Shown piece by piece: positions 1 through 64,000 of a DNA stretch of 64,000 bases. Source of the stretch: Lama guanicoe (taxonomy: Eukaryota). Each line of letters starts with the position of its first letter. The stretch's first letter is position 1. The stretch spans positions 3,165,664-3,229,663 of the forward strand of contig MU057051.1 of the NCBI GenBank assembly GCA_013239625.1. The letters run 5' to 3'. The position numbers and the translations under genes are program-made. The notes beneath the pieces are model-generated. The model was not told the DNA's origin. It saw only the letters and a list, made by a program, of their open reading frames with translations, and did not search any database.

Positions 1-625
1 CCTTCCTGGACAACAGCAAAAGCCTCCTAGCTGGTCCACCCACATCCCCTCTTTTGCCCTCTCCAGTCCATCCCCCACACACTTTGAAGCCCAAATCAGA
101 TCGTGCCATCCCCTGCTTAAATGTCTCAATGGCTTTCCTCTGCTCTTAAGGATAAAGACAAATACAAACAACAAACCTTCTTACCTCAGTCCACGGGTTT
201 ACGTGGTCTACCGTATCTGCCCAATCCCATCACATACCATACTTCTCCTCACTCAACTCATCTTTCCAACAGCCTTTTCTTTTCTAAGTTTCTTCCTATA
301 CCACGCTCCCTCCTACCCCAGGACCTTTGCACACCTGCCTGGAAGACTGTCTCTGCACATCATTCACTCTTGCACAGCCCAATCATCACCTCCTCAAGGA
401 AATGGTCGCTGACCTTCCAGACTTGGTTAAATCTCCACCCCTCTCTTCTACGCACATTGCTGCAATTTGTATTTACTTGTGTGGCTTTTTTCCTTATATC
501 TCTTCCACGGGACTGTAAGCTTTCTGCAAGCAATGAGCAGGTATCCATTTTTACTCAGTAGATTTAATACAGTGTCTGGCCCGAAGTAAATACTCAAATA
601 CACACACACACACAAATTGTTGAAA
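1..625 (+). mobile_element. L2 3' fragment
   Basis: cccctgcttaaa...caggacctttgcac...gactgtaagct...acagtgtctggc...actcaaata...ttgttgaa. Confidence 0.75.
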
Positions 626-3223
626 CAATCAATCTCAAGTAGGAGCAACCTACGTGAAAAAAAAGAAGTATGATATAATACACTCCATAACAGAGATATA
701 AACTGACTGCTCTGGGAGACGGGACAAGGGAGCCTTAACTCTACCTGGTGAGATGGGCAAAGCTGCAAAGCACTGGGCACCAAGCAGACAAGGGAAGGGA
801 AAGGCAATGCAGACAGAAAAAACAGCACATGCCAAGGTATGGAAGCTCTGCAAGGACTGCTTGCTTCCTGGTAGATTCTGCTTTACATCTAGACCACCCC
901 CACCTGCAGTCCTTGAGGAAGAAGAGTGTCTTTTAAGCTCTCTTCTCTAGCATGACAGGTGGTGCACTGGGGCACTGAAGTGTCCGCTAACGTGAGCAGT
1001 GAGCATCTTCCAGTTTATCAGCGGTACTCCCTTGCGGACGGGCATCCTCAGGCTGCCCACCCCGCCTGCGTGCGTGCCAGTCCACAGCTCTGCTGCACAG
1101 CGCGCACGCTCAGCTGCCACGGCCTTGATATTAAAGCCACTTCTGGAAACCGCAGGTCTCTCTTTAACCCCACTCTGTGGTCAGCCACTGACATCCAACA
1201 ACATTCTTATGGATGCTGAATGGGAGGCCTAGATTAAGAGCGTCAGCTTGCTCCGGACCCTTTTCTGGGGCTTTGAGTGCAGTGGATCCAAGCTGAAGCA
1301 GGTGTGTGCGCATCTTTATTCCCACTGCCACAGGGAGATGCATGCCAGATGCTTCTCCTAGAGTTTGTTTTAATCAAGAGGAATCCTGTAGGAACCACCC
1401 CCCACCCACCCTCCAACCCCCTGACCAGGCCTGTTCTTTGTTCCACAAAGCAAACAGCTAGTTCCGCCTGCCAGGGCAGCCGAGGTGCACACACGCAGGA
1501 GCAAACAAAGAGGCCCTCTTGCCCAAGATTTTCTTTCCTGTTGGCCTGACACGGTTGCCGGTGCCCTTTGTCTGAAGTCACCAGATGTGCCAGGCACCCT
1601 CAGGGAACCGCGGTAGCTGGGTATATCACTCCCTGACCTTCCATTTCCACCGCCGCCCTCACAACACCCAGCCTAGTAGCACAGGGAGGGGCAGGTGGGG
1701 GTAGAGGGGACAGTGGTCTGCTGCTCTGTTCTGAATGCTGACGTGCTGCTCCCAGAGCAAGTGCGTCCAAGTCCCCCACGGAGTGGTCCTGATGCCTGGT
1801 CCCTCACTCCTCCCTCCTCCCTGGCCTGCAAGCATCCATCCGGCATGTCTACACTGTGCCAAGACTGTGCCACCAATGACCTTGCGTCACCCTCACCGCT
1901 GCTCCGAGGCTCTGTCATTATTCCCACTGTGGTGACAGGGAAACCTGGGCTCAGACTGGGTAAGTGCCACACCCTAGATCACACAGCCCGGCTTGAGGAG
2001 GTCTATCCGCCCCCCACCACCCCGAGCAGAGGCCACCGACCTCTTTCTTCAGGTCTTGAGGATTCCTTCACAAAAAGGATTAATTAGGGTGTGAAAGGCT
2101 ATAATCAACCCAAATACCAGGTCAGGCACACTCTCAATCTGGTCAGTAGACAACTCTCTTGATAATTAGAACAATCGTATTGGAAATAGTCACGTTTTGT
2201 TTTGAAAATCCTACCAAAGGTAGTTTGGGTTTTGCTTTTATTTAATGTATTTGCTGTCTCTGTGAGCACATCCAGCTGCACCTTAGAACAACTCATGAAT
2301 GTTTTCCCTGAAAACACACACTTCCCTCCTCTTGTCTTTCACTCATTTATCTTATCTCCACTCCCCAGAGTTCATGAGGCTCCATTCCACAGCCCTTCCT
2401 GGTTATCGGTTTTGTTTTTACAAGCAACATTTATCTGGATTGCTAAGACATTCTTGGCTTTCTAGAAACATGCTTTCATTTTTCTCATCAGCTGGTCACT
2501 TTATACGCTTCCAAAGTTATGCCTCCACATGAAAATAGTGCCCTTAATATCCTTACGCTTCACATGGCATTAACTACAGCTATGATGAAATGGGACACGA
2601 ATAGTTTATTAAAGTCCATCTACACCCGGGAAAATCATGCTAGTCATCATGCAAATCACACTGAACATTCCCCAGGACAATGTGATTCGTTTACCTCTCT
2701 GTGTTTACAAGCAACTCCCCCGAATTATTTATCAATATTTTAATATACAGAACTCAGAAACAGGAGGGTGGCTACACCCTCGTATTTTCCCAGGCAAACT
2801 GACAGTCCCCAGGGCCAATATTTCCCACCATTCTTCCTCTCCTTGGTGGTGTTCCTAGGTCAAAAGGGCAGACTAAGGCTGTGTTTGAAAGTCACCACAG
2901 GTATAAAACCAGAAATTTAGGCTTTACGATGTTTGATTTTAAAGAAGCCACCAAGTCATAGGCATGAGAAATTCTTGACACGGAAGGGAGGCCTTCTACC
3001 AAGAGGGGTCAAAGCATCTTGGAGGCATGAGAACCAGGAGAGGTTTCAGAGTCACTGCATCTTACAATCCACAATGAAGCTGGTAATGAGACCAACACAA
3101 GGAAGGCTTGGCAGTGATTGAGAAAGCAAGAATATTCACAATACAGTGCAAATGAGTTGCTGACAGTTGATTTCTGGGTTGTACAGGCAAGCTATTTCTG
3201 TGATCTTTAAGAAAAACTTCCTG

Positions 3224-3370
3224 GGGGTAGGGTGGAGGGTATAGCTCAGTGGTAGAGTGCATGCTTAGCATGCACGAAGTCCTGGGTTCAAACTCCAGTA
3301 CCTTTGTTAAAAATAAACAAGTGACTTAATAATCCCCCCCAAAAGACGTAGAAATTTAAAAAATTTTAAA
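3224..3370 (+). mobile_element. tRNA-Ala(AGC)-derived SINE (camelid Vic-1 type)
   Basis: A box tagctcagtgg, anticodon arm gcatgcttagcatgc, B box gttcaaact, A-rich tail; perfect 15-bp TSD aagaaaaacttcctg (3209-3223, 3371-3385). Confidence 0.92.
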
Positions 3371-5853
3371 AAGAAAAACTTCCTGTAGAAACTACAGGAA
3401 AGGTCCAGGGTTCCATGACCCACAGGGTATCACCAGGGCACATGAACTGATCCTCTAGCCTACAAAACCCCTTAGAAAAGCATGAGGAAAAATAAGACCT
3501 TGCCTTCAAGGAGTTGCGAGATGATGACAGCCATCTTCACAGCTCTTGTCATACAAGGAATGGGCAATAAAACCCAGAGTAAAGGGCAAAGAGAAAGCTA
3601 TTGCATCCAGAGGAGAGGAGCTACCTTTCAGCTTTATAGGCCGTGTCCTGCAAGAAGCACACGGAGACACTCAGAGGGATGGCAAACCAACCAGCGCCTG
3701 AGCTCATGCCGAGACACTCCAGTTTCCAGGGAACACCCTTGGCCAAAATCTGCTGGATGGGAAACCAGCCGAACGCTCTGCACCCTCACAAGTAGATGGG
3801 GTTCAGGAATGAACAGAGAAAGACATAACCCAGTTGTTCTGGGATGGAAAATATAACACGCACCAGTTTGCAATTAGTCTAAAATGAAGAATCAGGACCA
3901 TTTTAGCCCCAAACAGAAAGAACAGAAAGTTCATGAGGTTGGGTCCTTTCCCAAAATAAAATTCACCCTTCCTAAAGCTTTTTAATTTTCTATTTTTAAT
4001 GGCCTCATCGTACATGAGTAGTTAATTATAAGCCGCTCACAAGGGAAGGGTGTTAGGTGCTTGAAATCCAGGCGCAGAGGAGAAAAAAGGAGCAAGAGAC
4101 AGGGTGGCGGCAGAGGTGGGCTCTTTCACACCCTGGATTTCATTAGAGCTGCAGCAGATAGCTAGAGACGAGAGGAGAAGAAAGAGAATCCTCTGTATTT
4201 CCACCATCAAGAAAGCTTTCTGGCCTCCAATTCGGAACACAGATCCTTCCCAGCCCCTCCTTCTTCACTCACACGCTATCCAGTTACAAAAAAACTGGAG
4301 TGGCTATGCCTTTTACAGTCACTAGAAGAGCCTATAAATGTAACATTTTTAAATAGCAAGAGCACAGACATATAAAAATGATGGTCTTTGGACCCAACAT
4401 TTTCTTGCCTTGCAAAACTTACTTTCTAAGTGATTTTCAGTTGGTATCTCCAGCCAGTGTTCTGGCATATCTCTCTGGGTGATCACTGTTTGTCTTATTC
4501 TTCTGGGTATGACTTCACCCATCACCCATACATGACAAGAGAGAAGCCTGGGTTTTGCTGGTCATCTTAGCTATACTACCTTGACCAGTATCACACATAC
4601 ATTTGGAGCTCAGTAAATATTTGGTATTTGCTGAATACCCCTGAGTGGGGAAAGTTACCAATCAAGTGCCTACTATAACCACAGCAAATGAAAAGAATAG
4701 AATTTAAGAATGTGCCATCTCCCTGAATCCACTAAATGGCACTTGGGAGGATCCGCAAGTCTGACAGCATGCTGACCTGTGCACATGAGTATATGTGTGG
4801 ACCTCAGGGTTATCCAAAAGTCCCACTAAGCCTTGGATCCTGCATTAGTCCCTACATATGAAAGCTAAAGAAACAAGAGAAGTCACTGATCTCTTTTCAG
4901 TTTAACCAAGTTGAGTTTTAAATTGGTGTTTCTCCCTGTGGAGACCATGCTTAACATTCGATCTATCGTTGGATTCTCTGTCTGCTGTGGGTCATACTGA
5001 CTTCATCAGTATGCTTTCTGTGTCTTTTTCACGGGAAACAAGTTAAAAAGATAAAGCCAAGAGATCTGTCACCCGCTGCAGGAAAACTCCTTCCAAATCT
5101 GTCTGTAACCCCAACCTCCTTGCCTAGGAAGGCTGTCAAAAGGAAGAAATCATGATTTAAATGATCCTGAACGAGTTTCTTGCTGACGTCCAGGGATCAT
5201 CTCTTTCTTCAACTCTTACTTGAACTTTTAATATATTCTAAAAGAAGGACAAGAGAATCACTGTGATTAAACTTTATTACCTTAAAATTAGAAACATCAA
5301 CTCATTATTAGAACCATCAATACTCATACACCCATACATGGCCACTCAACCAGTGCCCCTTTCCCACCAATGCAGGAGGACACATGTGCTCCCAGAACTC
5401 TCCATAAAGAAGTAAAATCTGGAAACAAAATGCCCACATACAAGGGGCCCTTCAAGACTCCAGGGCAATGACTTGTTTCTGTCACAGTGACACGTGAACT
5501 TAGGCAAGTACAAATGACAGTGGGCAAGTCTGGGTCTTAGCATCTACGTCCTCCCCGTGCTCACAGAGTCCCGGCAACGCCCAGGCTAGGAAAGAAGCTT
5601 GGGTACCATTTTCAGAATTGCATGTGAAAAGAAGCTTCACTTCCTCTGAGGAAGTTTTTTTTTCCCTTATAGACAGCAAATATTATGGTGTTGATCAAGT
5701 TTCTCTTTTCACTTAGACGGCCAAAAATCTCACGGCCACACTTCTAATTCACCTTCAGGATCTCTGGACTAGATGTCTCGGCGGTCCTTTGTCCCCACCA
5801 TCTCCAGTAGTAACTCTAGTTGAATCTCTGTTTTCCATGATTTTTTATGATTT

Positions 5854-5874
5854 TATATATATATATATATATAT
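5854..5874. repeat. (TA)10 microsatellite
   Basis: Direct reading. Confidence 0.9.
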
Positions 5875-6872
5875 TTTTTAATTTTTACTGTATCTGCTCT
5901 TGTGAATAGCCTCAGATTCATCTTGTGAAAATGTCAGGGTGTAAACAAAGATGCCGATATATTGCTCTGGGAAATTTCCCCTCCAAATAGAGGCTGGCAG
6001 CCCTTAATCTCTGCCCTGTGCTATTAGGTAGGAGCGGAGCATAACTCTGAAATGCGTGTGATGCCTGAGGAAGTAAACCAAGTTAGGCCCATGTCACCTT
6101 TTGATGTCATTTTCTGGGCCCACTGAGAGGGTCAGATACTCCACCTTCTAAGTTAAGAGGTGCCTGTTTTGCTGCCCAGTCTCCCAGGTTTTATAATCAT
6201 CAGTCTGAGAAATCTAAGACTTCAGCTGATAAATAAAGTGGACTCCTCCAGATTAGTCATCATAACTGAGAATTTCAAAAAGTTTCAATGAAGAAATGAA
6301 GTCTCTAACTAGAAACACCCGGGAGTGAAGCTAGTGGGGAAGGGAGTTAGGGAGTTGGTCCCCCGGGTACCATGTGAACCACACCTGAGCCCACACATGC
6401 TGAGAGCACTTTTACTGACAGAATCTCACTGGGAACCTGTTCTCCAAAGTAGAAAGAGAAGCCATTTTCTTTCTCTTACAAGCTGGTTGCACCATTATCC
6501 AGTTACTATTCTGCCTCTCAGCTACAACGTGAGCATCTCTGAGTACACGGACCTAACAGCAAAAGGTCACGCAGGCAGGAGACTCATGAAATACTTGTTC
6601 TTATGCTCATTCCTTCATTATCTCAGTCAGCAATCATACAAGTACCTCTTGCGTGCCAGAGGCTGTGTGTGCTGAAAGATGAACGAGGAGCTCACAGCGT
6701 AGAAGCGCAGACGGGAGAACAAGTAAGTCACAGTGCCATGTGCAAGCGATGCACCAGCGGTGCACGTGGTGGGCAGTGGAGAAAGTGGTGCCACCGGAAG
6801 GGGGCTTGCCAGAGATGGCTTCACAGAAGACATACCGAGTGGGGTGTCAGAACATTTCACTGGGGAGTTTTT

Positions 6873-7833
6873 TTATTTTTATTTTTAAACTTTTTTTTAG
6901 AACAGTCTTAGATTATAGGAAAACTGCTAAGCTAATACAAGGTTCCCATATACTCCACACTCGGTTTCTGCTCTTACTGCACTGTACCTTAGTATGGTAC
7001 ATTTGTCATAATTAATGAGCCAATATCGACACATCATTATTAACCAAAGTTCATAGTACATTTAGTTCTCCTTAGTGTTTAGTGCCCTTTTTCTGTTGCA
7101 GAATGCCAGACTGGATCCCACATTGTATTTAGTCATCATGTTTCCTGAAGCTCTCCTTGGCTGTGACAGTTCCTCAGACTTTCACTGGTTTTGTAGACCT
7201 TGACAGTTTGGACAGTGCTGTCAGGTATTCTGTCGAATGTCCCTCAATTGGGATGTGTCCGATGTCCTTCCTCACAATTAGACTGGGGTTAGGGGTTTTG
7301 GGGAAGAAGACCACAGAGATGAAAGGCCACTCTCACCACATCCTATCAAGGGTATTTGCTATCAACGTGATTAATCACGTTGACACTAACCTTGTTCACC
7401 TGGCTGAGGTACTGCCTGTCAGGTTTCTCCACTGACCAAAAAAAGTTACTTTTTTCTCCCTCTTTCCAAAAACTGTCCTCTGTGGAAGGAAGTCACTAAA
7501 TGCAGCCCATACTTAAAAAGTGGGGAGCTCGACTCTACCTTCTTGAAAGCAAAGTACCTATATAAATTATCTGAAATTATTCTGTAACAGAGATGTGTCT
7601 ATTCTTCCTCATTTATTTATTTATTCAGCCANNNNNNNNNNNNNNNNNNNNNNNNNNNNNNNNNNNNNNNNNNNNNNNNNNNNNNNNNNNNNNNNNNNNN
7701 NNNNNNNNNNNNNNNNNNNNNNNNNNNNNNNNNNNNNNNNNNNNNNNNNNNNNNNNNNNNGGTACCACGCCTGCACAGCGTGGGCACGTGTGTGGGTTTC
7801 TCGTGAGCATTTTCTTACTTTCTGGCACTACCA
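6873..7833 (-). mobile_element. L1MC-type 3' end
   Basis: ttagtatggtacatttgtcataattaatgagccaatatcgacacatcattattaaccaaagt...gtgagcattttcttactttctggcactac resembles the L1MC 3' UTR as recalled. Confidence 0.8.
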
Positions 7834-8514
7834 GGTAGATTTTCACAACATAGTTTCTGCACAGCAAAGCTTGACCATGTTGACAACATCTTCAAATACA
7901 CCAGCATCGCAGAACTTTAATGTAAAAGAGGACCCCAGAGGCTGTTAATCTAGTGCCCTCCTTTGACACAGGAGAAAGCTGAGAGTGACACTGAAGCCTG
8001 AGGTCACACAGCTTTGTAACAAGCTTTGTAACACACAGCTTTGTTCCTTATGAGGAACCCCGGCTTTCTACTGCTTAAGTTCATTTCCCTTTTTCCACTA
8101 TCCCAACTATCCGTTGTTGCCCATGTGTGAAAGCCCAGTCTACAGCAGAGAAACTGTGTCCAACGCTACATCTCTCCAGGTGACCAAGTGGCCTCCGTAA
8201 GGCTGCACGCAGAGCAGGGTTAAAATGTGTTTACTCTACGTTCAGATGTTCAGGGAAGACGGCACTCTTTATTTTCTGCAACAGACCTCCTTTTCCTCTC
8301 AGTCTCTCACCCACGTGGGACGGCAGTAACCCTAACTTGAACTTAGCAGAAACAGTACCTCACAGTTCCTTCTGGTTTGAACAATCTCTTTAGAGTAAGC
8401 ATTTTAAATTCCCCACTGTCCAGGCCTCGCTACCAAACCACAAGTCTGGGAACTTGGATGCTAAGGGACTTGGAAAGCCTATCTGAACAGGGACACAGAC
8501 AGAACACTGCTAAG

Positions 8515-9320
8515 CCCATCAGTGGGGGCAAGAAGAGTCTCTTCGAGAAATGGTATTGGAACAACCAACACCCACATGCAAAAGAATGACACTGGACCTC
8601 AATCTCACACCACGCTCAAGAATTAGCTCAAAATGGATCACAGACTTAAATGTAACTGATAAAACCATAAAACTAAAACTACTGAATTCTTAGAAGAAAA
8701 GTAAGTCAATGTGATGCTGGTCTGGGCAATGGTTTCTTAGAAATGATACAAGTAACAAAAGAAAAATACATAAACTGGACATCCAGAAAATTAAAAATGT
8801 GCTTCGAAGGACAGCACCAAGAAAGCGAAAAGGCAAGCCACAGGACAGGAGAAACATTTTGCAGATTATGTATGTGATAGAGACTGGTATCTAGACTCCA
8901 TGAAGAACTGTTACAACACAATAATAAAAAAGATAGGCCANNNNNNNNNNNNNNNNNNNNNNNNNNNNNNNNNNNNNNNNNNNNNNNNNNNNNNNNNNNN
9001 NNNNNNNNNNNNNNNNNNNNNNNNNNNNNNNNNNNNNNNNNNNNNNNNNNNNNNNNNNNNNNNNNNNNNNNNNNNNNNNNNNNNNNNNNNNNNNNNNNNN
9101 NNNNNNNNNNNNNNNNNNNNNNNNNNNNNNNNNNNNNNNNNNNNNNNNNNNNNNNNNNNNNNNNNNNNNNNNNNNNNNNNNNNNNNNNNNNNNNNNNNNN
9201 NNCAGTTTGATCAGTTTGTCCATTCTTCAAGCAAATAAATATAAAGTTACTATATGACTCAGATTTCACTCTTAGGTATATACCGTAAATAAATGAAAAC
9301 ATCTGTTCACAACCAACCTG
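8515..9320 (+). mobile_element. Degenerate L1 ORF2 3' fragment
   Basis: KKSLFEKWYWNN, ctcaaaatggatcacagacttaaatgtaa, gagaaacattttgca; frameshifted. Confidence 0.85.
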
Positions 9321-10028
9321 TATATTCCATATAATCTATAGCTACATCCAAAGATCACAGAATACTGGAGACTCTTTTCCAGAAAGGCTTTCATAAAGCT
9401 TTTTCCCCCTCCACCTAGCATAGCTGGCAGCATCTGAACTTGTACCCATCTCTCCTTCATCTGGGCAGAAGATATGACCTCTATCTAATTCTAGACCTGC
9501 ACCTTATGAGAGGTAAAGAGCCAGGAAATCCAAGATTCTCAGTAACAGCACTTTCTACAAAGCTATCAATTAAACACAGTTCCAACCATCTAGTCCCATA
9601 TAGGTAGGTATTTGCCTCAATCCTGGGCCTTTTTGTAAAATAAAATAACATGAACAAAAAGAAAATCTAAGTAAACAGATTTATTTGGAAACAGCTGGTG
9701 ACATTTACATTACTACCAATATCAGAGAACACCAAATCCTCAGATTTCCAAATAGCACTGTGGGGAAAATAATGTATTCTCACCCAGTATTCCAACTGTC
9801 CCCACTACCATTTTTTGCCCAGAAAAACAAAAATAAGCCAATTCTCCTTTTTTTTTTTTTAGCTCTGCATACAAAGTAAGTAACTCTATATTGGCTCAAG
9901 GTAAAATAAGCAAAGAAGCTTATAAACTCAAGAAGAGAAAGGAAATGTTTTTTGGAACCCACTTTACCATCTTGGAAAAACTCATCCCCCAAGGAGAAGT
10001 GGTCCTGATTTTCATAATAACGTGTATT

Positions 10029-12326
10029 TTCAACACCCATTTATGATAAAAACTCTCGCCAAAGTGGGTATAGAGCGAACATATCTCAACATAATAAAAG
10101 CTATATATGACAAAATTACAGCCAGCATAGTTCTCAACGGTGAAAAACTCAAANNNNNNNNNNNNNNNNNNNNNNNNNNNNNNNNNNNNNNNNNNNNNNN
10201 NNNNNNNNNNNNNNNNNNNNNNNNNNNNNNNNNNNNNNNNNNNNNNNNNNNNNNNNNNNNNNNNNNNNNNNNNNNNNNNNNNNNNNNNNNNNNNNNNNCA
10301 TTATATGCTGACGACATGTTACTATATATAGAAAACCCTAAAAGGTCCACAAAAAAGCTACTAGAGCTGATCGAAGAATTCAGCAAGGTAGCAGGTTACA
10401 AAATTAATGTTCAAAAATCAGTTGCCTTTCTTTACACTAACGATAAATCAACAGAAAAAGAAAGTAAAGAAACAATCCCCTTTAAAATAGCACCCAAAGT
10501 AATAAAATATCTGGGAATAAATCTAACCAAGGAGGTGAAAGAATTATACACNNNNNNNNNNNNNNNNNNNNNNNNNNNNNNNNNNNNNNNNNNNNNNNNN
10601 NNNNNNNNNNNNNNNNNNNNNNNNNNNNNNNNNNNNNNNNNNNNNNNNNNNNNNNNNNNNNNNNNNNNNNNNNNNNNNNNNNNNNNNNNNNNNNNNNNNN
10701 NNNNNNNNNNATATTTCACAGAACTAGAACAAATCATAATAAAATAAAATTGGAACCATCAAAGACCTAGAATTGCCAAAGCATTACTGAAGAGAAAGAA
10801 AGAGGCTGGAGGAATAACTCTCCCAGACTTCAGACAATACTATAGAGCTACAGTCATCAAGACAGCATGGTATTGGTACCAAAACAGACATATAGACCAA
10901 TGGAACAGAATAGAGAGCCCAGAAATGAACCCACAAACTTTTGGTCAACTCATCTTCGACAAAGGAGGCAAGAATATACAATGGAATAAAGACAGTCTCT
11001 TCAGCAAATGGTGTTGGGAAAACTGGACAGCAGCATGTAAAACAATGAAGCTAGAACACACCCTTACACCATATACAAAAATCAACTCAAAATGGATTAA
11101 AGACTTAAACATAAGACAAGATACAATAAACCTCCTAGAGGAAAACATAGGCAAAACATTATCTGACATACATTTCAAAAATTTTCTCCTAGAAGAAATA
11201 AAAGCAAGAATAAACAAATGGGACCTAATGAAACTTACAAGCTTCTGCAGAGCAAAGGAAACCAGAAATAAAACAAGAAGAAAACCTACGGAATGGGAGA
11301 AAATTTTTGCAAGTGAAACCGACAAAGGCTTGATCTCCAAAATATATAAGCAGCTCATACGACTCAATAAGAAAAAAATAAACAACCCAATCCAAAAATG
11401 GGCAGAAGNNNNNNNNNNNNNNNNNNNNNNNNNNNNNNNNNNNNNNNNNNNNNNNNNNNNNNNNNNNNNNNNNNNNNNNNNNNNNNNNNNNNNNNNNNNN
11501 NNNNNNNNNNNNNNNNNNNNNNNNNNNNNNNNNNNNNNNNNNNNNNNNNNNNNNNNNNNNNNNNNNNNNNNNNNNNNNNNNNNNNNNNNNNNNNNNNNNN
11601 NNNNNNNNNNNNNNNNNNNNNNNNNNNNNNNNNNNNNNNNNNNNNNNNNNNNNNNNNNNNNNNNNNNNNNNNNNNNNNNNNNNNNCTTACCATATGACCC
11701 AGGAATCCCACTCCTGGGCTTGTATCCAGAAGGAAATCTACTTCAGGANNNNNNNNNNNNNNNNNNNNNNNNNNNNNNNNNNNNNNNNNNNNNNNNNNNN
11801 NNNNNNNNNNNNNNNNNNNNNNNNNNNNNNNNNNNNNNNNNNNNNNNNNNNNNNNNNNNNNNNNNNNNNNNNNNNNNNNNNNNNNNNNNNNNNNNNNNNN
11901 NNNNNNNNNNNNNNNNNNNNNNNNNNNNNNNNNNNNNCATTCTAAGTGAAGTAAGCCAGAAAGAGAAAGAAAAATACCATATGAGATCGCTCATATGTGG
12001 AATCTAAAAAACAAAAACAAACAAACAAACAAAAACAAAGCATAAATACAGGACAGAAATAGACTCATGGACAGAGAATACAGACTTGTGGTTACCAGGG
12101 GGGTAGAGGGTGGGAAGGGATAGACTGGGATTTCAAAATTGTAGAATAGATAAACAAGATTACACTGTATAGCACAGGGAAATATACACAAAATGTTATG
12201 ATAAATCACAGAGAAAAAAATGTGACAATGAGTGTGTATATGTCCATGAATGACTGAAAAATTGTGCTGAACACTGGAATTTGACACAACACTGTAAAAT
12301 GATTATGAATCAATAAAAAAAAAAAA
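10029..12326 (+). mobile_element. Young 5'-truncated L1 (ORF2 RT to C-terminus, 3' UTR, poly-A)
   Basis: ORF2 peptide QHPFMIKTL...YADDM (YADD at 10304-10315)...KYLGINLT...LPYDPGIPLLG in one frame, with a single visible stop at 10745-10747; AATAAA and A-tail at about 12312-12326. Confidence 0.97.
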
Positions 12327-14013
12327 GCTTTCTTCCACTAAAAGCCTATGTTGCATCAGGAAATATCCGAACCGGGTTGGGAAAAATAACACCAAAGAGG
12401 TGCACTGTCTGCACAGTACCTCAAGTGTGCCTGACAAGGCCAGGCCTACAAATGCTGTGACATCAGTAAGAAGTTCTAAAACACATTCTCCTGAGGGGAA
12501 TATAAAACTAGGGCAGAATTCAAACAGCCTCTTCCTTAGGGTCATTAACTATTGCAAGAGCACACAGGGGCCAACCAAAATTGGTAGCTCCAGCCCAGCC
12601 TCTCCCTTGTGCCAGAGACCTCTCACTGGATGTCCCAACACCCCACAAACACAGCACAGACTCAGTGTGAATAAAATGCAAGTCCTCATCCCGCTCACCA
12701 CTCCGCCAAGACCTGGGCATCTCTCAGTGCCTCCAATATTCATCCCATCGCTTGGTGTGAATATTTGACGATCACTCTTAACACCTGTTCTCACCCATTC
12801 AATCGAACCATAGCTGAGAGGAGGGACTCTGGTTTTAAGGATTTAGATGGTAGAAGTGGGGCAGAGGAGTGGACAGACTTACCTGAGAGGTAGAACCAAC
12901 CAGAAGTGGTGATAAGAACAGTTTACTTCTTCCAGAAGAGCCCAACATCCACCCTGCTTCCCAACCCTGTGACCCTTCCTCCTTGTTAGCTACTCACCTC
13001 CCTCTTCCTTTCCCTTCACTACCTCCTCCCTGACTCTTTGCAGTGGTATGGTTCCCATTTCCACAGAAAGAAACAGAGTCATGGGACCCTAAAGTTTGGT
13101 TTACATTTTTCTGACAAGTAACAGTAAAGGAGAGGTGGGCAGACTTGACCTGGGCCAAATTCCTTGGCCATGTCTGGCAGCCAAGCCCTGTGGGAGATGA
13201 AGTTTCAGACTTGAGCAGAGTTGAGCCCAACCCAGCCCTAGAATACAAGGAAGGCAGCAGATTAAACAAGGCCACCCCCTCGGCCTGTCTAAGGAGCCTG
13301 GGCCCTGGTCCTGACTCACCCTCACTTCTGATTCCAGTCCCCTGACTCAGCTGCTCATGAATTTGAATTCCTGGCTCTCCTGACTCTGGTCTGGTTTGCT
13401 GACTTATTTTGGCAGGCTCTTTGATTTCTCTAGGAGAAGGCTAGACTATTAAAGAGCTCAGGGAGGCGGGCACCAGAAGAGACAGCAGGTGGCTGAAACT
13501 CTTATTAAACCCCTGTCCCGTGGTCTGTGCTGCTACCATGAATGGATATGGGGACACTCCATACATGTTCACCCAAAAAGATGCTCCAGATACACTGTGA
13601 GAGAAGAAAACTACGTGCTGTCGAAAGTATGATCCACAACATACATTCATCTTTTCCTATCTTATACTCTTTTAAAGCAAGCCTTTTCCAACATTTCTTT
13701 TTACGAAAGCAACTGTAAAATATAAAAAATCCACAAAACTACGATTTAAATGAGAGAAAAAAAAACCCTCAGTGGCAAATAATCTGATCCTTCACATATC
13801 CTCAACCACTTACTTTTAACATGCAAATGTAGTTGGACTTGTAAACCACTGAAAAAGAAGCGCATTCTCAATTTGCAGATGATGTAACGAAGGTTAGAGG
13901 TGGTTAAATGGCTTGTCCAACTAGGAACAATCTTTCAACTGCTCAAGAAAAAATTATTTTTATCCCTTAGATTGATCTGTGTTTACCATTTTAAAATCCT
14001 TTTTTAGTAAAAT

Positions 14014-15716
14014 AGACATTCTTTTCAAGAACTCATAGAATATATACCAAGAGTAAAAAAAAATCTCAACAAACTTAACAGAACTGAAATCATACAGAGT
14101 GTGTTTCTCTGACCACAGTGGAATTCAATGAAAAATCTATAAAAGATAATGGGAGAAGATTCAAACACTTAAAAACTCAAAAACATACTTCTAAATAATC
14201 TACGAGTCAAAGAAAGACCCTCAAGGAAAGTAAAAAAGAATTACACTGACCTGAAAATTAAAACACAATCTACCAAAATCTGTGGAACACAGCTAAATCA
14301 GTGTCGTAAGGACAATGTGTAACACTTAATCTTTACTTTAGAAAACAGGAAAAGTCTGAATTAAGAAATTTAAGTGGCCACGTTAAGAACCTGCAAAAGG
14401 AAGAGTATTATAAACTTAAAATAAGCAGAAGGAAGGAAATAAAAGATAAAAACAGAAATCAAAGAGATTGAAAACAAAGAAACAAGAGGAAAAGACATAA
14501 AACAAAAGCTGATTCCTTTGAAAGATCAGTGAGATTGACAAACCTCTAGCAAAGAGACAAAGAAAAAAAACTAAAATAGAAATTACCAATATCAAGAATA
14601 AAGCAGGGGATTATCACTACAGCCCCTCTAAGCATCAAAAGAATAACAAAGGAATTTTACAAACGACTTCACACACACAAATTTGATCGCTTAGATGAAA
14701 TGGACCAATTCTTCAAAAAGCTGAAACTACCACAATGTACCCAACATGAAACAGATACTTTGAATAGTCCCATAACTATTATAGAAATTGAATTCACTAC
14801 TTTAAAACTTGCAAAATGAAATCTCCAGGCCTAGATGGTTTCACTGGAGAATTCTACCAAGTGTTCAAAGAAGAATAAACACGAATTCTACACAATCCCT
14901 TCCAGAAAACAGAAACAGAAGAGACCTCAATTCAATGAGGTCNNNNNNNNNNNNNNNNNNNNNNNNNNNNNNNNNNNNNNNNNNNNNNNNNNNNNNNNNN
15001 NNNNNNNNNNNNNNNNNNNNNNNNNNNNNNNNNNNNNNNNNNNNNNNNNNNNNNNNNNNNNNNNNNNNNNNNNNNNNNNNNNNNNNNNNNNNNNNNNNNN
15101 NNNNNNNNNNNNNNNNNNNNNNNNNNNNNNNNNNNNNNNNNNNNNNNNNNNNNNNNNNNNNNNNNNNNNNNNNNNNNNNNNNNNNNNNNNNNNNNNNNNN
15201 NNNNNNNNNNNNNNNNNNNNGAATTCAACAATATGTAAAAAGAATTATACACTAAGACCAAGTGGAGTTAATTTCAGGGATGCATGACTTAGTTAATAAT
15301 TGAAAATTGAAAGATAAACCACATAATCATATCAATAGATGCAAAAAAAGCATTTGCCAAAATTCAATACCTGTTCACAATTTAAAAAAAAAACAAAACT
15401 CCCAGAAAACTGTGACAAAGAGGAACCTCCTCAACTTGATGAAGACCATCTACACATAAAAGATCTACAACTAACATTATATTTAATGTTATACACTGAG
15501 TGCTTTCCCCCTAAGATTGGGACCAAGGCAAAGATGGAGACCAGTGGACCTACTCTCACCACTCTTACTCAACATGTTACTGGAAGTTCTACTCAGCATA
15601 GTAAGGCAGGAAAAAGAAGCAAAGGCATATATAAATATAAACTATCCCTATCTGCAAATGACATGGTTGTCTATGTAGAAAATCCCAAGGAATCTACCCT
15701 GGCCCCCCCAAAAAAT
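14014..15716 (+). mobile_element. Degenerate L1 ORF2 (end of endonuclease to start of RT)
   Basis: ctctgaccacagtggaat, ccaggcctagatggtttcactggagaattctacc, atcatatcaatagatgcaaaaaaagcatttg, SANDMVVYVENPKES. Confidence 0.9.
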
Positions 15717-17009
15717 AGAGCTGAAAATACACTATTGGTTGATCTGATTATGTCTAGATACAAAGGGAAGGCTTTTAAAGTACTGTTCGCTTGGAGGAAG
15801 TAATAGGAGATCTCTGAAGACATATCTAAGAAAATTGGTTTCTAGAGGAAGGAAGATGGCCCCAAGTCAGCTGCTAGGAGCAACAAGGTCCTAGACCCAG
15901 AGCCACAAGCTCACAGATGGATCACTGGGAACCTAGACCGTGTCTCCCCTTTAAAGGGCTGTATAAATTCTCAGCTAGACTATACAGGTTTTTTTAAATG
16001 AGTATTAGTTCCATTCTCACGGATGGAGCTTGAGTCATTTAAATTCTTCTTTTAATGTCTTTCCAAGAATCTCTTCAAACTCCTGCCCAAAGACCAGAAG
16101 AGACAGCTACAACTTATTGGACTACGGTCCTACTTTCCACAGACTTTTGTAACTCTTTTAAACATTAAACTCAAATACATATTTTCATACCCATGCTCAG
16201 TGCTATCGACAGAGTCCCTAGAAACAGGAGGCATAAAGATGATCCACCTTGGGTGACAAAAGTTTGTTTAGCCTCCTCTAGTTCTCACACCTCACCTTTT
16301 ATATAAAAAGTCATTTATTTAGTAATCATATGCTTCTCATATTGCAATAAAATCAACACTGGCTTCTCTTTATCTAGTATAACTGGGGCCAACACCCCTG
16401 GAATAGAAATCCCACCTGGCACAACAAATAGCTCACAGCTTATCCTCTATCCTCTTGTGCCTCAAAGAACCATCCTTCCTCCCTTTATCCTCTAGATCTG
16501 TGGCTCCAACTCCAGACTCCTCTTTCAACTCCTGATGCTTGCATTTCCCCACTTCCTATCATATCATACCACCTCCCACCCTCTCATCCTCCCCATGTAG
16601 GTCTTTTCTGGCCCCCGCCTCCACTGCGCCTCACCCCACCCACGACTGTCCCTCGTGCCTGCCTCTAATGCTGCAGCTGGACACTGGTCTCCGCCCCAGC
16701 CCTCCCCCTGCCAGCTCCTGTCCTTCCCCTTCTGCCTCTCCTTTTACTGGCTTGTTTAGTTTTTCGGTCCCATCCTCTGAACACCCCCATTTGGGACCAG
16801 CTGCCTTCCCCAGAAACACACATCTGTTTGAAGAGCCTGTGTTTGTTGGCTGGAGAAAAGTGCCAGTCCGTGTACTAGAAGAAGCACTGACCTGCCACCC
16901 CGAAACCATCCGCTAGAACCATCTCTAACCAAGCCATCGCTCGTTCTCAAGAGGCCTGGGGGCTATGGAGGAAGGGCAGCCCAAGGTCCACAGCACCCTG
17001 CAGCTCTTG

Positions 17010-17185
17010 ACGGGGAAATGACCGCCCTGCTGCCGCAGACAGCACAGCGCAGCCCCACAGCGCCCCCGCCGCGGCAGAGAGCTCCCCGCGAGGGCGCGCC
17101 CACTTCGGATCACCATGTATTTGCTAGCAGCCTAGGCTTATCCAGCAGCTGACGAACTTTTAATCCAGCTGTCTCCATTCCCCTG
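17010..17185. promoter_or_regulatory. Small CpG-rich candidate regulatory element in intron 8
   Basis: CpG cluster, two CAGCTG E-boxes, TAATCC, CATTCC. Confidence 0.35.
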
Positions 17186-20100
17186 TGGCTAGTTTCACTT
17201 CAGGAAAGGGAGAGAACAAATGCTACAGGGAGATGGCCTCCCCCTCCCCTAGCTGAAGTACCTTCTAGAAGCAACAGTGCTGCTGACTTTACACTAAGCA
17301 GTTTGATCAGTGTAACCTTCTGGCACCAGAGGTAAAAGATTCAGAACTGCTCAAGAAACCAGGCTATGAAGTTGAAGTCAGAGGTGTGTGGGGGGTGGGG
17401 AGCCTCTTCACCTGTGGTACCCACGAAGCCCAGATCACCTCTCCTACAGGGCTTCTCCATCAACGTGGCTTTTATTCTGCCACGAAGAGCAGCCCCACAT
17501 AAAGCCAGGCCCCCTGACTTCGTGTGACACCTCTGTCTCATGAACACTATGAGTACGGTGAGCCAACAGTCCTCTGCTCTGGATGCAAACAGGACCGGAT
17601 ATCTGTGAATGCCAACTGTAAACTCGGAGACCGGATTAACCTCTCGGCAAGAAGTTATTTCTGGGTCATATTACCTGTTAGTTAAATGCCAGGCCAGGCT
17701 CTGACTAATTCTAGCAGAGTTTTGTCAAGGTCAACATCGGTAGCTGCACAGAAGTACAGTAAATTATTAACTGTGGTTCTCCATGGGGCCTGAATCAGCT
17801 GCAGAGTTCACCACCTGCCAGCCACGTTTTCTCCCCAGTTTGGCAGCAGGAAGCTCACGGTCCACAGCACAGGTGTCTGCTTGAAGGGTCCACTCAGACA
17901 GATGTGGGAAATGGCAGTGAGCTGGGGCTGCAGGGGACTGTCCACTACCCGAGTGGTAGAAGGAAGCCCCGCGGGCTGGGGAGCTGCCTGGCACCCTGAG
18001 GCCTCAGGAACCAAGCCCTGAAGAAGCAGCGGGAACCTGCTTCTCACACAAGGTCACGGGCTTAGAGACCTGCAAGAAGAATGCCTGATCGGGCAGAGAG
18101 GACCCTGAAGGTCAGAAAGCGTGTGGGATTCAAACAGCACGTTGCTTCATGGGGCCTGGACTGTGCTGGACTCAAATGCAGAGTCATATTTATAAGGACA
18201 ACTGGCCCAAAACCCTCCGCATATGAACTCTACAGGACAATCCCACTGCCCATTTTCCAGTACTTATCAGCGCCTTGGCTCTTGCTCCAAAGCCATGAAG
18301 AACTCAGTGTTTTCCAACTAAATTTGTAGGCGTCTAAGACTTCCCTGTGCTGTCATCCAGCCAACACTTTCCCTGGTGCAGAACAGATATCTCTGATGCT
18401 CCTGGACAATTCAGAGATGGAAAAGTCAAAGCTTTCCCATCTTCCTATGTCACACCTGCTCAAATATTTTCACGTCCATCTCTAAGGCCATCTCTCCTGG
18501 GCTCTGTCATTTATTTCCTTGACTTTATCCCCAGTCTTGCTCCAACAAGTCTCTGAAGCACATCCGACCCCTTTTTCTAACTCTAAGTGGACTCAGTTTC
18601 CCCAAATCCAGACACAGCCAGTATTTCCTTTCTGTGGACCACACATTTGAGAAACACGTGCAGAAATTTAACAAATAAAAAGAAAGGAAAAGAGGGGACG
18701 TGTTAAAAGGAGAAATCTGTGCACTTGGCCACGTTCTCCCCTTTGTCCTGAGTCCCCAAGGACAAGGTCCATCCACAACCTTGGAATTTCCGAGGAAATT
18801 CACAGTCCTCTCCCCTTTCCCCTTTCCCACCCAACTCCTACTTACTGCTGATAGAACAACACTGCTTTATTCATTACTATGAAAACTGCTGCAATCACCC
18901 TGTAGAACAAGCACCTTGTGCTTTATTTTGTCCTTCATGGAACCAGCCCACAATGCCGGCTCATACAAGTTCTGTTCCCTAGTGATCACTAGGGCAGGAG
19001 GAGCTTTCCATTACACCTGCCTCTGACTTGCTCTTAACACACATTTCCAGAATCCTAACGTGTGGTCACCACGAACATGTAACCTCATCTGTAGCTCAAA
19101 ATTCACTAAACCACATCCGATCGCTGCAGTGACCACCTACTACTCGAATGGTTTCCACTGCAGTCCATCTGCCACTCACACGCTAAACCCATTTGTACCA
19201 GTTCAGTACCTCAAATGTGGAAAGCACTTAAAAATATTTGTTGAATGAATAAGCACATGAACACACAAACAGATTTATTAACTGCCTAGGGCAAGACAAT
19301 GGATGTTGCAGAAACGAGTAAGGGAAATGGCTACCCCTAAAGTCTCAGGAGAGAACAACCCCACAGGTCCCAGGCTCCGTCGTAGGACATTCCCTCCGTG
19401 TGAATGCCCTTCCACCCCTAAATCACCTCGCTACTCTCACTGCTCCCAAGACTCAATTCAAGCCTCAGTGCCCCTTAGGAACTTTTCCTGGCCTGACTAC
19501 AAGGAGCAAAATCATCTCTTCTTGTATTTCTGCTTTACACGCTGTATAAAAGCCTCTCCAAACCTGTTCCATGTGCCAAACTGGCAGCATCACCTCCGTC
19601 TGTCTCGGGACTGGGCAGCGGGACAGCCAAGAGCAGAGACCATCTCGTCCATCTCTGCACCCCAGGCTTCACACGACATTTAGGAGCTGAGTGAATCAAC
19701 AACTACAGGCAGAGCAAACCACAGTAAGTGCTGCGGGGTGGGGGGCAAGGGCTCTGGGGCCCTCAAACAGTAAGTCCAGCAGCTGCTGGACTACACGAAG
19801 AAGAGGGCACCTGAGCTCAGCCGTGACAGACAGACAGGATGGTAGCTGCAGAGACCAAGGCACAGGGGGTGGTGAAGGACGTCAGGGACAGACAGCTGAT
19901 CTGAGCAGAGAGGTGGGGGAGAGGAGGCAGGGGCCGCCAAGGGGACACAGAAGTCTGGGAGGAGGACAGAGGAGAGCAAGTCAGAACATGCAGCCTGAGG
20001 CTAGGAATGCACAACCCCGGGAACAGGTGCTGCTTCCCTGACTGAGAGCGGGGGCTTCTGGGAAACAGAGGCAAGGTTTGCCACGAATATTCAGTCATTC

Positions 20101-20196
20101 AGTCTACTGCTCACCAACTATGCTTAAGGTCACAGCAGTCAATGTGTAAAAAGAAAACACACACAAATGCATACACACACTTGTACACACAGATTC

Positions 20197-20370
20197 CAGT
20201 TTCTCAACACAAACTCAGTTAAGGGGGACTATTCTGTGTAGGGTATTTACACACTTGGCCTCCACCCACTAGGTACCAGTAGCATCCCCCCAATTACGAC
20301 AACCAAAAACGTGTCCACAGATTGCCAAATGTCTCCCAGGGCACGCAGACAACATCACTCCTAGCTGTCT
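20197..20370 (-). mobile_element. hAT-Charlie MER20-like element
   Basis: tggcctccacccactaggtaccagtagca...gacaaccaaaaacgtgtccacagattgccaaatgtc is the reverse complement of the MER20 consensus as recalled. Confidence 0.8.
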
Positions 20371-21666
20371 AGGACTATCTCCCAACACACAAGGGAGTGC
20401 AGGATTGGGAGGAGGAAAGAGAACTGGTATTGTGGCACCTGGTGCACAAAAATTCAATTTCTAAAAAAGTGACGTACAATATTACTCCATAAAATGAAAT
20501 AAAACACAGTACTCCCAACAGCAGTGGAGACAAGGCCCACGTCTTCTGACAGCAAGCCTCTACGCTGCCTACCGCACACACTGGATTGCAGACTGCGGGG
20601 GGCTGCAGAGCCAAAGCCCAGAGGAGGCAAGCTTGGGGGGACGGAGGCACACACCACCACCAGTGAATGGGGAAGTCCTCCGTGTGGCTGGCCCTGGGCT
20701 CATTATGGACAACAGCGAGGGCTGGAGTGGAAAAGGCAGGTGGAAGGCAGCTCGTGCAGGAAGCCATCAGGACTGTCCGGGGGCCAGGGTGGGCTAGAGA
20801 GGGTGGCCAACCTGCAGCAGGGGGGGTGTGATCTAAAGAGACCAAACCAGGAGAGGAAACAGGGAGAGGGCAGCTGAAGTCATCCAGGCTGAAGATAAGG
20901 AGGCCTGAACCAGGACAGCAGCCGTAGGAAAGGAGATCGGGGATGGATACTGATGCTGGGGACTCAGAGGACACAGACCTGGGCAGCAGAGGGAAGGCGA
21001 AGGCCAAAGCGGAGGCAAGTGCCCCCAGGGACAAAAAGCAAACATACACGACTAAACTCAGGGCTTCCTCTTAGCCTGCCTGGGGCGCACAGATCAGTAC
21101 TCCCATGGCATTGTACACGGGACAGATTCAGACAGTACAAAAGGTTTTATACCGTGTTTTAAAAAGTTTTCCTCTCATCCCACACCCTTCACTGGTCCCT
21201 AAAACCAATCACTATGACTTTGCGTCCTTCCTGAGATAGTCTATACACACAAAGCGTATATGCCCATGCCTTCATTTTTCATTTGTTCTTGATAATACAA
21301 ACACTATCCATTTACTAATGAGGAAATAAAAACAGGGAAGGACGAGGAGTCCTCTATGAAATCAACAAAAGCAAAGCCAGATTTAGAACGCTGACTTATC
21401 CTTAAAGTATGTTAGTGTTCTTTTTTACCTCTGAACATTCTGATTCATGCACACCAGAGAAAACTTACTGAACCCCCTGCAAAGTGCTGAGGATACGAAG
21501 GATAAGATGGTCCCTCCTTCAAAATGGGGAGAATGGCATATCACCTAACAGGTATGGTCCAGCAAAACAAGGACTAGACCAAGGGTGTCTAGGTCTAGTC
21601 ACCCTTGATGCTACAGCTCTGGTGGAGTCAGTGGCTATAATAAAATGTGGCATAAAAGAGATGGTT

Positions 21667-22200
21667 TGTATTAGGCATCTCTTATGGCGTAACAGATTAC
21701 CCCAAAACTCAGCAGCCTAAAATAACAGCAAACATTTACTACCACACAGTTTCTGAAGGTAAGGAATCTAGAAGTGGCTTAGTTTGGCAGCTCTGGCTCA
21801 GAGTCTCGAATGAGACTGTAGTCATGATGCTGGCCAAGGCTGCAGTCATGTGAAGGCTTGAGTGGGGAGGGAGGATCCACTACCAAGATGGCACACTCAC
21901 ATGGCCCCTGACAAGAAGTCTCAGTCCTTCACCACATGGGACTTTCCAAAGGCTGCTTCAGGGCCCTCACAGCAAAGCAGTTGGCTTTCCCTTGAGCAAC
22001 GCATTCAAGAGGAAGCAAGGAGGAAGCCAGAATGTCTTTTATGACCTAGCCTTGGAAGTCACACTTTCCTACTGGTCACACAGAGCAGCCCTATTCAACA
22101 TGGGAAGGGCCTGCAAAGGAGCAAGGGTACCAACCAGGAAGCACAGATTGGCGGGGCGGGGCGGGGCGGGGGTGGTCGTCCCAGAGGCTGGCTACCCTGA
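21667..22200. mobile_element. ERVL-MaLR solo LTR (MLT1F/H-like)
   Basis: gtaacagattaccccaaaactcagcagcctaaaa...ggaatctagaagtggcttag...ctggctcagagtctc...tttatgacctagccttggaagtcacac. Confidence 0.8.
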
Positions 22201-23221
22201 ATGCCCGACATGTCTTGATTTGCTCTGACACTGCAGACATGACTCTTTCCACACTGCCTTTTATCTAAGACTGAGAGCTTATGACGTACTCCATTTTCTG
22301 CTAAGAGTGATCAAATAATAGTGCCAAGTTTTTCCACCAAGTAGAAATCTACTTAATGATCTTGGCAAGTCTTTAGAAAAAATATTCACCAGGCAGAATT
22401 TAGAAGGTCAGAAAGAGTACAGAAGATCAGAAAAAGTGTAACACAGTTTGAGTAGGATTTCTGGTAATAAAATTAACGTAGTTTTCCTTTCAGATAGTAA
22501 AGGTTCAACTATTTGCAGTATGAGAGTGGCTGCAATTGTCCTGGGTTATTTAAAACAGCCTCTCTCCTTACACTGCCCAGTTCTGTGGGTTGAACATATC
22601 CACATCTGAAAATCCATCTGGTTACTGGCCCTCAGTAAGTGGTCCCCACTCCTGCCTTGCTCACAGTTTTGGATCTAGGTGGTGTCCATGGATGGTGCAG
22701 AGATCTCAGAATGTTCGATCCATATGGTGAGAGAGGCAAACACCTTATGAGGTTATTCTACCTACTTCTATAAATTTCTAGTGCTAAGACATTAGAACAG
22801 CCTTATCAGACAAAAAACAAAACTTTCCTCCTACAAACCTCACCACCAACACACCAGACTTCTCCCCTCATCCGTGATCCCTATTATCCTCATCCACTTG
22901 CTCACAGACAGTTTACAAATTCAGTACACCAAGAACTGGCAAAGAGCAAAATGTCACAAACAAAATGGGACCCTCCATGACCCCGACTCCCTTCCCCTTC
23001 TGCCCTTCAGCAAAGACAGGGGCATGAGATAACCCCATTAAAAATGAACTGGATTGCTGAGGAGACCCCAGAGAGCTCACGCCTCCATCAGTGGTGACAG
23101 TGTGAACACGCCATCCCAGGGCGTTCCATCTTACTTGTAAAGACCAGAGCAGACTCTTTTCCACAGGAGGAATCTGCTCGTGTCTCACTCACACATACAC
23201 GTGCACATGCGCGCGCACACA

Positions 23222-23706
23222 CCCCTGTTTAAAAGCCTTCCATGATTTCCACTGCTCTGAGGGAAAAGAATATATTCCTTAAGATGCACACAGGCTACAT
23301 GTGCTGGTCTCGACTCTGCCCTCCACCCACTCTGACACCAGATTTTCCATCATCCTTCGGAGTCCAGCCTCACTGGCCTTCATTCTACACCTTGAACAGA
23401 CCACGCTCCCTCCTGCCAAAAAGCCCTTTGCGCACAGTGCTTCCTCTGCCTGGAACATTCTGTGAGTTTTTTTAAATCCATCCTATTCATCCTTCAGAGC
23501 TCCATCCTCATTCTGCTCAAGGGAGCTTTCCCTCCCTCCCTCCATTTCAAAGCGCTTACCACAACTGAATTACACATTTATGATTGACTGAACTGTGTCT
23601 GGCTCACCCCTCTTGTCCATTTTATTCCCATAACCTAGCACAGTGCCTGGCATAAATGAAATGCTTGATGGATATCTGCCTAATTAATTAATGACTATGA
23701 ATGAAC
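23222..23706 (+). mobile_element. L2 3' fragment
   Basis: cctgtttaaaagccttcca...ccctttgcgcacagtgcttcctctgcctggaa...cctagcacagtgcctggcata...tgaatgaa. Confidence 0.75.
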
Positions 23707-25827
23707 TGCTTATTGACAGAGTCTAAAAACCATGTTAACCATCCATTCCCAACAGTTAGGAGCTGATGCTGACTACTGATCGTCAAATCTTGAGTTATTT
23801 AAGCCTCGACTTCTGGTCATTCCTCATTACGGGGAGGAATGGGAAGGGGCTGTGCTCCCACCCCTGAATGGGCTGAAAGCCTGTGTCAGACGCGGGGCAG
23901 ACAGCATGGCCCACAGCCCAGGCTGCTCTGCTGCTCTTCCCGAGGCCAGGACAAGGCGCCCCACTCCTCCTCCAACCCAATTCAGTTTCCACACTTTCTC
24001 TTCACGCTGCATGTGAAATCGTTGTGACTTTCTAGGTCATCCAAGTGCCACGGGTGACCTGGAAGCCCTGCTTCCTCCTCCCCTCTCCCTGGAGCTGCAG
24101 GAAAACACCCTCCTGCTTAAGGAAACTCACGACGCCTCAAGGAACCGTCACTAAAACTTGTCCAAGGTCGGCCTCCCTGTGTGAGGCACCTTCCTCCTGC
24201 CTGTGACGCTCCCCACAGAACAGCAGAAGCTCAACCTACCCCCCTGCCATCAGGAGACCCCAAGGGGAGCCCCCTGGATGCTGTCACCCCACCCGGGAAA
24301 GGCAGAGGCCCTCCTCGCAAGTATCTCCCTTTATGAGGTCCTACCCCCTGGGAATCTTAACCACAACTGGAATCGAACTGATTTTTTAAATAAATGACAT
24401 CTATTTTCAACTCGTTCCCCAGGTCAACATTCTTTGTCTTGCACTTCGACTAAACTTTCTGGCCATTCTAAATGTTAACTCTGAGTTTGCTAAAAGAAGG
24501 AGGGGACAAAGACAGCAGGTTCAAGATGTGCTGATGTTCAGAAACTCAAGAGAGGTCCTGGGAAAAGGAAGTATCTTTTTCTAATTCTTGAGTATCTGGT
24601 ACATAAAAGACACTCAGGGTGTGGAGCTACAGAACACATGGGCTCTCTCTCTCCTGAATGTTGCCCCCTGAAGCAGTAAGCCTCTCCTGACCTCCTACCC
24701 CATGTATGTCTCAACCACAGCACCTGTATCTCCATCATCATTTTAACTGCTCATTTGTCCCCATAAGAAGAAAGAGTTTGCCTGCCTCATATCCTTAGTG
24801 GCCGGTATTGGTTTAAAAAAACAACAAAATTCCAATATTTGATGGAAAATGAATGGCTGTGTCCAGAACTCTTACTCTGTCTTCTATACCCACAGCAAGT
24901 GACTTTTCACAGCTCAGTTAGAACACCAGGGCTGAGGTGCCGGGATGTCCGGTTTACTGTTGACCAAGGCCCATAAGAGGCTTATCAGGACCCAGGCACC
25001 TGGGATCAGAGTCCCATCAGGGAGCGGGCATGCCCGGGGCCTTGACAGAAAGTTCAAAACGAACATCACATCGTAGGTAAACACCAGACCTCTTCTTTAT
25101 CTATGTTTTAATCAATACAGAACATAGAAGAGTGATGTAATTATTAAGAGTCATGGGGGGGCGTGGACTAGAGAGAAAAAAAATGAAAAGAAGACCTTTT
25201 TTTTAACCTTGAATCTTTCCCATTTCACTTTTGCTGATAGAAAGGTCTGGAAGTTCATTGTAGGCACACTTGAATTAGCAGAAAAGAGACATTTTCCTTT
25301 ACTTGGGCACCTGATTGCAAACTCGCTGCTTCTCCTGCTCTCAAGAGCTGCCCTTCAGAGTAAGTTGATTATTTGAAATCAAAGAGCTGAGGAAATAAGG
25401 TTTTTCTTTTGTTTTGTTTTAAACAGTTTCCCTTGCTAACCTGGCTTGCCTGGAGAAGACAGAAATGAGATTTTACACCGAATTAGCTTTGTCTTAAGGG
25501 AGGCAATTCCATTGATCCTGAGATTAGCACTGGTTTTACCATCTGACCCTCTGTTGACCTTACACTTTGAAAGAAATTGCTCACAGACTGGCAGGAAAGA
25601 GGGAAGGAAAAATCTAGGCATGCTATGGGAAAGGAGCACAGAAGCACATATTCATTTTTATAAGATTGAGTGACATTTCCAAATTATTGGGTGAAACACA
25701 AACATAAGGCCATAATTTAAGGGCAGTTTTGGAGGGGAAGAAAGTTTCAATATTACTGAACTTGAACACTATTTCTCTAAAGGTTATAGAATATAAAATG
25801 CAGGTGTAAAGTTAGAAAGACTTTACA

Positions 25828-25956
25828 GGCAGGAGGGTACAGCTCAGTGGAAGAGTGGGAGCTTAGCACGCAGGGGGTCCTGGTTCAGTCCCCAGCTCCT
25901 CCATTAACACATACATAAATAAACAAACACCCCACCAAAACTTTCTTTTAAAAAAA
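25828..25956 (+). mobile_element. tRNA-Ala-derived SINE, diverged copy
   Basis: ggagggtacagctcagtgg...cttagcacgca...ggttcagtccccag, A-rich tail, degenerate TSD agaaagactttaca / agaacgaacttaca. Confidence 0.85.
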
Positions 25957-26851
25957 AGAACGAACTTACACTACAAAGTAGGAACATATAAATGTAAGGG
26001 GACCCAATATATAAGTATGTAAGACCAAAACAGGCTGCTTTTTAGAAGTTTCTCAAATCTATCATTAATAAAGCAAGTACAGTGCTCTTCCCCTGCTCTT
26101 CTGTTACTGGGCTGGCTGCTTCTCTTCACGTCCCTGCATCTGGGTCCTCCTCCTCCTATCTGAAGTCTGTCTCCTTCTCTCTGTCCAACCTGTCACAGTC
26201 CCCCAGCAGGTTCTCCCCCATCCTCATGGACCCCTCACCGTCCCCACCCGACAACAGGGCCACGCTGCCTCTCACTCACCGCCTCCCTCCATGGGCCCTG
26301 CCGGAACCTTCCCCTTCCCAGCAAGGCCTCCTTCCAGGCACCTGGGAGCACCACCCGGCTTTGTGTATCCTTCCTCCCTCGCCCTGATCATCACACATCT
26401 CTCCCGGCATCCAGCCTCTCCTCAGCCCCTACCTGTCCGCTCATTTCTCCTCACCATTCTTCCAACTTCTCACTTCTCTCGCCTCCCGGTCACACCACTA
26501 CAGAATCAGGTCCCCATCAGGTCCCTCATAAAAACTCAGAGTGCTCCCTCACCAAGCAAAAACCACTTATCTGCCATGGCATCAGAGTATTCACAATCTG
26601 ACTCTACCTCACCTTTTCTATCCTAAATCTTTTTATGTTGTTCTTTAAAAAAACAACAGCTTTAAAAAAAAGAAAAAAAGAAACCACTTATTATAAAAAA
26701 TTTTCAAACATTAGCAAAAGTAGACAGAATAGTACAAGTAGGTCTTACTTGTCCATCACCCAGCTCTGACACTTCTCATCACATGGCTAATCTCATTTCA
26801 GCCATACCCTCACTCACTGTCTCCCCTCAGCAAATTTTAAAGTAAATTCCA

Positions 26852-27137
26852 TACAACAGGAACAGACTTACAAATATAAATAACAAACTAATGGTTACCA
26901 GAAGTGACAGAGAAAGGGGGAGGAGCAAGAGGGGATTAAGAGGTACACACTACTATGTATAAAGTAAGTCACAAGGATACGTTGTACAGCACAGGGAATA
27001 GAGCCAGGATTTTACAGTAACTTTAAATGGAATATAATCTATAAAAATATTGAATCACTACGCTGTACACCTGAAACTAATACGATAATGTAAATCAATT
27101 ATACTCCAATAAAAAATAAAACAAAAACAAACAAAAA
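26852..27137 (+). mobile_element. L1 3' end inserted into an older opposite-strand L1 fragment (about 26680-27450)
   Basis: Typical L1 3' UTR, A-rich tail, perfect 13-bp TSD aaagtaaattcca (26839-26851, 27138-27150). Confidence 0.9.
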
Positions 27138-30100
27138 AAAGTAAATTCCAGATAGCCTATCATTTCACCTGTAATTTCACTTCAGTAAGTTTCTTTAAAA
27201 GATAAATACTCCTAAAAACAGTAACACTATTATCACCCCTTAAAATTTTGTTCATATTATTTATTAATATCATTAAATACAGAGCCAGCATTTAAATAAC
27301 CCCGATGATTTTACTGTTTTTCCCCAATATTGTCCCCAATTTTTTTTTTTGTCTTTTACAGTTGGTTTGTTTGAACCGGGATTCCAAACGTGGTTCCTGC
27401 TTTTGATCAGGGTCCCTGACTCTTACAGTCTCTTTTAATCTGTAACCACTTTAACATCTACTGCTCCACAAGGCTCCAGCCCAGACACACATCTTGCTTT
27501 CCCACCTAACAAGGTGTTGTTTATGCAGTACTCAGTATCCCCAGTGTACCAAATACCACCCACCTTTCACAGCCCCACCTCAACACTGCCCCCTTCATGA
27601 AATCTTTTCTGGTGGCCACCAGCCCCTCGCCATCTCCTACAGCACTTCATCTCTACTTCATTTGGGGCATTTACTTTATCCTTCTCTGCAAACAGTCTGA
27701 GTATTAGGTGTCTTCCTTCCAGTCTTCTGCAAGGTAGATTTATCTGATTTATCTTCATAACCCTTGAAGAACTTAGCACAGTACCCTGCACTTGGCAATT
27801 GTTCAGTAAGTAAATCTGTAAATGCTGTACATAAAAATAATATAAATGGAGAAGTGAAGGACAGTAAGAGTATCTTACCCCACTTCATCCTCCTCTTCCC
27901 CTCCACCCACTCATTCAAGAGCTATCTGTTGCTAACTGCTACATGCTGACACCCTGAAAGTGCCTAATGACCCAGAAGTCCTATTACCCAACACAAAAAC
28001 AAAAGTGGCTCTCTTAACATCCTCAAAATACCTGCAGCTTTTGGACTCAATTTCAGTCCTTCCAAGATCAATAATAACATTATATCTTTCTCAACAAGCA
28101 AGATTCGTGCATTTTCACCAAAAACAATTTTAATTTATCAACGAGACCCTGAAACATTCTAATGGGACTGTCAAGACTCAAAGGCATCTCCCCTTTGTCT
28201 ACTCATTCCTCTACCACACATGTTTACCGAACACCTATTAAGCGCCAAGCACACTGGAGATGCTGAGTGGAAAATGATGACTCACAGTCCTTGGCATGAC
28301 AGGGAAGATAAAACCAAGAACAAAATTTCCAGCAATACCAGGTCCATGGAAACTGTAAGGTCCAGGAAGCAACCAGGGAAGTTCTTGGAGGAGCTGGAAT
28401 TCGAGCTGAGCCGATGCTGAGAAATCTGAAAACACTGAACACTATCTACATCTCTCTTTTGCACAAAAGTGGGAGACGGGAAAGGGTAGGGATGATAGCT
28501 GTGGACAGTCTTCATTTTACTTCCAGATGACAGTCGCTCACATCCCTGTTGACTATCCATTTCTCCACATGCATTCCAGCCACTGCCACAAACCCAAGGA
28601 GAAAGAGGACATTTCCTTTTCAAAACTGCAGAGCATGTATTAAAAGGATGTAACATCGGGGGAAATTATGCTACGAAATAATGAGTAAAAGTCCCCAACA
28701 GTCCTCTAGAAGAATGTGTGACAGGCAGACAGTGAGGAGCCGTGTCTCTGTGGGGAGGGAACTGAAGCAGCTCCCCAAACGCAGACCACCACTGTCATGC
28801 GTTCACTCTGCTGCACAGGGACCGCCCCCCGACCCCATCACAGGGCTCATCAGTTCTCCTCTGTGGAGCAATCAATCTGGTCTTAAAAAGCTGAGGCAGT
28901 CTGGGTCTACAAAAATCATTTTTACAGAGTATCCGTTTGGAATACTTATAAAATATTCTTAAAATAATCTGATACTTTTCACCAAATGTTCTAGTAACTT
29001 AAAACTTTTAGGGCTTAAGCTCAGGCCAGGATGAAATACTTCTTATCTGACGGTGATAAAACAGCACTTTAGGGATTTCTGGCCTGGGGCAGTGGCAAAA
29101 ATTAGAAAAACTGATGCCAGGAGGTTGAGTCGCCTCCTAAGGCTTACCGAGGAAATAAACTTTTGAATATAATGTAGTTCCTTGAAGAAATGTCAGCTTT
29201 TAGTCACAATGCTGGGTGAGTCCTTCCACTGGGGCAGGAAAAGGTTAAAGGCCAGTGAACAAATTAAGAAAAACTGTTTACTAAATTAAAAAATTATACT
29301 TAATTCACTCTCCTCCAAGTAGTTAACATAATACTCCTAAAATTCTACTATATAATACCCACATAAATACATAATGCACCAGAAAGGCAGCATCTGTCCA
29401 CTACAGTGACAAAATTTTTTCCCATTAAATATGATTCTGTCACATTTGTTCAGCAAACACCTTCAGAAGCAATAGCTAACAAGGTGTAAAAACACAATCA
29501 TGATCCTGTTTAAGAAACTGCAAGGAAACACGAAAGCAAGGCAGAGAAATTCACAGAGTAATAGCAGAGCTTCCTAAAAGACCTCCCACATCATCACTGG
29601 AGAAAATCCAACAGGAACCACACAGCAGGGACTGAAAACCCAGTTCAGAGAGGAACTGGTTCTCTCTTTACTTTCATCAGACACTGCACAGATGTGACTT
29701 TGCATCAGACCTTGTTCTAGGGACAGGGACAAAGGGACAAAGGTCACATGCTGTTCACCTGCAGATGGTTTGTGCCTGGTCTTTGTGATTCTTTAATTTG
29801 AAGCAATGCTTAAAAGTCAGGAGATCTCAAAATACAGCAGCTTAAGTCTTTACAGATTATCTCAATTTCATGTAACAAAGACTCTCTCTTGCCTACCATG
29901 GTTCCCTTTCCTGCTTTTAACATGAGACAGCAGAGGACCTAAAGCTTCCTATAAAATATCCTGCATCCCATGTATGTCCTAACTTTAATTTTCCTCACAG
30001 TCAAATCACTATAAACACGCCAAACACCATTCTCAACTACCCTTCAATGAATAAGCCATGTTAACTCAAGCTTTGACGTAAGGTCTGAAGGTGATAAAGA

Positions 30101-30144
30101 CATGATGGGTCCAAAGGAGAATCACTTTACTCAGTACCCTGTAG

Positions 30145-30326
30145 GCATGTCCCCCATGAGGCAACGGCACATCAAGGGCAATAGCAGGGACGCCAAGCTG
30201 TTGCACAGAAGGGAAATTAGATGGAAAAAACAGACATGTCCCTGCAAAGCAATGAAAATTACACCCATTTCACTTTTCTCCCTAAAACTAAACCAAATCT
30301 CAAAAAGGCTAAGATAGGCAAATCAA
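30145..30326 (+). repeat. Inverted-repeat arm A (intron 8), partner of 31661-31842
   Basis: Manual gapless alignment with the reverse complement of 31661-31842: 131/182 identical. Confidence 0.93.
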
Positions 30327-31263
30327 CAAGAGGCTTTTTTTTATAAAACTGTCTCAGTTATAATAACCTCAAAGAGACTATTTCCCAGACATTTTATTGT
30401 TGTAACAAACAAACCCATCTTTCACTTCTTGTCATGTGCAATTACCATGCCATAATTGAAAAACAGTGAATCACCGCGGAGCATGCAGGAGAGAGGGCCT
30501 GCCGGCTCTGAGCTGTCACTGTAATCATCACAGAATAAACAAACAATATCGAAAGTTCTTTCTTCATCATCTTTAACCTATATATTGCAGAGACTCTAAG
30601 AAATTTATACTCTGTAATTCCCCTCTTTCCCTAAAGATGGCATGGTATTTCAAACATTTTTCCCTTCAAAACACTGCTTTTCTCTTCTTCAACAGCCCAA
30701 GCCCCACACCAAAGGATTCAACATAATTTAGAATCTATTTGTAGGAGCCAAGAATTCAATTAAGAGAAAAATTATCTTGCAAGGGTTTGGGCAATTCAGC
30801 CCATTAACCCTCTTGTAATTTTGCTGAGAAAAGCATCTGAATTATCTAACAAAAGGCTTCACAAGTTAGAACGAACAAGCAGAGGCCAGGGTGAAGGATT
30901 CCAGAAATCTGGGTCCTGTCTACCATCCAGCCCCATTAGCAAAGTCACACAAAGCTCTAGGCCTCTGACCTTTAGGAATCCTGGAGGGGCTCACTCCTGG
31001 GCCTCTAAGACTCACCGCGTGCAAGAGCTTTTAACCAGTGTCCTTAACAACCTTTAAGTTTATTGACTTAAAATGGTCAACAGCAGAACTGCTGAGCTTA
31101 CCCTTTGTGAACAAGGTCTGGATCAATGACCTGGTGAAACTGAGTTTCACTCTGTCATGAAGAGGAAGGTAAACAACTGGCCCTGGTGTGGAAGAGGTGG
31201 TCCTGCCCATCCCCTGCACCCAAGCCAGATGCTCCCGCCCCTCCCCCACCCCTCCCGACTCAC

Positions 31264-31476
31264 CTTGGTGGCCTCCTCCACGCTCTCCCTCAGGGCCTGC
31301 AGCTCCGCGTCGTACTGTTCCTTCAGCTTGTCCATCTCCTGGTCGTGGCTGGACACCTCCTCTTTCAGGGCTCCCTTCAGGGCAGTGAGTTCACGCTCTC
31401 GCTTTCTCAAGAGGTCTTCCTGCTCCTCTTTGGTGATGAGCAGATCTTGAAGGTCCTGCTTTGCCTGTAAGAGCTC
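31264..31476 (-). CDS. CGNL1: CGNL1 exon 8 (213 nt, [71 protein letters not shown])
   Basis: Acceptor ttccttctctag|gag, donor AAG|GTGAGT; phase 0-0; contains the [16 protein letters not shown] motif shared with cingulin. No further CGNL1 exon recognised in 1-31263 (long intron 8). Confidence 0.97.
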
Positions 31477-31660
31477 CTAGAGAAGGAACACAGCGGAGGT
31501 GAAGATGCAACAGATGTCTCGTGGCCCTGCACCTCGACCTCGGCCACCCGCAGGGACGGCCACTCCCTCGCCTGTCCCCCAACAACCACTGTCCTCGCAC
31601 AGACACCGGCTGAGACCCTTGTAGCCTCTCCCCTTTTCCTCCTCAGAGGCCATATTCCCC

Positions 31661-31842
31661 TTGATTTGACTACCTCAGCTTTTCCAACAGTTGATTTAAT
31701 TTGAGGGAGAAAAGGGAAACTGATCTCACTTTCAGTGCTCTGAGGGGCCAGGTCTGTTTTTCCCACCCCACTTCACGTCGGTGCAATGCTCTGTCACCTC
31801 TGCTGGTGGCCTTTATGAGCCGCTGCTTCACGGGGGACTTGC
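31661..31842 (-). repeat. Inverted-repeat arm B (intron 7), partner of 30145-30326
   Basis: Same alignment; shared blocks include gtccccc, ttgcac, aaaaacagac, cttttctccct, caaatcaa. Confidence 0.93.
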
Positions 31843-32439
31843 TGGTCTTGCTTACTTCACCCCAAACCCTGCGTGTGGTCAAACCCCGAACCCAAGACCC
31901 TAGTCTTCAGGGGAGACTCTGCCCCACCGTGAGCAGGGACAACCATCACACATTCTCCTCCCTCACTGCCTCGTGAACCTCACTGTTGATAAGCGAAGTC
32001 ACAACATGGGGGGGGGGGGGCAAGTCCCACCACAAATCGCATCACCTAAACCCAAGTGTGTCTGCCAAGGCCGGGCACTCCTTTCATGTCATCATCTCCA
32101 TGCCAGACCCGCTTAGCTCCCCTCAAGCTTGGGCTCACCCTCTCCCGCAGACGCCCCTACCTCCCACTCAGCAGGGACTCAGCCTGACACCTGGCTCCCC
32201 TCTGCACTCCAGGCTTCCCCCCACCCAAAGCCCCTGGACAATGAGCTGTCTGTTCCCCGCCAGCCTGCTCCAGGTCTTTACTACATTAGTTATCTTTTCT
32301 TTCTGTCATTTTGTTCTATTTCCTTGAATCTCTGTCATTTCCCTCACGGCACAAGAATCCTCTGAGTCAAGGACAAAAAAACAAACAAAAAAACAAAACC
32401 AAAACAAAACCAAAAAAAAAAAAAAAACAAGCTTTACCA

Positions 32440-33480
32440 CCAAACTTTTTGGAAGATTGATTTCTATTCACTGACTTGACCACCTGGTCACTCCTCAATC
32501 TCTTGCAAATGGCTTTTGCTCCCCCCTCTACTAAGACTGCCTCCCCTCCAAGGTCACAGTGACCTCTTAATCGCCACATGCCATGGCCTTTTCTCAGTCC
32601 TCACCTTTCATGGCCTCTCTCTGATCTTCTCCACCTGTATCCTTAATATTCTTCTCTGCCTTGCAGCTCGAAGACACTACACTCTCCTGTTTTCCTTCCC
32701 TCAGGCCACTTTTTCTGCGACAATCTTTTCTGGCTTTTCTCTCCTTCTTCTCCAAAGCTAAGATGATCCCCAAGAATGCGACTTCGCATTCTTCATTTTT
32801 TCTTTTTTTGGCGAGTTCATCTACTTTTTTCCCCAACTATTAATTTCGAAATAAATAACTCCCAAACCTTTACCTCCAACCCTTATCTGAGTTTGGACCT
32901 GCAAACCACATCCACCTGGAGGTCCCTCAGTAGGCTTACGCTTCTCAGTGAATTCATCATGTCCCTTCCTCTCCACTTCTTCTGTCCATCATTCTTGCGA
33001 AGGCAGCACCTGCTCTGCAGCACGCAAGCTCAAGAGCCTGGCTGCAACATTGATCTCTCTTGTCCTTACCCCTCACAACCCAAAAGTTAGTTCTGTAACA
33101 TCTCAGGTCCTCTTCCTCACCTTCCTGGTTTAGGGTCTCATCACCTCCTGCCCAAGTGGCAAGTGGGTAGCAAGAGCTACCCAATGGCTCCCCATCTCCA
33201 GTCTCTTACCTGTCGCCTCTACACCATCATCCACACAGCATCCTGTCTGGGTGCCCCTCATCCTCCCAGTCCCATCCCTCTCTGCCTTTCAGAAAACCCC
33301 GGAAGACTCACTATATGTCCTCCTCCAAGAAATCTTCCGTGAATCCCCTTCCTGAAGACCCATCCCACTTTAGTTGTACTTCTCACAGCATTTAATACCT
33401 GTACGTTGCAGTCCACATACCTAGGTTTTACTTTATCTCCCCTGCTAGACTATCAGCTCCTTGGAAGGATGACACATATC
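32440..33480 (+). mobile_element. L2 fragments
   Basis: ccaaggtcacagtgacctc...ttctcagtcctcacc...actcccaaa...tgctagactatcagctccttg. Confidence 0.6.
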
Positions 33481-34814
33481 TGATTTATTATAGCTTTGAT
33501 GCATGGATCAGTGATCCTGGGAGCAGGCCAGTTCTGGACATAAATACATTAGCACCTGCAGGACAACAGGAGTCCGGATGTGTGAGAGTTCTAACCCAGT
33601 CTATTCTCTCCCTGGTGGCTTCTGAGTAAGTACACATCCTGTCCTCTTGGAGCTTCTGGGGAAATGAAGGAACAGCTGCCACCTGGGACCTGAGGCCTCA
33701 GAGATGATAAACCGCTTTCCGTTCAAGAACTGGGTCACTGATGAGGGGGTGAACTTAAGAATAACTGACAGTGGGATCTCTTTCCTTTTCTCTAGGGCAG
33801 GCACATCTATTAAACCGGGGAGCCTCTGAAATCCCAGGGCAGAGCTGCACTCCATGGACAAAGACTGAGTCCTTCAGGAATCTAGCTAGCAGCATTAACA
33901 AGCTCAGACCAAACTCCCAGAGATTCGTCCAGGGAACTAGGGCAACCCTGGCTCTTTCAAAGAACCAAACACAGAACACAGAACACATAAGCAAACTTTA
34001 TGGGAACAGACTCCATCCTGATATTTACCCAAAGGAGAAGCCCTCCAGCCCCTCCTTAGGGAGTATTAGAGGACCGCCCCCCCCCGTCACTGTTGCTATT
34101 GGCTACCCCTCCAGGTCCTCCTTCCACAGCAGCCCTTGCGAGCCTACCCCCATCTCCTGCTCTTACTCTCACACATTTCTCAACTGTTACGACGATAAGG
34201 CAGTTCCTCTTCCCACACTGATCTCTTCCAGGATATACCTGTGTTTTGTGTTGCCTTTTGTGTGCTGCCGCCAATGCATGTCAAGAGCCTAGGTTTCCAC
34301 GGCCCACTTTACACCGACACGCTGTTATCTGCGGCTGCGGCTGCTGCTAAGTGGACTCTGAGGCACAAATCCAATCAGATCACACCTCACCATGTCACTG
34401 CGTAGCACCTGAAGCTTTCCAGGGTAGAGACCAAAAGGCACGGGACATTTCAAAAACTTCATTTCATCACCTCGGTGGCCTTACTGCCAATTACATCAAG
34501 CCAAAGAAGTCAGAGAAAATCTAGAAACCTCAAAATACAAGTGAACATCCATTAGAGAGGCACATGCCTCTCCGCAGGCCCCAATCAAAGAAAACAAAGG
34601 AAAACTCTGGCCGCTCAGAATCAGCGCTTTTGAAGCCTACAGCTGCCTCCAGGCTAGCTGCACACAGACAAGGTGTGCAGGAGCTGAAGACCTAGCGAGG
34701 ATGTATATGCATGGGGTGGGAGGGGGGTTCCCAGGGGGAGGCTAAAAAATTGATTGTATTTGCTACTTACTGCATAATAAGAATTACGCTAAGCATTTCC
34801 AACAACTCTAGGAG

Positions 34815-34970
34815 AAGAGTATTATTATTTTCATTCATAAATTCAACAACAACATCAACAAACCTGGAAGCTCTGAGATTGTAACACGCCTAAGATCACC
34901 CAGCTTATCAGTGGTAGAGCCAAGACTGGGACCCAGACTGGATACCAATGGCTGTTCTCTTCACCATCCA
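34815..34970 (-). mobile_element. MIR SINE fragment (similar remnants near 7900-8020, 49850-49990, 58165-58310)
   Basis: cctaagatcacccagcttatcagtggtagagccaagactgggacccag matches the MIR core. Confidence 0.65.
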
Positions 34971-37887
34971 GCCTCCGCAGGCCTGACAGCAGGACTACAT
35001 ACTCAGAGGGGGCAAGGAGCAAGCAGCTTCCCTGTGCTCAGTCTTTCGGATGCAAATGAACAGAGCTCTATGTTGGTTGGGAGGGCCTGTGAGAGGGGTC
35101 CACATGTTTAAACTAAAGCAAAGAAACCTGCCCAGAACCTGGCAACACAAGAAGGAAAGTGGAGAGGAAAAGGAAGTAGGCTCTGGGTCGCAGCTGTCAC
35201 TGGCAGCAGCAGCAAGTGATTGCCCAAAGCAGGGGCACTGAGAGACACCAGAGTGCCTAGAGTAGCAGGTTACCTGCCCACAGAACAGTTTACCTCACAC
35301 CCCACCTACTCACAGGTGCCCCTGGCAAAAAGAGACCAAAATACTCACTGAGACCTTAATGCTTCCAAGAAGTTCTATTGGGTCTCTGTCTCTGGCCCAT
35401 GCTCATTGAAAGGGCAGGTAAAAGGTTTTATACCAAAACTGTAGCTGACAGAATTTTATGTCATTTTCCCCCCAGAAGGATAGTCTAGAAAGTGTGACAC
35501 AGATGGTGAGAAACATGATTTTCTCAGTTGCTCTTTTATGAAATGTGTGTAACATTCAGTAACATCACTACAAAATAAGCTTCCTACTATTTTAGAGACC
35601 TCATTTCTGAGCACAGTCTATCCCCAGACCAGTAGGGTTTCATAACCAGAGTATTTTACTCATCTCTCAGTACCTATGTCTTGGTAAATGTCAGGGATAA
35701 AGCACCACAAGATACTGCTGGCCCACCCGTCAGCACTACAGGCTCCCAGAGATGTCTGGTAACTAGAAAATCCCACTGTCACAGGACTTACGGCAATGTT
35801 TCATGTTTATCCGTCACCCACAGAATGGAGGGAAACATATTCACGGGAGAGAAGTGGCTGAAAACTTGAGCTACAACTATTTTCTGTATCTTGATTTAAA
35901 AAAGGAAATTCAGAACCATCAATTGTTTAATCAAGAATAACAAAGTCATCCTATTCTTGGTCAATTATTTGGCTTATCCTAAGAAAACAGGGTACTTTCT
36001 ACCATTTCTTCCTTCCTTCCTTCCTTTTTTTTTTTTTTTAATGATTTTATTCTCTCTTAATGTCACTTTACTGACTCCATATTGGGGCCCAAAATGACTT
36101 AACAGAATGTGAACTATTAAAAGGTATTTTATGAAAAATCCTCTGCGTTATGCAGGCCTCACAAAATATAGGGCCTTCAAGCTTTTTCAAACACTCAAAG
36201 GCAGAAGAAGTGTTTAAAGCTCACTGAATGTACTTGAGAGTCTGTTCTCAGCCAAGTGCCATGGAAAACTTGGCCACGACTACAGTCTGTTATCAGATTC
36301 CCCCAGGCCACTTTCTGTTAAGATATGAAGAATAAACTGACAGTGATGAGGGGATGGGGTCTATTTCACTAGTGATACAGAAACCATTGATCATTTTTTA
36401 AATGTTGCTGACACGTCAAAGGAAACTGATAAATAGAGTGAGGACAATTTTCCAGAGGGAAAGAAACCCACTTTGGCACAGAGACGCTAACTCTGTCCTA
36501 ACTTATCTTGCAGAAAGGCAGCAGGAGATGATACAGCTCCCAGGACAGGAAACAGGCAAATCACCAGGAAAAAAACCACACGTGGAACATTTTTAAGAAA
36601 AGATGTGCTCTCTTTCCCTTTTCTTTCTCTCATTATCAGCCTTTGCCTGAAAACACACCCCCAAACTTAAGCTCATATCCTATTCACCACTATAAACAAG
36701 CCAACAGGCTATTAATTTAATTAATATATGCTCAGTACACTGTGTTTAAAGAGGCAAAGAAGCTACAGTTCATTTCAGAATTACTCCCTTTTTTTTTTAA
36801 TGGTGACATTTTAAAATAATTTAAATACTGAAATGTATTCATTCATTTGCTCTACTGCTTGGCACCGTGCTAGGCATGAAATGTGGGAAGAAGCAAAGAT
36901 GATGTGATCTTGAATGAGCAGGCTAGGAGAAGAAAGAGACAGATATCAAAACAGAGCAAGGTCAAGTGCACTAAAATAGAGAACCTAAATGGATAAGAAA
37001 ATATCTGGTAAAGGACAACTAACAATTTAGGTTTTAGTTACTGGGAAAATACAAAAACTTTAGAGGCTTCCCAACAGCTAAGGTAATACCTTTCTCTTTT
37101 AGAATCAGTGAATAGTCCACACAAGGAATCACAGACTATGGCAAAGTCTTACCTTCTATTTAAATGTGTTTATGAAGCTACATTTTTATCGAAAGCCATA
37201 CCTGCTCAGTGACATCATTTCTACCCTTAGGGAATTTTTCTAAAGAAGTAAAAGGATACATATAAAAAATATTCACCATCTTTTTTCATAATTAAAAAAA
37301 AAACTTAAATACAGGAGGATGATTAAGTATATTGTAGATTATCTCCTTAAAAATGAAGTATGAAGACTATAAAGTATAATAAGGAAAAAGTTTCTGACAT
37401 ACTAACTTTTAAAAACTGGTATCAAAACTGCAGAGACACTATAGTTGCACCTACATTATAGATGAAACCTATCAACAAATAGGGAAGGAAATAGAAAATG
37501 CAGAAATAAAAACAGCTATTAAGGTGTTAGGAAAATATGTGTGTTTCCACCACTACCCTCCATTTTAAAATTTCATTTTATGTGAGTTTCATAACACTTC
37601 AGTGATAAATAGACTTATTTTCAAAGCTCTGTCCTAATGTACCATGTCTTTGTAATCCTGAGCCTGGAGAAAAACACGGAGCCAAGAAGAGCAAAAAAAA
37701 AAAAAAAAAAAATGCAGTGTTTTTAAAGAATCATTGGGTAAAACGAGAAATACCAGGTGGGAAGAAGCAGACCTGAGGCTTTCTCAGGAGAAAGAGGTCT
37801 AAACAGAGACAAAGAGATGGTCATGTGGGAGGGAGAGAAAATGACCCCCTCTGCCCATGTGAAAATGAATCCATGAGAAGACCACTG

Positions 37888-38036
37888 AGGGGTGGGGGGA
37901 GGGTACAGCTCAGTGGTAGAGAGCATGCTTAGCATGCATGAGGTCCCAGGTTCAATCCCTAGTACCTCCGTTAAAAAAATTAATAATAAATAAACAAACC
38001 TAGTTACCTCCCTCCCTGCAAATTAAAAAAAAAAAA
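37888..38036 (+). mobile_element. tRNA-Ala-derived SINE (Vic-1 type)
   Basis: A and B boxes, poly-A tail, 13-bp TSD gagaagacc(a/t)ctg (37875-37887, 38037-38049). Confidence 0.92.
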
Positions 38037-39074
38037 GAGAAGACCTCTGCCACGGGGCCACAAACACTCCGCTCTCCTCCCCGCCCTGCCAAGTCCTGGG
38101 GAAGAGAGAGGCTAAAGACCGGGAACAAAAATCCTTCCTGAGGACTCACTTCAAAACTAAACAAGGAAGAGGGTGAGAAAACCGCTGACGGCTGAGACAC
38201 AGGGAGCTCCAGGGACTTACCAGACGGCAGCTTTTAACCCCAAGAAAGGGACAAAGACAAGACCCAAGCCCTTGGAGGAAAAGCAGCTGGAAGTGAGAGT
38301 TACATACTAACAAGTCACCTTTATTTCTCATAAGCGCTCGGTTTGTTTGTTTGGCTTTGCTCTACATTGTGTATCTTTTATTTGTTGGGCTGTTCCTACA
38401 AACCAAAGCTTACAAGGAACTAAATTTCAAAATTATGCCCAAAATACAGGTAATGATGTTACTGCAAATATCAAAACATCTAAATGGGTGCAGTTCTGTC
38501 CATTTCTGATTCTCAATGAGACTCATTCCCAAAAAAGAATGTAGACGTTCAATACCTATTCTTGCTCTCCAGTCATGTCACATGTATGTATCTAACACCT
38601 CAACAGGACGGTAACTTAATTCAGAGGAGAGATAACTGCCTCTGAAAAAACCCATAATAATGAACAAAGGAATGCAGAAGAAGGAGTCAACTTTATCCAC
38701 TGAATCACAGATTGATAATAAATACTCAATAGGGGATAGACTGATAGTGGGTAGAACCCAGATGGGCAGCCTATGTATACTGCAGGTAGATTCACTCACT
38801 CACTCACTCACTCATACTGCATCATACAGCCATCAAATATTTCCTGAGGGCTATATGTCCCAGGCACTGGAATAGCTGCCAAGGATATGGTGCTGAGTCA
38901 ACCATTACCAACCCTACCCTCCTGGAACTTACTGTCTTATGGGATCTTCAAACAAAGAAAAACATAATCTGTGAAAAGTGCTGTAGGAGCATTCACATAA
39001 TATTAATGACTTTAAAATGTTTTTCCATAAATAGCATTACTTACAAAGTATTTTTGCTCAAAGTTTAAGCTGAT

Positions 39075-39720
39075 TCTATTAGCATTTAGCTCTAAACTCA
39101 AATTTACTAGAAATACAGGGAATGGCAGAACAAGTAAATGGACACCATAAGGAAACAATCAGAAAATCCAGAACGTGGGGCACTGGGTCTGATCTGGTCT
39201 CTTTATAAGATCAGTGGGATAGGAGGAAAAGAGCAGGGAGTAGGGGATGGAGGAAGAAGGGAGGTTATATTAAAATAAATGAACTCTGAGAGTGTTACTA
39301 ATGAAAGCAATGTGGGATTCTTGATTGGATTCTGGCTTGAGGGAGAAACAACTATAAAATATACCTCAGGGACAACTGGCAAATTTTGAATAAGGACGAG
39401 AATTTCTATATACTACAGAAATTAATTTCTTAGATGTGATAATAGTATTGTGGTTGCAAGAAAATTCCCTAATTTTTCAAATGCATGCTGAGGAATTTAG
39501 GGGTGAGACATAGTGTTATCTGTAATTCACTCTGAAATGGTTCAGCAAGGAGGAATAGACAGATGGATGGAAAAGAAAAAAGATGAATGAATGGACAAAA
39601 GAAAAAATAAAGTGTATGTGGCAACATGTTGACAACTGTTGGATACGAATTGGGACTCTGTGGGAGTTAATGCATTATTCTTTCTACTTTTCTGTGTGGT
39701 TGAAAATTTTCCTTAGACAA
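39075..39720 (+). mobile_element. Old L1ME/L1MC-type 3' fragment
   Basis: aatttactagaaatacagggaa...aatcagaaaatccagaacgtggg...cttgattggattctgg...ttcttagatgtgataatagtattgtggtt. Confidence 0.65.
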
Positions 39721-39740
39721 CATTTTAAAACTACTGCATA

Positions 39741-40162
39741 AGTGTGGTATATATATATATACGACAGAAAACTACTCAGCCATTAAAAAGAATAAAATAA
39801 TACCACTTACTGCAACATGGATGGACCTAGAAACTGCTGTACTAAGTGAAGTAACCCAGAAAGAGAAAGAAAAATACCATATGATGGCACTTACATGTGG
39901 AATCTTGAAAAATGACAGAGGTGAACTTATTTACAAAACAGAAACAGACTCACAGAAAGAAAACAAACTTATGGTTACCAGTGGGGAAAAGGGGGGTAGG
40001 GTGGAGAGATAAAGTGGGAGTTTGGGATTTGCAGATATTAACTACTATACATATAAAAGGTAAAAAATAAGGTCCTACTGTATAGCACAGGGAACTATAT
40101 TCACTACCTTGTAATAGCCTACAATGAAAATGAGTATGACAAGGGATGTGTGTGTGTTTGTG

Positions 40163-40209
<47 letters not shown>

Positions 40210-40301
40210 TATATATATATAAAAATGTGTAACTATGACATACACTAGAAGTTAACACAACATTGTAAACTGACTATATTTCAATCAAAAAAATAGTAAC
40301 A
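39741..40301 (+). mobile_element. L1 3' end with internal (TG)n(TA)n microsatellite
   Basis: ORF2 C-terminus (ATWMDLE...LSEVTQKEKEKYHM), 3' UTR; 14-bp TSD aaaacta(c/t)tgcata (39727-39740, 40302-40315). Confidence 0.92.
40147..40220. repeat. (TG)n(TA)n microsatellite inside an L1 3' UTR
   Basis: Direct reading. Confidence 0.95.
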
Positions 40302-40437
40302 AAAACTATTGCATATGATGTTCTTACAGAATACAATCATAGGTACAGGTAAAACAAATGCACACAACAGACTATGGCTCCCAGTTCCCCTACCCATCCC
40401 ATCCTCTCCAGGCACCTGACCCCACCGCCCCACTTAC

Positions 40438-40573
40438 CTCAATCAGAGCCCCCTTCTCCCTGTCTTCGGATCGCTTAGCACTGTCCAATTCATCATGCAT
40501 TTCTGAGAGCTGGTCCTGGAGATCTCTGATCTCCGTCTGGTGCTGTTCCCGTTCCATCTTCACCTGGAACAGC
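40438..40573 (-). CDS. CGNL1: CGNL1 exon 7 (136 nt, LFQVKMEREQHQTEIRDLQDQLSEMHDELDSAKRSEDREKGALIE)
   Basis: Acceptor ttacttgccag|g, donor GAG|GTAAGT; phase 2 to phase 0. Confidence 0.97.
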
Positions 40574-40984
40574 CTGGCAAGTAAGGAAGCCCATCAGAGA
40601 GATTAGACTGGGCTCTGCTTATTTTCATCCAGTCTGCTTTCAGACCTTTAGATGGTCAAGCAGAGCCATCTAAATCCCCAAGGAGCCTCCCATTCTCTGC
40701 TCTGCACTGAACAACAACAAAAAAAAAAGTCACAAATCAGAAAGCCACTGGTAAGAACTCATGTCTACAGTCTAATTTGTGCAACAAGACAAAGTGAGAA
40801 CTGAAACCAATGTAATGGGAAGGGTTACACTGTGACATTTCCTCCCTAAAAGGAGACCAAAAGGTACTAGCATTTAAACACAGAGAATAAGGAAAGAGCA
40901 CAACGAGCACAACTTTTTTGATAAATGTTTTCACTAAAACCACTCCACACCCTACCCCCCGACCCCACCCCTAGTACTCTAGAT

Positions 40985-41202
40985 CAGAAGAGTCAGCAAA
41001 TTATGGCCCATGGGCCAGTCTGGCCAACTGCCTGCTTTTGTAAATAAAGTTTTATTGGAACACAGCCATGCTCATTCATTTATGTATTGCTTATGGTCGT
41101 TTGCACAATACAATGGTGGAACTGAACAGTTCCAACAAAGACCATATGGCCCATAAATCCTAAAGCATTTACTACCTAACAGGAAAAGTTTAGCAATCTC
41201 TA
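40985..41202 (+). mobile_element. hAT-Charlie MITE, MER58A-like
   Basis: ttttgtaaataaagttttattggaacacagccatgctcattc core; 8-bp TSD ctctagat / ctctaaat (40977-40984, 41203-41210). Confidence 0.9.
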
Positions 41203-41987
41203 CTCTAAATCAAACTCACAACTATTCTACCTTTTTATTTTGTAAAATCTTTACGGCACTCTAAATTTTGTTTCTTACCAACTTCTTTTCTGAAATTAAC
41301 CTCTAAGAACGTCTTAATTGCAAACACTACATCATCAAAATGGCAAAGATAATCAAATGCTTTTATTATATAATGTCGTACTTTTTTTTAATTTCCCTGT
41401 AGATTTCACTCCTGCTTAACCTTTCACCTAAGGTATCTGCCATGGCCACCGGGCTTCATAGCAATGTTCATTTTCAGACTTTGATTTCAAATCCTTTTGT
41501 CACAGAGTTTAATACAACACAGTGGCAGGACCATCTTGGGCTTGACTTTTTCTCTGCAGAATCAAAAGAAGTATAAGCACTAGTCACAATGACCAGCACC
41601 ACGCAAGACAAAACCCAGACCCTGGGAGACTGTGGAGGTCATGTGATAAGTGCTGTCTGAAGACTGCACCCAGGCTCCTTGAAATCTGTCTTTAGATATC
41701 ACCACTCGGTACTCCCTGCTTCTCACCCACCTGCTGTGAGATCCACTCTAAGGGCTGCAACCTTACAAAACATCTTTTAAGGTGTACAGAGAATTTTTAG
41801 ATTGTTAACCCTTCTGCTTACCAGTCTACACATGTCACCAGGTCTACAATTTTATGAGAATAAGAGAAAAGGAAGGGTCTGCAGCCCCTATAAATCGGTG
41901 GAAGGCTGGGTAGTATTAAATGGACAAAAAGGTTCTGGCTCCCTGGGCGCAGGAACCCAGGCAGGGCATGTCTGGGCCCGAACTTAC

Positions 41988-42136
41988 TCCTCCAGGTGTC
42001 TCCGCAGCTCCCCTTCACTCTCCTCCAGTCGTCGCTGCAGCTCAGCGTTCTCTTCCACCTGACTGTCATGTTGGCTTTGGAGGGCTTCTAAGTTTGCTTT
42101 CATTCTCTCTCTCTCCTCTTTGATGTTCTGTTGATT
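41988..42136 (-). CDS. CGNL1: CGNL1 exon 6 (149 nt, NQQNIKEERERMKANLEALQSQHDSQVEENAELQRRLEESEGELRRHLEE)
   Basis: Acceptor catattag|aat, donor GGA|GTAAGT; heptad-rich E/Q/L/R sequence. Confidence 0.96.
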
Positions 42137-42662
42137 CTAATATGAATATGGATGATTTTAAAGTACCTCCACTGTACGTTGAAGTTACCCCACAGAAGCC
42201 TCCTTCTAATCTATGATGGATTCTATGTCCCTGCACTTATATTATTAAACAATTTAACAGAACTATGTAATTAAGGCATAGGAGTTCATAACTAGAAAGA
42301 ACACCAAATACTTAGTGAACTGTAAACACCAACACAGCTAGATCACATTCTGCTATTACTTTTACTTAGTCCAGATGTTTCATACACATTTAGTTTCTGA
42401 TCAGGCTGCCTGAATCCAACAGCGTTTCTATTAGCGTGTCAAAGCCAACAGTCTGTGTATGCTTTGGTTACTTAAAAATAAGTTCTTTGGACAGCAGAAA
42501 CTAAATATACAGGAATGTACTCAGTGCTGGGAGTAATGTTACTTTCGAGGAAAAAAAAAATTTTATTTCCACTTCACTTGAGCATCCCAAGGTGCTTAAA
42601 ATATTCTTTATCAAGCATAACAGAAATGAAAAAAAAAGGGCATTAAGGAAAAAATCTGATAC

Positions 42663-42764
42663 CTTGACTTCCAACTGAAGCTGTCTCTGAAGTTCAGCCA
42701 CTTCTGTCATCAACTTGTTTTTCTGTTCCAAGAGATCTTTGACTTCAGATGAAGAATTAGAAGC
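42663..42764 (-). CDS. CGNL1: CGNL1 exon 5 (102 nt, ASNSSSEVKDLLEQKNKLMTEVAELQRQLQLEVK; start of coiled coil)
   Basis: Acceptor aatcgtag|gct, donor AAG|GTATCA; phase 0-0. Confidence 0.96.
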
Positions 42765-43029
42765 CTACGATTAATTGAAAAGATATCCTAATTTAAATGT
42801 TCAAGATGCTTTATTTCAATTCTCTTTCCCCAAAAATATAATCAGAGCAGTAACACTAAACATCTTACGATCCAATTCAAATGTAAACCCCTACAGAGAC
42901 CCTTCTGTGATTTCACAGGCAGAGTTAATCATGCCAGCCTTGGAGGTCCCGTGAACTTTACTTTATAGCACTTATCCCAGTTACAGGAATTATTTCGTCA
43001 GATATCTCAACACTGGTCCAGTACAACAC

Positions 43030-43872
43030 AACAATTTTTGATGGAAATTGAGAAGTAAGTCTAATGTTTATATGGAAAGGCAGAAGACCTAAAACAGCCA
43101 AGACAATCTTGAAGGAAGAAGTTGGAGGGTGTGCATTACCGGATTTCAAGGCTTACTATAAAGTTACAGTAATTAAAACTGTATGGTATTAGCACAAGAA
43201 ACAAGCAGACCAATGGAACCAAATGGAGTGTCTAAGTGCTAGAAAGGATAAAACTACTAGAACTGGCACACATTACTGGTGGGAGCATAGGTGGTTCCAA
43301 CCGTTCTGTAAAAGCTTCTGGCAGTACTTAAAAGCTAAACATATGCCTACTTTACGACACAGTAATTTGACATCCAGGTATATACCCAAATGAGTGAATA
43401 GTATTTATCAAAAAAAAAAAATGTACAAGAAGGTCCACGGAAGCTTTACTTACAATAGCCAAATACTGGAAATATCCATCAAGAGTGTATACTATGGTGG
43501 ATTCATCCAATGGAAAACTTCGGTAAAAGGGAGCTTCTGATAAATGCAACATTAATGAATCTTGCTGACATAATGTTTAAGAAATGAAGCCAGACGTAAA
43601 AGAGTAAATATCGCAAAGTTTTATTTTGATAAAACTCAAGAAAAGTCAAGTTAATTTATGAGACAGAAGTCACAATGTGATTACTGCAGAAGGGAAGGGA
43701 TGTGATTGATTTGGAAGGGGCACAAGAAAAGCTTCTGGGGTGATGGGTGTGTTTTCTTGATCTGGGTGGTGTTTGTATGGGTACATACCTGTTAAAACTT
43801 CAATGAACTATACAGTAAGACTTGTGCACTTTATACTATGTAAGTTATACCCCAATAAAAACAGCTTAAAAA
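43030..43872 (+). mobile_element. Old L1 (ORF2 fragment joined to 3' end, internally deleted)
   Basis: ttaccggatttcaaggcttactataaagttacagtaattaaaactgtatggtatt; 3' UTR ending cccaataaaaa. Confidence 0.8.
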
Positions 43873-44274
43873 GGTAAGTATCAGTATTTGTTGAAGACTC
43901 ATCTTTTGTGTGAAGTCATACCCAAAGCCCATGTCTGTGTTCCCAAGGCCCTTTGTACATATATCTGTTAAAGAATTTTCACAGCATTGGGGATTATTAC
44001 CCTGCTAACTACCAGTGAGATTTTTACACCTCACTTTCTGCATATACCTATATGCTACACGCAAGTAGTAAATACATGTATGTTGGCTAAACTGACTGTC
44101 TTCTTTTAGGTGTTACATTTCCATAATGGGGAGAGGAGCCTGATTGAATATTAATAGGATCTCACTTTTCCCCCCATGGATTTAACAACAGGATGACACT
44201 CTCAAAAGGGTTACTACAAATAGGGGAGGGGTAAAGATAGAAGCAGGAATCAAAACTAGAAAAAGCAGTGTCTT

Positions 44275-44565
44275 AACCACAAATAGACTCACAGACACAG
44301 AAAACAAACTGTGGTTACCAGTGGGGAAGGGGAGGAAGGGATAGATTAGGAGTTTGGGATTAACAGATACATATTACTATACATAAAATAGATAAATAAC
44401 AAGGACCTACTATATAGCACAGGGAACTATGTTCAATTTCTTATAATAAGTTGTAATGGAAAAGAATCTGAAAATATATGTATGTATGTATATGTATAAT
44501 TGAATTGCTTTGCTGTACACCTGAAATTAACATTGTAAATCAACTATACTTCAATAAAAAAATAA
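44275..44565 (+). mobile_element. L1 3' end (older subfamily)
   Basis: agactcacagacacagaaaacaaac...gcacagggaactat...tgtacacctgaaa...tcaataaaaaa. Confidence 0.88.
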
Positions 44566-44582
44566 GATAAGAGAAAAGGGAA

Positions 44583-44730
44583 GGGGAGGATATAGCTCAA
44601 GTGGTAGAGTGCATGCTTAGCATGCATGAAGTCCTGGGTTCAATCCCCAGCATCTCCATTAAAAATAAATAAACAAACAAACAATCCAAACCTCCTCCTT
44701 CAGCCAAAAAAAATTATTAAAAAAAAAAAA
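44583..44730 (+). mobile_element. tRNA-Ala-derived SINE nested between two L1 3' fragments
   Basis: ggggaggatatagctcaagtggtagagtgcatgcttagcatgc...gttcaatccccag, A-rich tail. Confidence 0.9.
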
Positions 44731-45756
44731 GAAAACCATAAGAAAAAAAAAAAAACAACCTAAAGAATGGGAGAAAACTTTTAAAAATGAAACTGACAAA
44801 GGCTTGATATACAGAATATATAAGCACCTCATACGACTTAATAAAAAAAAAAATCAACCCAATCCAAAAATGGGCAAAAGACCTAAACAAGCAATTCTCC
44901 AAGGAAGAAATACAAATGATCAATAGGCACATGAAAAAATGCTCAGTATCACTAATTATCAGAGAAATGTAAATCAAAACTACAATGAGGTATCACCTCA
45001 CACTAGTCAGAATGGCCATCATNNNNNNNNNNNNNNNNNNNNNNNNNNNNNNNNNNNNNNNNNNNNNNNNNNNNNNNNNNNNNNNNNNNNNNNNNNNNNN
45101 NNNNNNNNNNNNNNNNNNNNNNNNNNNNNNNNNNNNNNNNNNNNNNNNNNNNNNNNGCTTACCATATGACCTAGGAATCCTGCTCCTGGGCATATATCCA
45201 GAAAGAACCCTACTCAGAATNNNNNNNNNNNNNNNNNNNNNNNNNNNNNNNNNNNNNNNNNNNNNNNNNNNNNNNNNNNNNNNNNNNNNNNNNNNNNNNN
45301 NNNNNNNNNNNNNNNNNNNNNNNNNNNNNNNNNNNNNNNNNNNNNNNNNNNNNNNNNNATTTGCAGCAACATGGATGTTCCTGGGGAATGTCATTCTAAG
45401 AGAAGCAAGCCAGAAAGAGAAAGAAAAATACACTATGAGATCGCTCATATGTGGTATCTAAAAAAAAAAAAATACAAAACAGAAACAGACTCATAGACAT
45501 AGAATACAAACTTGTGGTTGCCAAGGGGGAGGGGGTGGGAAGGGACAGGCTGGGATTTCAAAATGTAGACTAGATAAACAAGATTATACTGTATAGCACA
45601 GGGAAATATATACAAGATCTTGTGGTAGCTCACAGCGAAAAAAATGTGACAATGAATATATGTATGTTCATGTATAACTGAAAAATTGTGCTCTACACTA
45701 GAATTTGACACAACATTGTAAAATGACTATAACTCAATAAAAATGTTAAAAAAAAA
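44731..45756 (+). mobile_element. Young 5'-truncated L1, same family as 10029-12326
   Basis: [12 protein letters not shown]...LPYDLGILLLGIYP...MRSLICGI; 3' UTR closely similar to 12000-12310. Confidence 0.95.
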
Positions 45757-47985
45757 GAAACACAAATAAAACACTACTCAATGGGAAAAAAAAACACGGG
45801 GTGTGGGAAAGAAAGTAAAGGAAAACAAAGTTTCTATGGGTTTATGTAGGCTGGAATAAAATGCAGCTAATGTGAAAAAAAAGGCAGTGTCCTGGCTCTC
45901 ATGCACTTGAATCCAAGTGTGAGTCATGCATGAACTTAGAATGAGGTACTTCCTCATCTACTCCTATGAAATAGACCAGAAATCAACAGTCAACAAAAAT
46001 AGGACTTCCAATAGTCTTAGGCAAAATGAGAACAACCCACTTTAGAAATATAAATCTAACCCAATGAGGAAAGTTGTACATTGTTCTTTCCCAAACAAAA
46101 ACTGCCTGCTTCGCTGCATTCCTATATGCTTTTAGCCCAGAATGAAGGGTCTTCTTGCAGGAAATCACTTAACTGACGCCAAAATGTAAAATTCCAAAAC
46201 CTTTGCCAGCAAATAATCAGATTCACAAAATGAGAGAAAAGAGGAGTGGGCAATTAAGCAGTCACGGCACTGTGATCAGAGCCAGAAGTCTAAGAGCTTA
46301 AGTCCATCTTTCTATTATCTCTCTTTTGATTAAGAAGCAATAGCTTCTTAATTGGTCTCCCCTCCTCTAATCATACCTCTCTCCAAAAGCTGCAAAGGAA
46401 TGAATTTTTATGAATACGACACTATTCATTGCTGTTGAAAGCCCATCAGTGGTAGCCCATCACCTTCAGCCTGAAATAGAAACTGACGGGATATACAAGG
46501 TGCTTCCTATCTGGTCCCCACATCCTGGCTCTCTTCCAGCCACACTAAATTACCTCCAGTCCCCTAGACGTGGCAAACACACCTCTTTATAGTTCATATT
46601 TGTTTGTGCTGTTCCCTCTACCTAGAATGTCCTGCCTTCCCTTCTCTGGGAGAACCCTATCATCTTTTGAGACATCATGAGTGTTATCAACTCCAGAAAG
46701 GCTATCCTGACTTCCCTAGTTTGGACTGGATACCCCTAGTCTGGGACCACAGTGACAATCTTAACATCAAGACTGAAGGATGCATTCTCCAAGAGAATAT
46801 GCAGGCAAATGAAAAGCAGGAACCATGGTGATCATTTGGATTTAGCCAAAAAAAAAAAAAACCTCTAACCTAATTTTAAAAACTGTGTAGAGCTCCTGAA
46901 GCTTGCCTATAATTACACAAGGTGTATAATTTAAAGACTTCTCAGTGGGAATTGTGTGTATATGTTTAGATTAATACATAAAATATTTATATATATATTT
47001 TACTTATAAAAATAAATACAAAATATTTAAAATATACCTATATATAACTATATATTTTAATGTTATACATATGGATAAATAAATGGTTTTATCTGATGCC
47101 AGAGCAGCATCATGGGTCAGCTGAGCACAAGAGGAATACTGAACAGTAGAGAAAAAAGGGTAGCTGATGCCTAAAAATACCCTTTATTCAGATACCTCCA
47201 AAGTTAAAAAAGAAGCTATAGACAAATTCCCTGTTATCTGCATCTGGGATCTCCTTCCTTCCAGGGCAGAACTTTTCCCAGAAGGGGAAAGGGAAGATGC
47301 TTAAGCAAGAAACGGATCCCAATTCAAGCTGGTACAGGACTGAGGAACAAGACTTTAGTCGTTCCCCTTCAATAATGCTTCCTTTCAGGGAACCAAGGAT
47401 GTCTAGCAAATAGGAGATGACTCCTTCTTTAACAAAGAAAATCTCCAAGTCTCAACTCAAATTCAGCATAAAACATTAAGCAGGCAGTTTTTTTTTTAAA
47501 AAAAAAGAACTTGGCACCACTCCACTCCTTCCTTTCCGTTCTGCCCATGCTGGTCGGCTCCACCAGCCTCTCTTTGTATGCTCCTCTCTGACTCTAATTT
47601 CTTACTCTGTGAAGTTTGAGAGCTTGGGTCCAAGCCCGTTCACACTTACCTTCCAAACCTGCCTATGATTATGCTCGGGTTCCCCACCGTTGCTTCACTT
47701 CACTCCTCCTATTCTTTTGCCTTTCTAAATTTCACCACCTACTTGTCTCATCCCATTCTATTTTAGAGATTTTTTTAAAAATAAAACTCATTAAAACCTT
47801 TCTGGAAAAAAAGGCAGGGTGCAAATTAGTAATATGTAAAACGTGCTTTTCCATCATCGGTTCTGCTCACTACTCAGGGAACTTCCCCCTTAACTGCTGT
47901 GGCCAAACATACAGACTGAAGAAAGCAATCTGTTTGCCACGTTTCGTGTGAAATGCCTGCTACAAAACACAAAGCTGTGACTCAC

Positions 47986-48091
47986 TTGATTATTTCCTTG
48001 TGTGCTCCCGGCTGCTCGAGACTTCAAAGTCTGGATTTTCTCGAAGACCAAGTTGACTTTCCTCTTAGTAGCATCATCATTATCGGTGCTT
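47986..48091 (-). CDS. CGNL1: CGNL1 exon 4 (106 nt, STDNDDATKRKVNLVFEKIQTLKSRAAGSTQGNNQ)
   Basis: Acceptor cttttctag|a, donor CAA|GTGAGT; phase 2 to phase 0 fits the neighbouring exons. Confidence 0.97.
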
Positions 48092-49595
48092 CTAGAAAAG
48101 AGGTAACAGAAAAAAATAAAACAGTGAAGGCACAACCATTGGTCTTAGAACACAAACAGCAAGCCCTTTAAGAAAATAAATTATAAGAGACATGAATTAA
48201 TTAAGGCTGTGGACACAACCAGTGAGAGGAGAGCAGGATGGATGGGTATTTTTCTCCCAATAAATTGTTCTATGTTACCATTTGATTTGTGAGAGGGGTT
48301 CCCATTTCCAAACATGCGACAGAGACACAACAACATTCTAAATAAGCGTGGAGAAGACATCTGGTGAAAATTAGTCATTTGTTGCTTGCTTGATTCAAAC
48401 GACTTAGATTCACTCCAGTAAGCAATTTTTCTTGGACGTGTGTCACACAAGGGATGATCCAGTGATCTTAACTTGTTTTAGTCTATGTTGGAAAGAATAA
48501 ATCCCCCAAGCCAAGGTTGTCAACACGGTTGCCCTTTGTCTAGACTGTCACAGATAATGGTCAGCTCAAGCTCCATTAACCGCTACCACACTCTCTATCA
48601 CACATACCTGGCACTTAGGAAATTTAAGTTTCCTTAAATACATACCTCCCACTGAAGTGTGTCTCACCAGTCTCTCAATAAATCATGGATCAAAAATATA
48701 AAAGAATGTAGAGGGAGAATTTTAAATGTTAAAAGTTCTTCTGCCTTAATTTTAACATAGTAAAACCCTTCACAGAAAGATACTAATAACTAGTTCTCAG
48801 CTCGAAGAATCTATTTACTTTTTTTTTCCTCAAAAGAGCCTCTATCTTATATTTTGAACTGTTCTATCAGCTCTGTATTACTGACAGAAAATTGTAAGGC
48901 ACAACACAAAACTATGAAGTGTTTTAATACCAAGTATCTGCCAAGTGACTTTCAGTCACGTTAGAGTACAAAGATTTTTTTCTTTTTAATCATATCTAAT
49001 GAGAGAATTGAAACAGAAACATCAAATTCCTGGCCTAGAATTCCAGCTTAGTTGGTATCTAAGCATGGACTGAAAACCAGATTATTTCAACTCAGCCTTC
49101 CAGATAAGTAAGTGGAAAGCACTGATTTTCAATGACTCATACATGCTTTAAAAATAATGGAAGCAGGGGCTCCCAGCCAAAGTCAACTCTGGGGAGGGGA
49201 GGAGGTGTTTTTATTTGCAACTTCAATGAGGGATGACTGATTACCCCCATGTGCATCAAGACGAACTCAAGGTGATGGCAGACTGAATTCAAAACTGCAT
49301 AGTAGACATTCTTCCCTATCTTTGAATTTGTTTCTGAAACAGTTAAGAGTCATTTTTAAAACAGATTCATTTTTAACTTTTAAAGTATGACGTTCTTCTC
49401 TCCCCTCCCTCCCTCTGCTCATCAGCCCCTCCATCGAAGACTTAAAAGCTGTTGTGAAAACTCTGGCAATTGAGTCCTAATCCGCAAATGGCTCACACAG
49501 GGCAGGACGGGAGGGCAAACACAAGGTCTCACAAAAAAATTAACGAGGCCCACCAGAAAGGACAATACTTTGCTCCTTTAAGGAAAATCACTAAC

Positions 49596-49690
49596 CCTTC
49601 TTTGAGGTAATTGTAAAGTATCTGCTTGGCCGTCTCCTCATTGGTTTGTTGAGTGAGCTCTTGCTGGCCCTTTAACAGATCCGGCGTGGC
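49596..49690 (-). CDS. CGNL1: CGNL1 exon 3 (95 nt, ATPDLLKGQQELTQQTNEETAKQILYNYLKEG)
   Basis: Acceptor gtgttccag|gcc, donor AGG|GTTAGT; continues the frame of exon 2. Confidence 0.97.
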
Positions 49691-50351
49691 CTGGAACACA
49701 ATGTCTGTCATTAGATCACCAGATGATGTTTCCAGGAAGAAGACAAAAACCTCACAGCAGAAACTTCCAAACACATTCCTACTTTCCAAAAACGATTCCT
49801 CAGGTAAGGATGCTCATTACAACTGGTTCTACCGCTTAGGAGAACTATAACCTTGGGCATGTTACTTAACTTTTCCTCACCTATGTTCTGGCCTGTAAAT
49901 AGTACCTGCCTTCACATTGGTGCATAATACATAACACATAGTGATAGGCACTTAACAACCTTATTATCATTTTTATCATTATCATTATTTTTTTATTGTA
50001 AATACCAAAACACTAAATGTACCACTTAAATGAATTCCATCACTTCAGGATAAACCTGAATGAGGATTAACCTAATTTCTCAGGACAGAAATTAACCCAG
50101 TCACTCTGTATCAAGAGGAAAACAAACACATCTAAACAAACCTAAGCATGGAGTCTCTTGTTTTTTGAAACAAACTCTGCATACATTCAGATTTTACACA
50201 TACATGAAAAGAAAAATCAAGCCTTCTTAAGGGTTTGACAAGTTACTTTACAGACAAGAACAAGAACAGGAGTCCAGCAGTAGTTGAATTAATTCAGAAA
50301 ACCAAACGATTGTCAGTAGATCATAATCTACGGGAAAACTCTTTAAAAAAA

Positions 50352-50354
<3 letters not shown>

Positions 50355-50388
<34 letters not shown>

Positions 50389-50434
50389 TATATATATATA
50401 TAAATATAAATATATAAATATATAAATATATATA
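50355..50434. repeat. (TA)n / TATAAA-type microsatellite in intron 2
   Basis: Direct reading. Confidence 0.95.
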
Positions 50435-50526
50435 GTGCAATTACTGATTCAGGATGGAGGATATGCATTCCTACAGCCAGGATGTAGATCATTTAGAAGG
50501 AACAAAAAGACTCCCACCAGTATTAC

Positions 50527-52113
50527 CTGAGTATTGGAGGTGGAAGTAAATGTCTTCACAGAAATCCGCTTGGTACCAGAATCAGGGCAAGTTGCTGGTG
50601 CCCGATTCTGTAGCATCAACGTAGCGGTGGCCGTCTTGATTTCCTCCTCCTTAGCCTGTGCTGGGAGGGAAGATGTGCGCACAGTCGGATTTTCCGGACC
50701 ACCTCTGTTTTCCGGAACTTTCCCATCTTTGCTCTGCGGGGGCTGCGGCGGCCTGGGCTGGGCTCCCTGCAGCCTGGCGAAGGCGCGGCCGGCGCCCTGC
50801 CTCCCGCGGTGCTCCTGCACCTGCGCCCTCTGCGGGCACACCTGTGACGGCCGCAGCAGGTGCTCACTGGACTTGCCCAGGTTCCTGCTAAACTCATTCA
50901 GGTACTCTGAGTTCCCCTGGAGACCGAAAGGAAAGGCACTATCCACGCTTCGAGACCTCTTCCTGTCTTCAGGGTTGATTCTGTTTCGCTTCCCGGACCT
51001 GCCTCTTCTCTGCAGCCCAGGTTTCTGGTCGAATTTTTCAATTAACTGATCCACGCAAGGAATCGATCCCGTATCAATATCCCGCCCAGTTCCAGGCAAG
51101 AAGGGGATGTATCTTCTGTTTTCATGTCGGTTCACGTTTTCGGCGTGGATGGCACATTCTTGGTCGTCGAGTAAAAATCTGTACAAAGAGTTGGCTGAAG
51201 TGGGCGTGGTGGACGACGAGGAGGATCTCCGAGACCGAGCTCCGTCCAGGACGGGTCCAGCTGAGTCCTGGCGCCGGAAGGGAAGTACATCGGGCCTGAT
51301 TTTCTTGGCTTCGGGGTGGGCGTGCAGGCTGAGGGCAGGTAGGGGTCTCCCACTAGGGGAAAGGGCGTCCTCTGCCAGCCCTTCCTTACTGCAGCTCTGA
51401 ACATTCACGCACACGGACGTCTGCTTCTTGGGGTCGTCAATGATCACGGAGCTGCACAGTCGAATGGCCGTCGTGCTGGATTTCGCCGCGTCTTCCAAGG
51501 GAGGGCTGGTAGGCTGGGAATGACTAGGTTTGGGTGAGCAAGTCCAGGCCTTTTTATTGTTGGTACCGTCTTCTGTTAACGTTTTTAGCCAATTACTCTC
51601 AGGAGCCTGGTGATTTTGTAAGTTCAACTCATTCTTTTCGGGATCGTAGGGCTGTAAAAGCTCTGGATGCTTCTGAAAGTTCAGCACGGGAGATGGCTTC
51701 ATTGGCTCTGCTTTGCGTTCTAGAACTCCATTCTTGCCCTCAAAGAGAGGGGCTTGTTTCAGGTTTCTTACTGGACTGGGTTGGGCATATGGGTTTTCTG
51801 GGAGCTCCAGTTCTTCGGCACTGTTTTCCTCCAGCACACAGCCGTTGCTGGAATGGAGAGGCGGGGTATTCATCACTGGAGGTGGAAATGATGGCCCGTT
51901 TTCAGAAAAAGATGGACCTGCCAGACACCGCTCTGTATTATTGAGAACTATGTAGGGGTGACCATCAATCCCCTGTACCCGAATACTGACACCGTAGGAG
52001 CCTGCCTTAGAGGACTGGGAATTCCTGGATTTTTTGGTTTCGTCACTTGCGAGTCTCAGATGGACACCGTACTCCTGCTGCACATGCTGATATTCCCCGA
52101 AATACAGCTCCAT
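50527..52113 (-). CDS. CGNL1: CGNL1 coding exon 2 (first coding exon; head domain, 529 codons)
   Basis: ORF MELYFGEYQHVQQEYGVHLRL...SYGVSIRVQGIDGHPYIVLN...TSNTQ is recognisable as cingulin-like 1. Acceptor ctttctctggtag|c puts the exon start at 52128 (15-nt 5' UTR, gaaccATGg Kozak). Donor CAG|GTAATA at 50527/50526, phase 0. Confidence 0.98.
51940..52002 (-). other. CGNL1: ZO-1 interaction motif (ZIM) region of CGNL1, aa 38-58 GSYGVSIRVQGIDGHPYIVLN
   Basis: Matches the conserved cingulin-family YGVxxRVQGIxGxPxxVLN motif. Confidence 0.85.
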
Positions 52114-54249
52114 GGTTCACTGTGCCCGCTACCAGAGAAAGATGGAGTAAAAAGAGGACATTAAGTTAGAATTACACCTGTTTAAATGATGCAGGAAAAC
52201 CTCAAAGTTCAAGGAAAACAAAACACTTGAAACAGCAAGGACACTTCAGAACCAAATGCTTGTCCCAGCAGGCCTTTCTGGATGCCCGTGGGCACACGTG
52301 ACCGCGGTGTTTGTCAACACTGGGCTTGAACTCTGGCCTTAGGGTGGATGGCTGGTGAGATGACCTGGCAGAGCTTAATTATTGTTTCTAGCTGACGGGC
52401 TGTGCTGGTTACCTTTTTTTTTCCTTAGTTGGTTTCCTCACGCTTTATGCTATTTATTTTTAACCAATCGGATGTTCCAGTTACCAGCATTTGAGACCAG
52501 GGTACTTTTCCATGAAAATAATTAAGAGCTAAGGCGTTCTGAAGCTCACCATTTTTCTTTTTTTCTATACTCCTAATTTTCCTGTCAAAACAGTCCTTTT
52601 CTTTATGCACAACCTTGCTTTGAAATCTTTATCATTATTTATTTGGCTGTACTGTTTAAAACATTTTTACTTTAAGGAATCAGTTGTATGTGAGACCAAC
52701 AATGAGAATAAATGATAAAAAATAATTTTCTAACTTTTTTTAATCCAAAAAGTCCAAGTAACATAAGGATCTGAAGAATGTTATTTTAAAAAAAACTGTA
52801 GACTCTGGGCTCTTTACCTTGTGATGGGTCCGAATGCCAAGAACCACTGACTTCACCTTTCTGGTGTGTGGCCACCCCTGTCAGAGACTGCCCTCCGATC
52901 ACCAGGCAGGAGACCCAGCCCTCATTGAGGTTCTCACCAGAAATTCACCTCTGTCACTCTGAAAGACTCTGCCAGCCATGGAAACGCAGAAACAACTGGT
53001 CACAGAAAACAGCTGTCTCTTTTCTTTCCCTGTTAGTGGCCTTTTTGAGTTTTCTTTCTATTCTGGAGTCCATCTGGTAGCATACTGTCCAAGAAAAGCA
53101 TCTACTTCATCCACATTTTTGAATTTATTTGCACAGAGTTTTGCAAAGTATAAATCATTCCATCTCCTCCCCATTTCTCATTATTTAGTTTTATTTGTAC
53201 TTTCTTCACCTCTTTCTTAATTATGCAGGTAAAATATACATCTATATACTCTTTAAAATTGTTGTTCCCCTAGAGAACTAGTTCTTAGAGTTATCATTTC
53301 CTCTTTTTTCATTTTCCAGTTTATTGAGTTCTAGTTTGATCATTATCATTTCCTTCTGCTTTCCTTTATTCGGTTATGTTTCTAATTTCTTGACTTGCAT
53401 GCTTCATTTGTTTATTTTCATTCTTTAATTATATTCCAAAAATTATACTCCCAAAATAGCAACTTAAGAGGAGATTTTTCCCCCAGAGGTAGAAAGTCCA
53501 GAGTTGGAATGGATGCCAGGATATTTTTGAAGAATACCTCTTCTATTCTTCCACTCATCTACCTTTAGCATGTATTAGACTTTATGATTAGACTTTGTGA
53601 TTACAAGATAGCTGATCCAGCATCACATATACCAGAAGTGTGTAACATTTTAAAATAATTTAATTTTTTATCAAAGTTAAACAAGATAGAATGAAAACCT
53701 GTACTCTCCAGCTCCCCTTTCCAGTCTGGATCATTCCTCAGAGGAAACCAACTGCAAATGTAGCTGTTTATACAAGAGTGCTTACCTCCATGTCACTAAG
53801 TAATACACTTAGCTGCAATGCAGTCATTTATTTTTTTTCATATGGTAGGTGACCCACACACACAGGTGAATTTCTCATTCTGCCAGCTTCCCAATAATAA
53901 AACAGGAGCCAACTGTGTTTACATTATTATGATTCTATAAATATTGGTCATTAAAGAGCCAAATTGTAGACACTGGTCATCTTTCCTTCCTTCCAAAGCT
54001 TTAACTTTTCTAGAGGTAATACTTGCTATTTTTACTTGTCTTCTATGTACCTATCCTTAAATTTCTTCATCAGCTACATCACGTCTGTTGGACGCTTCCC
54101 AGTATTAACCTCCAGATGATCAAGATACTAAATAATTTGGTGATTTGTTCCCCCGGTGACCTCCCTTGTGCAAACTTCCAACCCCCTGACTTACTTTAGG
54201 GTCCGGTTGCTCTCTTCCTACTGTGTTATTTTGTTTCCCAAGTTTCCTG

Positions 54250-55860
54250 CCTTCCTCTTAGTTTCCCCAATTGGTCTGATGGAACACACTTCCAGTAACT
54301 TTTGAAGAAAAGGTCCGAGGGAGAAAAAATGTTGAGTCCTTGTATTTTGAAAAATGTCTTTATTCTATGCTTACTTTTGAATGATAATCTAGCTGGATTT
54401 AGCATCTAGGTTTGAAATAATTTTCCCTCAGATGTTAAAGTATTAGCTCCATTATCTTCTGGTTTCCAGGGATGCTATTACAAATTCTGGTGCTGTTATA
54501 ACAACCCTTTCTTCTGTGCCCGGCTTGTTTATTTTCCTCTTAGTTTTTAGGACTTTTACTTTGTGCTCAGTGTTGTGAAATTTCACAATGATTTTCCCTA
54601 GTGAGGATTGTATTAAAGTGGCCAGTTTTATAAAATATGAGCATTTAATATATTCCTTCAATTTGGAAATTCACTTTAGTTCTACTAAATGTTCTTGTAT
54701 TATTTCTGTGACAATGTTTAGAGAACCATTTTATTTTGCTCTTGGTGTCTGCATCTAATATATTAGTAATGTTGAACCCTTCAGATCAAATTTCAATTTT
54801 TCCTGTTTCTTTTCTCATCTACTTCTCAACTCCATCTTTTTCGTTCTACTTTTTGAGAGATACATCTTCAACTTTTTTTAACTCAAGTATTTAATTTGTA
54901 ATTTCCATTATTTCTTTACTCTTCTCCGTTTCTCCTTCTTAGGTGCTATTTTCATTTTAGATATGAAAAGAGCTTTTCTCTCTCTTTACCATTATTTTTT
55001 TCAAAAAATAAATTTTCTCTGCTGTCTGCAGCATCTCCAACCTCTGCAAGGTTTCTCTTTTCTGCTTTGTTTCAGTCCCTATCTTTCATGTTAAAAGCCT
55101 TTCTAATGTGACTCAGATCTTGGGCTGCCTGATCTTATTTAAGAGGAAAGTAGTAAAAGTAGATTGGAGGCTCTGTATTTATGGAGAAGAGTTATTAGCT
55201 GGTGAGCTTCACGGAATGTCGGGGGGGAAGTGCCAAGCTTTCCACTGAGGGACTTGCACATTTCAGTATCTATGGGCATTTTTTCTCCCTGAAGTTGTTT
55301 GATTTCCCAAGAAAAGAACCCTCCAATCCATTACTGGGGTGCACAGGCCTGGCTGCTGGCCTACGGGACAGGGCAGGGGGAGAACATGGAGGTCCCAGCT
55401 AGAACTCAATTCAATTCCCACTTTTAGTCATCCACACCGGCTTCCAACACTATACCAGTTCAGCACCCTCAGGGAAGGGACCTCCAGTCTACTGCGGGGG
55501 TGAGGAAGAGGACAGGGGCAGGTGGGTGCCAGGGATCCAAGGCCCAGCGTAGAGTCTGGAGGTCTAACTGCTCCAGTCCTCACGGCACTTAAATAACTCC
55601 CTAGACACTGGTCCCTCACCCGGCCCCTCACAGTAACTGGTGCCCTCCCCTTCCGAGCCTCTCCGCCGCTCTGCAGGCAAACCATCTCACGTCTACACTG
55701 TCGGCCACTTGGGCTGAAGGATGTTATCACCCCAATAACTATCCTTCCTCCGTCTGCGTCAGACTCTCCTCCATAAGTCTCTAATGTCATTCTTTGTCTT
55801 TGGAGGCTTAATTTCTCCTCCTTCGCTATTTTCTGAGTGAGATTTTGAAAAGGAGGTATC
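54250..55860 (-). mobile_element. Ancient L1/HAL1 ORF1 and 5' region remnant
   Basis: T-rich plus strand; minus-strand peptide IIVKFHNTEHKVKVLK resembles L1 ORF1p IIVKL..KxKILK; boundaries approximate. Confidence 0.6.
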
Positions 55861-58595
55861 TAGTTTATCTAGCTAGATGAGACTAGTAATATCTGTAAAA
55901 CCCCTTCAATCTGAGAACAAGAACAGCAAACACGCCTCAGACAGAACCACACACCAAGGCCAAGACCAAAATGCCCAGGTGCATCTCAATCCCTGAATTC
56001 TGAGTAGCACCAGCACGTTTTATTCTGGATCTCTAGTGTTGTTCGTACTCACTAAAGTTTGTAACAAATATTTTTTAACAGAAGAGTTTCTGTACAAATT
56101 TATTCACTGTGATACTTTTTTAAAATAGTATTTACTAAATGAGATCATTTTATTCACCCATAATCCCCTTTATGCTGACTCTGAATTTTTATGAAAATAT
56201 TTCTATTATCTATTAATAAAATTCTTTTCTAGGGTTTTATAGTCCTTTTGTTAGTTGCTGCTAGTACATACAGTCAACACTAATTACATTTCAATCTTTG
56301 AGTAAAGCCACCTTGGTTTATTACATTCTTAGCTCCTTGTTAGCAAATTAATCCGCCTATGTGAATTTTATGAGATATCCATAATTTACACTCCTTAACA
56401 AGAGACCTCAATCCAGTATTTTCACAGAGTGACATTTCTCAGCTGGGCACTGTTGTCATAAGCCAACATGGATTTCCTTCCCAACCACGATGTAACCACT
56501 GAATTAGTGAATGGATTTAAGGACAGCTGTTCTCTGTCTTCAGCCACCAGGCCACGTGACAACCTACCGCGCTCCACAGGCACACTTGTGCAGTCGGGGA
56601 CTAAGCCTAACCAAGGGCTTACATAATTTGGCAGCAAATGCTGACCAATTCCCAGGATGTAACACTGTGGCACTTGGCAAATAAAAGTGATGCTTTGGAG
56701 TGGAAATAATGCTTTGAGGAAAGACCGTTAAATGATGATAATTGCTTTAGTTAGCAAGATCAATGAGTGTGTTTGTGAGTAAGAACAAAGAGCTTGGCAC
56801 TTGGAAGAACTACAAACGTATGCCAGGTAGCAATATTTCCCCTCACTGGGCCATCACATGTTATCAGCTGAGCCCAGAGATTAGCCCCAGTGCCGGGCCA
56901 CACCTCCCGCCTCACCACCCTAATTCCCAGTGGTACCTCCAAGCCCTGGAAGTATACTGACCAGCCATTCCAGAGGCCTTCCTAACCACTGCGGATATGC
57001 AGCCGGTGAGAAACCTTCTCACATGGTTTGCCCTCCCTCCCTAGGACAGCAGCCGCCACCAGCCAGGCCAAAGTACCCAGCATAGCACGTGGCATGGGGC
57101 AGGATCTCTGTGTGTGTACGTTTGCTTGGAATGAATAATTCTATCTGATCATACAAGTCACTTAAAAGAGCATCTAAAGCAGGGATGGGGAGCTACTGAG
57201 CCTCAGTGCAGTCTTGAGCTTGATTCCAGGAAATAAGAAGTGAGCCACAACCAAAAAGTAATTTCCCCTGAGTGGGGCTCAGTGACCGTCTCATTCAGAG
57301 GGAAGCCACCGCCCATCTGGTGAAACACCACAAGTTAACACACAGGTTAAGATGTTCACACCTAAAGGACTTGCTTGCAGGACTAGCAGGAAGACATGAA
57401 TTGTGTGTGCAAATATCCACATTAGACCCTCAGCTACATAAATGTGAAAAATGAGAGCACAGAATATCCAAGATTAGCAAAATGGTTGCTGGTTTTTCAG
57501 TATATTCCTAAACAGGCAGGCTTACCTAAATTAAGCTCTATTTTCTATTTCTTTCTTTCTCTCTTTCTTCCTACCTATCTACCCCAACTATCCACCCCAT
57601 CTATCCATCCACCTATTCTATAGAAAGAAAAAAAAAAGGAAACTGGCCAAACTTTTAAGATTTCAAAGGAAATGTCTCACACACAGGCCTTCAGGATTCT
57701 CTGGGAAAACAATTTCAAAAATAAACTTTGTGAGGTTTGAAAATGACACCAGAGTTGCTGCCTACTTTACACAGTTCAGTACGGTTTGAATCTCTTTAAA
57801 TAAACATGACGACCCATCCTTGTGGATGGTGTCTGTATCCGCCTCCTTTTGTTGCATTTGAAGCCCCTCTTCTTTCCTGAACAGGTTAGCATGTATATTA
57901 CCACTTCATTTATGGTGTTCTTATATTTCCAACTTTGATTTTAAAATTCAGTGACAGATGTTTTATATTACACTTGGTCTCTTTAAAAAATACAGAATTC
58001 ACGTCCAAAAAATGTTTCAGACATGTTATTCGCCCTTTTTCACCTCTTGACCCTGAAATGATTTCTAAAAGTTCTCCCACGAATGCAGAGCTAAGATGCA
58101 GAAGTCTGCAATTCTGAAACAAGTACTGGAGAGAACACCCAGATGCAGGGGTAAGAAACACATCTAACACTGGACTCGGGTCAAACCCCGGCTCTGAACA
58201 AGTTCTTTAACGTCTCTGAGTGTTTTCCTATCTCTGAAGTCAGATCATTAATGATGACTTCATAAGGTGCCTGGGAAAATTAAATCATAGACTGTATGCT
58301 AAATGAAGTAGGAAATAATAAATGAAAACATTCAACGTGGCACTTATGGCCACAAGAAAGCTGACTTTGATCACCAAATGTTTTTAAATACTTCTGAGGC
58401 ACTGGCTAAAAACCCCAGTGGTTAACCAAACAGCATTAACCACCAACATTCTGAAATAATTAACTAATTAAGAAACCAGAGGGCTGAGAATCTCGAGTAC
58501 AGTGCTGTGTCCAGAGTGGAAATAAACAATAAATAGTTGCTGACTGAATCAACGAATGTCTTTATGTTGACGGGTCCACAGGAAAGCTCTTAACC

Positions 58596-58785
58596 AGGCC
58601 TGACAGATACATGACATCTGTGCTACAGTTTCCCATGTGAAGCCTGAGTTCAAAACATACAGAAACTGCCTTTTCTCTCTCAACCCAAACCTAGCTTCAG
58701 AATCCTCCTCAACACCACGCCCCCACAGGCAGTGTAGCCACCGTGGATCAGTGTAGACACAATATAAGCCAGTCTGCCACCCTTG
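58596..58785 (-). mobile_element. hAT-Charlie fragment, MER102-like
   Basis: cttcagaatcctcctcaacacc...gccaccgtggatcagt...tgccacccttg. Confidence 0.5.
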
Positions 58786-60329
58786 ACATGTTTTGAAACT
58801 CATCTAAACCTACCTACACCAAAGTCAAACGTCCAAGGAATAAATCGCCCCCTAAAACCCAGGGGAGTCTTCTCCCACTTCTCAGTCTTGTCACTCATTA
58901 CATTCTAGTCAACTCCGAGGACTGAAGAGCTCTTCAAACTCAGTGCACACCTTATGCCAGGGTTCACATGACTTACCTGAACACAATTCTAGCCAGCCAC
59001 CAAGAGGAAGGGAACATTTTGCAGGTATCTGGCCAAGAGAAGCTTTTAGCCTCACACTACTTTTATAACCTTTACTTTCCATTCTCCCCCTCGGTAAAAA
59101 AACTATTTCCCTTCAGCTACGAAGATGCTGTATTTCTTCCACGCTCACCCCCTCCAGCAGTTTGAGTCCTCCGACATCCCAGAGCCCCGTCAGCTCTACA
59201 CAGCCCAGCAAGGCTCTCCAGGAGCAGCTTTTTTGTAGATGGGTTTTACCTCCAAAGCTCCATTTCAAGTTTTTTTCAATCATTTCTGAGTCAGGCATGC
59301 ACATCATCCCTCCACAGTGCCAGGCAAGTGCCAGGTGCCTGTTTTACACCATCTCATCTGGTCAGATCCCTGCAGCCCACTTGTGAGGGACTCTATTTTC
59401 TCCCCATTAGAGATGTGTAAGCTCCCAGGGGCAGCACTTGCCCCCAGACTCTCACACCCAGTTTGGGGGCAGTGCTGGGACTTAGACTGAGACCATCTGT
59501 CCCTGAGACCTGAGCTCCTTCTTGAGCAGAGACATGTTTTTATTTTTCTGTCTCCCACAGTATCTGGTAGTTCTTCTGACATGGGCGTTGGATGGCTGCG
59601 GACCAAACCACATCACCAGGTTCCATTCCACTGTCATGCCAGCAGAGCAGACCCTGGTCTATCAAATCTCAGCATATGTGTCACTCCTCAGAGGAGATGA
59701 CTCCTCTCTGCTCCCGGCGGCCAGGACAGGGTCCTGCATGTAGCAGGTGCAGAATAAGTAAATGAATGGATGGACTAATAAACCAGGTACCACGCACATA
59801 GCACTGAATCCCCCTTTTAAAATGTGAACAATTTTAAAAAGTCAAGGGTTTTCATAACAAATCCTATCCTTCTAGTGTGCCCACTACCTCCGCCCAGAAC
59901 ATGTATCACTGTTTACACCACTAGACTCTGATCGTCAGCATCATTGTGGCTTTTCATCCCACCTACAGTTGCCGCGTTCACAAGATGTGCGTGTCCCAAA
60001 GTGAAAAATAGGTGCTGGGGTTATCAAGGATCGCCTAAGAGGAGGAAAGGAACTCTGTGGAATTCCAGCAATGCCAGCTGTAACAAGCCCCGCTCCTGGA
60101 ACCTCCTTACAGAGGATTTCTGCAAGTGAATTCCAAAGCTAAGTATCCTCCCCTGGAAGACATGTTACGCCATCTGCAAAGCATCTCTTCTTGGTCACTC
60201 AAAACAAGATCAAACCAGGGAAATCTGTCCGACTTTGTCCTCATCAGGGAAAAGACTGAAGGAGAGATGGCATCCTGAGTAAACTTGGCCAAATGACTAC
60301 AAAGTATAGAGCCACCAGGGGAGGGTCCG

Positions 60330-60520
60330 GGGCGCGCAGCCTTCCCACCTCCCTGTGGGCATCAATTCACAGACCAACTGACGTCATAAACATAGCGGTC
60401 AGTTATTTGCATGGGACCCAGAAAGACTATGCTACAATTGACAGGCATCTGGAATAGTCCACAGAAACCCACCGACTATCACTGAGTATGACTGTTAAAA
60501 ACAAACAGAAGATAACACTG
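60330..60520. promoter_or_regulatory. Candidate intron-1 enhancer (CRE + octamer cluster)
   Basis: TGACGTCA 60379-60386, ATTTGCAT 60405-60412, TGACAG 60439-60444, AGATAA 60510-60515 in sequence with no recognised repeat. Confidence 0.4.
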
Positions 60521-60941
60521 TGTAGCCACCCAAAACATTAAAAACGAAAATTAAAATCAACTTTCTAAATGAGAAACCTAGCAGATTCCCACGTCTCAGT
60601 CCACGTTGTCTGTTGTTTAAGATAGTTATTATCCCAAACTCGATGACACCAGGGCTTTGATTCCCCAGTGCAATCTTCCTCCCCAGAATTCTCCTGGGAG
60701 GGCGGCGGGGGAAGGGGCACTCTCCCAGACCCCAAAGCCACCCCAACCATGATGCATCGTGGTCTCACCAGAGACTCCGGTAACTGAAGAGCTGACTGTC
60801 CTTTTAGGTATTCCGAATATTTTGGGGGGTCCTTGGCCCCCCCTCCTCTCCTAAAGCACCCCCCCACTGTCCCCCTTCGTCTTCTGCCCTAGTCTCCACA
60901 ATTTCAGAGTATGAGAGCCTCAGGTTATATCTGCAAGTCGT

Positions 60942-61332
60942 TGCTATGGTCTGAAGGTTTGTCCTCCCAAAATTCACATGCTGAAACTCTAACCACTACC
61001 ACCCGCAGAATGATGCTATTAGGAGGTGGGGCCTTTGGGAAAATGTTTAGGTCATGAGGATGGAGCCCTTACGAATGGGACCAGTGCTCTTATAAAAAAG
61101 ACACACACACACACACTCTCCACACAAGAGATCCCTGGTCCCTTCCACCATGTGAGGACACAGCAAGAGGGCATTGGCTGCGAACCAGAAAGAGGGTGTC
61201 ACCCACCTGCCACGTGCTAGCACCCTGATCACAGAATCCCCAGCCCCAGGAACCGTGAGAAATGTATTTCTGTTGTTTACACGCCGCCCAGTCTGTGGTA
61301 TTTTATCAGCACACCCCAGAGGGACTAAGGCA
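60942..61332 (+). mobile_element. ERVL-MaLR solo LTR (MLT1A-like)
   Basis: Begins tgctatggtctgaa, contains aggtggggcctttggga and catgaggatggagccct, ends gactaaggca. Confidence 0.88.
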
Positions 61333-62454
61333 CAAGTGAACAGGATATAAACAAACACACATATTCAAATGAAATACATGGGGGACAACCATCCGCTTCT
61401 CCTTAAAGCACAAATCTGTCCCCTTCCTGGGCCCCAATTCTCAAGTGCAGAGTCCCTTCCTCTCTGGTCTCCAGGAGACAGAGAAAGGCCTAGGGGGAAG
61501 TTAGAGCTGGGCGCTCCTGTGCATACCTTCCTAATGCAGGCCCTGGTAGTGGTGGGTAAAAGCCATCAACTCCATTATCCTTTTTTCATATTTAAATATC
61601 TTTATTTGATTCAGATGTCTCCAGTAAGGGCATTCCACAGTTCATGATGTTTTTCAATAGTCAGAAACTGCATCAGTGATCAGAAATTGAAGTTTCAGTT
61701 ATGTGAACAAAAGTATTATATATTTTAACCTTTTAGAGTGTCAGTGTGTATATTCTTATGCATATAGCTAATTTAACATTTCTCTCTTGAAAGCAAGCTA
61801 AAATTTTATGGCCCACTCAGACTATGTACTATCTTTGTTTTGTTAAAAATAACTTCTCAAAGTGCTTGTGAAAAGCTAAGACCTACTCCTAGGTGTCCCT
61901 GTCCTCAGCTGAGTCTTTAATACTGATTAACTCCTATTTTCGTCTTTCACATGCTTAAATAATGTACAGACGCCTTTAAAGAAAAAAAAAATTTCCGAAG
62001 ATCCTTTGTGTTCACTTCATGTACAAATACACAACTGTTATAGTTTTTATGATACCACAAAACCAAAACAAATCTGTACCTTAAATCCAAACACAATTTT
62101 AAAAACCAAAAAAATTCAACTTAACATGAATTTAATATGCAGGGTAATGTCAATTTTGCTGCAACTAAATCACCATACCTGGGGTGAACAGGGAGACCGC
62201 CACCACTACAGGGCAGACGCCTTCCCTGCTGCAGGTGGCATGAAACCACAGGCTCTTCACATGGTATGGTGGCCTCACTCATGGGTCCAGCCCAACGCAG
62301 TTCTCTCCCAAGAGCTCACCATAACTAAAACACTATAATATATCCTGACACCCCAACCATTATAAAGACGGCATCAGAACAAGTGGTAGTGACAAGTGGT
62401 CATCCAGCTTACTCAGGATATGCTGATACTAATGTTTTGCTACATCACTAACAA

Positions 62455-63310
62455 ATTCCTACTGAGAGTCCGTGGCCATGCGAGGCACCTGCGGACCTAA
62501 CCTTACACTGCACGGTGGGGTGGCGGTGTCACAAGCAAGGGACAGTGACAAGTGCCATGAAGAAAACAGAGCAGGGTGAGGAGAAAGCAAGGTGGTGGTG
62601 GTGAAGGTCATTCTGGGACACAGTGGGCCTCTCTGAGAAGGAGGATTTGATTTGACAGCAGGGAAGAGAGCTGTGCAAGTCACTTGAGCGCCAGGTAGAG
62701 AGAACAGCCAGTTGGAGCTCCCGGGGAAGGAGTGTGCGGGAGAATCAGCAGGAACGTGGACATGGCCCGAACACAGCAAGAGACGGGCAGGGGAGGGACG
62801 GGAGGGCAGAGCAGTGGGCAGGAAGCAAACCACAGGGTCTGTGAGCCTCCTAAGGACTCTGGGTCTCACCCCAAGTTGGGTGGGAAGTCACCAGTAAGAG
62901 TCAAGATGTTATTCAAAGCCAGGGCCTGGATGAGCTCAGCTAGGAAGTAACGCAGACAGAAAAGATGAGGACAGAGCTCCGTGCCTTGCTGCACAAGGCT
63001 GGCTCCTGGACCAGCAGGAGCAGATGCCCTGGGGACTTGTGAGAAATGCAAAACCAAAACCTCAGGCACCAGCCCAGACCCACTGAACCCGCAGGAGGAC
63101 CGAGGCCGTGGCACTCCAACACCTTCAAGTCAGGAGGAACAGGAGGAGCAGGCAAAGACAACTGGAAAGCAGCAGCCAGGGGGACAGGAGGAAACCAAGC
63201 GAGTGTGGTGGCCCAGAAGCCAAAAGACGCTGGTGTTTCCAAAAGGAAGGAGCGGGCAAACGAGCCAAACACCGACAATAAGCCAACAAAGCCTGGGATG
63301 GAGATCAAAG
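62455..63310 (-). mobile_element. L2 fragment
   Basis: Purine-rich gacaagtgccatgaagaaaacagagcaggg...ggcctctctgag...taaggactctgggtctcaccc. Confidence 0.6.
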
Positions 63311-64000
63311 GGGACCCTGACGAGAACTGTGTGTGTCACTGGAGTGGAAGGCACCGAAGCCCTACCAGCGTGGACTAACTAAAGCGTGGAGTAAAGAAAA
63401 CTCTCTCAAGGAGCATCAGCTACCCGAGAAATCAAAATACAAAATAAAGGCAGTCATGGGAAGCACAGATGCCTCCCCTGCACGCCCCCACCCCCACTCT
63501 CCCTTTCGCCCCAGGACAAAATCTCTGCTATATTTGTTTGCTCTCCCCAGGGATGTCTTTACAGCCTGGAGGAGTACAAATCAAAATGCATAACCTGGTA
63601 TTCATGCTCAAAAGAATTCTGAGCCAGATCTTACCTAATTGTATGGAATATTACTTTCTTCCCTCCCTCTGGCACTTGCCTATTGTCCTGAGTTGCAGCT
63701 GGACCTCTAAGGCTGTGCCAAGAGCAGCTGAAGAGGTATGGTCTGCGTTCAATTAACAGCAATTGCAGAAGCATATGGAAATATCTCTCAGCCTGAGAAC
63801 ACTCAAAAAGACACCGAGAAAAGAATCCAACTCGGGAAAAAAAGTCACTCCCTTTCCCTCTCTTCTGCAAAACCCCTGAACCTATTAACGCTCACCCCTA
63901 TGCCCATCCCTACTCTGCTCCAGGTAGTGAGGAACCTACACAAAATCATATTCTAAAGGTAGAACGGCTCTCAGAGACCATCTAACATACCTCTGATTTC

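Follow-up and report, generated by a model that had tools for sequence, protein, structure and literature searches.

CGNL1 exon 8 is enclosed by an inverted repeat that is confirmed here as real, with one 182-nt arm in intron 7 and the other in intron 8. The pair is best explained, and we think probably so, as an old inverted duplication that has undergone neutral drift in base composition, the pairing between its arms being incidental. One event, most likely a local inverted duplication of ~182 bp, would have placed the two copies in introns 7 and 8 before the divergence of the mammalian lineages sampled. Each arm would then have drifted toward the base composition of its own neighbourhood, arm 2 becoming GC-richer while arm 1 stayed A-rich, and in an A-rich unit such drift would have produced mostly A-to-G differences, which read as G-U pairs on the CGNL1 sense RNA. 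If the arms paired, exon 8 would be looped out, and its skipping or back-splicing could be favoured as a by-product.

The inverted repeat and its surroundings

The arms, the exon between them and the flank that serves as a neutral control are listed below, with positions counted in the window, that is, the whole 64,000-nucleotide stretch of Lama guanicoe DNA that was analysed.

31661-31842, minus strand: arm 2, located in intron 7 as the 5′ member of the pair in the pre-mRNA; 184 nt lie between its end and the exon 8 acceptor; GC 0.505, in GC-rich surroundings
31264-31476, minus strand: CGNL1 exon 8, a phase 0-0 exon of 213 nt whose 71 codons encode coiled-coil rod; within the 1334-nt loop if the arms pair
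30145-30326, minus strand: arm 1, located in intron 8 as the 3′ member of the pair in the pre-mRNA; 937 nt lie between the exon 8 donor and its start; GC 0.434, in AT-rich surroundings
30084-30146, strand not given: unduplicated flank outside arm 1, the neutral control, better conserved in mammals than arm 1

A repeat search of the window recovers the arms as a 182-nt pair that is 72% complementary with a spacing of 1334 nt, and our own count of arm 1 against the reverse complement of arm 2 gives 131/182 identities, 28 transitions, 23 transversions and no gaps. The gapless 182-bp inverted repeat described in the original prediction is thus reproduced by both routes, and the spacings that it gave between arms and splice sites, 184 nt and 937 nt, agree with the coordinates of exon 8. 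Searched against the 64-kb window with blastn, either arm gives a match at E 2e-29 and no third copy is found. Gapped blastn detects no extension of the homology into the 500-nt flanks.

When the window is compared with itself (blastn), the exon 8 arms are the sole inverted pair at E<1e-3, and the direct pairs number ~20. Since all other detectable repeat pairs are direct, the arms provide the only inverted complementarity in 64 kb. The other repeats fall into two groups.

3221-3377, 25827-25946, 37885-38041 and 44578-44735, plus strand: four copies of a tRNA-Ala-derived SINE, three of them called tRNA-Ala (agc) by ARAGORN
11938-12326, 26838-27140, 39807-40165, 44256-44577 and 45361-45760, plus strand, antisense to CGNL1: five L1 3′-end fragments, from the self-blastn

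The SINE presumably resembles the tRNA-Ala SINE of camelids, a likeness that would suit the five closely related organisms whose DNA runs contain this region. ARAGORN places tRNA-like heads only in three of its copies, and none at the arms. We also note that runs of N at 11409-11685, 11749-11937, 45023-45156 and 45221-45358 lie in or beside the L1-like repeats, and that the repeat alignments end at them.

Exon 8 is bounded by an acceptor AG at 31477-31478 and a donor GTGAGT at 31258-31263, and 368 exon ORFs are related to it, many of which carry Pfam PF01576. Exons 7, 6, 5 and 2 of CGNL1 lie upstream at ~40.4, 42.0, 42.5 and 50.5-52.1 kb, respectively; the position of exon 7 implies an intron 7 of ~9 kb, and the 31 kb downstream of exon 8 show no exon 9. 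Exon 8 begins and ends on whole codons, and its skipping would therefore stay in frame, in agreement with the earlier description of a phase 0-0 exon whose loss removes 71 aa. DNA sequencing runs of five organisms contain 0.89-0.95 of the words of this region. The fraction present in the RNA contigs of three runs is 0.29-0.42, which indicates that intronic RNA is present. A step in GC content also crosses exon 8, from 0.55-0.65 on the exon and intron 7 side (31200-32350) to 0.33-0.41 in intron 8, ~1 kb downstream (29650-30830).

Copy number, age and origin of the repeat unit

Protein collections, and no TE library, were used to judge how often the unit occurs, so that the figures that follow are a proxy for copy number and not a genome-wide count. 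A profile of both arm translations searched against 1.84 billion representatives gives seven matches, comprising six short ORFs and one spurious tandem-repeat protein, and an alignment of the arm ORFs word-searched against 5.8 billion proteins gives seven proteins only, each on 1-2 contigs. Seven ORFs (P0155-P0159, P0161 and P0163) contain arm 1 plus its own unduplicated flank, 30084-30146. P0153, P0160 and P0011 contain arm 2 plus its own inner flank and exon 8; P0011 continues into the exon, and P0153 and P0160 cross it in another frame. P0152, P0154 and P0162 span no flank and are placed as arm 1 via signature residues. No ORF with a foreign flank occurs among the arm matches in the 1.84 and 5.8 billion proteins. 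The ORFs that extend beyond an arm carry the arm's own flank and are therefore orthologues from other mammals rather than dispersed members of a family. Contigs of equal length (2578 and 3430 bp) point to two or more taxa in which the ORFs of arm 1 and arm 2 lie on one contig.

The top match, P0151, was treated as spurious. This 1220-aa protein of ~24 tandem units fits a 31-residue basic stretch of the arm 24 times and reaches E 2e-38 by summed repeats; it has the look of a translated satellite, probably with no relation to the arms.

Arm 1 of the window agrees with arm 1 of another species at 36/49 codons and with arm 2 of the window at 28/49. This closer match to the other-species arm 1 than to its own arm 2 indicates that the duplication predates the split and that the arms have not been homogenised. 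Further, several lineages give a called ORF at this one locus and none gives a foreign flank, so that a family of at least 100 copies should have left many more matches. This comparative evidence is at the amino-acid level and comes only from ORFs whose frame happened to stay open; on that basis we conclude that the arm pair is old and low-copy, and a local inverted duplication would be its simplest origin, with an old repeat of very low copy number as a less likely one. The original prediction had stated that the arms resemble no recognised SINE, L1, L2 or MER, and this is supported by the absence of a further copy in the window and by protein collections that give only orthologue-like ORFs. 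It had also named two outcomes that would count against it, a high-copy transposable element and absence from other mammals; what we find is low copy number and both arms present in other mammals.

A rather unlikely origin, in our assessment, is that two copies of an old interspersed repeat family were inserted independently in opposite orientations, their pairing being incidental as it is for inverted Alu or MIR pairs. The homology stops abruptly on either side, in the manner of full-length short elements or 3′-terminal LINE fragments, but the arm ends show neither a target-site duplication nor a terminal inverted repeat, poly-A tail or tRNA head; such marks may have eroded at such an age. 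The divergence of 28% between the copies (~15-18% each from their ancestor) is typical of early placental families, the unit has one A-rich strand and one open frame, and the other repeats of the window are themselves LINE ends and SINEs. Such a family should be represented elsewhere, yet a third copy is absent from the 64 kb, and the 1.84 and 5.8 billion proteins hold only orthologous-looking ORFs, none with a foreign flank and each on 1-2 contigs. Nor is there a Pfam or Rfam match: Rfam searches of 29600-30480 and 31480-32400 return noise only, with E up to 10, and Pfam finds nothing on the arm frame. The unit may resemble the 3′ end of L2, a likeness that is given no weight here.

In age, divergence and inverted orientation within one transcription unit, the arms are similar to inverted intronic copies of MIR, L2 and MER elements. 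Inverted pairs of old transposons form incidental dsRNA and are potential ADAR substrates. The arms differ from these pairs in that neither the window nor billions of predicted ORFs yield an additional copy, and in lacking transposon hallmarks.

Pattern scans of genome and viral contig collections, which contain hardly any mammalian DNA, give 0 copies. A metagenome scan with exon 8 finds only three distant loci (54-71% exon identity), and the arms are not found there; a 61% blastn match to an arm in the distant exon 8 loci was not confirmed by nhmmer (E 0.88) and was set aside.

Each arm contains an open frame.

30147-30314, plus strand, antisense to CGNL1: 56-codon ATG-to-stop frame through arm 1; no Pfam family
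31673-31840, minus strand: homologous open frame of arm 2, with its stop at the same place as in the arm 1 frame

These frames raise the question of a coding origin, in which the unit would go back to a short protein-coding sequence, and part of the gapless divergence would have built up while coding constraint still acted, ahead of the decay of the copies. The frame takes up nearly all of the unit, both arms keep it open to a common stop place, and an ATG stands at the start of arm 1. The amino-acid identity of the two frames is 34/60 against 29 +/- 2.5 in simulations (P 0.04), but this value holds for one of six frames. Differences between the arms at the three codon positions number 16, 14 and 21, a slight excess at the third, but the codon differences comprise 12 synonymous and 26 non-synonymous changes. 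Several orthologues keep the frame open, but P0154, P0156, P0157 and P0159 have lost it through shifts or early stops, and ORFs enter the database only where they are open. A T-poor unit also stays open easily, the frame being kept in 0.185 of simulations, and there is no protein family or homologue beyond the orthologous ORFs; a word search with the arm 2 ORF gives no candidate. We therefore regard a coding origin as very improbable, and the open frame is most likely a matter of chance in an A-rich, T-poor unit.

Base composition, indels and constraint in the arms

The transitions between the arms are distributed unevenly between strands. Those that give G-U pairs on the sense versus the antisense RNA stand at 20:8 over all 182 bp, at 15:2 in the inner 126 bp, where 108/126 positions are pairable on the sense RNA, and at 5:6 in the outer 56 bp. 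Our recount of the inner and outer parts is identical to the figures first reported. This wobble bias is caused by a difference in base composition between the arms. GC content is 0.33-0.41 in the flanks of arm 1 and 0.55-0.65 in those of arm 2, and positions with a weak base (A/T) in arm 1 and a strong base (G/C) in arm 2 outnumber the reverse by 29:16. Transversions cannot create wobbles. Taken alone, they nonetheless run in the same direction, with 11 weak-to-strong changes to 6 of the reverse, and 8 A>C to 3 C>A. In the outer 56 bp, GC is 0.607 in both arms and the bias is absent. The strand on which arm 2 is sense is the A-rich one of the unit, so that a gain of GC in arm 2 or of A in arm 1 reads mainly as A-versus-G, and thus as G-U on the sense RNA.

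The original prediction had attached two caveats to the bias. The first, a base-composition difference between the arms, is borne out, since the flanks mirror the GC of the arms and the transversions follow. The second, a transcription-associated asymmetry, is not visible in rates polarised on the repeats of the window: on the SINE and L1 copies, plus-strand T>C is 0.040 and A>G is 0.042 per site, both from small counts, and transcription-coupled asymmetry was rejected as the cause.

Once composition is matched, 17.0/28 wobbles are expected on the sense RNA and 20 are observed (P 0.17). In the inner 126 bp, 15 are observed against 11.1/17 expected, a residual excess with P 0.036 uncorrected for the chosen split; a scan for the best split under the composition-matched null gives P 0.04. 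The inner part also has A>G at 0.20 per A site versus T>C at 0.04 per T site (P 0.09). Changes that preserve pairing make up 20/51, compared with 14.6-17.8 expected (P 0.07-0.31). The ts:tv ratio is 1.22 in the arms versus 1.34 in the repeats of the window, which indicates that pair-breaking transversions have not been depleted.

These counts bear directly on the possibility that the arms are selected as a long-range pre-mRNA stem that would tune in-frame skipping, back-splicing or ADAR editing of exon 8, which we consider improbable. The inner 15:2 bias is in its favour, and the excess that survives composition matching counts against plain drift, but the bias is paralleled by the transversions and by the composition of the flanks, and transversions that would break the stem are not depleted relative to the other repeats. 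The original prediction had taken the wobble bias to suggest selection on a helix; flank GC and transversions going in the same direction, together with 17.0/28 wobbles expected against 20 seen, argue otherwise.

The one unusual feature of the arm pair is the presence of zero indels over 51 substitutions. Repeat pairs of the window have 0.12 gap openings per mismatch, which gives 6.2 expected for 51 mismatches, with P(0)=0.002 and P(<=2)=0.054. This signal is weakened because the comparison repeats have indel-prone A-rich tails, and because the arm pair was noticed for being gapless. A gapless pair at 28% divergence would suit a selected stem and had originally been put forward as a sign of one. 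Other lineages, however, carry frameshifting indels in one arm or the other, within arm 1 near 30227-30242 in P0157 and P0159, and near the inner end of arm 2 in P0153, P0160 and P0011. Indels are thus tolerated in the arms of these lineages, and the gapless state is not common to all.

Conservation among mammals points the same way. Both arms are kept in several mammals, as a selected stem would be, but the arm is less conserved than its flank: across the seven orthologous ORFs, identity ranges from 12/14 to 15/21 in the flank outside arm 1 versus 20/39 to 42/56 in the arm. Where both arms can be compared, in a single species pair, 16 codons differ in one arm only and 1 differs in both, that is, 16 uncompensated changes against 1 compensated by this codon-level proxy. 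The double change is at codon 14, with Arg/Arg here versus Lys/Lys there, and about one parallel codon change is expected by chance. The protein-level constraint and the codon comparisons are indicative only. Overall, the changes in the arms look like neutral drift, with no solid signature of helix selection. The initial inference of selection on an RNA helix is accordingly not sustained, as composition explains the bias, the flank outconserves the arm and the codon-level changes in one species pair are almost all uncompensated.

As a separate observation, the 63 nt at 30084-30146 show 67-87% identity in the seven translated ORFs and may be a small conserved intronic element.

Predicted pairing and its splicing context

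Pairing of the arms in the pre-mRNA is thermodynamically plausible. RNAduplex predicts -195.1 kcal/mol for the sense arms versus -155.6 for the antisense arms, a difference of 40 kcal/mol, and the self-folds of an arm are at ~-44 kcal/mol. On the sense RNA 151/182 positions are pairable (83% with wobbles) in helices of up to 17 pairs, compared with 139 positions and helices of up to 11 pairs on the antisense RNA. In the predicted MFE structure of the 1.8-kb sense segment, folded with 30505-30543 blanked, the arms form 150 arm-to-arm pairs, 139 of them in register. The earlier proposal that the arms could fold into a long stem on the sense RNA, with a duplex check on both strands, is thus upheld by these models, and the greater predicted stability of the sense duplex and its retention in the MFE are also points in favour of a selected stem.

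Reverse complementary matches in introns promote back-splicing and skipping (bioRxiv 10.1101/2021.02.28.433292), and looped-out exons tend to be skipped (PMC8052449), both of which lend some support to a stem acting on exon 8. At the same time, conserved pre-mRNA pairings tend to avoid looping out exons (PMC8052449). In human, circCGNL1 consists of exons 5-8, with the 213-nt exon 8 as the back-splice donor exon (PMC10829403), so that the exon 8 donor is one known to back-splice there, a point in favour of the stem. This exon 5-8 circle is the only documented CGNL1 circle, and it requires pairing between intron 4 and intron 8, a different intron pair from that of the exon 8 arms. An exon 8 stem would compete with the intron 4-intron 8 pairing and would not explain the human circle, which counts against selection for the stem.

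The arms share several features with intronic reverse complementary matches, which are inverted Alu pairs in primates and non-repetitive sequences in other animals. These include complementarity in both flanking introns and a predicted exon loop, and the arms' length of 182 nt and pairability of 83% with wobbles fall in the range of working pairs. Unlike inverted Alu pairs, the CGNL1 arms are not a multi-copy repeat in the collections searched. The arms also resemble the PCCRs (PMC8052449): both are intronic, non-repeat by the tests used and at an orthologous position in several mammals, and they lie 1.3 kb apart in one gene. PCCRs are, however, defined by conserved, nearly perfect short complementarity, the best ones having compensatory substitutions and conservation above their flanks, whereas the CGNL1 arm is less conserved than its flank and, by the codon-level proxy, changes mostly without compensation. 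The text supplements of PMC8052449 do not contain CGNL1. By these likenesses, the arms would belong with the non-repetitive intronic complementary matches as a candidate.

If the stem worked, it would provide a clean, transposon-free and mammal-conserved case for how intronic pairing chooses between skipping and back-splicing, in a gene that already has a studied circular RNA using the exon 8 donor. It seems hardly probable, however, that a non-transposon stem ~100 million years old would set the balance among the linear mRNA, a form lacking 71 rod residues and circles made via the exon 8 donor. On present evidence, the value of the drifted duplication is methodological, for it illustrates that a strand-specific G-U excess can arise when an A-rich unit is copied into neighbourhoods of different GC content. 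Two checks expose such a composition artefact, namely the direction of the transversions and the GC difference between the flanks.
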